Part shown: piece by piece, positions 1 to 52,310 of the stretch
How positions within the stretch are numbered: position 1 is the stretch's first letter
How the letters are laid out: each line of letters starts with the position of its first letter
Origin: Cirrosporium novae-zelandiae
Taxonomy: Eukaryota
DNA length: 52,310 nucleotides
Assembly: GCA_026023565.1 (NCBI GenBank)
Contig: JAPETS010000076.1
Location: 1-52,310, forward strand
Reading direction: 5' to 3'
The notes under the pieces: model-generated
Told to the model about the DNA's origin: nothing
The model's input: the letters and a program-made list of their open reading frames with translations, nothing else
The model's database searches: none
Program-made: the position numbers and the translations under genes

Positions 1-1173
1 TACCCCCCCCCCCCCCCCCCAGCCCGAGGCCCAAAAAGAACTACCCATATGACGGACTGACGAGGCTTTCAATTCATGTTCATTTGTATAACAGTATAAC
101 AGTATAACATAACAAGTAAAACGTGCTTTACTGGCCTGACTGGCCGGCCTACCTAGACCTAGGGAGTTGAAATGTTGAAATATTGCTCACAATACACAAT
201 CCTACAGTAATAGAGTAGTAATAGAGTAGTAGAAGGATTCATTCATCCATCCATTCCTCTTTGTACATGTACGATACTGATGCTACAATTCCAATTCTGA
301 AAATAAAAAATCCCTTCTCTCTCATAATCTCGTATTTGATATATGGTAGTAACGAGATTAGTACAGTAGGTAAAATTCATCTCTTGAGAAACCATAAGCC
401 ATGTTGCAAAGGGATCAATCCATAGACCAATGGGACCTGGCCTCCACCCGTTTATTGACCTCTCAAGTGGCAAAAAAAAGTACTATGCTGTACATGTACA
501 TGTACAACAACAACAACATAATAACATGACCATAACCATAACCATGGGACAGTCAAGTTCAGACTCAGCAATATCTCGCGCGAGAACCCACCCGCACAAA
601 CGCTAAGGTTTTTCGTACTTCCATATTTCCATATTTTCTTTTTTCTATTTTTTTTTTTATTTTTTTACTTCTGTTCCTTGCAGGAAGGAAGAGGGAAAAA
701 AAAAAAAGCTTCGAGTGAGGAGGGTTCAAAAAAGCCCACCATTCGAAAAAAAAAAATTTTATTTTCCGATGGAAAATGATCTACATTGCGTCCGTGCCGC
801 TGCAGAATGACTGCAGAATGACTGCAGGTGATGGATCATCATCATCGTTCCGAGGTTAGGGAATCTCTTTTCATCATTCATTTTTATTCTCCTTAGTTAG
901 GTCATGGTTCTTTTTGTACCTACCTACCTACCTACCTTTGCATGTAGCTAAAAATCCCCCTCCCCCCTGGAATCCTGGAATTTCAGTAATCTTTTTATTT
1001 TATTTTGTCATTTATTAATTCATTAAACCCTCCTCTCTCACTGCTAATTTTTCCTCTTCTTTCATCATTTCATCATCATCATCATCAACCCCCATTCACA
1101 CCCATACCTACCTTATCACAAATTCTTCCAAATCCCTCATTTTTTTTATTAAAAATATATATATACCCCTCTC

Positions 1174-1180
1174 AAAAAAA
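1174..1180 (-). terminator. RNA polymerase III terminator (T7 run) of the 5S gene
   Basis: A7 on the plus strand directly at the 5S 3' end. Confidence 0.85.
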
Positions 1181-1298
1181 CATACAACAATCAGTATTCG
1201 CTGGTCGTCACCGACCCAACTACTAACTGATCGGTCTGAGGTTTGTGTCTGGCAGAGCGGACGGGATGCCCAGTTCTCCTCAGCCTGTGGTCGTATGT
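1180..1298 (-). rRNA. 5S rRNA gene (dispersed copy, divergent type)
   Basis: Minus strand reads ACATACGACCACAGGCTGAGGAGAACTGGGCATCCCGTCCGCTCTGCCAG...TTAGTAGTTGGGTCGGTGACGACCAGCGAATACTGATTGTTGTATGT (119 nt). It has the Pezizomycotina 5S termini (ACATACGACC...TGTTGTATG), loop C CCCGTCCGCTC and loop E motifs. All helices can pair, and TATATAA lies about 30 nt upstream (1328-1334). Confidence 0.97.
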
Positions 1299-1663
1299 TG
1301 ATGGAATGTTGTCTTGAAAGGTATTTATTATATACATGCTGTGCTGTCTGTCAGTATAGTTGGATAAAATGGGTAGAAGAATGTGTGCGCGCATCGCGGC
1401 TAACTATCAGCTTGAATCAACAAAGTGGTTAAACCAGATGTGACAATAACCAATCTTTCTTTTTCAGTTATTGTACTAAAAACTTCAGGCGAAATAAAAC
1501 TAGAAGATAAGAATCAAGTGGGAGTCCAAAGATCTTTTTTATCATTATTGGTACAGTACTTGACTATCTTACTTCCATAATAACCATCAAAAGAATTTGT
1601 GTGCGATTAATTAAAAGCTAGAACCATTCGAATCAATACCATGTTTCCTAACTTCCATATTTC

Positions 1664-2329
1664 TTAAAGGGCAAGGGCCAATCCCAAAATACCGACCGCA
1701 CCAGCGAAACTAGCAGCCATCACCTTGGTTGGAGCAGCACCGCTGTCGGAGGTTGCAGAAGCGGATCCATCAGAGGCGGCAGAGGCAACAAGGGAAGAAG
1801 CAGCAGAAGCAGCAGACGCAAGAACTGAACCAGCTGCCGAAGTCAACGACGCAACATTGGATCCAGCTGCAGAGATATCGCTCGTAGCGGCAGCTTCCAA
1901 CTCGGTAGCATAACTCTCAAGATATGACTTTACGTTGGTGGGAAGAGCGGCGACCCAGGATGGGGTAGATCCAGCTTCGATTTCGGAAGCCCAGGATGAA
2001 GCATAGGCGGCATTGTTCTCGAGTTCGGAAAGAAGGCTACTTGGTACGGCGGTCTCGAGGACGGAGAGAATAGATTCGTCGGGGAGAAGGGCGCTGTACT
2101 CGGCTTCGAGAGACGCCTCAATGCTGGATAGGGCAGCACCGGCCGTTGGGATAGAAGTGACTCCAACAAGAGCAGCGCTGCGGTTGGTTGATTAGTTTAC
2201 GAAAACGATATGGGTATTTTGGTTTGCTTACAGCGAGGAGAGCTCAGAATCTTCACGCTTAACTTCTTGCTCGGGAGTGGCGAGGACCATAGCCGAAAGG
2301 CTCAATGCGACGAATGTTTTGGCATACAT
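1664..2329 (-). CDS. Secreted Ser/Ala-rich, probably GPI-anchored cell wall protein (2 exons)
   Basis: ATG at 2329 gives signal peptide MYAKTFVALSLSAMVLA. Intron 2231-2178 (GTAAGC...CTAAT...CAG). Central PSWVAALPTNVKSYL motif, Ser/Ala-rich stalk, and C-terminal SGAAP...FAGAVGILGLALAL GPI-type signal. Confidence 0.85.
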
Positions 2330-5300
2330 GATGAGGATAAGTGATGATAGGTAATTGTGTATTGTTTATATCACAGTGGTCAACACAGGTATGAAGGTAA
2401 TGTTGTGATTGTTGTTATTTTCTTCCGTAGGTCCACAGGGAATAAATAGTTCTGGTCAACAGCAAAGAAGGGGTGATAGAAGAACGGTGAAAAGCAAAAA
2501 TAGTGGAGGAGGGGAGTAGGATATATAACAGGAGTAGCTGAGGATTATAGTGCCTGGACATTAAGGCATTAAGGTTTCAAACAACTGAGAGGATTCCAAG
2601 TTGGAAATTGGCTTTGTCCAGGGGTGCCAAAATGGTACCTTGGAATAGTTTTTAGTTACCAGTAGTACAGGACTAAAAGGAAAAGCTTCAATCATCGTCA
2701 TTCGTTGGTCAAACACCTTTTTTGCCCTTTCGTTTCGGGCTTCTTTTTTTTTTTGTTTTCCGTTTCCAACGAGGGTATTGTAGTACAGAATGTACAGAGT
2801 CGAACTCAACACAACCCTCCGTTTGCAGTTCAGCTCGGTTTCGGTTTCAGCTCGTATTCGCATTATCTACAATGATTTCTTTCAACACTTTCAACTGGCA
2901 TTTCCAAGCAGGCATCAGGACACTTTGCAGGACACTTTGAAAATAAAAAGGCAATTGCTCTACTTATCTGGTCTTGGTGCCTGGAAGATGTGGGGAAATT
3001 AAGAAATTAAGATGTTTAAGTGATTTAGGTGCTGTCAAAGTACCGTATAGCGTTGTATTAGTTACCTCGTTACTGTATTAGTACACTTTACCTTAACATG
3101 TGGCGTTGATCATTCCACTTTAAATGGTTCGCTAACATTGCTTTAATTAAGCTTCACCCCAGGGGAAATTCATTGCAAATAATCAAATCCTTCAGATTCC
3201 CCAATTCCGGCACCTCAGCTGGTTTTTCTAGAAAATTGGTGAGGCGCATTAAGAGTGACATGGCATGGTTGTTTTCATCCGCTGGCTAGTCTATCTAGTC
3301 TCCAAACGTTGAAGCCTATTTATGACATGGTATTGGTAAAAGCATAAAATACATAATTAACTTGGCCGATATAAATGGCTTTTTTTTTCTTGTCCTTCGT
3401 CCTTCTCTCTCTCTGCGCCTCAATAGCCACATCATTATTCTCGCCATCTTATGTATCCCATTAGGCTGACCGACCCACTAACACTTTCAAAGTAACATGT
3501 ATAAAATTCGGTTGCCTGGAGAGCTGCAGTTTTATATCCACAATTCAATGTCCATCATAGCCTCGAAGGCGACATGCGGACAATAAGATGAATAATCATC
3601 ATATATCCACAATTCGAACTCATGACCAAGAAAGAAAGAATATAGTACTGGTGATGATGAGCTGGCAATCAGGCAGACAGACCTCAACAGATATAGACCT
3701 TGAGCGTTTTCCCTTATTAGTCGAGAGAATGATGAGATGATGAGATTAGTTGTTAGTTTTGTAATCTCGGGTGGCGTCCATCTTTTATTTCCAAACATCT
3801 GAGCGAGTAACCGGTTCCTAAACATACCGTTATCTATACCGTCTACACCGTCCACACACAACCCACATTTTCATTGTTAGCGGTAATACTCGAGTAAGCT
3901 TCCCAGTTACCAAGTACCAAGTACCAAGTAATTAAGGTACCGGAGTATTCAAGTAGTAGAGTTCAGGGGAAAAAAAAAACGGCGGGATACACACGCAACG
4001 CCTAAATAAAATAAAATAACCATTCTCAGTTTTCTACTATAGAAGAGTTGAAAAAAAAAAACAATAAAACTTCGAAAAATCGATTTTTTTTTGCAGCCCA
4101 TTTCTAAACAGACCTTTTAATGCCCCAATTTTTAAGCCTTAATTTGGGGCGTATAGCCACACCCCAAATTCGATTATAGAACCTACCTCTTATAATACCA
4201 CTTCGGTGATATTCCCTTTCAGCCACGCCGGTTATCGATGTCGACAAAATATATATTACAGTACAATCTACTATATAAATATTTTTTATATTATTGTACG
4301 GCTCGTACTACATGAAGTGGTCAGATATCGCCGTTTGGTGAATCTGTTATCGTACAGTAGTCTAATTCCTGGTTTTTAGTTCCTAGGTTCCTAGGTTTCT
4401 AGTTTTTAATTTTCAACTACGCACACTATTTCTATCCGTTAGGATTATCAGTCCACTGCGGAGCTATATGTCACAAAGGGTGGAGAGAGGACAAAGAACA
4501 GGCTCTGGGTACGAGGACCGCATGCGGAAAGCATAAGGCTGTGGCGTGGCGTGGATAGAATTGAGGGGGGAACGCGTTATAGATAAATAAATTGGAAAGC
4601 TCATGTAGAGCAAAAGGGGAAAGCTGAGGGAAGGTCAGCTTTCAGTCTTGTATTATACTGATATAACTACCATTGCTATACTATTACTACTATACGTGCA
4701 AGCAACGCACTCGTACCGCTACCTACGCTATCGTAGCCCAATCCTTGACAGGGTCGAAATTAACGGAGATAAATGGTATATAGTAATTATTTAATAGATA
4801 TATATCTGTGCCTCCGAACTTCTAAGCCCCGACGCAATAGCAGAAATATCGATTTTAGAATACTGGTACACTAGGAATACTTTAGTTTTTTTTATATATA
4901 ATCCAGTCCAGCTATAATCTAGGTTATAGCTCGTTAGGACCTTCAAGTCTATTAATTAATTCGGGTTACAACCAATCCCCGTATTAGCACGCTTGATAAA
5001 GAGCAGCTCTTAAAGGTATGAATGAATCAATCAATCAATCAATTAATCTATCTATCTATCTTCTCAACTAGCTTCCAATATCGCACGTTTGTAGGGGGGC
5101 AATGCTGAAAGGTTTATTAGTCCAATGATAAGATCTTGAGGCTCAATATTATTCATCAAAGAACTTGATGCCTAACTCTGCCTGAAAATGGTTATCAGAC
5201 CTATTATAATCCTTACATGACACATGACACACCCCTACAAGCGTGCGACACTGGAAGCCAGGTTAGGAGATAGAAGAGTTGAAATAAAATGCTCAGATTG

Positions 5301-6093
5301 AACATTCCAGAGCCGGGCGAAAATTGGTGTACCATGTACAGGTAGATACAAGTACAAGTACAAGTACAAAGGACCCCCTATGATCATCTCATCTCTTCGC
5401 ATGCACGGATTTGGATTTGGATTCGGATTCGGATTTCCCTGGGACCTGTGGATCGTCGCTTTTTTTTTTAAAAAAAATCAACACTTGGGGTTGCTAATTA
5501 CTTAGTTAAATCAACCAACCAACCAACCAACCCCACCTTTAATTCTCCGGGATATACCCAGGACTAATTACTGCTGTTCTACTACTACTACTACTACTAC
5601 TAACTAACGTCCGAACATCTTTTCCAATTTACAATTTAATCCATTCATTAATTCATTTGGATTTTTTTCATTCATTCATTCATTCATTCTTCAAGAAATA
5701 TTGTAAAAGTCAAGGATCAAAAATTTACCCCTCCATAGATAAACGTCATCATACCTCATACCTGGGTCATACATACAAACCCCTTCCCTCCCATTCCCCC
5801 TCGGTTCGGTTCTCGCCGACAAAACATTGAGATGTTATTATTAATCATGGATAGATATGATATGATAGATAGATATATCTACCACCATGGGCGGGTTCAA
5901 AATCTCTTCGGGTTTCATGTTCTTTCCTGGGAAGTTGTTGCATAGTTTGAAAAGACAAAGGAAAAAGGCCTGTTTATATTCAATTAGCATATCAATTGCA
6001 TATCTATATGTGACGTATAGCTAGCCAATCCATTCCATTCCAGTGAATTGGGAAAAAAAGAAAAGAAAAGAAAAATATTTAATTCAATTCATC

Positions 6094-7559
6094 ATGTTTT
6101 CACGATCCATCAAAGCCACCACCACCACTACTACTACTTCCTCTCGATTTCCACTATCACTGTCACCATCACCATCACTACTATTACGACAACAACGAGT
6201 TCGAGCAATGTCGACTCTAAACACAAAATTCAAACTCAATACCGGTGCCGAGATCCCAGCGATCGGATTCGGCACGTGGCAAGATAGAGGCATGTGTTTG
6301 TTTGACAGTTGTAAAAAAAAAAAAAAAAAACTTGTAAAGTTTCAAGGGTGTGAGTGGCTAACAGATAAGCGTGAAAAAAAAAATAGATGCCCAGGAAAAT
6401 GCTGTGAGAGAAGCTTTGAAAGCTGGATATCGCCATATTGATACTGCTCGTGTGTAAGTTCATAACCAAAGTGATCCCTTCTTCTTCAATTGACGATGAT
6501 TATTCATTCTACTGTACTCACTTCTCGTCCCCCCCCCTCCACCCCCTAGGTACGGAACCGAAGCAGCAATTGGTAAAGCCATCAAAGAGAGCGGTATCTC
6601 TCGGGAACAAATTTTCATCACGACCAAGCTCTGGAATAATGCTCACCATCCTGATGATGTCGAAGCGGCTCTTGATGCCTCCCTGAAAGATCTGGGAACC
6701 GACTATGTAGACCTGTATCTTATGCATTGGCCTTCGGCGTTTGCGCGTGGGGAGTCTTTATTCCCAAAGGATAGCAACGGGAAGAACAAAATCGGGGATA
6801 CCGATTATGTTGATGTATGTCCATCCTTCCCCTCCCTTCCTCCTCCACCCCCAACCCACCACCCATAACAAACCACCCCCAAAATAACATCTCCCCCCCC
6901 CCTCACAAAAAACCCACAGACCTACAAAGCCATGGAAGCGCTCCAAAAAACCTCCAAAACACTCGCCATCGGCATCTCCAACTTTTCCAAATCCGAGATC
7001 ACCCGCCTGCTGCAAGAAACCTCTACCGTGCCCGCCGTCCACCAGCTGGAGCGCCACCCTTGGCTGCAGCAAGCCGAGTTCGTGGAATGGAACCAGAGTC
7101 ACGGGATCCACGTGTCGCAGTACTCGCCGTTTGGGAATCAGAATGAGATTTATGATAAAGGGAAGAATATGGGGAAGCTGATTGAGGACCCGGCGCTCGT
7201 GGAGATTGGGAGGAAGTATGGGAAGTCGGGGGCGCAGGTTGCGTTGGGTATGTTTTTTGTCCCTCGATCCCTTCCATGATGCCCCCCCACCCCCATCCTC
7301 TCACACCACCACCACCGTTAACCACCACTAACCACCCCCACCCCCCCAAAAACCAACAGCCTGGGCCATCTCCCACACTTGCAGCGCCCTCCCCAAATCC
7401 AAAACCCCCACCCGCATCCACGCGAACCTCCAAGGCGACTTCCAGCTCTCGACCGAAGACGTCCAGAAAATCGATTCCCTGGACAAGAAATTGCGGTTTA
7501 ATGATCCTTCCGAGAGCTTTGGCTGGCGGTTTTATGCTGATTTGGATGGGAAGAGGTGA
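6094..7559 (+). CDS. Aldo-keto reductase (GCY1/aldehyde reductase-like), 5 exons, two in-frame ATGs (6094, 6208)
   Basis: Spliced product contains IPAIGFGTWQ, GYRHIDTARVYGTE, FITTKLW, YVDLYLMHWP, IGISNF, QYSPFG and ALPKS. Catalytic D/Y/K/H are present. First intron 6290-6386 is GC-AG. Stop TGA at 7557-7559. Confidence 0.93.
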
Positions 7560-7996
7560 GTTGAATTGGGTGAGTTGGGTTAGTTGGGTGGGTGGGGTGA
7601 GTGAGTAAGAAGAGTTGGGGGTGGATGGATGGATGGATAGGGTTGAGCGAGCTTGTTCTTGGTATATGTCGTGTGTAGTATGTGGTATATGGGTGATTGC
7701 TAACGAAGCTTTTTTTCTTTTTTCTTTTCTTTTCATATCTTATAGGTGTGTAGAAGGTCGTTCACTACGTACAGTAACATCTTTATTGGAAATAACTGAT
7801 GGAGCTATACAATAAGACATACAATCGTTAATTTTACCTTCCATATATTATCATTATCGTAGCCTTCCAATAGCAACTCTTTCTACCCACCTGAACTCAA
7901 CCGAATCCCACAACTATCCTTCATGTAGCCCTAACCTCCACATCCCAAGAGCGACAATCATCGTTCTTTTTGCTCCCTTTTGGAGTAGTAGCTTTA

Positions 7997-10189
7997 TTAT
8001 TTCTCGGTTTTCTGAAAAAAATCACCACCCTTTGCATACCATAGCGGTGTTATACCAGAGATATTCACCGTATTCACGTCTGCCCCCCCCCCACATTCGA
8101 TCAGCAACTTCAATATTTCCAGACTCTTAAAAGTGATTGCGTAGTATAATAGTGTCTCGAGGGTCTCGATCCTTTGTATTGATTTTCGCCCCACTTTCGA
8201 GTAGTAGTTTCGTTATATCTGGCCGCCTAAGTATAACTGCATAGTATAGCGGTGTCCGACCCAAGTTATCCTTTGCATCCACATCTACTCCCCATTCGAT
8301 TAGCAGCTTCACTAATTCTCGATGCCCATACTGAGCTGCATAATGTAGTGGTGTACTCTTCTCTATTTCTTTTGCATTGACGTCGGCACCTTTTTCCAAT
8401 AGCAGCTTCACTATCTCGAGATTGCCCCACTCAACTGCTTCATGTAGTACTGTCAAGTCCTTTTCAGCTCTTGCTTTCATATCTGTTCCATTTTCGAAGT
8501 AGCAGCTTCAATTCTTCTAGATCATCGTTTCGAGCTGAGTCGAATAGTTTCCTGTTCGTAATCGCTACCGAGGGTTGCATTTCAGATTTTGACTGCGATG
8601 GAACAGGTAACTTGATTCCAGGGGGGGTTGGACTGCGGGATCTGAATAACGCTTTGTCACCTTGGTTGCGATTACGATGATTAGCATATGCGCTTCCATT
8701 CTATATGTCATATACCCTCTGAATGAGCTTACTAGAGATCTGTTCCATGGAAGCTAAAATAGTCATTAACGATTAGCTTCGCGCAGATAAACAGTTTTCT
8801 TTATATCATCTATTTACAGAAACGATTTTTGACAATGTCTGGGGCATCTCGCTCAAAGTCCTTTAAATTCTGTAGAGTACGTTTATATCCTGTATCATTC
8901 CTGTGGCTAAACTTGGCAATCATTGAATGATCATTATGGATCGGGAGTTTGATCTCATTTTGGTTTGGAAGCTAGAAAGCACTTCAGATTTGTTAAAAAT
9001 ACAGCTTATTGATTTCACGAAGTTAATCAGTGGCCGAAAAATTGTTTCTTTCTATGAAACACGGTGGACCAAGAAATTACAACAGGTAAGGTAGTATATA
9101 TTGATATTGTAGAAAACTATTAATATATCATAGAAAGAAGATGGATCTTGGGCTCGCACAGGATCGGCTATTATATCCCTCGACCCAAACAGTGCTATCT
9201 TGCAACTGCGTTAATAAAATATTTCGTGGATGGCCTTTTTCTAACATGCTCCTCATATCCTCGACGAAAAGGCCTTTATGTGACACGCCGAAGAAAATAA
9301 TTCTATATGTTGCTTTATACAAGGAACATAATGTTGGATGGTTATTCTTGTTTATCTGAGCAGCTTTCACCAGAGACTGTCCTGAAAATTAGAATACATT
9401 CAATAGTTTGAGGGGAAGTATAGCATACACGTGCCAGTATAATCCCACCAAAACTATGGGCAATAAAAAAAAGAGGTCTTTTTGTTGTCTATAAAATTAA
9501 TGTTGTTAGTTTATATTTAAAATTTAAAGAGTTAGAAGTTAACGACTTACTTCTTTAGTTGCCCGGACACTCTTGATATCTTCTAAGAATTGTCGAGTAT
9601 AATCTTCGACCATACTAATATCATAAGATAGCAAGTTGGAATCATAACCACATATCATGGTGCGACAATTAAGCAGATCTTTTGACAGAAAATCACGAAG
9701 CCACATGCGGTTCGTTTGTCCTTTCCATTTCCACGATCCATACGCATGGCCGCCTAGTCCGGTGATTGCGATAATGCTATAACACGTCGCGTTAGTTTAA
9801 TACAGACTTTGCTTAATGCTAACTTTCGAAAGAACCTACTCTGCTGAAATCGCTTTATTTGCTTGTTTGGCCTGATACAGTTGTGTAAACCCATAAAAAT
9901 GTGAACCAAAAGATACATCGTCCTCAGTATCTTTTATTTCAACCTGGCAGCCTTCTGGGGGGATGAAACTAGGCACACCGTTTTCAAAGTTAATTAACGC
10001 AACAGACATCTATCTATCGTCGTCTTCATCGCATGAAGGCACGATGGTGATTTTGTATTTGATAGTTTTCTTTTCCTCGTCTGAAAGATGCCCGTTCAAA
10101 AGCAATCGTATTATCTGGTCGGTATCTGCTGCATCACTTGTGGGTATTCCAGTAGCACGGTATACACGTAATTTGTTGGAACTGGGCAT
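7997..10189 (-). pseudogene. SesB-like alpha/beta-hydrolase fused to ankyrin repeats, disrupted
   Basis: Spliced exons give DIIAITGLGGHAYGSW...MWLRDFL...GYDS, RPLFFIAHSFGGIILA (nucleophile elbow), IIFFGVSHKG and NDHSMIAKF, then about 4-5 ankyrin repeats (TPLHYAAQYGHRELVKLLIEWGVDVDAKD). Lesions: in-frame TAG at 10010-10012, internal inversion 8972-9205, frameshifts near 8497 and 8170. Confidence 0.88.
8972..9205 (+). other. Inverted internal segment of the hydrolase-ankyrin gene (two exon parts plus one intron now on the plus strand)
   Basis: Plus strand reads LESTSDLLKIQLIDFTKLISGRKIVSFYETRWTKKLQQ, intron GTAAGG...TAG, then KEDGSWARTGSAIISLDPNSAILQ. This is the missing middle of the minus-strand hydrolase domain. 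Confidence 0.9.
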
Positions 10190-11114
10190 TGTGACCAGGT
10201 ATATCTTCGACGGCACATCGTTATGCGTTTCAAAATGGTTCCCTTCAAAAGAAGAATAGATGCTAAAGTGGATGAGCAAAGAAGCAACGAGACTGTCAGA
10301 AGCCACGAAGATTGAGCCTTTTAGCCTTGCGATATATTCAGCCATAGAGAGGGTGACAACGATCCTTTACTAATCTTAGCCACATACTTAGGGACGAAGC
10401 ATCAGCGTGCTATTTGACTGGGAGCACTTCTTCAAAGTACTTGATGAGGGCCAACTCATCAGATCCGTGGTCATTCATGGACGCCATTACGAAGTGAAGA
10501 TGCATAAGGAACTTAGAAATATTTCTTTCTCTAGTGATAATTAAAACCCTTAGATCAATCTATAGCAATTTGACTTTCAACAAAAGCATAATAAAACAAC
10601 TGAGATTTAGGGTCTTTGAGAAATTAAAGATGTCCAATGGCATCTAACTTGCACATCACTCCGCAAAGTCAATTTGTACTTCATTATCGGGGCTCGGACT
10701 TTATAGCCCTTGAGGATCGGTGACTTATTTCCCTACTCCCCCCTCCAAACAGCCAAGTTATCCATTAGCGAGAATTCAGTGACAAACAGGGTCGAAAAAA
10801 TTATTTGCCGGAATCCAATTGGAGATTTCCTTTCTAGTACAAAATTGTTGAGTCTTTCGGGATAGGTAGACGGTGAATTATTCAGGAGTGTAGGAGTAGT
10901 AGTTTTTTAAAAGATTAGATGTTTTCTTGGATGGCATGAATATGTGGTTCGGGGAGGGAGGGGTTGGGGGGTTGAGGAGGATGAAAGGGAAGGAGGATGA
11001 AGGAGACGGGTTGTAGAGTGTTCGTAGAATGTGTCCCATAGGATTTATAGCATAACATAATATCACTCCCAATCCCTTCAGCCCATATTGACCCAAAACA
11101 AACCAAATCAACCC

Positions 11115-13508
11115 CTACAAAAATCCCCTAACCGCCCTCTCTAACCCCTCCACTAAATCTCCATTCCCGCCCCTATGCACCTCCCCATACCCCATACCCC
11201 CATCCCACGCCCTAATCAACGGATTCTCTCTCGCCCACCTCCTCGCAACCCCTACAAGCACCTCCGCATTTGCCCAAAAATATTTCTCCAGAACCTCCTT
11301 CCACAAGCCTTCCCTGCGGGCGGGGTCATATAGCCAATGCAACACTGCGAAGCGAATCGTTCTAGGTTGGATCTTTTGGGCGTATTTGGTGGCGTAGAAC
11401 TCAGCGCGGCGGGAGGAGAGTTCCCCTCGGCCGGGTTCGTTGCGCCAGGGGTCGTCGTTGAAGATCATGGATTGCATGCTTACGAGTACTTGGAGGAGGG
11501 TGGAGATGCCGGGTTGCCATTTACTGCTGGGGGGGCCGGGCCAGGTGTTTATGAGGGAGAGGCAGACTAGGGGGGGATAGAGAGTTAGAAGATTGGGGCG
11601 GATTGGGGGGGGGGAGGAATGTACCTTTACCGTCTGGGTGGATGTTGGGGTTGTAATTTACTTTTCCTTTGCCGGGTCCGCTAAACCAGACTTGAGGGGG
11701 AGAATAGGGGTAGTTTTTTGGACAGAATATGTCAAACCTGGTGGTTTGATTTGGTTAGGGAGAGGGGTTGTAGGTGGATAGATGGGTGAGGGTTGGATAG
11801 GGACTTACTCGAATAGACCACCTGTAATAGATGAGTCCTACGTTAGCGGGTAGATATTAATGACGGTGCTAGGGAGAGAAAACGAACCTTCAAAGGGTGT
11901 GTCAACAGGTCCGATGACTAAACATTTTATGACATCCAGCCTGGATTCTTCAGTTTTCACAAAGACCCCAAGCGGAAGGGAGGTGGATAGAACTGCAATC
12001 TCGTTAACGAGTCTTTTCATGCGGCCCAATGGGGGGTCGGAGATTTGTGAAGCCATCCTTTGGTATTTCAGGCACATTGCGTCTAGGACTCTGGTATCAT
12101 GGGCGAGGCAATTTTCCTTGTGGTAGGTGGCCCAGCATTCCTGCTTCGTTATAGACGGGGGCTTGGAGTCGTGAACCTTGCCTGCCGCTGCGGCGTCGTG
12201 GACCTTGCAGATGGATTTGCAGAGTTTGATTAGTGAATCTGCGTCTTGGGGTTGATATTGTGTTCGCTTCATGGATTTCATGATGATTTCACCTTGTTTT
12301 GCTAGATTTTCAAAGCTGGATGCCAGGGAGGCTATCTTCTCGTCGTCTACCTGTAGCAATTGCGATTCGGTTCCATGCTTATTGTCTCGTTCTCCATTGC
12401 TGTTTGACCGAGACAAGACTGACAGTCCGCATGTCTGTCTTTTGGCATATCTTCTATCCACCACCAAGGTGACAAGCTTCGAGTTCTTCATGGCCTTGTC
12501 TACAAAAGATAAAGCAGCATAATAGAGATGATGGCGGCTTTCAACATCCTCGATCGAGTCGTTTCGAAGCAGGTTAGCAATCTTATCAAGAATGAGGCTG
12601 AGTTGTAGCAGTCCACGAACAGGCCGGATGTCTGGAAAGTTAGAAGACGAGGGAAGTAGCCTTGTGAGGAACCTCAGCAGCTCTTCAACCTCTCCATCAT
12701 TCTCTGCTCTTCCGTTCCACTGCACCGGGTGTGTGAGGCCCCTGCTCAGGGGCCCATACGCATACATGTTAAATATCCAATCGTATCCAAGTACGTCGTC
12801 ATACCCAACACCTCTGGATTTTGGCTTCATATGGTTGCTATGCGCATTTCTATTCAGAGCCTCAGCTGAATCTTGCTGTGCCATAAGCTCCAAATCGTCA
12901 TATACGCTCAAGATTATCCAGAGAGCAAACACTCTACCTCTATCACAGCACCAGTCAAGATGATGATCAATCACCATTTGACTATTTCTTCCAAGCTGCG
13001 GCTTTTTGCCACAGCCAACACAAGTAAGTGCCTGGCACTTTCGGCATTCCACAACCGATATGGAAACCTTCTTCTTATCACCAGCAGAATCTCCACCTTT
13101 AGCATGGTGGAACTTTTCATCCTTGACTAGGGAATCGTCTCGCCACTTGCGGACAAATTTTCCAATCTCAAAATCCACTACTATTTTATTGTTGCATTTG
13201 ACACATCGTGTGCCCATGATTTTGTTAACGAATCCTTGAACATCAAGGAGCGAATTTTTCACACCTTCTGGTAGAGGCTTGGCTTGCTTGGAGGTTGAGT
13301 TGGTTTCTTGTCTCGAAGTTGTAGGGGCATTGCGATGGCCAGTATTGCCGCGTATAGGTATCGAAAACGTAGACGTCGTAGGAAAAGGCTCATGTAAGCT
13401 TGCATACGGATCCCCAGATCTTATATTTGGATCCCTTGAAAAGTTGTGGTAGGATCCCTCATCGGAATCCCTCGTGGCATATCTGTCACTTTTGGAGTAG
13501 CGAGACAT
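11115..13508 (-). CDS. Cys-rich N-terminal domain + BIRC6/UBE2O-type ubiquitin-conjugating (E2) domain protein, paralog 1
   Basis: RMKRLVNEIAVLSTSLPLGVFVKTEESRLDVIKCLVIGPVDTPFEG, a 13-nt micro-exon (GGLFE, 11809-11821), FDIFCPKNYPYSPPQV...NPNIHPDGKVCLSLINTW (catalytic Cys) and WQPGISTLLQVLVSMQSMIFNDDPWRNEPG. Frame is intact after splicing. Confidence 0.88.
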
Positions 13509-15450
13509 CTGCGATGAGGGTACTTGGAATCTATATTCCAAGGACCTGCTGACTAGGCACGATCTAATTTTTAGGACTATTGGTAGGAATGTAGATCTAA
13601 GCCCTTGATTATTAATAGATTCGATGTTCTTAAGACCAGGAGACGGATGAGTTCTGTAGGCTTCTGAGGAAGAATATAGAATTTATAGTTAGTAATGCCT
13701 ATGATCATGCCAACGCAAGCTCAATGGTAATGACAAGTTTTGGAGACCATTGTGCATATTGACAAACGGGAACAACAAGTTTCATAAGTAATCATTCCCT
13801 CAGTCCTTGGAAATAGGTTAAATGAATGGATTCATCAGAACACATCAATGCTCACAGAAGTGAAAATTTCTATAACAAATCAAGGCCAAAATGAAAAGAA
13901 AAATGAACAGTATTGCTACTAAGAGTAAAGATATTCATGATCATGAAATTAGAAGCAAGAGTTGATTCCAGAACATAAATCCAGTAAGGGGATAATCATA
14001 GCACCCTTCAATGCTTGTCACGTCGTTATAACAGCTGCCAAAGAATCTCTTTCCAGTAAACAGTGAAGCCCTTCCAACAGAATCATGAGAGAACAAAGCC
14101 TAAATTATACACCAACTGTTTGGACCACCAAAATATGACATCCACGCCATATACAGAACTAGATTATTAGGAATCAGCCCCCATACATCTGACGATCTAA
14201 AATATTTAACCAGTTTCAAGGGCCGTGGGTTCTTCATCAGTTCATGTTGAAGAGATGTTCAAGAAAATGGACTCCAACCCAAACTACTTTCCGGTCGAAA
14301 TCAACTTTGCGTATTGAATGTCGAGGGTCTTCGAACGAAATGAACGATAACTATTCACTTAGAAGCGTGAGTACCCATAATTTGGAACTGTAGCTAGACT
14401 TTAAGAAAAGGGAATTGACGGCTTTCGATTCAAGAGGCACAAAAGTTCTGGAGTGATGTCAAGGAGCTCCAAGTCATTTTCTTCCAGTTATGTCTGAAAA
14501 CGGTCCTTACAACCATTTTATCGCCATTTCACAGGTCTTCGAGTGCTCTTTAGCCAAGTCGCTTCGCATATGTAATTACCCAAGGGACCTCTCTTTCTTC
14601 CGGACTGTTAGCGAACAATCACCAATATCCTATCTGGGCATCATGCATCCGGCCTGATCCCTTCCACAGCCTTGGTTGTAATATGGGAACTCTCAACTCA
14701 ATTTATATGCCAGATGATGTCGCAATTGAAGGTTTAAGTACGATAGAAGAAGGTTATGGTTATCCGGTAGAGCAAGTTGATTAATAGATCTGGATGAGCA
14801 AGTTTGTCAGTCATAACTCCCTCACAGAGGACTCGAGCGTCTCATTAACTTTCAACAGATGTGTTTAAACTCAAATTCAAGGTTATTTCGTCTTCATCGT
14901 TATCATAATTGAAGATGGTTATAAATTTGGAAAGTTGAGTCTCCAAGAAATCTCAAAAATTAATGCACACGTTTGTTTGTTTTTTCTACAGGACAGAAAC
15001 CCCAGAACAGGTGTCAGGTAGGGCCTTGACAACAACATATGCACGACAGACGGATCGGACAGTGCCGGAGTTTTAGGTGGACAGATTTCTCAAAAGTATC
15101 GTATTTGTATCTGATTATGCTGATCTTTCAAGGTACCAGGCACGCCAGGGTCTTCCACCTCGGTTGGGTTGTCGTGATTTTAGTGAGGGATGGAGTTTGA
15201 GTTTCAACAAGATGTCGCGAGTGCTTTGGAAGGCGAATGGAAATAAAGGAAGACAAGTCCGAAACGATTAACTTGAGTCTAGGTAAGATATAGTTATTGT
15301 CCGTATGCTCCTGAGTCTTGAATTCATAAGCGATATTTGAGATTGATTACCCTTTTGATTGTTTTATTCCGATATGCAGTATTTTTCTTATTGTTCCTCC
15401 GATTATCTGGCGGTAACTGAGCGGCGCTGAGGCCAAGTTGGTTAAAGTGA

Positions 15451-15628
15451 CGGAGGATGGTCCGGGCCTTGGGGGGTTTCGTCTCAAGCTGATGGGGCTA
15501 AAACCCCCCTCTCTCTTGGCTTTTCGGCCTAATCCTTCCTGAGAATCCTCACTAATTATTCCCTTCCCGCCATCAGGGGTTTTTGTTAAAAACAATTTAT
15601 GTCTGACTGATATAGAACTATGGCGGGG
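15451..15628 (+). promoter_or_regulatory. Putative cellulolytic-regulon motifs upstream of the AA9 gene
   Basis: CGG-N8-CCG at 15451-15464 (ClrB/Clr-2-type), GGCTAAA at 15496-15502 (XlnR-type) and GCGGGG at 15623-15628 (CreA SYGGRG). Short motifs can occur by chance. Confidence 0.4.
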
Positions 15629-16311
15629 ACTTTTTAATGACCAAACACTAATTCATTGGCTGGAATCAACCAACTGGCTATTCATCATCCACATATTCAT
15701 ATATTCTTCCCTCGTTATCGTCGCTTAGACCATCATGCCGCAAGTTTGGTAGTTGAATACCTACGTAGTTAGGTCTTCCACACTTGCCTGAATGAAACTA
15801 TCGATGACTTTTAATTGTAGTTGGTATTTTTTCATCCTATCGAAACACTCGGTGGTCGACCGACTTAATGCGAAAATGCTGAGAGGACTAATCCGAAGGA
15901 TGAAGATTTCCATTCCTAGAAAACCATGACAGCCATGGGAACCATTAGAACTACATTGGTATTGACTACGGATGGAGCCTCCCATGTTTCATCCCATTTT
16001 GATTATTCGTGTTACCGTTTGTTTGCTATAGCTGTAATTTTGGTCTTCTGCTGTTGAATATAAGAATACCTGCTTGTCCTCCCAGGATGCTTTCTTTCTC
16101 CAAGGACTACCTTCCAACAACATCTCACTCATCTCAATTCTTTTCACAGGTCTTGACGACCCCTTACATTCTTTCTCCGCTCAACACTTCATTGATTGAA
16201 GTTTATACGCTCCTTGTCGCTGGCCGCTGTTAGAACTTTACAATCTCTACACAACTTGACATTTCCACTCACTTAGAAATAACCATCTTGAAAAATCTCA
16301 TCTCTCTCAAA

Positions 16312-17764
16312 ATGTCTATGCTTAAGACTGCTGCTCTCCTCGGAGCTTTGGCTTCCATGGTTCCCCGTGTTGCTGCTCATGGACGTGTCCAGGGTATTGT
16401 TGTGGATGGTACTTGGTAGGGCTAACCTGAATCCAACTTTTTCTCCTCTCCTGACACGACATAGGTATGAGGGTTACAACCCTTCCTTCCAGTACTACTC
16501 TACCGATGAGACACCAATAGTTATTGGATGGTCCGACCCTGAGGATCTTGACAATGGTTACGTTGCTCCTGATGCCTATGCCACCTCAGACATTATTTGC
16601 CACAAAGATGCAACCAACGCCCAAACATATGCCGAGGTTGCTGCCGGGGGTGTTGTTGAGCTACAATGGACTGACTGGCCCGAGTCTCATCACGGTCCGG
16701 TCATCACCTATCTCGCAAACTGTGATGGCGATTGTATCACCGTGGACAAGACTGGCTTGGAATTTTTCAAGATTGATGCTGTTGGCCTTGTTGATAGTTC
16801 AACTGTCCCAGGCACCTTTGGGTCGGATCAGTTGATCAACAACAACAACTCGTGGGTCGTCACCATCCCAGACTCCATCAAGGCTGGCCAATATGTTCTT
16901 CGACACGAAATTATCGCTCTCCACGGTGCCGAATCCGAGGACGGTGCTCAGAACTACCCTCAGTGCATTAACTTGAAGATCACTGGATCTGGCACCGACA
17001 CCCCAACCGGCACCCTTGGCACTGCTCTCTACCAGGAAAGCGATGCTGGTGTTCTTGTCAACATCTACCAGAGCTTGGCTACCTATGATATCCCAGGACC
17101 TACTCTCTACTCCGGCCATGTTTCCATGACCCAGACCACCGTTGCAATCACCTCTTATGCTGCTGTTGAAAGTGGTTCTGCTGTCGCTGCAACCTCTGCT
17201 GCTGCTGCCACAACCTCTGCGGCTGTCGCTGCAAGTTCAGCCGTTGCCAGTTCCGCTGCCGTTGTAGCCTCCTCTGCTCCCGCTGCCACCTCGATTGCTG
17301 CCACCTCGGTTGCTGCGAGCTCGGCTGTTCCCGCTAGCTCCTCTGCCGCCTCTGTTCAAGCCGCAACCTTTATCGCGGCATCCAGCGCTGCCCCAGCCTC
17401 TAGTGCTGCTCCGGCTTCCAGTGCTGCACCAGCTTCCAGTAAGAAATCCTGCTCCCTTTCCGGCGTTACCGTCACCGTCAAATCACAAGTCACCGCCACA
17501 GTGACAGCTGACAACGTCCCCCAAATCACTGGGTCATTCAACCAAGTAAAACCAGTTGCTCACGTTATTTCCACAGGTGCTGCATCAGTTGCATCGGTAG
17601 CCAGCTCTGCTGCTTCCTCCACCTCCACCTCCACTCTTGATGAAACCCTCCCCGAGGGTATGACTATGAGACAATTTTTGGAAGACCTCGAGACCGCCAT
17701 CCAGGACATTCTGTCCGGCTCATCTAGCCTGAGCCGCCGCCACGCCCGTGACATGCGAGCATAG
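16312..17764 (+). CDS. AA9 (GH61) lytic polysaccharide monooxygenase with long Ser/Ala/Thr-rich C-terminal extension
   Basis: Signal peptide [22 protein letters not shown] is followed by mature His1 (HGRV). Intron 16416-16464. Motifs [33 protein letters not shown] and [11 protein letters not shown]. The protein ends RRHARDMRA. Confidence 0.96.
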
Positions 17765-18354
17765 ATTTATTAGAAAAAAGGACCTATTGATTTTTTGTAC
17801 ATGTTTTCTTTGGATGGTTGATGAGATTTGTGGGTTTTAACCGCGCTTCTGTGAAGGCAGTTTTTTTGGACGGAGCATTGAATATATGTTCTTTGTATAT
17901 AACATTTACCACCTTTGACCCTGTACGACAGGAATGATGTTTGTTGCTATAACTATTGAATAGCGAAAGCTTTTCATCAAAAGTTTTTTTTTATCTGAAT
18001 TAGGAGTTTGACCTCTCGGTAAATTATTGAAGTAGGACGCGGTAAAACCTCTTAAGTCTTTTCCGATACATCATCCCATTTCCTCAAGCTCCTCTGATCA
18101 CGACATCAAGAGAAAAACTCAGTAATATCAATTCAAGCATGTAGATCGGCACTTGGGGGGCGAGGTAATACTATTGATGAGCTCGAGCTAAGACGGAAAT
18201 TGCCATGTATTGTGTACATTATTTACACTGCTGCACTGGTCTAAAGACGTAACGGTAAAGTTGACTTACCCTCGGCTTAGTGGGAGAGGTTGATTTTCTG
18301 ATAGATTATCCTTCAACTTGCAGTTTTTATGATATACAATCTGCTTCCTCCAAA

Positions 18355-20599
18355 ATGGGCTATTCTACAATTTGTTATCTCTGTGGGCGGTACATTGACT
18401 CAACATGTGCTGGCAAAGATAGCCAAGCATGGCAAGCTTATTTCCAAATTCTACGGCAACTCGATGAGAACTATAATCGTCTTATCGAACCTTCTGATAC
18501 TTCGATACCTTCTGGTACAAATGTTGTTCATGCCGCCTGTTGGGTCGTGGTCGCCAAGGTACTTGGATCTGCTACGATCAATGCAAATTGGTTAGAAAGA
18601 TTCTATCACTGTCTTCAAGATTTGAAGCCGTTTTTGAAATCTATATCCTCTCTTTATTCTCCTGAAATCCTCGAGCCTAATCTCGAATGTAAGTCGGATA
18701 ACGATGAGCAAGCTTCTCAGATCGCAGAACATGGTACTACCATTTTTGGGCATATTCCTATTGAAATAATCCAGATAGTCTACTCTTTCTTGGATTGTTA
18801 TACAGATATCTATAATATTCAACAACTGATAAACGTCGAACCGGAATATAAAATATGGTGCATCCTTGGCCAAAAATATCAAGATTATGATACACGGTTT
18901 GGCGAAGGGACTCAACAAGATCTTATTAACAGATTTCGACGAATCCTAGAAAACCTCCGTCAACGCCCAAGCCTTTTCCCTCATGCTCTCAACTATGGAA
19001 CTGTATGGGATAACGTCAAAGTGGTCCTAAACAAGTTGGAAGACACTTTGACTGGCGAAGATTTTGACTCCAATGTTTTCCACTGTGACGCAATATCTTC
19101 AAGATTCAGAACCAAATCTTTAAACAAGAAAATATTTCATTTTGACAGGACTTTGGGACTAACGATCAGATTTACTCACGTTGGTAATCACAGATATTTA
19201 TGTGGCTTTGGCTATGGCGACGAAATTATAGGATACAAAGGAGACTCGTCTGTTCAAGTACCCAGTGTCTTTCATGGTCTACAATTAGTGTCCGATGGGG
19301 AAGGGTTTATAGCTATCCAGATCCTATCTCAGACAATAACACCAATCTACTGGCCGAAAGAGTTTTCAGAGACAGGCTTTTACAACTTCATATTTGGACA
19401 ATTAGAGTGGCCTCGCGACCAAAATATGTGGGCTCTCGAGAAGAACAGAAGATACGACAGGCTTTTACCGTCCAACAAGTGTATGGCAATCAAGCTTTCC
19501 ACCGCAGAACTTTCGGCCTGCCGTTATTGTAAATTACCATTCCAATTCTTCTACATGGCCTTGTACGTTTTTCACCAAGAGTTTAAATACGAGCATTGCA
19601 ATCAGCGCGTTCGTTGACCTTGAGACCCGATCCATATCCGGATTTGAATTCAGTTTCAGCTCCTCTGTTCGACGACTTGGCCACATACAACCATTGGCAG
19701 TCAAATTGTCCTATCATCTCGATGTAGAAAGAAATGAAAGATTCCTTTGGTTGACTTGCGCAAACAAATATTCTCACAAAAACAAGGGAATCACTGTAAA
19801 AGCAAGTACACCAAAAATTATTGTAATTTAAATTTACTAATCTTTTCAGATTCTTACAAGTCTTGGTCGTACTATTATTTTTGGAGATGAAGCCCTCACG
19901 ACATGGGTGCCGGGTTCATCCTGCAAAAATGGTATATTCTGCACATCCGAGGTCAGTACTCTCTCACCCAACTCCGAATATAAATTAACCATTTTAGATT
20001 TCCGATGAATATTGCCTTTCCGTTCTCGGGACATTTTTCAATGAAAGCGATGAGCCCGAGCAATCCGTCGAACTTCCACAACCGGACATGTCCATCGTAT
20101 GGGAAACGCAAACAGTCAAGTTTGACGGAGATATTATGCCCACTCTGGCGTTCCTTTCTACGGCTAGCCTTTCTTCCATATCAAAAATCACCATATACAC
20201 CGACGGCTGCAGCGAAAAATATCTTTCTGGGATGAAAATTTTCCATACAGATAGAAGCCCCGAAATTGTAGGAGAAGCTCGAGAAGAGTATCAGACCGTT
20301 CTTCTCGACGAACCGCTGCAACATATCTTGACATACTACACAATCAACTATGCAACTTGCTACAGAATTCAAGGCCTGGTCTTTACTTGTCCGTCAACAG
20401 CCTTCAAGGTTGGGTTATGCGAAGGACCACGACAAGAATTTCTAGAGATTACTACTGTTCGTCATTTCTAACCCGCCCCACTGACCTTATAACTGACGTA
20501 AATCCAAAGGATCTGTCTCAATTATTTTGGATTTTTGATCGATCGTTTTCATACCTCAGCTTGTCGTTAGATGACATAACTTTGAAAGTTACGTCCTAA
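18355..20599 (+). CDS. F-box-like accessory protein (multi-exon; apparent frame break near 19430-19480, possibly a pseudogene)
   Basis: N-terminal CYLCG and HAACW motifs, F-box-like FGHIPIEIIQIVYSFL, then RYLCGFGY. Coding-like sequence continues in another frame from about 19442-19481 and via introns (~19802-19849, ~19931-19997, ~20457-20509) to TAA at 20599. Confidence 0.6.
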
Positions 20600-22087
20600 G
20601 TCGGGACTAGTTATAAGAAATTACGAGTAGGTAAAATAATATAACAGACAGTTTTCTTTCCTTAAGTACCTCGCAGCCGGACGTAAGGGAGGTGAAATCT
20701 GTCCTGAGATTTATAGAAATCAGGAAGGGGGCTCGGTGACCTGAGTTGAGGCCTGCAGCCTGCAAGCAGGAGTCAGGCCACGTATAAAGGGGAGGATATA
20801 GAGCAACATATGACCAAGACAGTAAGAGTTATTGCCAATTACCGAAAAGAGAGATATCTATCAATTTTTTGTAGTTTTGTATGTATGTAATACGTGGGTT
20901 CTATGAAACTTACCCCGATATGGCTTACAATCGCTCCGTCCAACCTCGACGGGGGGGGGGCCTCCCTAAAAACCAAAACCAAAACTAAAAGTAGAAGTAG
21001 AAGTAGAGCTCCTCCCTCCCGATGTCATGCTTGGACTTTGGATTTGGAGTTGGAGTTGGATTTGGAGTTGGGCTACTAGAGAGGTGGTGGATTTGGGAAT
21101 AGGGATGGGGGAAATGGAAATGGAGCTGAGTTGTTGTTGTTATTGTTTTGGCTTGGCTTCTGAATAATAAGGTTTATATGTTGGCATGTCGATATATTGG
21201 TACATATATATATATATATGTGAAAAGGGGAGGGGATTAGTAATAGTAGCGGTGGTGTTCGTGGTTAGCATATACTATAAAATATAGAAATGTTAATAGA
21301 TGGGTTGGGTTGGGTAGGGTTGGGTAGTGACGCATAAGTGATAACTAGAAGTCTGGGTTGAAATAGTATTATTCCCTAGGGGCTTTGTTTGGGATATGGT
21401 GGTGTTTCTTAGCTGTAGTTGATAGTTAGTTCGACAAGCTAACGAAGTTGATTGATAAACTTGATGGTAAGGCCAGAATGAATGAATGGAATATATAGAC
21501 CTATTAAAGGGTGCCCCTGCCTTGCTTAACTAGGAACTATAGGTTGTAAAATACTACCAAAATGATCATCATGATTTTGAGTTGAGTTGAGTTGAGAGTC
21601 GAGATGGATTGGATATTGGATGATTTGTAGGTATATATATACCCCCTTTCTCGCCTATGATTTATCAATCAAATCATGCCAAAGAAAATGAAAAAGGAAA
21701 GAGCCGTAAACGCCATGCATACAATTGGGATGGCGAACAAGTAAATGAGTAAGCTTTGCTAGCAATATCAAAATCAAACCAAACCAAGCATACGATCATT
21801 AATCTAATCGCTCCGCTTCTCCACTCATCCCTCCCCCCGCCCTTCCAAGAAAAAAAAAATAGAAGGCCGTTGATAGTGGATACTTGATATGGCTTTAGCG
21901 CCTCAGATAATAGAAAAGAAAAGCATAATTTTGATAGCTATATGCACAATGAGGATGCCATCCAGGCCCTCTCCTTAACGGTTTTTTAAAAGTTCCGGTT
22001 TAGGCTAGTGATGAAAATAAAAAAAAAATCACTTTTCCATGGAACTAAATCATTTGGTTTGCTTGTCGTCTCCGGCTTTCGGATTCT

Positions 22088-23075
22088 TCACGACGTTTTT
22101 GTTTTGTTAGCTTGTTCTTTTTCTGCGTTAACGGCTTCCTCGCGAGCTTTAATTCTTCGTTCTTCCGCTTCGACCATGTCTATATTTATAATTGTTAGTA
22201 TCTTGCATTCCTTCCCAAATCAACAAGGCAGAAACTTTACCTTTCCACAGGTCCTCTCCGGCATATCTTTCATGATGAATTCTCTTTTCAATTAAATGTT
22301 TGTGTTCTGGGTCATCTGGATCAAGAATCTTAACGGTTTCCCATCGTCCCTGACCCTTATTCCGATCACCGATTTCAAAAGCAGCCGTGGCCATCAATAC
22401 CGCTACCGTGAGACCTTGAGCGTAAACACGAGCTTGTACGAGTTTCTGAGAGGTGGTTAGATAAGGGTTGCGACCGACGAGCCAGAGCGAGAGCCCCATT
22501 GAGGCAACCCATGATACACCGACGATAGGGTAGCGGTGATCGCGGAACCAGTCGAATGTCCGTTGGCCGGGGGTTTTTGCAGCATCGATTTGTCTCTGGA
22601 GATCTGAGGTCGAGTTTCCTTCATAGGTTCCATGCTGGGCGGCTTCGAAGCTACGGGAGTAACGGTCGGCTTCAATGATTGCTGTGATTGTGTTAGCGCA
22701 AGTACTTCTTACAGTCTTGAGTGCAATGGTAGCAGTCATGGACAACAATCATGCTGCTGGTTCCACTTCTCAAGCAAGTCATGTTTGAGATAGACCCACC
22801 TCCAAAAGTACCAGCAGAAGTAACAAAAAATGCCCTTAGAGGAATTGTCAAGGATCGAAATGCATGATATCGTCTTGATGCGCCGATAACACCCAAAGCT
22901 CCAAGGGCAACACCACCAACACCACCAATAAGGCCACCCTTTAATGTTTCACTGCATCAAATTACGTCAGCTTTGTGTGGTGCGGGTAGGAAGCTGAAAG
23001 GTCCGAAAATAAATGTAGGAGTTGGCCGACGAACCTGTAATGTTGCTCTTCTTCTTCTTTGGTGATAATCTTCAT
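22088..23075 (-). CDS. RCF2: Respiratory supercomplex factor 2 (HIG1-domain mitochondrial protein), 4 exons
   Basis: MKIITKEEEEQHY...IIEADRYSRSFE...HRYPIVGVSWVASMG...SQKLVQARVYAQGLT...EDLWKDMVEAEERR. Canonical GT-AG introns. Confidence 0.9.
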
Positions 23076-24432
23076 ATTGACAGATTAGAGAAGAAAAGAA
23101 TTGTAGAAAAATTGAGAAGAGGTTTTTGTTTAGTAGAGAGGGGCTTTTTTTTTGGAGAGATAAAGGATCAGTATTTGAATATGGTAAGCTATTCTCAAGC
23201 TTGATGGTTATCGGGGTAAAAGTAAAACCGAGAGGAATGTTGCAGCCTTAGGCACTGAGAAGGATATGGAGAGGAGAGGAATTTAATCCCAACTGTTCTT
23301 TGAAGTTCAAAAAGATCAAACAAAGATAGAAATCTATTTGGATGAAATCGAAGATATTGATTGAAAAGAGGAATGAGGGAAGATTTATGGGAAATTCATG
23401 TCTGGTCCCATGTCTAGATCCATGTCTTCCATGTCTGGCTGGAGGAGGGAAGACAAATCATGACGTTCCTCACGTGTTTAGATTACTGAGACGGGCGCTG
23501 CCGATATAATGGCGATTCTTATTGGCTGTTCCGGTGTTTGCTTAGTTGGTCCAAACACCGAGGACAAGCATTCAGACAACAACGTCAACTAAAACACTTT
23601 TGAGCATGTTTCTTCCCTTACCCACATATCCTTCCACTGCCCCCAAGTACCCCCCAGTCCCCCCCCAGTCCCCCCCGAGTCCCCCATTCCATTAAACCCT
23701 CCCTGTCCAGCCCTATCTTCTTTAACTTCGCCGTCCTCGGCTTTCTCTTCGGACTTTTTCACTTGGAAAAGTTAGACAAAGCAAAAACACAATGTCGCCT
23801 CCATATTCTTCAATCCGACTTCTTTTCTTCCTTTTGAACCGTCAACGAATCACATCAACTGCCAATGTAATCATTAATTAATTATTCTCCTTTCCCGCAT
23901 TTATCAACCGAACCATCTCCAAAAAATCTGATTAGTTTAGTTCAATCCACCCATCGCTGGTATCCGCGGACAAAGCTTGGCCTGCATTCAGATCTATCAA
24001 TCCGCCTGACACCTGGGGTCCGTGGAGAAATGCAGGAACATCTCACATTATATCTACCTTTTCCTAAAGTACTTAACTTACTAAGTAAACATCGGACATC
24101 TCGGATTTTCCATCCAGGCCTTCATCCTGAGTAAGCATCTTTGCCTCGTACAACATTGAAAATCATCATGCATTCTAGAACAAGGTACCAGATATATCAA
24201 CATGAATATTGAGGGTATCACCGTCAACAGACAGTGCAAGCGCAAGCTATGTATGTAAAAGGAACATCAAAACATAATCACATCATTCGTTGCTTATCAA
24301 TGGAATCGTCTACCACCAAAAACACTTCTTTCCACACCATCCCAATCATTCACAATCCAACAAGAACTCAGGCGCCCAAAACACCAGAAATGGTGAGTGG
24401 TGTACGCTATCATGGTACCCATGCTTTTGGAG

Positions 24433-27258
24433 TCATATATCATCAGTGTCGTCAGCAACCTCTGTTGGTCGTTTCTTCCCGGATCCATTAAGCTTGTCCA
24501 TCTCATACCCCTCTCCACTGGACATGGCAATGGCTTGTCGTCCTGTATCTGAGGTTTCTAGAAAATCCCTCAGCCTTCTCTTACCTTCTGCAATTGCTGG
24601 TCTGGCTGCAGCCGTCGACATCTGGTATAGAGGGTCCCAAAGGTTTAGGGTGTATGTAATATAAAAGGCCCCCGCCAACATGGCTATCAACACAAAATAT
24701 GCAGGGTTTCGGATCACTGGTACCGATTAGCAAGGACCCACAAACATCATCCGCCCCATTTCTGCAAGGATAACTATAAAGATAGATTTCCGGAACTTTA
24801 CCAGCATAGATCTCGTTCCAACCAAACGCCAACAGCAAGGCCCAAAAGTAATACGGCACTTGCGTCATTCCTCCAATGGCACTTCTCTTCGCTTCCACAT
24901 AAACGCCATCTGCGGTCTTCTTGAACCGAACGGTGAGTTCCTGTGTCTTGGCTTCACTTAAAATTATCATTTCCTCTTCCAAACTCTTGCCTTCTTCGTC
25001 GTCAACCCCTCCAATTGGAGCAAGGTCTTCTTCGTCCGCAGGAGTGGTTGATTCCGGCACATTGCCAATCCATTCGTCTAGCGGAGGAGGGCTGGAGGTT
25101 TTCGACAGCTTGAATCGAGAAAGCAGTGGAATCAGAACCAGGGTAGACTCTCTGGCCTTGGAGTATAGTCCCTCGATATCATCTGTTGGACGCCATATTC
25201 GCGGAACACCCTCGTCATCGTACCTAAACTTATCCTCGAAATTTTCTCGGAGTTTGAGCAAGAGATTTCCTTCCATCATTTCTTCATTGATCTTGGCACG
25301 AAGCACTCCCCACGACTTTCGTCGTAACCTCCAGAGACCAACCTCAACTTCCTCCGGACTAGCGTCGAAGCTCTTTGCACGATCGGCGAATTTCTTCTCG
25401 GCCTCGTTGACAACCTTGGTGAAGATGCCCCAAATCCTATCCCAAATGTCTTTTTCAGTGGGTTTTGCGCCATCCTCGGGGGCCCCAGAGCCACCTCTTC
25501 CAGAACCAAGGGCATTAAACTGTACACCGATGGATTCTCCAAGGCGGGAGCCGACCCATCTTTCAACTCTCGTAGCCAATCGTCGCATTTCGTCTCCACG
25601 CAGCCTACCGCTAATTTCATCGAGATCCTTTTGATACAGTCCCAGCTCTTGCTTGTAGGTGCTCCACCGAGCACCTTCGACCAGGCCTTTCTTTGCCTCA
25701 TCCTCGAACTTATCGAGAGCAGCTTTCTTTTCGCGTTTAACGATTTCGGCAAAGTCATAGCTTGCACCGGTCTTCTGTCCCGCTTTAACAGCAGCGCCGA
25801 CTGCATCGCTGAAATCTTTGACGCCTGATTTATGGGCGGCGGATAGCTGTCCTTGGTAAAGAGCCTTTAGTCGGGTATCAATCTTGCCCTCAAGTTCAAC
25901 ACGTTTCCGTTGGTAAACCCCTTTATGATATCGACTGGCCTCGGTTTCAAAGGCTTTTATTGTCTTTACCCTCCATGTCCGCATAGCATCACCAAGGCCA
26001 TCGATGACTTTAGGGTTTCCTAGTCGAACTCCTTCTGCCTGCTTATCTTCGAATGGTGTGATGGCTTCGTCGAACCCAATCAAGGCTTCTCTTGCTATTT
26101 CGTCACATCGGAATTGCGCTAACAGTTCTTGCTGTGTGGGTAAGTCGAGATCTTTGTTATTCACAATCTGATCCCAGATTCCTTCTGCGTAGTGAGCAAA
26201 ACCATCTGCGGGAATCCGTCGATGGTATTCGGCGAGAAATACCCCTCCCTCAAGCTCAGGGGTGCTTCGGAACCTGTCCAGCATAGGGTCTCGACGACCT
26301 TCCACAAACCTCTCCCCAAGTTTGGCAACCTCCGAAACGAATTTATCTTGCTGTAAGAGCTTGTGAGGCAATGCAGCGAAAGCAAAGTCAAAATATTCCT
26401 CGATTTTACAGTCCTCCATCCCAGGAGGCTTTGACAACGACGACCAGATCCGTTGAAGGTCTTGGAGCAGGGTATTTTTGAGATTTGCAAGAGGGGTAGA
26501 GCCTATGTAGTCCCGAATGACGAAGAAGAGAAGCGACCGTAGTGATGACCTGTCCTGATCTTAGCGTTGTAGATATGTAGAAGGGTGATTGACATACTTG
26601 CGGTCTTTTAAAAAGATCTGAAGGTTCACTTCAAACACTGTCTTCAACAGTCCCATATTGGCACCTTGGTACAATCCCACCTGATTCTCCCACATGTTGA
26701 CAATCAAGACCTCGCTGGTGGCTAGTGCGAACAAAGCACTTTTTCTTTCAAAATCTTGGTCTTCCCCTCTCTCACGGCCATCGGTTCCTTCAACATCCAT
26801 GACGAGGATATTGTCTGCCATGGATTTTCCTCCCTGAGGATTCTGACGCTTGTTCTTAGACATCCATATCCCTTTGGTGGTTTGTGCTCGATTCTCGGCA
26901 GCCATGACACCAAACTGTGTTCCGAATAGATGGTTGAGAAGAGTAGACTTCCCCGTAGACTGGGAGCCAAAGACGGATATGGGATGATAATTGAAGCCTG
27001 CACTGGTAACATCTTCTCGGTTAAAGTACTTTGCAAGGGATGGGCTTTTGCAGAAATATTATATCAGTTATAGTCTATATACGGTGTAGAGAGAACGCAC
27101 TTGAAATTCTTATCCGAGTCGATGATCTGGATGCCATGTTCGTACTGTTCCTCCGTGGCAGCCTCCCCTACAGAGGCAAAATGACCATTGACAGTCATAA
27201 CTGAAGGGGCCGTAGGATGTCTGCCGTTGACCTGGGGTCTTGGTGATACAGTTGCCAT
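24433..27258 (-). CDS. SEY1: Sey1/RHD3 dynamin-like GTPase for ER membrane fusion
   Basis: G1 [16 protein letters not shown]2 QTTKGIW, G3 [48 protein letters not shown] and the C-terminal TM hairpin (LLLAFGWNE...RNP). Confidence 0.97.
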
Positions 27259-28330
27259 TTTTCTCGACGACAAAGGAAGGACTGGCTAAAAATACGAAAG
27301 GGTCTTAGAGAATATGTTGTAACTAGGCAGGGAACAACACAACGGGCAAAGGTGACGTATAGTTGTGATTGTGGCTATTGTCCGAGGATTGAAACAGTAT
27401 CAACGTTGGCCATATCATTCGTGGGATCTGTTGGTTCGTGGGTTGTTACTGCGATTTCGATTCGAACAAGTTTATCGCAACCCATGGAGGATCGCTAAGA
27501 GACCAGTCGGGGAGTTACTTTGGCGGTCATTCAGTTCCACTAAACCTGTTTGAGATGGATTCCACCATCTTCACAAGACCACCATCATCTGGACAGAACT
27601 ACAATAACTACTACTCGAGTACATTTTCAAATTACCACCATGTTGATGCGATTATCCTCGTTGTGTTTTAAATCACGTGGGGTAGAGGAGGCGGGGGTGA
27701 TTATGATTATCCTCACCACCACAGTCACTAACCAACACTGACTGTCAGTATGCCCGTGCGAGATCAGATCTTCCACTTTTTAATTCTAGCAACCTATCGT
27801 CGACAATGATAACGATAATGAGATCATGATAAGATCAGAAATCCTCTCTTCCTTATTTATCCAGGCAACCAACAAAACAACTGTGCAGCTGAATCCATCT
27901 ACCATGATCCACCAGCGCCAGCGCCAGCGTTAGCCCTCGGTGAGGCGGCACAATTTTGGACCCTAAAACCGATTTATAAAATACCTAAGCATGATTCAAT
28001 TGATTTAGTTGATGATTTCTAACAGATAATGGTATAGTTTAGTGAGCATTAGGAGTTATTCGGGCCTCGCGAGTTCGCTCTTCAGTACTTACGAATCACC
28101 GAGATGAAACCTCATCTGATGTTTGTTGGGGGCAGGAATTAGGGGGGAAATATAAAAAACACACATGGTTGCACAACATGTATAAAAGCCAAACAATATT
28201 GTCCAAAACTCAGGAACAATAATTAACAACCAATACAACAATTCATTTGAAACATAACATCCTTTCGGTCACCATTATACTCTCTGTGCAACCAAAACAA
28301 AGCCTCCCTCCTCAAACAAGCAAATACACA

Positions 28331-28972
28331 ATGGGCTCCGCCATGACCACAAAAACCACCCAGATCGGCATCATAATCAGCTCGGCCCGTCCCCACCGCA
28401 TCGGCCCGCAACTTGCGACCAAGTTTCTCCTCCCCAAATTCCAACCCTCCCTACCCCCCAACACAACCCTCGAGACCATCGACCTCGCAGAATGGAACCT
28501 CCCCATGTTCAACGAAACCGCCGTCCCCGCCGATGATCCCACAATGTCCAAGTACACCCTACCCCACTCCCAGAAATGGAGCAAAGCCATCCAGAAGTTC
28601 TCGGCCTTTGTGTTCCTCACCCCCGAGTACAACGGGGGATATCCCGCACCGCTCAAGAACGCCATCGACTACCTCTTCCACGAGTGGACCGGGAAACCGG
28701 CCTTTGTGATTGCGTATGGGGGTCATGGCGGGAAGACCGCGGGCGAGTCGTTTGCGGCCGTGCTCAATAGGATTCATATGAATGTTGTGGAGCCGATGCC
28801 CTTGCTGGCGTTGGGAAAGGATGGGACGTTTCCCGCAGCGAGGGAGGGTACGATTGTGGAGGGCAAGTTTGAGGAGTGGGAGTTGAATCAGGGTGCGGTG
28901 TTGACGGAGGGCTGGGATAAGCTTATTGAATTGTTGAGCTCGGCCTCTAAGGATGCCTCTAAAGAAGCCTGA
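28331..28972 (+). CDS. NADPH-dependent FMN reductase (flavodoxin-like, LOT6/SsuE family), intronless
   Basis: IGIIISSARPHRIG, FVFLTPEYNGGYPAPLKNAIDYLFHEWTGKPAFVIAYGGHGG. Confidence 0.92.
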   Translation: MGSAMTTKTTQIGIIISSARPHRIGPQLATKFLLPKFQPSLPPNTTLETIDLAEWNLPMFNETAVPADDPTMSKYTLPHSQKWSKAIQKFSAFVFLTPEYNGGYPAPLKNAIDYLFHEWTGKPAFVIAYGGHGGKTAGESFAAVLNRIHMNVVEPMPLLALGKDGTFPAAREGTIVEGKFEEWELNQGAVLTEGWDKLIELLSSASKDASKEA

Positions 28973-29461
28973 GTTTTGATTCTGGGTTATGCTGTTGGGG
29001 GTGTATTTGGGGTGATGTGATAGATCCGAACGTGAGCTAATATATAGATAGATTTCTTCATCATCTACAATATACATTTTTTTACTAGTCAGGCTATTAT
29101 TAATAAAGCATGAATAGAACCCCATATCAATCTCCAACAAAAAAAAAGTACAACTAGCAAGGGATCAAATACTCTTCCTCCAATTAAAAAAAAATTACGA
29201 GATACCTCATGTATGTATGCATGCATAAAATCAGAATTGAGGATATAATGCAACCATTTGTGCCCCACCCCCCAAAAAGAGATTGAATAATTAACAATCG
29301 TTCTGGATGGCCTAAAAGGAAAGGAATTGGGACACTTGTTATTACTAGGAAGGGTGAATGAATGCCCCTTTGCTGATAAACGACTCGATCAGCGTACTGC
29401 TCCCTTCCCCTTCCCTCTCCTATCCTCCATAAACACATCAATACAAAACCCCCACCCCCAC

Positions 29462-31919
29462 CTACAAGTACCCAAACTCCCCCAACGCCCTCTTCAACCC
29501 CCTCAAAAAATCATTACTGCCACTCCCCTCTTTATAAAAATTTGCCTTCTCCTTCCACTCGGACATAAACCTCACCACCATCCACCCATCCCACCTCTCA
29601 ATCAACTGATTCCCCTTCCCCCACCTCTCCACCGTGCCCACTAGCGTTTTCGCATTACACTCGAAATACCTCCGTAGCACGGGCTTCCAGATGCCGTTGC
29701 GGCGCTGCGGGTTGGTGAGCCAGCTGGTGATGGCGAAGCGGACCACCAGGGGCTGGATACGCTCGTTGTAGAGGCGGGATTTGGCGTCGACTTCTTTTCC
29801 GGTTTTGTTGGACCAGTCTGGCTCGTTTAGGAAGGGGTGAGGGACGAAGACCATGGATTGGATGCTGACGAGGAGTTGGAGGAGGGTGGATTTCGTGGGT
29901 TGCCATTTTACCTGGGATTTATAGTGGGATTAATTAGTGGTGGGAGGGTTTCTTTGGGTGTGGAGGTTTGGGTTTATTGGGTTGGACTATTATCTGGGGT
30001 AAGTGGTGGGTGGTGGTGTGCTGAAGAGGTGGGATTGGAATTAGGAGGGACTTACATTGTTGCTTCCTTCATCCCATGTGCCAAGAAGGGAGAAACATAC
30101 TTCTCCATCTGCACTTGTTAGCTTGGATTCTCACCGAAACTAACATTTCTCTAGATACCGGAATGTAGATTTGGATTCAAATACCACGGTGCATGTGGGA
30201 TTCCACTCCTGAACCGGAGTGCGGGGGGAAGTTTGGGATACTCTTCAGGACACAGGATATCGAATCTATTGTCTTTAGCAATGTGATTCTAACTTGAAGA
30301 AGGGAGCACCATACTCGAAGAGGCCGCCTAAATGAAGAAGCAGTCAGTCAGAAAACGAAGATCCAAAGCCAGGTTTATGGATGGTCACCTTCATATGGAG
30401 TTTCACTCGGCCCAACGATTAGACACTTGAGGACATCCAACCTCGACTCACCCGCCTTGACAAAAATTCCCTCCGGGAGTGAGGTGGAGAGGGAAATAAG
30501 CTCCGTCATCAACCTCTTCATTCTGCCTTTTCCGGAATGATGTAAACGCTCTGCTTTTTCACGGAAATCATCGTTGACGGAATCTAAAATATTGTCTTCG
30601 TAAGTCACGCAATTCTCTTTGTGATATAGGGCCCATTTTTCTCGTTTTGTTAGGCCGTTCGATGGCTGCGTGGATTCAGCTTTGGAAGTATAATCTTTAT
30701 GAAGCTTTTCTATACGTTGAAAGAGGTCCAATGCCTCCCTATCCTTGGGGTCGCCAGATCTGATATTCGCTTTCCGCATCAAGGTTGTCTGTCTTTTTAG
30801 ATTTTCAAGATACTTTATCACTGGCCATGCCTTATCACTTCCAAGTGTCACCATCTGGGCAATCGCAAACTCATCTTGCTGTTTCTTCGTCACTGAAGTA
30901 GGGGTAGAAAGCGTTTGCAACCCACACGTCTCTTTTTTAGTATATTGTTTAGCTTGAACGAGGTTTGCAAGCGCAGGATGCATTTGAAGTCTGTCGACAA
31001 ATGACATAGCAGCCGAGTAAAGGCCGCAGCGAGCGACCACATTGTCGACGCAGTCGTTATGGAAGAGCTCTGCCACCTTGTCAAGTAGCATGCCGATATT
31101 CAACAACCCACTAAGATAATCGTGTGGCTTTTCTTGGGGTGGGGGTAGGAGAACTGTTAAAAGCTAAAGGGCAGACTCAACAAAAACATTAGTTTTCCTA
31201 TCCTCTTCCCCAAAATTGAAAACCTCAGTTGCAACTGTTTTCCTATCCATATCAAGTCCTCTGCTGAAATGACCTAACAGCTTCATTTCAACAACCCCCC
31301 TTTCTTCAAAACCAATACCTCTCGACATTGGTGTTGCGTCGCACCTCTTCCTCTCGTTTCGTTTTGCTGCCGCTTCCTCTGACTTGGCCTTCAATCTGAG
31401 CCAAGCACCATCATATCTTGAGAGAAGGAGCCACACACAGAACATTCTTCCATCATTGCAACACCAGTCAAGCCACCAGTCGGTTCCGACATTCTTGATA
31501 TTACCATTTCTGCTTTTAACCATTATATCAAGGCCTTTGACCAGCATGTCGTACTTCCCCTGTGTCGGTAGCCTTCCGCAACCGATACATGTGAGAGCAT
31601 GACACTTTTTGCATTCTTTAACGCACAGTGATGCTTTGTATTTATTGGTAGTTGGACGGCCCTTTTTCGGAATCGATGCATTCTTCAGCCACGCGGCGAA
31701 GAACTCTAGGAGGTTAAAGTTCTTCATCAAGGGCGCCCGACATTTAATGCAGGAAGCATCTAAGAAATGGCCAGCCAGGATCCGGGAATCGAGTATAGCA
31801 TTTTTGAAAGTAGTTGGAAGTGGATTTCCAGGAAACTTGGTATCGTTACTGCTTGAAATGGTTCGAGATTGATGAGAACCCGAGCTACTCAAGTAGCGGG
31901 GTGCCTTAGAGGACGACAT
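29462..31919 (-). pseudogene. Cys-rich + BIRC6-type E2 domain gene, paralog 2, interrupted by one in-frame TAG
   Basis: Homologous to 11115-13508 along its length (CxxC...CxxCxxxxCxGC, WCCNDGR, LLDKVAELFHND, RMKRLMTE...LDVLKCLIVGPSETPYEG). Same 13-nt micro-exon (30315-30327) and catalytic VCFSLLGTW. TAG at 31164-31166 separates two in-frame ORFs. Confidence 0.8.
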
Positions 31920-32870
31920 AAGTTCTACTGAATAACTACTGGGTCTTAGCAATCTTGTATTCCTCCGTCAGGGCCAATCAGGACCTCCGATTTAGGGGAA
32001 GGGTATCGGTGGAAGAATATCACTTGAACCTGACCTTCGATTTTTATTCGAGCATGAGCTAACAGAGGAGGACTTCGTTATATGAAGGAGGTTGTATCAA
32101 GTAGGTTATTGGGCTAGGACAACGACAGTGAGAAAAGCGATGAGTTCCAGGTGACCAAAGGACCTGATGAGTGTGTGGTCTGCCATGATGAAGAGAGGCA
32201 CCCCATATTTATAGTTGCTATGAAGTTCACGTGGACCCTCGAATATTAACGGTAGTATTCTAAAAGGCAAACGGATATCAGAGTTGTAAATGTCGCTGCA
32301 TGCACTTCATCAACACACCTGAATACGCAAGGTTACTAGGGTTTCAGTAAATGTTATTGCTATTATTTGCCTTGATTGTAGTTAATAAAAGCCGAGACGT
32401 TGAATAGAAGTTGGAAGTTGTGAAATAGTAAGGTAAAAGGCCTTAAAATGTATGGCTGCTTTATGTTGAAAGAAATAGATGCGAGTGGGTTCGATTATCT
32501 AAATGAATTTGGATCCTTCACATGGCTTGCACAATGTGAACTGCATAATTTAATGATTTAGAATGCTCTTCATATGATTACAAGCCAAGACTATGGTTTG
32601 GATGAAAATAGCACCTAGTAAGATGAATCAAGTTTTACTAGGGTTTCATTATACGTACCCGTTATTTTAGGCACTTGGAAACAGAGGCAAATAGGGATAT
32701 TCGCATGACTTTAATGTCTGAATGGTGTTTGAACAGAACGAGTTTGAAGAAGAATCATAGTTCCCAATAGAACCCAAAAAGTACGTCGAAGCATCAAGAT
32801 ATAATTTTGGCCATCTAGTCACTAAGCCTTATAGCAAATGCCTAACGGTAAAATTGATAAAACGACATAT

Positions 32871-33311
32871 TCAGCGCCTTAGTGCTGCTCTGATTGCAGG
32901 ATCGTAATCTTTGATGTTGTCGTTGTCCATCCCACCATCGCCTAATACCTTGTAAGGTGGCGCCATACCGAGAGGCCGTAATTCAGAATAAAAGACCAAG
33001 AGAGTGTTGAATCGGGCTTTATGGTCGTTTCCCAAGGAATTGATTAACATCACCCATAGCTCTGCAGGTAGTCTAGAACGGGCAGGAGGTGGTACATAAG
33101 ATACAAGCGTCGGTCTACAAAGATAGCCTCTGAGAACAGCCATCGGGTAGAGAGGAGCAATACCTCGACGTTGAAACTCAGTAAGCATGCAAAAGCCGAG
33201 AGTTGTAAAATCTGCCCATGAAAGGCCATCTAAAATAAAATCGAATATCTCATTGGGAAGCCGAGAAATGCTTGATTGCGGCACTAATCGCGGCAAATGA
33301 ATGTGAGCCAT
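32871..33311 (-). CDS. Small protein with two tandem F-box-like motifs
   Basis: Intronless 146-aa ORF from ATG 33311 with ISRLPNEIFDFILDGL and RSRLPAELWVMLINSL. Confidence 0.55.
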   Translation of the reverse strand: MAHIHLPRLVPQSSISRLPNEIFDFILDGLSWADFTTLGFCMLTEFQRRGIAPLYPMAVLRGYLCRPTLVSYVPPPARSRLPAELWVMLINSLGNDHKARFNTLLVFYSELRPLGMAPPYKVLGDGGMDNDNIKDYDPAIRAALRR

Positions 33312-33381
33312 GTATTGGTTCCAGAAGATCGAATCACCGAGCAATCTATTTGCCGAGTGACTAAAGTGCTGCCGGTCCCGA

Positions 33382-34218
33382 TCAGAGAGTTTTCTCAATC
33401 TTCACTTCAGTTCTTGTGCGAGAAAGCCAGGTCCAAATCAAGCTGGATAGAAACCATCCGACACTGGTGACTACAACCAGGAATATGGCCGTTGGAACAA
33501 GAGATCTGGGAAAGACGTTTAAGAGATAGGGATCGAGAACTAATTTTTATTAGAATATACTCAGAATGTAAAGTAGTAGAGAGTCCTACTAATGTCAACT
33601 ATTACCGGTGGCACGTTGTGCATAAGCGTTTCGTTGGTGGTGTAGTAATCAGCTGCAGAATAGACCTGAAGAAAGAGTACTGAAGATTGGTCTAGAGATT
33701 CTATGGTAGAATCATGACCCAAGTGTGGGTCAAGGGTAGCAAATTCATCAAAATCCACAATAGACTTCTGACGGGCTTCTGAAAAGACCGTTAAAGAGGT
33801 TATGAGCCCTAGTGACTCGAAAACTTCTGAAAGGGTATGAAGATATATCCAGAATTGTGTTGGTTGCTGATTAATTATGTCAGCATATTATCTTTGGACC
33901 ACATAAATACCTGATAAACAAACGTACTGTAGCTGCCCAACAGATGCGTATTTCGTAGCGTTGACCCTCGGTTAGATCCTTTAAGAGAAACCAGGATTCC
34001 TTGCCTTTGCTTGCACCTGGATCAGGGAAATCGGCAGAGAGATATGTTCTTAATGAGTGATGTGCTGGTGAAATATTCTGTAAATATAGCTCATATAGAT
34101 TTGGACGTTGTGTTGGAATGTGGAGTGAAGATGGTCCAAGAAAGATGGCCTTTTCCACATTGGCCCACACGCTACCTATCAGGGTGAGCAATGTGAGGAA
34201 AGAGCAGACAATCTTCAT
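33382..34218 (-). CDS. Pga1-like GPI-mannosyltransferase II co-activator (3 exons)
   Basis: Signal peptide then ANVEKAIFLGP, ESWFLL...GQRYEIRICWAAT|QPTQF, LFLQVYSAADYY, VPPVIVDI|ILDPYLLNVFPRSLVPTA and a C-terminal TM helix. Stop at 33382-33384. Confidence 0.8.
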
Positions 34219-35155
34219 AACTGGAAACTGCAGCGTTTTGCAGGTATCACATGGGATGAAGTAAAGACAACGACAGGAAGATAGATGTCATGGCCTCTTT
34301 GTATGGTAATTCTCCACAAAGCAATTGATATCAAAGATGAAGGGTAAATGTGATTGGTAGTCTGATAACAAGCTCTAAAAGTAAGCACTTAACACAGATC
34401 TTTCACTCTTTAGAAATATTCATTGATGTCGAGCCTTACTTGTAGGGAACAAATTATAACTTGTTAACTAGAATACTGTACCTTAGGTAATTAAGCTACG
34501 TAGCTAGGTACCTGTTAACATTTCCAACGGAAAATTCCCTGACCGACCTATTTGCCTGTCTACAGCGCTAAGCAGAGCGCTAACAGCAGAATGAGGCAGA
34601 ATTGGACTTTAGTCTAATTATGGCATTTAGAATTGAAAAATACCTCGGGTGCCACCCTCTTTCATAAATTTCCTAGATACCACTCCAGCTGCTAGTGCAC
34701 GGAGAGTTGAGAGGGTGGTAGCTGGGGAATTCAAACAACTGGATGGTATCCGAGTCATTTCCAGTTCGGGAACTATAGCATACTTTGTCAGCAGCCTAAG
34801 CCTAATTAGATGGGCCATCGGACACTCGGACCACAAGTCTTCCACACAAGTCTTCCATACGAATTGGAAAGAGTCTAGTACTTTCCTTAAACGATAGATA
34901 TTAGGCGTGCCCGGATCACAGATTGTTCCTCGCGAATCAATAGGCGCGCCGTAAACACCGCTTCCAACAACCCAAGAAAACAACACAACACCGGCCCACC
35001 CTTGTCAAAGACCCCAAATCTTTTCTCCTGTCCCTATCAACTTCGGACGGCTTAACTCTCCTGCAAACTGCTAAACCTGCTCGAGACGACCTGACTTGAT
35101 TACTATAAGTATTTGCTTTTGTCAAGTTCTACATATTCTCGTCTCATCATCAATC

Positions 35156-36928
35156 ATGCGTGAAGTTATCAGTTTGAACGGTAAGATCTAATCTATTGGT
35201 TTTCGCGTTGAGTAGCCTACAAAGCTAGAGGCAAGCACTTCTGGGATGAACAAAAGCTAATAAATTTCAAATATAGTTGGCCAGGCTGGTTGCCAGATCG
35301 CGAATTCTTGCTGGGAGGTAAGTCTCATCCAATTTCTAGGGAAAGACTTCTATTCTTTCCTTGAATATACATTTGATGTTAATGATTACAAATAGCTTTA
35401 CTGCCTCGAACACGGAATTCAGGTATGCCGGATGACACCCAATGGTGATGAATTACATTTGGAGGAGAATACAACTAATGCATGTTCAGCCTGATGGGTA
35501 CTTGACAGAAGAACGGAAAGCTGCCGACGATGATCAAGGTTTCAGTACTTTTTTCTCCGAGACTGGTATGTTGTTTTTTATATGCGCAGTTGATCTCTAA
35601 TTACCATCTACAAGTATTTGGGCATCCATCTAATCATTTTGGATAGGCCAGGGAAAGTATGTTCCAAGAACCATTTACTGCGACTTGGAACCAAATGTTG
35701 TCGATGAAGTACGAACGGGTCCCTATCGTCAACTTTTCCACCCAGAGCAAATGATCACCGGAAAGGAAGATGCATCAAACAACTATGCCCGTGGCCATTA
35801 TACCGTCGGTAAAGAGATGATTGATCAGGTCCTTGATAGGGTTCGAAGGGTTGCGGATAACTGTACCGGACTTCAAGGATTTCTTGTATTCCACTCCTTT
35901 GGTGGAGGTACTGGTTCTGGATTTGGTGCTTTGCTTATGGAACGCTTGTCTGTGGATTATGGCAAGAAATCCAAGCTGGAATTCTGCGTCTACCCGGCAC
36001 CTCAAGTTGCTACGGCCGTCGTTGAGCCGTATAATTCCATCTTGACAACACATACCACCCTCGAGCACTCAGATTGTAGTTTCATGGTCGACAATGAGGC
36101 CATCTATGATATTTGCCGAAGAAACCTTGGTATCGAGAGACCAGACTATGAGCATTTGAACAGACTTATTGCCCAAGGTTTGTCTACAATTCCGAATTAT
36201 TGAGATGTACTTATAATATCTGCAGTTGTCTCCTCCATTACCGCTTCTCTCCGTTTCGATGGCTCCCTCAACGTTGATCTGAATGAATTCCAAACCAATC
36301 TTGTCCCTTACCCACGTATCCATTTCCCTCTTGTTGCATATGCTCCAGTGATCTCTGCCGCCAAGGCTCAACATGAGGCAAACTCGGTTCAAGAAATTAC
36401 CATGTCTTGCTTCGAACCCAACAACCAGATGGTCAAGTGTGATCCACGTAACGGCAAATACATGGCTACTTGCTTGCTGTATCGTGGTGACGTTGTTCCC
36501 AAGGGAGCTCACAGCGCTGTTGCTACCCTGAAGACGAAACGAACCATTCAATTTGTTGACTGGTGCCCAACCGGATTCAAGATTGGTATCTGCTACCAGC
36601 CACCCCAGATGGTACCAGGAGGTGATCTGGCCCAGGTCGACCGTGCAGTGTAAGTGTATTTCTTGACTGGTCATTTGATATTTACTAATATTTGCCTAGA
36701 TGCATGCTTTCAAACACCACATCTATTGCTGAGGCCTGGTCTGCTCTTTCACACAAGTTCGATCTCATGTACTCGAAGAGAGCATTCGTCCATTGGTATG
36801 TTGGTGAAGGTATGGAGGAAGGTGAATTCTCGGAGGCGCGTGAAGATTTGGCTGCCCTTGAGAGGGATTACGAGGAGGTTGCGGCTGATTCTGCTGACAT
36901 GGAGGAGGAAGTTGAGGCCGAATACTAA
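35156..36928 (+). CDS. tubA: Alpha-tubulin (7 exons)
   Basis: [41 protein letters not shown] signature, [11 protein letters not shown] and C-terminal [14 protein letters not shown]...EAEY. Confidence 0.98.
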
Positions 36929-37672
36929 AAACTCGGTTCTTCCTTTCGCTGATGCAGTTGATGAAACGCTTCTCTGAAAATATTCCCCAGCCTTTCCCAG
37001 CGTTGATTTTATTAATTCCCTAGAATGATGTCCTGCATCCTTTTCCAGCTGAGAGTCGGAACTTCCATGTCTGCATTCAATGAATGTATACCTTCTAAAT
37101 TGCTTTCTCTAATTGCTCTTTAATAAGTGTTAGAAGCGTTATTCCAATGCAGGTGTGCAAGACAAAGATGGATGATAGATGAGGGAGTTGACTCCAGTCA
37201 AATTGTCTAATGCATGTAATCAGTATGCAGTCTAGCTTCTACTAATTCAACTGTATATCTGTACAAGTATTTTGTAAGCACAATTTGTGCATAAAGTAAA
37301 TATGTAGTAATCATAATTCATGCATCAATGAATACTATTTATGTTTACTGCCCCTGGTCCTAGTAGTTAGATTAAGTTAAATCTTCGGGTTCTTCCGCCA
37401 ATCGGAGACTTCGCTTCTGCAGGAGGCTCTAGGAGGAACTGTACTGCGTAGGGTCAGTATCGGCATCGCAGCTCTTGGAGCTAAAATGAAGCACAACAAC
37501 TTCTGAAATATAATTCTAAACATTCTCTCCTACTTGAACCTTACACCAAAATCGTGCGTTTTGATCATTTCGGAGTTGATCTGATGCTGGTGGAAGGAAT
37601 TTGGTCTTTAAATTGTTGACATCTTGTGAACATCGGCTTACTGCCTTGACGCTCCAAGGAGAACCCACAACC

Positions 37673-40600
37673 ATGGCTGACATTCTCAGTGGACATGAAA
37701 TCAGTATGTACTTATGATCTCCTTATCAGTAGACCAGTCCCTATAATTATATAGGAGCTTCGTCTGATATATATAGGTCACCCTAATCTAAACCTCACAC
37801 CAGAGGAGAAACGAGTTTACTTTCAGTTGTTTCAGGCAGCGGATACAGATAATATCGGGGTAGTAACGGGAGAAGTGGCTGTAAAGTTCTTTGAGAGGAC
37901 CAGCTTATCTCCGACAACATTGGGAGAGGCATGTTTATTTATATTCTGGGGAAGGATACAAGCTAACGACAGTATTTAGATCTGGCAGCTTGCGGATACA
38001 GAGAATCGAGGTCTTCTAACCCCAGCTGGATTTGCAGTAGTTTTACGCTTGATCGGTCATGCACAAGCTGGACAGACTCCATCAGCAGAACTTGCTACCA
38101 AACGTAAGTCAGACCTACAACATCCGCATTCTAGGCTCTTTACTGATCATCGTTTCAATAGCTGGTCCTCTTCCCAAGTTCAATGGCATCGGTCCTCCCC
38201 AGCCGTCTTCTCCTCCCCCTCTGCAACCACAATTTAGTGGTGCAGCTCCTTTACAACCCCAAGTTAGCGGAGGCCCAATTCGAGTACCTCCGTTAACTGC
38301 GGACAAAGCCAACCAATTTGCGGCCCTGTTTGAACAGTCTGGTGCGCAAAATGGAATGTTATCTGGTATGTAGATCGATTTTGCGAGAAGGCTGTTCCTA
38401 ACATTTTTTGATTCGCGCAGGGGACATGGCAAAACAAATATTCGAAAAAGCGAAGCTTCCGAACGAACTCCTTGGGCGGATATGGTTTCTAGCCGATACA
38501 GAGCAGAAAGGGGTGCTCGGGGTTACACAATTCATCATTGCAATGCATTTGATTACATCGTTTAAGAGCGGAGCATTGCGCGTACTCCCACAGACACTTC
38601 CAGCTGGGCTATATGATGCCGCTCTTCGAAGAGGTGCTTCATCTCGTGCGGGTTCTGTATCCGCCCCAAGGCCAGCGTCTGCAATCCCTCGCCAATTCAG
38701 TGGAGCAGGCCCCGCAAGGACCCAAAGTCCCATGGTCACTGGATCTTTTCCGACACCGTCTCCCTTGTCAGCACAGTCAACCTCCAATGACTGGGTTGTT
38801 TCACCTGCGCAAAAGATTGAATTTGATCGAATATTTGCTGGTCTTGACACGGATCGTAAAGGATTCATAGATGGAGAACAGGCTGTCAGTTTTTTCACTG
38901 CTGCTCGATTGCCGGAGGAGGTGCTGGCGCAAATATGGGATCTTGCAGATATTCACTCCGAAGGGCGTCTTAATCGAGATGAATTTGCAGTTGCCATGTA
39001 CCTTATAAGACAGCAGCGGGGGAGAAAAGAAGGGAGAGGTGTCTTACCTACTGCTCTGCCTCCGAATTTAGTTCCACCGAGCATGCGCCGACAGGATGTT
39101 GCCCCCACACAGCCAACAGCACCAGCATTCAACAACGCTCCCGCTTCCACACAGTCCAAATCTGCAACCGATGATCTTTTCGGGCTGGATGCGTTCTCCG
39201 CTCCGGAACCTCAAATTGCTCAAAATACTGGAATGTCGGCTACCTCAAATGGTCCTTTTGGTACACCAACCTCTCCAAGATCTATCCAAGGAACCCACAC
39301 TTCTCCACCACAGTCGTCGTCTATGTTCAAACCATTTATCCCGTCGTCAGCGTTTGGTCAAGGAATCATTACTACTCAAGGAACTGGAATGTCTGATCCT
39401 GGAAGCTCCGCATACCGACCTCCCCAACCTACGATTGAGGATGATCTTTTGGGGGATGCTGATCCTGACACCAGCAGCAAGCTTACACAAGAAACTGCGG
39501 AATTGGCAAATCTCTCGAACCAGGTTGGCACTTTGTCTCAACAAATGCAGGATGTCCAAATCCAGAGATCAACGGTTGATCAAAACATGGGACAATCCTC
39601 GGCACAAAAAAAAGAATTTGAAATGCGGCTATCTCAGCTTCGGGCTGCTTATGAACAGGAAGTAAAGGACCTGAAAGTAGTTGAACTTCAACTATCCACT
39701 CTTCGTAATGATGTAGTCAAACTCCAGCAAGATATTGCTATGATCGAGGGTACCCATCAGGATGTTCGAAACCAGCACCAGCAAGTTTTTGCAGCCCTTG
39801 AAAGCGAGAGAGCCGAAAAGGCCAATCTCCAAGAGAAACTTCGATTAATGAATGCTGAAATCGCACAGCTGAAACCGGAAGTGGAAAAGGCAAGCTCTCA
39901 ATTAAGGCAACAAAAAGGGTTGAATACGATAAGCAAGAAACAATTATCCACACTTGAGGGTGAACGTGACAAACTATCGAATGAAATAGAGGGTATGAAA
40001 AAAGAAACAGAGGAACTTGCGGCTGAAAATGCTGGAGCTTCTCATGTACAAAGCCCCGCGCCTATTATGAGCCCGGCATCCTCGTCGGTAAGCCAGAGTA
40101 CAAATCCTTTCTTCAGGACAAATACTGGACAAGAGAGCAACCCAATGGCAGCAGGACCTAGTTCTCCTCCACGCGAAGGGCCTTCCCCTGATGCTTTTGA
40201 CAATATTTTTGGCCCTGCTTTCGCTTCCACCCCTTCAGCAGGACCTCCTCCAGTGGCATTTGGCAACTCCCATCGCCCAGAGGATATGACAGCATCGATG
40301 GAAATGCCTGGTGGGTCCGCACGATCTTCTAGCAGCACCGACATGCCAACTCCCTCCGCTACCCCACCGCCTGCTATGTTTCGGGAGACATCCCAACCAC
40401 TAGAGCCGCCACCACCTCCTCAGTCTCGACAGGTGACTCCTAGCCCCCTTCCTTTCCGTGAACAGCCAGAGAGATCAGAGTCAGTCAGTTCCTCTGTCAA
40501 AGCTTCTGCACCTGGTAGCCGATTTGGCGCAAAGGATTCTCGCTCCCAGTCTCCTTTCACTTTTGTTGGTTCTACTACTGATGGTAATGATGATAATCCG

Positions 40601-41927
40601 ATCATACTCCCTTCAGACACTGAACATGTCATAGCTCCCGAATCTTCGAGAGAAGCTCCTACAGAGCCTTCAAGTAGCATACCTGGGGCCTTCCCTGGCG
40701 AAACTCCACAGTTCTCGAAAGAGACAGACCCTTTCTCTCAGAATCATGAATCTCCTCAAGCCACTGATGCAAAAGACGATTTCGATGCTGCTTTTGCAGG
40801 GTTTGGAACTTTGGGTTCGTCCCGCACTGCTGATGCTGCTCACATCGATAAACTTATGACCGGATCAAAGCAGAAGGACGAATTTCCACCAATTCAGCTA
40901 CTAGATGAAGAAGATGACAGTGACAGCAGCAGTGGGGCTGGATTTGACGACGACTTTACTGCGGTTTCTCCTCCCAGAAATCTCGAGGCTGAGAAGGAGA
41001 AGGTACAGAGACCTCCAATTGCACCAGCGGAATCCAATTCATCAGAGCTACCAACTGCAGATGCTCAAGTATCTCCTCCAAGCTACGAGCCTCCTGCCAC
41101 CTCTTCACCAGAAGCCACAAACCTTTCGAATCAATTTCCGCCCGAGTTTACTGGCCTTCTACCTTCACGAGAGGACCCAACTGCATCAGGTCCCAGCTCG
41201 GTACCTACTGTACCGTTCACAAATGGCACAGAGACTGTAACTCAGCCCGCACTAGCCCCTAAGGGAACTGAGTCTGCACCGAACGGTAACGGTTCGAAAG
41301 ATGATTTCAATGATGACTTTGATGACGCTTTCAGTGACCTTGCCGAAGCAAAGGAAGAAAAAATAGATGATTCCGAACTTCCTACCAACCAACAAGACGA
41401 TCTAGATGATTTTAACCCTGTCTTTGATTCTCCAGATGTGACAAACTCTACCACGGTGGCGCCTACCACCAGCACTTTACAACCTGACTCGGCTTTTGCG
41501 GATTTTGAAAGCAACATTGGAGGCCCAGCACAGACTTCTCAAGAAGCCGGTTCCGGGGATCATGATTGGGACGCAATCTTCGCTGGACTTGATGACGCTA
41601 AAAAGGAGGATCCATCCGCATCTCTCGGAGACGATGTTTTTGCATCAGGGCCTTCGGATCCCAAACCTGTGGACGGTGCAGCGGCTGAAGAACCTGCAAA
41701 ATTAGAAACACCCAAAGAGGCCCCAAAGCTTGACCGCACATTAACCACGGAACATGATGATCCTATCCTAAAGCGGCTGACAGCAATGGGATATCCCAGG
41801 GATGATTCTGTGGCAGCGCTCGAGAAGTTTGACTATAATCTTGACAAGGTGAGCGCCTAAGATTGTCTGGATAATCTCAATCTGACGATTGGTATAGGCA
41901 GTAGATTATCTGGTATCCAGCTCATAG
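37673..41927 (+). CDS. EDE1: Ede1/Eps15-like endocytic scaffold (3 EH domains, coiled coil, NPF/DPF motifs, C-terminal UBA)
   Basis: EH motifs LGEIWQLAD, LGRIWFLAD and LAQIWDLAD, a long coiled coil, STNPFF, and UBA LTAMGYPRDDSVAALEKFDYNLDKAVDYL. Intron 37929-37979 is GC-AG. Confidence 0.95.
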
Positions 41928-43393
41928 TTTTCCCGCATGATTCATTTATATCGGATGTATGGATGCAATGCAGAAACTTGGAGATTTATGAAAGCGAGAT
42001 TGCGGAGAAAGATGGATTTGGTTCCAATGCCACCTAAATCTACCGACGTTGATTGTATTCGTAGCGCTTCCTTCTACCTTTCTTGGTCATATTTTCGGAG
42101 CAGATAAACCTGATTATATCAATCAGGTGGATTTCTGTCATTGATAAGCGTGCATTCGTCAAGAACACTTTTGTTGTCTTAGTTTATACTCCCATGGCGC
42201 TTTTGTCAAGAATAATAGTTAATATGATGTTGTGGTATAATGTTGGAGGTGCTTTTAGGAGGAGTTGGTGATGAGGAACCTTATATTTTATTGAATTTCC
42301 TGGGCTGTAAATACATCCAGCCATTCATTCGTTTGTGCATTACTTTCATTGCTTTCGTCGGACAGATGGTTGATCCCAATTTTTCCTATTCCATCCAGCC
42401 TGTGACCCAGTTCCTTAGTATGGTAGTTAGCTCGAGTCATCTTCGAAATCTCCAAAACAATGAACCCATGACACCGTTATGTAAATTATGAGTATAGTAC
42501 AGTACACACGCACACAAAATCTAAATACGAAAAAAAAGGAAGAAAAAAATCCCATCAACGACTAATCAATAAATCAATTATACAATCCAAAATGACAGAC
42601 AGCTAGCCAGACAAACACAGCTACACCAACTAACGAAAATGCGAAATGCACTGTTGCGCTGGCATCGCATATGAACCCCCCCTCTTAGTCCTTGTTCCTA
42701 GGAGCCACTCACTTAGCTTAATTACTTTAAAAGTAGAGTTTTTTTGCGTTAATTATGCATAGATAATTAGATATCTCCTATCTATCTCTCTTACCTTAAT
42801 CTGTTAATTAATGGGCATTAAATAGTGGATAAGTTAATTCGTAGTGGTCGTAGCAGGAGAGTGGAGAAGTACCTAGGTAGGTAGTTAATAGTTACTAAAT
42901 AAACTCACCTCACTAACTAGCCAGCTGAATAGATATAATTACAAAAGTATCGTAACATGTATGGAAACGTATTCAATATAAATGTTTGTAATTTCTAATT
43001 TATCAAAAAAAATCTAGAATCGCTTTTTACTCTCTCTCAATTCTCTCTGTGTAATGTGTGGCGCAGCAATACTGTAATCACTCAAATCGTGGCTGTGCTA
43101 CATTTCCTCTTCCCCACCAACAATGACGTTGATGACGGAATCCGGGAATCGGATGGACTGGACTTCAACTTCAATTTCTCAAGTTCCGTTGCGAGCTCTC
43201 GACGGGGGCGATTAGGCAATCACTAGTTGGTTCGTTGGGCATGCTTTTGGGGGGGCTGAGGGTAGAGTAGGTACGTAAGTACGTACTTGCTCTGCTGGGC
43301 TGCTGTAGGTAACTGGGTAGGGGTTACTATGATTGATGATGGGATGGGGTTGTGATGAGTAGTACTTGGTGTAGTGTGTGCATGCATGCATAG

Positions 43394-43454
43394 CCATCGC
43401 CCATCGCCCATCGCCATCACCATCGCCATCACCATCACCATCGCAATCGCCATC
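43394..43454. repeat. Imperfect (CCATCR)n hexamer microsatellite
   Basis: ccatcgcccatcgcccatcgccatcaccatcgccatcaccatcaccatcgcaatcgccatc. It explains the spurious GDGDGD ORFs. Confidence 0.85.
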
Positions 43455-43841
43455 CGAAGAGTGAGTATAAGCTAGGCTAAGCTCTGCCACCCTCTAGGTA
43501 CCTACATTATCCGCCTTTCAGTCTCTGCCTACTACAAGTTACAAAGCTACAAGTTTACATATGAAACTGTAAAGCCACACACACACCTCCAATAATTAAT
43601 AAGTACACACACACACGCATACGCACGCACTGCATTTAATTCGAGGGAATCTTCCTACCCTTACCTATCTATTCTTCCATTAAATCCAACTCTCCCCTGT
43701 TCCACCCACATCAAACTTATCTCTTGGTTTTTTTTATCCATCGATACCGGGCATATACTTTGCTTGACTTGACTTTATCGTCAAAATCAGTATCGATCTT
43801 GTGGAAAGGAAAAGGATATCTCTAAAAAACACCCCGAACTT

Positions 43842-44780
43842 ATGGCAGACTTTGCCCCTCCGTCTGGTCCGCCCCCACCGAAGGTGCCGGAAGGTTGGAA
43901 GGCGCTTTGGAATGATCAGTATCATGAGTGGTGAGTTTGGTCTTCTTTCTTTCTCTCTTCGAATGTCTGTACATCGTCTAACGTCTCTCAACCAACTAGG
44001 TTCTACGTAAACCTCCACACAAAACAGTCACAATGGGAGCGACCTACGGAACCCATCTACCTCTCCGACTCCATCGCACCTCCAGGTCCCCCGCCTGCCT
44101 ATGATCCCAACAATAGCAATTCTAAACTCGCGCCCGGTGAGAAATCCGGAAGTCTTTCTTCCAACAATCCGTACAATAGCGGTCACGGGTCGTCCTCGTC
44201 AAACGACATCGACGCCGATGCGCGATATGCGGCGCAGCTACAGGCGGAAGAGGATGCGAAAGTGAGAGACGGGTTCCGGAATGCACAGACGGATTATGTA
44301 AATACGTCTATGTCGCCGGGGTATGAACCGCAGCTGAAGCAGCAGTTTGGGGGATCGGATAAGGGGAAGAGTAAGGGTGGGTTTTTGGGGAAGTTGTTGG
44401 GGAAACATTCAGGTGGGCAGGTTCCCCAGTCGTATCGCCATTATGGGAGTCCCTCGCCGGTGAATTACTCTGGGAGCGGACAGTATGGGTATCAGCCGCA
44501 GCAACGTTATGGAGGGTACCCCCAGCAGGGATATCCTCAGCAAGGATATGGATATCCTCAGCAGGAATATGGAGGGTATCAGCAACAGCAGGTGAAAAAG
44601 AAGGGAGGATTAGGCACGGCGGGTGCGGCAGCGTTGGGGGTCGGTGGTGGATTGGTGGGAGGAATGTTGTTAGCAGATGCCATTGACGACCATGACGAAC
44701 ACGAGTATGATCAAGGGTACCAGGACGGGGCAGATGGGGGTGGGTTTGATGGTGGTGATGATTTCGGGGGAGATTTCTGA
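43842..44780 (+). CDS. WW-domain, Gly/Gln/Tyr-rich protein (Wwm1-like), 2 exons
   Basis: PPKVPEGWKALWNDQYHEW|FYVNLHTKQSQWERP (WW domain), PPAY motif, GYPQQ repeats, LGVGGGLVGGMLLADAI and a GGDF end. Confidence 0.9.
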
Positions 44781-45352
44781 TCCTGGACTACGCGTCTAGT
44801 TGATGAGATACGAAGACTTTTTTGTTGGTTGAAATGATGGTGGGATGGCTGCTTCTGGCGTTTAGGTGCATAGATATGAATATGATCAGCCAATTCATTT
44901 GAGATGGTTAATCCATCTCTAGTATCTTTAACTACGGATGGTGTCTGGCAATCCATATTCGTAGATGTAGCTGAGACTACTAAAACTGCCTTCGATCGTG
45001 TACCTTTTATAGGCCGGTGTTTGATATGGAGGTCTTCGTAGAGGACTTTGTCCTAGTCGTGGTTGTATTGTGGTTGGAGGGTGCAAATATACCAATTTTG
45101 CATAGCATGAGTAGCAGTCTGTAACTTCGTAGATGCTAAGAATTTGAACGGGAATCGACTTTGATTGCCGCTTTCTTTGCTGATGAGAACATCAATCTCC
45201 CAGGCCCGAATTTTGTGTCTGTTTCAACTACAGGCAATCCAAGCGGTTAGGTGAGCCACCGTGTCTAGTCTCAGGATATTCTGCTTGGATCTTCCAGTTA
45301 GAAGGTTGTGTATGAGATCCCGTGGTTGCCAGAACCTTTGGAGGGAACCAGG

Positions 45353-46189
45353 TCACCGCCAACCTCCAACACGCCCCTCATCCCACCTATCCTTCCTCTC
45401 TTTTCTCAAGTGTACAAGCTTCCTCTCCTCCCTAAACCTTTTCGTCCACGCCTCCACTTCCCTCTCCCCCGCCTTCCCTTCCCCTTCAAAGAAACTTTCT
45501 TCCAAAGCATGACATACACTCTCCTGTTCCCCAACACTTGCGACTAATCTCTGGTACAGACTCTTGGCCGAAAAGGGCGCAAGGGCGGCATCTACTTCCG
45601 CCTGCTTTGTACGCCATGCCCGTTCAAGAGCGTGGACGTTTAGAAGTTGTGTTTCGGTTTGGGAGCGCATATGGACGAGATGGTTGTGTAAATTTGCAAG
45701 AGTGTTTGCGAATTCAATGTTGGCTTCTAGGGCAGCCTCGGCGGACTGTTGAGAGGCGGTCGCAGTGGGATGGGTTGTTGATGGGGCATGGATAAGAGCG
45801 TCGAGTATGCTGGGAGAGTGTAGGGCATAGGACAAGTCTCCTTTTCTGAAGGGTTGTCAGATATATCTACCCCAGGTACCATATGGCACTTACGATTTGT
45901 CCTTTAATATCTCTGGTACCCATCCTTCCTCTGGAAGAGGTGAAGGAGCAGGAGTAGTGGATTCTGAGATCTGGTCTGCATATTGGCTATTCCGATTACT
46001 TTGGCTTGACTGCTCTATTGGAGGAGGAGGAGGCAATGGAGGACCTGCTTGAGGTGTTCCTAGCCGGCTTGTCTCATGGCTACTTGGTTTTGGAGGGGGT
46101 GGAGGAGGGGCATTTGGGTCTATGGGCAGAGATGTTGGAAAAGTACTAGCCGTTGGACTAGCAGTAGGGAAAGGTCCAGTATAAGACAT
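45353..46189 (-). CDS. VPS37: ESCRT-I subunit Vps37-like (Mod_r domain), 2 exons
   Basis: Pro-rich N-terminus, WVPEILKDKS, then a coiled region (ERAWRTKQAEVDAALAPFSAKSLYQRL...ALEESF) and end RKERKDRWDEGRVGGWR. Confidence 0.8.
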
Positions 46190-46572
46190 AGCTTAGAAGT
46201 ACTGAAAGAAATTAATCACAAGACTTTATAGAAATTGAAATGTATAGAGGTACTGGTTCATATGTGGAGGCCGGAATAGCTTTCCATCGGAGGTTTACCA
46301 CAATAAATGCCGAGAAGCGGGCCAATTCGGGTTTAGAAGCGGAGTGCACGAACCACCACAAGCTTGAAAGTTTCTTCATAAAACCCTTCAAAACTTTTCA
46401 TTTTCTTCTTCTTTTTCTCAACACCATCCGTTCACTCGGTTTCTATCATCAACATGGTCCTCAATTGGAATTTCTGATGGCAGTTTTTTTGCTATGCTAG
46501 CTGCTAGCAGCTGGCCTTTTTCTGAATACCTTTCTGATAAGCTTGCCATTTTTTCTTAACCCTAGGAATCGA

Positions 46573-46658
46573 GCTTCGGTGATGAAATTCGAATATCCAT
46601 ATCCTATCGCATCATGAAGGATTTCGATACAACTCTAGAATTACCCTGAACTCGAAGC
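46573..46658 (+). ncRNA. Box C/D snoRNA, U45-like (18S guide)
   Basis: C box GTGATGA 46579-46585, D box CTGA 46646-46649, terminal stem GCTTCG/CGAAGC. Guide CTCTAGAATTACC is complementary to conserved 18S GGUAAUUCUAGAG. Confidence 0.88.
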
Positions 46659-46812
46659 CACCAGACGGGATTATGGATCCTCAACTGGCTTGCCCAGTCA
46701 TACGCTAACCTACGTTTTACACGTAGGATGCTTGTCCCATGCAGTGCGCAGTACTATGCTACTGTAATTTATAAAGGTACGAAACTATCTTCCCTTTAGT
46801 ATTACCCTTTAT

Positions 46813-46910
46813 CTCGAGTGATGAATATACAAGACACGGAAAGGCATTCCTCGATCTGAATAATTAGTGTCGAATTCTGTCTATATCAAGTTTCAGCCTT
46901 GTCTGACCCA
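46813..46910 (+). ncRNA. snR41: Box C/D snoRNA, snR41-like (two 18S guides)
   Basis: C box GTGATGA 46818-46824. D' CTGA 46856-46859 is preceded by AGGCATTCCTCG. D CTGA 46903-46906 is preceded by AAGTTTCAGCCTTG, complementary to 18S CAAGGCUGAAACUU (the yeast Gm1126 region). Confidence 0.85.
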
Positions 46911-47012
46911 TTTTCTCTCAACAATTGATATAACCGTCTATTGAATGAAATGGTTACTAACATTAGTGTTTTCAATCTAGGTACTACAACACTTCCCTAT
47001 ATAGCACCCATG

Positions 47013-47146
47013 TCATCATGATGAAGTTTGAACGAACGGGCGGACAGACTGTGTACTCATCAACTAGTCTCTGTTACAGCAAGTCGTACAAAACTTGTAG
47101 ATTCTAGTGGGTGAAGTACTTGTTGAGAATTCGTCACCTGATCACG
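47013..47146 (+). ncRNA. snR70: Box C/D snoRNA, snR70-like
   Basis: C box ATGATGA 47018-47024. Guide ACGGGCGG, D' CAGA (47045-47048) and then TGTGTAC together match 18S GUACACACCGCCCGU (yeast Cm1639 region). D CTGA at 47138-47141. Confidence 0.85.
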
Positions 47147-47254
47147 ATTGCTACTACATTTGTTGTCAAGTTACTTTGGTGGAATACTCTGCTAACCCTT
47201 TGATAAGATAGGTACGGTTACAACCATTTCTCTCTTTACTTTCTCAATGGATTC

Positions 47255-47358
47255 TATTAAATGATGAACACTATTCACACTGTTTGATCTTGACATCGCT
47301 CCTAACGAGGGCACGTCTTGATATGAACGCACAACACTGAAAATTCTGATTTAATGAG
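47255..47358 (+). ncRNA. snR51: Box C/D snoRNA, snR51-like
   Basis: C box ATGATGA 47261-47267. D' guide TATTCACACTG is complementary to 25S CAGUGUGAAUA (yeast Um2729 region), followed by TTGA. D CTGA 47346-47349 is preceded by ACACTGAAAAT. Terminal stem ATTAA/TTAAT. Confidence 0.85.
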
Positions 47359-48230
47359 GTAAGCTACTTCTTGTCCATCGTCTGGAATATCGACTAACGA
47401 AAGGCTGGAAGCCTGAAATAGGAATCCTTGATTATTATTTTCTTTATTACAATCATTATCAAGTCTTGCAGTCGCTGACTAGTTTGATTGTTATATTAGG
47501 TCCTTGTTGAAAGACTAATCTAATTGGATATTGGTATGTCAACTCTAATCCTTTGATCGCTTGATATATCACCTTAGTATTGCACATATGATGATCTGAT
47601 ATTCGCTGTGTTCTTCCTGAGTTTTCTTTGAAGAAATACATCACCTTGGAGAACTGATCTACCTTATTCATACCACATATACTGTACTTTATATTGCTGC
47701 AGTGACTAACTAGTCTTGAAGAATTATAGTATTGGGGTATTGACTCGAGATGTTAATTGTTGCGGTAACCAGTGATATGGTTGAGATCCTACAGAGTAGG
47801 CGAGTAACAGGTTTATCCTCGTTTTACGTTTTGCTCTCTTTACTTCGGTTATACCCTTGATTCGATTCATTGAGACGATACTGCAAAGGACGTGGAGGAC
47901 AAATGGGGCCCATCGTTTGCTACATAGTTATTATGAAATCAAATCATATCTATCATTTCTATATCCCGTAACAGAATATTGATAAATTGATAATGAGCAA
48001 ATATGATGCAGGGCTTAACTTTTATGATAATATCACCGACCCATGGAATAGATGTATAAATCCAGGGCTGATTTAATAAGGCAGCGTTTCTCCTTAGATA
48101 GGATAGTACCGCGCGACTACTTGTTGATCCCCGTGGGGTAACACTATAACCCTCGACCCCTAGCTCTTTATATTTTGCATGATTGTTTGAGCTGCAATAG
48201 TAAATATTTTTTTTATAAACCTCTAACAAT

Positions 48231-48838
48231 CTGTCACGGTTAAGGGGTTAAGCTGAAGGGTGGGAATATAAAAGCGCTTAAAACCTTAAGCGGGTGACGG
48301 TTAAAACCGTCGTCAATTATGGAGTTTAGCAACAAGTCATCGAATTATCCCAGACTGACCTCCGAGGTGCCCTTGTAGTACAAGCCACATGCTTCACTTT
48401 GCCTATAGATAGCAGAGCTCAGGTCTTAGATCTTCGAGACCAGTCACCATACACCATACGGTTATGTACCAAGATTTCATAAAGCTCCTATCCTAGGTAT
48501 CATAACACTCCCAGAACCGCAGATCCCGCGGTTAGATATTAAACAATGAATTCTAGTTATTGTTATGTTTAAAATGCCTTCGCATGAATATTACTAGCAG
48601 AGGTCCAATATAAGGATTATGATAAGTTACATGATTCTTTATAGGCAAGACTATATGCTTTAAATCCTTTGTTGGCTCGTGTCTAGCTCACAATTTTATC
48701 TTTAGTCCAAACCCCCAGTCGTACAAAGACACCTCGAAGATCAGTTTGGGATAATTAAATGATTTGTTTCCCAAGCTCTACGATGACGGTTTTGAGCGGT
48801 TAACTTCACCCTTCAGCTTAACCCCTTAACCGTGACAG
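48231..48838. mobile_element. 608-bp non-autonomous element with perfect 32-bp terminal inverted repeats (MITE-like)
   Basis: CTGTCACGGTTAAGGGGTTAAGCTGAAGGGTG (48231-48262) and its exact reverse complement (48807-48838). Subterminal inverted match AAAACCGTCGTC / GATGACGGTTTT. No internal ORF and no clear TSD. Confidence 0.8.
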
Positions 48839-49282
48839 CTTAGCATCTGTAACGGGAAGGATTTATAGTCTACCCCCAACAATTCTTATAACCAGCAAGC
48901 TAGCCGCTCATATACAAGATACTATTGCAGTATATGGAAGTAATTATAGCATTGGTTACGTCGAAGGGTTTTGACTTTGGACCAATTGCTACAATGCCTC
49001 AGGTATACATCAGATCAGGTGGCCTTAGGAGCCCTGTGTGCCCAATTCAATTCAAGTCAATTGGCATAATGTAGTAGAGATTTCTGCTTTCTGCTTCTAG
49101 CTAATCCATGAGGTTTATGAGTATCAAGATGGACAGGTACACTGAGACCATCATAAGGCTGTTGGTCGTTAAAGGCTCGACTTTAAACACCATTCTCCTT
49201 TCTCCTTTTGCGATCTTTATTCACTTTTTTTCAAATATATTTCCCTTTAGCCACCAGTTTAATTGAAATCTGTTCACATATC

Positions 49283-52278
49283 ATGTCTCATGGATTTTCC
49301 AAGTTAGCTTTTAGAAAAGAAGGGAATGCTAGGGGGGAAGTTGTTTACGGTGAAGCAACCGACCCTTTACTCCCTGATAGATGGAGCAGGGTATTCGACA
49401 GAGAATGTGAATCATTATTATGGGTCGTTCGTTTCCGCACAAGATACCCTTATCCGATTCTCTCCTATTATAGACACACTTCGTCCATCAGGCTTAACCC
49501 CTCAAGATCAGCATGCACCAACTCCACACCAAATCCCCAGAGCCAAACAGACAATCCAAACGTGAGTTCCATACCGCTAACAAGGAATAACTATGAGGAA
49601 ACTCGATTTGCAAGTCTGAAGCTCTTGGGTGACTGGTTCTAGAAGCGGATCTAGCGCATCCTAAAGCACACATTTTCAGGACATAGTAGCCAAAGAGAGG
49701 GGTTTCCTTGCACTTTTGTTTGGCAACTTCAGTAATCATATTCCTTGTCAATCTTACAAGCACGATACTTTTGAAGACTAAATGGGGCTCAGTTGATGAT
49801 ATTGAAACGATACATCAAGGAAATTGTTTCAGCATTCAAAAAGTTAGTTTGGGACTGCACCTTATTATTAATGCACTTAGCACCGCTCTTCTTGGTTGTT
49901 CAAACCTCTGCATGCAGCTTCTTTCAGCACCTACACGGCATGAAATTGACAAAGCTCATGCAAATCATCAATGGCTTCATATCGGAGTTCCTATTGTGCG
50001 AAATCTGAGATGCATTAGCTCGAAAAGGACCTCAGTTTGGGTTCTGCTTTGCTTTTCCTCACTACCTCTACATTTGGTGTGATTTGTCTTTTCAAGTCCA
50101 TAATTTGCATATTGTGAAACTGAGATATACTTCCTACTACGGGCAAGATACAATTCAGCTATATTTGCATCATTGGCAACAAATACCTACAGATGGGCGG
50201 TCGTGGCGCCCGGTTTCTCGGAAAACGGAGCCTGGGATATCAATATCACTGAAGAACAGAATGCCTTTAGGCATGATGATGTAATCTAGGGCATCTATCC
50301 ATCAATTAAAATGAACAATACACCCGCTTTTCGCCGTTCAGCAGGGTTGTATTTCAGTAATTATACCATTCCGATGAATGCTTCATCAGAGCTCTCAGCT
50401 ATGCAAGCAGGTGCAGTCAATAGATCAATGTATACCAAAATAGACAGAATCACCTGCTTACACCATTACTTGACCATCTTTGGCAACCGATCAGATCTGC
50501 TATTAGTGCCCCCCGAACCACACGACAGCAACAGCCCACTTTTATTGGCTGGTATTACTAGCACCATAGACTCGATCATGGGGCTTTGCCCTTCCAATTG
50601 GATGTGTGGTACTTCCAACAACTTTAGTTGTGCAGATGTTTCCAAGTTAAATGATGACGGAGATATCCTAGGTTGGAATATATATCTTTATCCAATCGAT
50701 TATTGCCTTCAGAGCCAAGTATCGACCGAAAATCCGTGTACCGTTGAGTTTTCATATTCCCTCATGATCAGTACGCCGGCGTTGCTAATTTTCATTCAAT
50801 CTATGGTTTATACAGCAGAAAGTACAACATGCTGATTTTGAATTTACAGTTGTATGTATCGCTAACTTCTGCAAGTACGCCTGCATCATGTTCACCCCAC
50901 GCCACTATTCCCGAGAGGACAATCCACTACTCGCCATTTATCGGAGATGCGGTGGCATCTTTTCTGAAAACCCCGGATCCTCACACCGAGGGATTATGTC
51001 TTGCACAAAGCCATGATTTTATTCGGCGGGGTGGAAGTGCGTGGGAGAGTCGACAGCTGCGTCCATAGCGGCCGAAAGAGATCCGCTAGCAGCAGAGCAG
51101 CGAACAAGATGAGATGGAGCAGCACCTTTTTACTGTGAGGAATCGACTTCAACGAAGCGATCACTATGGGTCGGTCGAGCTGATACGAGACGGTCTAGGT
51201 GTGCTATAGCAATTATCTTCGCCAAAACACTGAACTTTATTGCCCTCTATGCCTTGAAAACCGAAGGCCAACCCACAGACTTCGCTTCAATCATCAAAAT
51301 GGGATTCGGCACCATCAGCGATAGAATATTTGTAAAAGGCCTAAAACCCTCCAGACCCAGTAAATAATCAACTTTACAACTCTACCCCCCCCCCCCCCTC
51401 TTCATTCCCCCTTTCCTAATTACCCCCATCTTGATCTACTACTCTAGAACCTCAAATCCCTCTTACAGATACGTAATCCTCACCAACACCTAGCAAACTC
51501 CTCATTTCCCTAATCTATTTCTCCTCCTATAACGGCTTCTTCTCTCCTCTCCTCCTCGTCGCCAGGGAATGGACAGGCTACGCCAAGAACCCGCAAGCGT
51601 CTGCATCTATCTGCCCCTTGAGTGGAGAGATCCAACGATCCACACATATTTCGTATCTATATGCCCCCTTAAATTTGAGATTCTGTTGCTCGTTTCTATG
51701 AGTTTGTTACACTTCATTAGACGATAAGTCAGAGTATATTTATTGCCTGTCTTACCCTCGTATTATATCGTGATGGGGACACAGGATCTAGAGTAGCAAT
51801 ATGTCGATAAATAGATATTTTTTTTTTTTTTGCTACTTTTATCTGTAAAATTTAATTATTTTCACCATCCCTTTTTCCCTCTGTCTTTAGTTCCTAATCA
51901 AAATATTTCTCCTATTTAAATCCAAATCCCAATTTTTTATTAACACTTTTTTTTTTTTTTTCTATGGTTCTTATAACTAACTAAGCATCCTTCTAATTTT
52001 TACTCTTTGCTCCCTCGGCCTCCTCCCCCATTCCATCTCCCCAGCATGCCCCTAGCAGCAACCTGCAGCGCCTCATGCTATCTGCTGCTCCCAGGAGATA
52101 GAGAAGCATATCTGTTTCCTGTTATGTGGGGAGTTGTGAACAAAGGAGATGGGGAAGGGGGATGATGGGGAAAGAAGGCGGAGGGGGGGGGGGGTGGAAT
52201 ATTGTTCTTTTACAACTGCGAGTCTGCGAGGGGATATTGATATGCTAGCTGGTGATGGAGATGTTATTGTATGCTTGA
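49283..52278 (+). pseudogene. DUF6536-like multi-pass membrane protein pseudogene
   Basis: LHLIINALSTALLGCSNLCMQLLSAPTRHEIDKAHANHQWLHIG...RNL...SSLPLHL|YNSAIF, IDYCL, IGDAVASFLKTPDPHTEGLC and MPLAATCSA...PVMWGVV, ending LYA*. Multiple in-frame TAG stops (49640, 49652, 50287, 51066 and others) and frameshifts. Confidence 0.8.
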
Positions 52279-52310
52279 ATGGTTTATACGTACTGTATAT
52301 ACATATATAT

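Follow-up and report, generated by a model that had tools for sequence, protein, structure and literature searches.

The locus is a nuclear gene of an ascomycete, Cirrosporium novae-zelandiae, in decay, and within it a 234-nt segment has very probably been inverted in place by a real micro-inversion. The gene lies on the minus strand of the window (the whole 52,310-nt stretch of contig JAPETS010000076.1 that was analysed) and runs from position 10189 to about 7900, with the inverted segment at 8972-9205 reading on the plus strand. The gene is a pseudogene in either orientation of the segment, with at least four disabling lesions, among them the inversion.

Full-length family similarity points to a sesB-like/SERAC1-like alpha/beta-hydrolase with ankyrin repeats directly after it. 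With the segment flipped and the exons spliced, the conceptual protein comprises 382 amino acids with one stop, and aligns from residue 1 to 382 with the best homologue, P0005 (56% identity, E 2.8e-146). Exon 2, used as a query, found 199 database relatives at E<=0.001, the top non-self relatives being 69-72% identical; many of the 199 are named SERAC1 or DUF676, and have NB-ARC or NACHT together with TPR, ANK or WD40 repeats. The nucleophile elbow, (G/A)xSxG, is present as AHSFGG (9444-9461), as in P0005 and P0025 (homologues have VAHSFGG or IAHSFGG), and the C-terminal xDHS motif is retained in the hydrolase part. Some homologues carry precomputed PF05057 (DUF676). In our Pfam searches the gathering score of this family was not reached: for the intact homologue P0025 the score was 18.1 bits (cut-off 20.3), the deposited gene model (P0001) had no match, and single window exons gave hydrolase matches (Hydrolase_4, Abhydrolase) below threshold only. 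Pfam Ank matched the open reading frames at 8127-8507 (E 2.8e-31) and 7997-8212 (E 3e-6), which are in different frames. The hydrolase ends at 8819 and the first ankyrin repeat is at about 8530, a spacing of only some 290 nt, and no NOD match (NACHT or NB-ARC) was obtained with any gene piece or with P0001. Of the parts of a NOD-like receptor (NLR), the C-terminal repeats (ANK, TPR or WD40) are represented here by Ank, and the central nucleotide-binding domain was not found. In the databases the gene product is named only as 'MAG: ... Cirrosporium novae-zelandiae'; by its source name, the sequence record is a metagenome-assembled genome. No orthologue was found in the collections searched, in which the closest relative shared 56% identity across the domain and 71% within exon 2.

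The exon structure was drawn from the sequence and from tblastn of full-length homologues. The matches of all four homologues begin between 10198 and 10183, where residue 1 or 2 of the homologue is aligned. Of the ancestral coding sequence, the first 59 codons (MPSSNKLRVYRATGIP...; 10013-10189, minus strand) are severed from the rest by an in-frame TAG (10010-10012), which falls within the alignments of 4/4 homologues and is a nonsense lesion separate from the inversion. The remainder of exon 1 (9840-10009), where P0001 begins with MSVALINF, is followed by intron 1 (9777-9839; 63 nt, GTAGGT...TATAG), in agreement with the P0001 junction between ...KAISAD and IIAITG. Exon 2 (9551-9776) encodes the stretch of the hydrolase domain that is best conserved (IIAITGLGGHAYGSW...MWLRDFLSKDL...), as judged from the 199 relatives. 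Intron 2 (9489-9550; 62 nt, GTAAGT...TATAG) coincides with a gap in the tblastn alignments. Exon 3 (9429-9488), supported by the homologues and the sub-threshold Pfam matches, carries the nucleophile elbow, with the Ser codon at 9453-9455; the splice pair chosen places the 3' end of this exon at 9429 or at 9431. The portion of exon 4 upstream of the inversion (9206-9376), with ...GHPRNILLTQ as its last residues, was delimited by frame reading and tblastn, and the rest of exon 5 (LPNQNEIKLPIHNDHSMIAKF...DIVKNRF; 8819-8971, tblastn E 1e-13 to 5e-8), also on the minus strand, forms the end of the hydrolase domain. The ankyrin-repeat region (7914-8530, minus strand) is spread over three frames.

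A sequence-only reading of this DNA had proposed that a segment of about 234 bp is inverted within the gene, and that flipping it restores the reading frame. This was confirmed, and the coordinates it gave are all correct. The minus frame reads ...HPRNILLTQ up to 9206 and resumes with LPNQNEIKLPIHNDHSMIAKF from 8971, and the reverse complement of 8972-9205 joins both sides in frame, with stops inside the segment's own intron only. This intron (9086-9133, plus strand, 48 nt, GT..AG, phase 0) separates the rest of exon 4 (8972-9085) from the start of exon 5 (9134-9205), so that the inverted piece extends from mid-exon across a conserved intron into the following exon. When four full-length homologues were compared with the 52-kb window by tblastn, each (4/4) gave three matches colinear in the query, with the middle one on the opposite strand: minus 10189 to ~9200, plus 8927, 8960 or 8984 to 9208 (E 7e-13 to 3e-10), and minus 8971-8813. 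The 62 codons absent from the minus strand are found on the plus strand, colinear in all four homologues, an arrangement that is more than chance. Among 119 homologues, 90 span both junctions, and 87 of these 90 are free of gaps to a distance of 6 residues from either junction. The segment is a micro-inversion in the strict sense, the exact reverse complement of the ancestral piece with nothing gained or lost at the junctions. Because of an inverted microhomology, AG (8970-8971) paired with CT (9206-9207), each breakpoint can be placed only to within 2 nt, and a flip of 8970-9207 (238 nt) yields an identical sequence.

The ancestral orientation was deduced from paralogous and homologous genes rather than from a sister genome, and is fixed because the protein domain and the intron are both conserved. 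Sixty related metagenome loci were fetched, of which 48 gave any match and 29 contained all four pieces. In 29/29 the four pieces were on one strand and in order, with an intron of 54-66 nt at the position of the window's 9086-9133. At the first junction there were 0 extra nt in 27 of the 29 (and -1 nt in L049 and L050), and at the second junction 0 extra nt in all 29. The inverted piece was sought in the 48 matching loci, and none of the 161 matches was on the opposite strand.

In the unflipped minus frame, a stop is met 25 codons past the junction; therefore, the inversion alone truncates the hydrolase before the C-terminal part with the conserved xDHS histidine. Flipping the segment does not rescue the gene: the conceptual protein read from the flipped gene keeps one stop, the TAG at codon 60, and two to three ankyrin frame changes lie downstream (near 8496, 8160 and 8020), the first and third being judged by eye from the repeat periodicity, with no Pfam match on both sides. 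These lesions bear out the earlier suggestion that the gene is decaying rather than working as a switch. Of 179 columns at least 90% conserved in 86 homologues, 131 are kept, and the losses include four that are invariant in the homologues; the 48 lost columns could partly mean a divergent subfamily, not decay. Repeat-induced point mutation as the cause of decay is not indicated by the dinucleotide ratios of 7900-10200 (TpA/ApT 0.84 and (CpA+TpG)/(ApC+GpT) 1.20, with window medians of 0.75 and 1.25).

The deposited model P0001, a 255-residue 'hypothetical protein', splices exon 2 directly to an acceptor created by the inversion (TTTCTAG) at 8972. It hides the lesion and omits the catalytic serine. 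Trans-splicing of transcripts from both strands was considered and rejected: an AG precedes 8972 on the plus strand, and no GT follows 9206 (minus) or 9205 (plus).

The repeats at the breakpoints were compared with 5000 random placements of a 234-nt segment within the window. Both repeats listed in the sequence-only reading are present, namely the 2-bp AG/CT microhomology and a 6-bp inverted repeat (AGCACT, 8978-8983; AGTGCT, 9191-9196), but neither exceeds chance, with at least 2 nt of microhomology in 15.5% of the placements (P = 0.155) and an exact inverted repeat of at least 6 nt near the ends in 20.4%. A better clue than either is an imperfect 13-nt inverted repeat (11/13 complementary; 8971-8983 and 9191-9203) that includes the exact 6-mer and abuts both ends of the segment. 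Its score was reached by a fraction of 0.0015-0.02 of the random placements with a mismatch penalty of -1, and of 0.01-0.08 with -2, for a statistic that was chosen post hoc. The arms sit inside the inverted segment, 3 nt out of register with the inversion axis (8971+9203 versus 8972+9205). In the minimum-energy DNA fold of 8961-9216 the two ends are not paired with each other. Other breakpoints were tried and discarded: a flip within the exact 6-mer (8978-9196) turns the SA[IL]LQLP of the homologues into ...NSAF*LPN, with a stop, and a flip in register with the 13-nt repeat (8971-9203) adds 1 residue at the first junction and loses a conserved Q at the second.

Could the inversion have arisen in the library or the assembly, the true genome carrying an uninverted gene? 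The record is a metagenome-assembled genome, and the one run found to contain its sequence, X1, may be the source sample and was examined as contigs; X1 thus provides a second assembler, not second data. Mis-assembly is nevertheless unlikely because a separate k-mer assembly of X1 (Logan, k=31) crosses both breakpoints without differences: one 4355-nt contig covers 8500-9700 with 0 differences, and has no joints or loose ends over the breakpoints, at a word depth of 329.5, similar to the 349.7 of a neighbouring contig of the same organism. De Bruijn assemblers flip segments only between inverted repeats of length k or more, and the exact inverted repeats near the ends reach 6 nt at most, too short to mislead a k=31 graph. 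At a depth of about 330-fold, chimeric reads formed at random would not make the consensus. The sequenced DNA does contain the inverted form, which is the assembled form of X1, possibly the same sample, and we regard an artefact of library or assembly as very improbable. A paralogue behind a 106-nt match of a second X1 record was also sought, and a query with the linker ORF returned P0001 only. The earlier reading had further speculated that the segment is an invertible off switch. A working on/off switch, or a balanced orientation polymorphism, controlling an NLR-type effector gene would fit the exact flip that restores the local frame, the short inverted repeats at the segment ends, and the gene's relatives. 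These are the N-terminal domains of NOD-like receptors in fungi, a family that serves in non-self recognition and evolves fast (Dyrka et al. 2014, PMC4986451). The evidence goes the other way. The gene is intact in neither orientation, since the ON orientation keeps the TAG and the ankyrin frame changes. Inverted recombination sites were not found at the boundaries, where the repeats amount to 2 nt, or to 11/13 out of register, and no exact inverted repeat near the segment ends exceeds 6 nt. Of the 25 ORFs of at least 110 amino acids within 1-22000, 12 were scanned, and these contained no recombinase or transposase domain. None of the 48 matching related loci has the piece inverted, and the X1 contigs show one orientation only, although contigs drop rare variants, such that a minority uninverted form could go unseen. 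The switch was not borne out, and we give it hardly any credence.

For a real inversion, we favour a replication-based origin, in which a single inter-strand template switch and return would have replaced the segment by its reverse complement; what favours it is that both junctions are exact and that a quasi-palindrome (11/13) lies at the two ends. The rival is that two double-strand breaks freed the 234-nt fragment, which end joining then put back in reverse with no template switching. A microhomology of 0-2 nt is expected of end joining, and the 2 nt seen here are at chance level. The arms of the inverted repeat are themselves flipped and out of register; therefore, the repeat was not the recombining or priming sequence itself. 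However, four broken ends usually gain or lose bases on rejoining, and here the exact junctions match 27 of 29 relatives at the first (0 extra nt) and 29 of 29 at the second. Rejoining of two breaks would also make an uncommon 11/13 repeat at both ends a coincidence. We consider it a serious but less probable origin than the template switch. Template switching, or MMBIR, at inverted repeats has been credited with micro-inversions (Löytynoja and Goldman 2017, PMC5453318; Potapova, Kondrashov and Mirkin 2022, PMC8755829), and in the four-point model one case inverts a fragment and otherwise leaves the sequence without change (PMC5453318).

A bolder proposal, which we think doubtful, sees the inversion as a loss-of-function allele of an NLR-related gene for non-self recognition, recent and perhaps still polymorphic, produced by one 234-nt template switch seeded at the quasi-palindrome just inside the switch points. 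If true, template-switch mutagenesis, in print for 17-33-nt primate segments (PMC8755829), would also act in fungi at about tenfold length, and would feed the birth-and-death turnover of immune-receptor-like genes. Among the listed papers on microinversion and fungi, most dealt, by title, with plant organelle genomes, and none with a fungal nuclear gene. The biological significance of the inversion is modest. What the case cleanly illustrates is an ordinary mutational scar, not a genetic switch: a mid-sized, base-exact and unusually clean inversion that could be polarised without a sister genome. It contributes one more case to what is known of exact inversions, their range of sizes and the geometry of their repeats, and bears on the debate between template switch and break repair. 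For annotation, similar hidden lesions would be flagged by scanning for matches that lie on the opposite strand yet keep their order in the query.

Site-specific invertible switches are known from bacterial phase variation by invertases and from FLP/FRT of the yeast 2-micron plasmid. As in those systems, the orientation of the segment decides the integrity of the frame; unlike them, the window has no boundary repeats of recombination-site size and no recombinase among the nearby ORFs scanned, one orientation is seen, and the gene is dead both ways. With the sesB-like lipase/esterase N-terminal domains of fungal NOD-like receptors described in PMC4986451 the gene shares hydrolase similarity, AHSFGG and xDHS; in contrast to those receptors, it lacks a nucleotide-binding domain between hydrolase and ankyrin repeats, and is a pseudogene. 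The closest parallel to the inversion is with template-switch micro-inversions (PMC5453318, PMC8755829), which likewise are exact reverse complements in place with short inverted repeats at their ends. The 59 definite human-chimpanzee micro-inversions are of 17-33 nt and have perfect or near-perfect flanking inverted repeats (PMC8755829), whereas here the segment is of 234 nt and has its 11/13 repeat immediately internal to the breakpoints, 3 nt off register, with only 2 nt of microhomology outside. No perfect or near-perfect inverted repeats flank the segment as a spacer, and in this the internal 11/13 repeat differs in geometry from the spacer inversions between flanking repeats described there (PMC8755829).

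The minus-strand gene of the window, a fungal contig, starts at 10189 (MPSSNKLRVYRATGIP...) and extends to about 7900. Its exons and introns were read off the sequence and then compared with the homologue alignments: exon 1 (10189-9840), intron 1 (9839-9777), exon 2 (9776-9551), intron 2 (9550-9489), exon 3 (9488-9429/9431, with the nucleophile elbow AHSFGG), intron 3 (to 9377/9382) and exon 4, which runs down to 9206 with the last residues ...GHPRNILLTQ. After 9206 the frame is broken; it picks up at 8971 with LPNQNEIKLPIHNDHSMIAKF... and continues as far as DIVKNRF at 8819, downstream of which a short linker is followed by ankyrin repeats (Pfam Ank, E 2.8e-31, ORF 8127-8507). The 62 codons absent from the minus-strand frame were found on the plus strand between the breakpoints, in two stretches (8972-9085 and 9134-9205) on either side of a 48-nt GT..AG intron in phase 0 (9086-9133, plus).

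When the window was searched by tblastn with four full-length homologous proteins (P0005, P0025, P0100 and P0092), each gave the same set of three query-colinear matches: from 10189 to about 9200 on the minus strand, from 8927, 8960 or 8984 to 9208 on the plus strand (E 6.7e-13 to 2.8e-10), and from 8971 to 8813 on the minus strand again. The conceptual protein made by script after flipping and splicing has 382 residues and one stop, and aligned with P0005 over 1-382 (56% identity, E 2.8e-146). It was matched by all 119 other homologues; the best match spanned both junctions in 90 of them, 87 of which had no gap within 6 residues of either junction. In the 29 non-spanning homologues, either the database entry is short or truncated or the match stops before residue 255. 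Flipping the segment restores the reading frame, as the sequence-only reading had claimed.

The comparison was extended to 60 related loci from metagenome contigs, 48 of which match at least one of the four exon pieces and 29 all four. The closest locus shares 71% identity in exon 2, and therefore no orthologue is present among the 60. In all 29 loci with every piece, the four pieces lie on a single strand in the post-flip order, no extra nucleotide is found at the second junction, and an insertion of 54-66 nt (intron) occupies the position of the window's plus-strand intron. The first junction has no extra nucleotide in 27 of the 29. Opposite-strand pieces were absent from all 161 matches in the 48 loci. 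This colinearity, with junctions free of extra nucleotides and no piece on the opposite strand, shows that the inversion is real against the family's ancestral arrangement, base-exact and restricted to the window locus, with the conserved intron carried along. The other two loci, L049 and L050, have an offset of -1 nt at the first-junction equivalent with the pieces still colinear, which may be a frameshift in the relative or an alignment edge effect.

With exon 2 as the sole query, 199 proteins were recovered at E≤0.001, many of them annotated as SERAC1 or DUF676 and with NB-ARC or NACHT plus TPR, ANK or WD40 repeats. Dyrka et al. describe a sesB-like predicted lipase domain as a class within fungal NOD-like receptors, and the hydrolase relatives of the window gene are of this class (PMC4986451). 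Unlike these receptors, the window gene lacks a nucleotide-binding domain; it is a hydrolase-ankyrin relative and, by definition, no NLR.

An in-frame TAG (10010-10012), separate from the inversion, cuts the first 59 codons off from MSVALINF and falls within the alignments of all four homologues. The ankyrin repeats are distributed over three reading frames, with changes near 8496 (...DDLEELKLLL, then one base on ENGTDMKAR...), near 8160 (...AKINTKDRD into ETLLYYAITFKSLEILKLL; Pfam Ank on both sides, ORFs 8127-8507 and 7997-8212) and near 8020 (...TPLWYAKGGDFF into SENREIIKLLLQKGA), the first and the third placed by reading the repeat periodicity. Introns at these points were ruled out, since the periodicity leaves no room for them. 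Homopolymer runs at 8085-8095 (a C run; minus-strand GGG in ...IECGGGADVN) and 8013-8025 (T/A, ...GGDFF/FFSEN) lie in or beside the frame changes; the third change coincides with the T/A run, and both runs fall outside the stretch checked in a second assembly (8500-9700). In an alignment of 86 homologues, the window gene kept 131 of the 179 columns conserved at ≥90% and lost four invariant ones. The proportion kept was similar before (91/128) and inside (23/32) the inversion, and higher after it (17/19). RIP indices of the gene were not RIP-like. The stop codon, the ankyrin frame changes and the lost columns argue for decay, as had been suggested; this is a pseudogene.

A single database entry, P0001 ('MAG: hypothetical protein M1834_009043 [Cirrosporium novae-zelandiae]'), represents the product of this gene; it has 255 aa and begins downstream of the TAG. 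It joins ...SVRATKE straight to LPNQNE (9551 to 8971, minus strand), using an acceptor at 8972 (TTTCTAG) that is present solely through the inversion. The model lacks the catalytic-serine exon, skips the inverted segment, has its C-terminal end within the first ankyrin frameshift and gave no Pfam match. The protein is most likely no more than an artefact of annotating a pseudogene, and a useful warning on gene models masking lesions. On the plus strand, the inversion places an ATG (8927), the flipped exon pieces and a TAA (9212-9214) in one frame; this chimeric predicted open frame (8927-9214), with the 48-nt intron removed, would have about 80 codons.

The neighbouring genes, both on the plus strand, are an AA9 lytic polysaccharide monooxygenase (16292-17764, E 8e-65) and an aldo/keto reductase (6500-7559; two exon ORFs, Pfam E 1e-14 and 6e-11). 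Long proline-rich ORFs occur on each strand at 7023-7739 and overlap the 3' part of the reductase. A second contig from the public sequencing run X1, 9852 nt long and at word depth 349.7, matches the 106-nt linker stretch (8552-8657) with 8 differences, and beyond it on either side is unlike the window. A related linker copy therefore lies elsewhere in the same genome. The linker ORF used as a protein query recovered P0001 alone.

The sequence-only reading had pointed to a 2-bp microhomology and a 6-bp inverted repeat at the ends. Both are present; neither carries weight. The AG/CT microhomology is merely breakpoint ambiguity, and when the 234-nt segment was placed at random 5000 times in the window, a total microhomology of at least 2 nt occurred in 15.5% of placements and an exact inverted repeat of at least 6 nt within -12..+25 of the ends in 20.4%. 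A repeat finder returned an imperfect inverted repeat (8971-8983/9191-9203), 11/13 complementary with the exact 6-mer as its core. By a statistic defined after the repeat had been seen, 0.15-2% of random placements have one this good and this near to both ends at a mismatch penalty of -1, and 1-8%, varying with the search window, at -2. Both arms of the repeat fall within the flipped segment, 3 nt off register with the inversion axis. Alternative breakpoints were tested by reading the sequence: a flip within the 6-mer (8978-9196) creates a stop at the second junction, and after a flip at the 13-nt repeat (8971-9203) the first junction has gained a residue while the second is left without the conserved Q of SA[IL]LQLP. 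Both were rejected, and therefore the 11/13 repeat itself was not the crossover or priming site; it could have drawn the segment ends together.

Mis-assembly had been offered as one explanation. All sampled words of 8300-9900 are present in a single public run, X1, which may be the source sample, and a single 4355-nt Logan contig of this run (word depth 329.5) covers 8500-9700 entirely, crossing both breakpoints with 0 differences; no joints or loose ends were found at the breakpoints in the X1 Logan contigs over this stretch. The junction-spanning 31-mers thus occur in X1 reads and make up the preferred path. Logan is a second assembler possibly working on the same reads as the window. A k-mer graph is not known to invert a segment unless inverted repeats of about k are present; near the ends, the longest exact one has 6 nt. 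An artefact is therefore improbable. A minor uninverted form alongside the inverted one may be compatible with the X1 contigs.

The mutation itself is a base-exact replacement, in place, of 234 nt (8972-9205) by their reverse complement. One of the outcomes covered by the four-point template-switch model is a plain fragment inversion, and the authors of the model argue for inter-strand switches (PMC5453318). A replication-based template switch and return could have inverted the segment here, and we somewhat favour it for two features, the exactness of both junctions and a quasi-palindrome located at the segment's two ends. The same two features count against two breaks followed by reversed rejoining of the fragment, a less probable but sizeable contender. 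The off switch once floated as a speculation would be a site-specific invertible segment. This is very improbable: boundary sites are absent, the X1 contigs contain a single orientation, a scan of 12 ORFs (out of 25 with ≥110 aa in 1-22000) revealed no recombinase, and the gene would be dead even in the 'on' state.

Micro-inversion is an established type of mutation, and the window inversion is a further, well-polarised case of it rather than a new kind, a tidy example unsurprising to specialists. No microinversion in a fungal nuclear gene was met among the titles covered in part of the literature on microinversion in fungi. Potapova et al. report 59 micro-inversions of 17-33 nt, exact and each with inverted repeats on its flanks, and propose MMBIR (PMC8755829). 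Compared with those cases, the window segment is about ten times longer, and its repeat lies inside the segment and out of register.

Follow-up and report, generated by a model that had tools for sequence, protein, structure and literature searches.

Introduction

Cluster III of filamentous ascomycetes is the closest described counterpart of the locus analysed here. In the description of Luo et al. (2013; PMC3596301), the cluster lacks its two interior exons in all Euascomycetes, an arrangement termed 'intron-intron-intron', and U45- and U55-associated introns are inserted on either side of it. The same source describes a non-snoRNA intron, intron B, that separates the antisense element of snR51 from its box D. 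Intron I alone was missing from 18 of the 42 ESTs reported there, introns I and II from 14, and all three introns from 10; in none was II or III gone while I was still present. Two readings of this pattern were offered: stepwise 5'-to-3' splicing, or one donor used with three acceptors.

Related arrangements are known from other fungi. RNA-seq data for Candida snoRNA polycistrons revealed classical, nested and recursive splicing, and cluster III of D. hansenii has been cited as requiring recursive splicing (Donovan 2016, PMC5033589). In N. crassa, the homologues CD17, CD9 and CD6 have been cloned; CD17 was listed as a homologue of U45A/C, and CD6 was called exon-encoded (Liu 2009, PMC2780460). 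Two published annotations differ on which CTGA is box D of snR51 (Luo 2013, PMC3596301; Canzler 2018).

Here we describe a cluster III locus in a stretch of 52,310 nt from Cirrosporium novae-zelandiae (contig JAPETS010000076.1), hereafter the window. The data point to three touching introns, probably removed stepwise, and to a snR51 split by a nested intron.

Materials and methods

Relatives of the locus were collected from metagenome contigs with an exact 19-base snR41 pattern, which returned at least 113 loci. Of the 114 sequences so obtained (the 113 loci listed plus the window), 89 carried the snR70 guide and 66 also the snR51 guide, among the matches listed. These 66 usable sequences were grouped by 8-mer similarity into 45 clusters, and the remaining 48 were dropped: 25 had no snR70 guide within 300 nt, among them a set of sequences in which snR41 is followed by another snoRNA, and 23 had no snR51 guide, including loci with only 300-nt flanks, again among the matches listed. 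Below, 'listed' clusters, loci and relatives are those among the matches listed. The 45 clusters are phylogenetically non-independent and were chosen by an exact 19-base snR41 match.

Junctions (written with a slash, as in AG/GT) were scored by the presence of a branch motif CTRAY followed by AG/GT 7–45 nt after the branch A. A stricter rule, under which the first AG after the branch had to be the abutting one, gave 42/45 listed clusters at junction 1 and 29/45 at junction 2. Because the window does not satisfy this rule, it was relaxed.

Results

Gene order and coordinates

The region is a filamentous ascomycete snoRNA host gene of the 'cluster III' type, with snR41, snR70 and snR51 in this order on one strand of the window, as read from Rfam matches, boxes and guides (Table 1). 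Each of the three introns holds one snoRNA, with box D ∼54–62 nt 5' of the branch point. Additional predicted snoRNAs flank the cluster, U45-type upstream and Afu_294-type downstream; by position only, the latter corresponds to the 'U55-associated' intron of Luo et al. On the plus strand, no stop-to-stop frame of at least 70 aa occurs between 46501 and 49186, and we therefore take the host RNA to be non-coding.

Table 1. Features of the snoRNA host gene in the window, with splice signals and snoRNA elements
Feature	Position	Strand	Signals and parts	Basis
Candidate lost or shifted donor of the first snoRNA intron	46537..46542	+	ATAAGC	suggested by the relatives' position for the donor GTAAGN
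U45-type box C/D snoRNA, N. crassa CD17 homologue	46573..46658	+	box C TGATGA 46580-46585; box D CTGA 46646-46649; terminal stem GCTTCG 46573-46578 with CGAAGC 46653-46658	sequence, relatives
Branch and acceptor of Luo's intron A	46705..46726	+	branch CTAAC (A 46708); acceptor AG 46725-46726	sequence; same layout in relatives
Non-coding exon, 50 nt	46727..46776	+	ends ATAAAG	sequence
Intron I, 204 nt	46777..46980	+	donor GTACGA; branch TACTAAC 46955-46961 (A 46960); acceptor TAG ending 46980	
snR41-type box C/D snoRNA (Afu_455; N. crassa CD9 homologue)	46814..46908	+	box C 46819-46824; box D 46903-46906, ending 54 nt before branch A	Rfam 62.4 bits, above threshold
Intron II, 231 nt	46981..47211	+	donor GTACTA; branch GCTAAC 47191-47196 (A 47195); acceptor TAG ending 47211	
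snR70-type box C/D snoRNA	47018..47141	+	box C ATGATGA 47018-47024; box D CTGA 47138-47141, ending 54 nt before branch A	boxes and conserved guide; name from gene order in Luo 2013 (PMC3596301)
Intron III, 288 nt (most likely extent)	47212..47499	+	donor GTACGG; branch CTGAC 47475-47479 (A 47478); acceptor TAG ending 47499	
snR51-type snoRNA, 5' piece	47244..47358	+	stem 5' strand 47244-47256; box C 47262-47267; D' guide 47272-47283, then TTGA; second guide 47334-47345; internal CTGA 47346-47349; 18S guide 47346-47358	Rfam snR51 31.9 bits, sequence, N. crassa CD6
Nested intron B in snR51, 53 nt	47359..47411	+	donor GTAAGC; branch GACTAAC 47392-47398 (A 47397); acceptor AAG ending 47411	
snR51-type snoRNA, 3' piece	47412..47431	+	spacer C; true box D CTGA 47413-47416; stem 3' strand 47417-47431	
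Non-coding exon, 34 nt	47500..47533	+	starts GTCCTT (poor donor)	
Downstream intron C	47534..47729	+	donor GTATGT 47534; branch CTAAC 47706-47710 (A 47709); acceptor AG 47720-47721 or 47728-47729	
Afu_294-type box C/D snoRNA in downstream intron C	47584..47660	+		Rfam 70.8 bits, above threshold

A first-pass annotation of this DNA had proposed a snoRNA polycistron with touching introns. The motifs on which it was built were all found by reading at the positions given (GTACGA 46777, TACTAAC 46955, GTACTA 46981, GCTAAC 47191, GTACGG 47212, GTAAGC 47359, GACTAAC 47392 and TAGs ending at 46980, 47211 and 47421), as were the 50-nt stretch before the first intron, with its ATAAAG end, and the abutting AG/GT junctions 46980/46981 and 47211/47212. 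Rfam supports its name for snR41, through an above-threshold match to the A. fumigatus snR41-type family Afu_455, and that for snR51 with a sub-threshold score; the snR70-type RNA is identified by its C and D boxes and its conserved guide. The snR70-type guide is common to 89 of the 114 sequences made up of the listed matches and the window; neither this RNA nor the U45-type snoRNA matched Rfam, even at E values up to 10.

The U45-type snoRNA shares the 18 letters up to the end of box D with N. crassa CD17 (PMC2780460, Additional file 1). Its D guide is intact in the window, and its D' guide is diverged relative to the relatives' consensus. In the listed relatives, a GTAAG-type donor lies ∼40–50 nt 5' of box C of this first snoRNA. 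The window has ATAAGC where relatives have GTAAGC, and a donor of the first intron could not be recognised there, so that the start of the 50-nt exon is uncertain.

Abutting introns

No base separates the acceptor of intron I from the donor of intron II, and the donor of intron III likewise abuts the acceptor of intron II. To gauge these junctions we turned to the relatives. AG/GT by itself is present in 45/45 listed clusters at junction 1 (46980/46981 in the window) and 43/45 at junction 2 (47211/47212). Together with the branch motif, it was found in 43/45 and 38/45 listed clusters, respectively, compared to 1.5 and 2.3 expected in shuffles. Two listed clusters depart from this at junction 2: L011 has no such site, and L012 has AG/GC, with AG/GT in a close relative. 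Another donor-like hexamer ahead of the next snoRNA was seen in one listed locus for junction 1 and in none for junction 2. As a control, we scored the acceptor of upstream intron A, which is followed by GT in 0/28 listed relatives. With counts so far above shuffles, and given this control, we conclude that the AG/GT junctions are real and under selection. The first-pass annotation had proposed to check orthologous clusters for conservation of AG/GT, and the comparison shows such conservation. We regard the motifs and their conservation as established. One caveat here is that the abutting AG of intron II is preceded in the window by another AG, at 47206-47207, and hence a 4-nt exon, ATAG, is possible at junction 2 instead of none.

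The 3' end of intron III was placed by comparison as well. The branch motif begins 48–67 nt 3' of the true box D of snR51 in 37/39 listed relatives, and 58 nt 3' of it in the window. Given this set distance, intron III most likely extends from 47212 to 47499.

Donor composition differs among the introns. At the abutting donor of intron II, +3 is A in 45/45 listed clusters and +5 is G in 9/45; at that of intron III, the corresponding counts are 38/43 and 17/43. The exon-adjacent donor of intron I has A at +3 in 19/32 and G at +5 in 28/32 of those listed, and the donor of nested intron B has these bases in 29/38 and 36/38. Hence the AG/GT sites read GTA in 45/45 listed clusters at junction 1 and 38/43 at junction 2. 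In 29/32 listed relatives scored, AAAG forms the 3' end of the exon that precedes intron I. The internal donors of the window, GTACTA and GTACGG, are weak, and we agree with the first-pass annotation, which had said so of GTACTA.

These counts bear on the two readings of the published ESTs. If one donor, GTACGA at 46777, were joined to any of the three acceptors at 46980, 47211 and 47499, the internal GTs would go unused and the lariats would carry one, two or three snoRNAs. The EST pattern of Luo et al. (2013; PMC3596301) is equally compatible with this alternative, and so is the weakness of the internal donors, in which +5 G is as rare among the listed clusters as noted above. However, the GTA that follows the acceptor at both junctions, compared to none of the controls, is left unexplained. 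Moreover, trimming from the ends of a debranched lariat is not known to be enough to part two snoRNAs that share an intron. Sites that are not used would be expected to lose GTA; its retention directly 3' of the acceptor thus supports true re-splicing, and selection for GTA at this place would have no obvious reason unless the sites act as donors. GTA kept, +5 G lost and the AAAG exon end are predicted by re-splicing and not by one donor with three acceptors, a scheme we consider unlikely. The comparative counts provide a modest argument on a question that Luo et al. left open.

snR51 and its nested intron

Yeast snR51 guides 18S-Am100. Downstream of its D' guide, the snR51-type RNA of the window has a second guide, ACACTGAAAATT, with an internal CTGA behind it, as well as the 18S guide, CTGATTTAATGAG. 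The nested intron splits the snoRNA between the 18S guide and the true box D. The predicted splice product reads ...AATGAG/C-CTGA, with box D one base after the 18S guide, and the fifth guide base upstream of box D is then the same as in the Rfam snR51 consensus.

Comparison of the listed clusters argues for this product. The nested form GAG/GT...AG/CCTGA occurs in 31/45 of them, where ...TGATTTAATGAG is followed by GT, an intron of 46–66 nt, AG and CCTGA; one more has GCTGA. Another 4/45 listed clusters have the intron displaced by 1, 2 or 3 nt, and the product is still ...AATGAGCCTGA, while in 6/45 there is no intron and the unbroken sequence, GAGCCTGA, equals the spliced product. The rest of the 45 listed clusters comprise two that are truncated and one without the guide. 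The nested intron thus occupies four positions among the listed relatives, and the spliced sequence is constant. The terminal stem gives a second line of evidence. In the window, the sequences flanking box C and the true box D form a duplex of −11.9 kcal/mol. Among the listed loci, a stem of at least six pairs forms with the downstream box D in 28/41, compared to 18% of mismatched pairs. The constant spliced product and the covariation of the stem are likewise established.

Rfam searches fit this picture. The genomic window sequence gave a snR51-like match at 47257-47361 whose 31.9 bits fall short of the threshold of 44, in an alignment without box D; it did not yield a full-length match to snR51 (RF01214) that includes box D. 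The snR67 family matched at 24.5 bits on the second guide, in the 3' half of the snR51-like RNA. Four intron-less loci gave full-length snR51 matches of 53.5–58.6 bits, and two intron-bearing loci gave no Rfam snR51 match at E ≤ 0.01. The genomic snR51 sequence fails because the nested intron is still present. For annotation, this means that gene finders and snoRNA tools will misplace the end of snR51 if they are run on sequence from which the nested intron has not been taken out.

It is here that the first-pass annotation went astray. Its third intron, drawn from 47212 to 47421, fuses the first portion of intron III to the nested intron, and it placed the donor GTAAGC at 47359 just behind snR51. 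In our analysis snR51 does not end at 47349-47358, and GTAAGC is the nested donor inside it. As an explanation in its own right, that proposal has an intron with donor 47212, branch 47397 and an acceptor at ∼47411-47421, a short snR51 with its 3' end at the internal CTGA, and exon beyond. Several observations favor it: a conserved snR67-type guide stands immediately before the internal CTGA in 28/45 listed clusters, three listed clusters end the snoRNA at this CTGA and have the 18S guide in a separate snoRNA, 25S-2724 is listed for Onygenales and some Dothideomycetes among the box D targets of the snR51 family (Canzler 2018), and the nested intron donor is where an N. crassa cDNA stops (PMC2780460). 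Against it stand the constancy of ...AATGAG/CCTGA over shifted introns in the listed clusters, identical to the intron-less sequence, and the covariation of the stem with the downstream box D. In addition, TAG 47421 falls inside the terminal stem of the long form, and a conserved branch motif and acceptor exist further 3'. The flank after the internal CTGA pairs barely above controls in the listed loci. We find a snR51 of only this short form improbable.

For the short form we also considered a terminal stem ATTAAA/TTTAAT in the window. This candidate was rejected as unsupported over the listed loci, with a mean helix of 5.02 versus 4.44 in mismatched controls, as a plain comparison of means.

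The published description of N. crassa CD6 suggests another possibility, that snR51 is exon-encoded. In this case, 47212-47358 and 47412-47533 would be exons joined by removal of an ordinary 53-nt intron, the snoRNA would be cut from the spliced host, and GTACGG at 47212 would be no donor. Besides the statement for CD6 of cluster III (Liu 2009, PMC2780460), the 14/42 ESTs that keep intron III (Luo 2013, PMC3596301) speak for such an arrangement. The 10/42 ESTs without all three introns, from the same source, speak against it, as do the conserved GTA at junction 2 in the listed clusters and the branch motif and acceptor at a fixed distance 3' of box D. We consider it very unlikely that snR51 is exon-encoded at this locus.

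The N. crassa CD6 cDNA ends in ...AAUGAG, exactly at the nested donor (PMC2780460), a point against the spliced long form as the sole product. Taken with the second guide and its internal CTGA, and with the target 25S-2724 (yeast numbering) assigned to the snR67-type guide (Canzler 2018), this cDNA end leaves room for a short snR51 isoform. The snR67-type guide, found in 28/45 listed clusters, is confined to those that have the nested intron, with 0/6 among the intron-less ones. One could imagine that the nested intron acts as a switch by which one gene gives rise to two snoRNAs. Spliced RNA would use the 18S guide with box D at 47413, and RNA left unspliced, or cut at the donor, would end after the internal CTGA and use the snR67-type guide. 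The distribution of the snR67-type guide, the end of the CD6 cDNA and the disagreement between published annotations over which CTGA is box D (Luo 2013, PMC3596301; Canzler 2018) speak in favor of such a switch, but we regard it as a doubtful idea.

Discussion

On balance, the locus is probably best explained by three touching introns that are removed stepwise, combined with a snR51 that is split by a nested intron. Splicing order and the use of internal donors in C. novae-zelandiae are what we infer from the sequence, and stepwise splicing at this locus seems likely. In the scheme we propose, removal of intron I would join the 50-nt exon, with its AAAG end, to GTACTA at 46981 and thereby create a usable 5' splice site. 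Removal of intron II would regenerate a site in the same way at GTACGG, and intron III would leave last, such that the order is 5'-to-3' and the 3' end of the 50-nt exon is reused in every splice. Each step would release one lariat with one snoRNA, to be freed by debranching and trimming. Splicing of the nested 53-nt intron would bring box D to within one base of the 18S guide and so produce canonical snR51.

The EST data for cluster III (Luo 2013, PMC3596301) fit stepwise splicing and a choice among three acceptors equally well, which is a point against treating the order as settled. The first-pass annotation had anticipated one snoRNA per exonless intron, released either stepwise or through alternative 3' sites. 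This idea agrees with the published description of cluster III (PMC3596301) and with the conservation of AG/GTA; the boundaries it gave to the third intron do not stand.

How does this arrangement compare to systems already described? In Pezizomycotina stwintrons (PMC8469720), as here, an intron lies within an intron and the inner one should leave first. However, the inner intron of a stwintron breaks a splice signal of the outer one, whereas that in the window breaks the snoRNA carried by the outer intron, whose signals are intact. The nested intron begins 147 nt after the outer donor and ends 64 nt before the outer branch motif. We rejected the stwintron reading because no outer splice signal is interrupted.

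Zero-nucleotide recursive splicing at ratchet points has reportedly been described in Drosophila and vertebrates, in work of 2015 credited to Duff and to Sibley. Ratchet points in these animals and in C. neoformans BOT1 (bioRxiv 10.1101/224170) resemble the junctions in the window in that AG/GT serves as acceptor first and, after ligation, as donor. Ratchet points subdivide very long introns of coding genes, whereas the introns in the window are 204–288 nt long and the apparent purpose is one snoRNA per lariat.

Candida snoRNA polycistrons (Mitrovich 2010; Donovan 2016, PMC5033589) come closer, with zero- or one-base exons, a 5' splice site regenerated from the upstream exon, and one snoRNA per intron. 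The Candida cases differ in that they belong to other lineages, concern mainly cluster II and are backed by RNA-seq (PMC5033589), whereas our reading of the present locus is drawn from sequence comparison.

The closest match is cluster III itself. The abutting-intron layout is real and conserved, but both this layout in the cluster and the stepwise removal of its introns were already described in the literature of 2010–2016. The first-pass annotation was right that juxtaposed introns are known from fungal snoRNA clusters, and this knowledge covers exactly the arrangement seen here (PMC3596301); its suggestion that the particular arrangement is new does not hold, as the same layout has been published for cluster III (PMC3596301). 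As a discovery, then, the abutting snoRNA introns matter little. Beyond what we draw from Luo et al. (2013; PMC3596301), our analysis adds the GTA donors without +5 G, the AAAG exon end and the positions of the nested intron. The window shares with their cluster III the gene order, the two missing exons, a probable extra snoRNA intron on each side, the inner intron of snR51 and a non-coding host. Nothing essential sets the two apart: the window is distinguished by ATAAGC at the upstream donor and by a diverged D' guide in the first snoRNA.

Second guide and nested intron within snR51

The second conserved guide of snR51, ACACTGAAAATT, corresponds to the 3′-terminal part of the Rfam snR67 family. 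Among the matches listed, it is present in 28 of the 45 clusters of related loci that carry both snR70 and snR51 guides, and only at loci that also have the nested intron, which lies between the 18S guide and the true box D.

Features of the window
Feature	Position	Strand	Details
Second conserved guide in snR51	47334-47349		ACACTGAAAATT, then internal CTGA; between box C′ and 18S guide
614-bp element	48228-48841		35-nt terminal inverted repeats, 97% complementary
5S rRNA gene	1179-1298	minus	Rfam 68.2 bits

The nested intron is offset from its common position by 3 nt in loci L020 and L021, by 2 nt in L043 and by 1 nt in L078. Because the spliced snR51 product is the same in all four despite these offsets, the pattern looks like intron sliding. 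In another related locus, L050, snR51 holds an additional intron besides the usual nested one; it falls in the region after the D′ guide and splits the second guide, with AAAAT before it and TCTGA after it.

Sequences flanking the cluster and related layouts

For the relatives, we assigned the acceptor of intron III by the first-AG rule. On this basis, GT follows the acceptor directly in 17 of 39 relatives among the matches listed, and GTA in 13 of 39. A second donor, of consensus type, is found in relatives ∼30–60 nt beyond the acceptor, and this succession of acceptor, GT and later donor is reminiscent of a recursive site with a short, optionally included exon behind it. The window itself has GTCCTT after the intron III acceptor (47499|47500).

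At the upstream end, the window has ATAAGC (46537-46542) where the first snoRNA intron of relatives has its donor, GTAAGN. In the U45/CD17-type snoRNA carried by that intron, the D′ guide (46588-46605) departs from the consensus seen in relatives, while the D guide remains intact.

In one group of related loci (L001, L002, L025, L054, L060, L067, L086, L089 and L108), the snoRNA after snR41 is a different one of the box C/D class, and the snR70 guide is absent. These loci have a cluster layout of their own, probably that of a different lineage of fungi, and were left out of the cluster counts.

Elsewhere in the window, the 614-bp element contains an inner second inverted pair of 47 nt and looks like a miniature inverted-repeat transposon.

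Comparison with Neurospora crassa

The cDNA cloned for CD6, the N. crassa homologue of snR51 (PMC2780460, Additional file 1), has its 3′ end exactly at the nested-intron donor, and the genomic letters right after that end are gua. Such an end could mean that a short isoform exists, that a splicing intermediate was cloned or that the clone is truncated.
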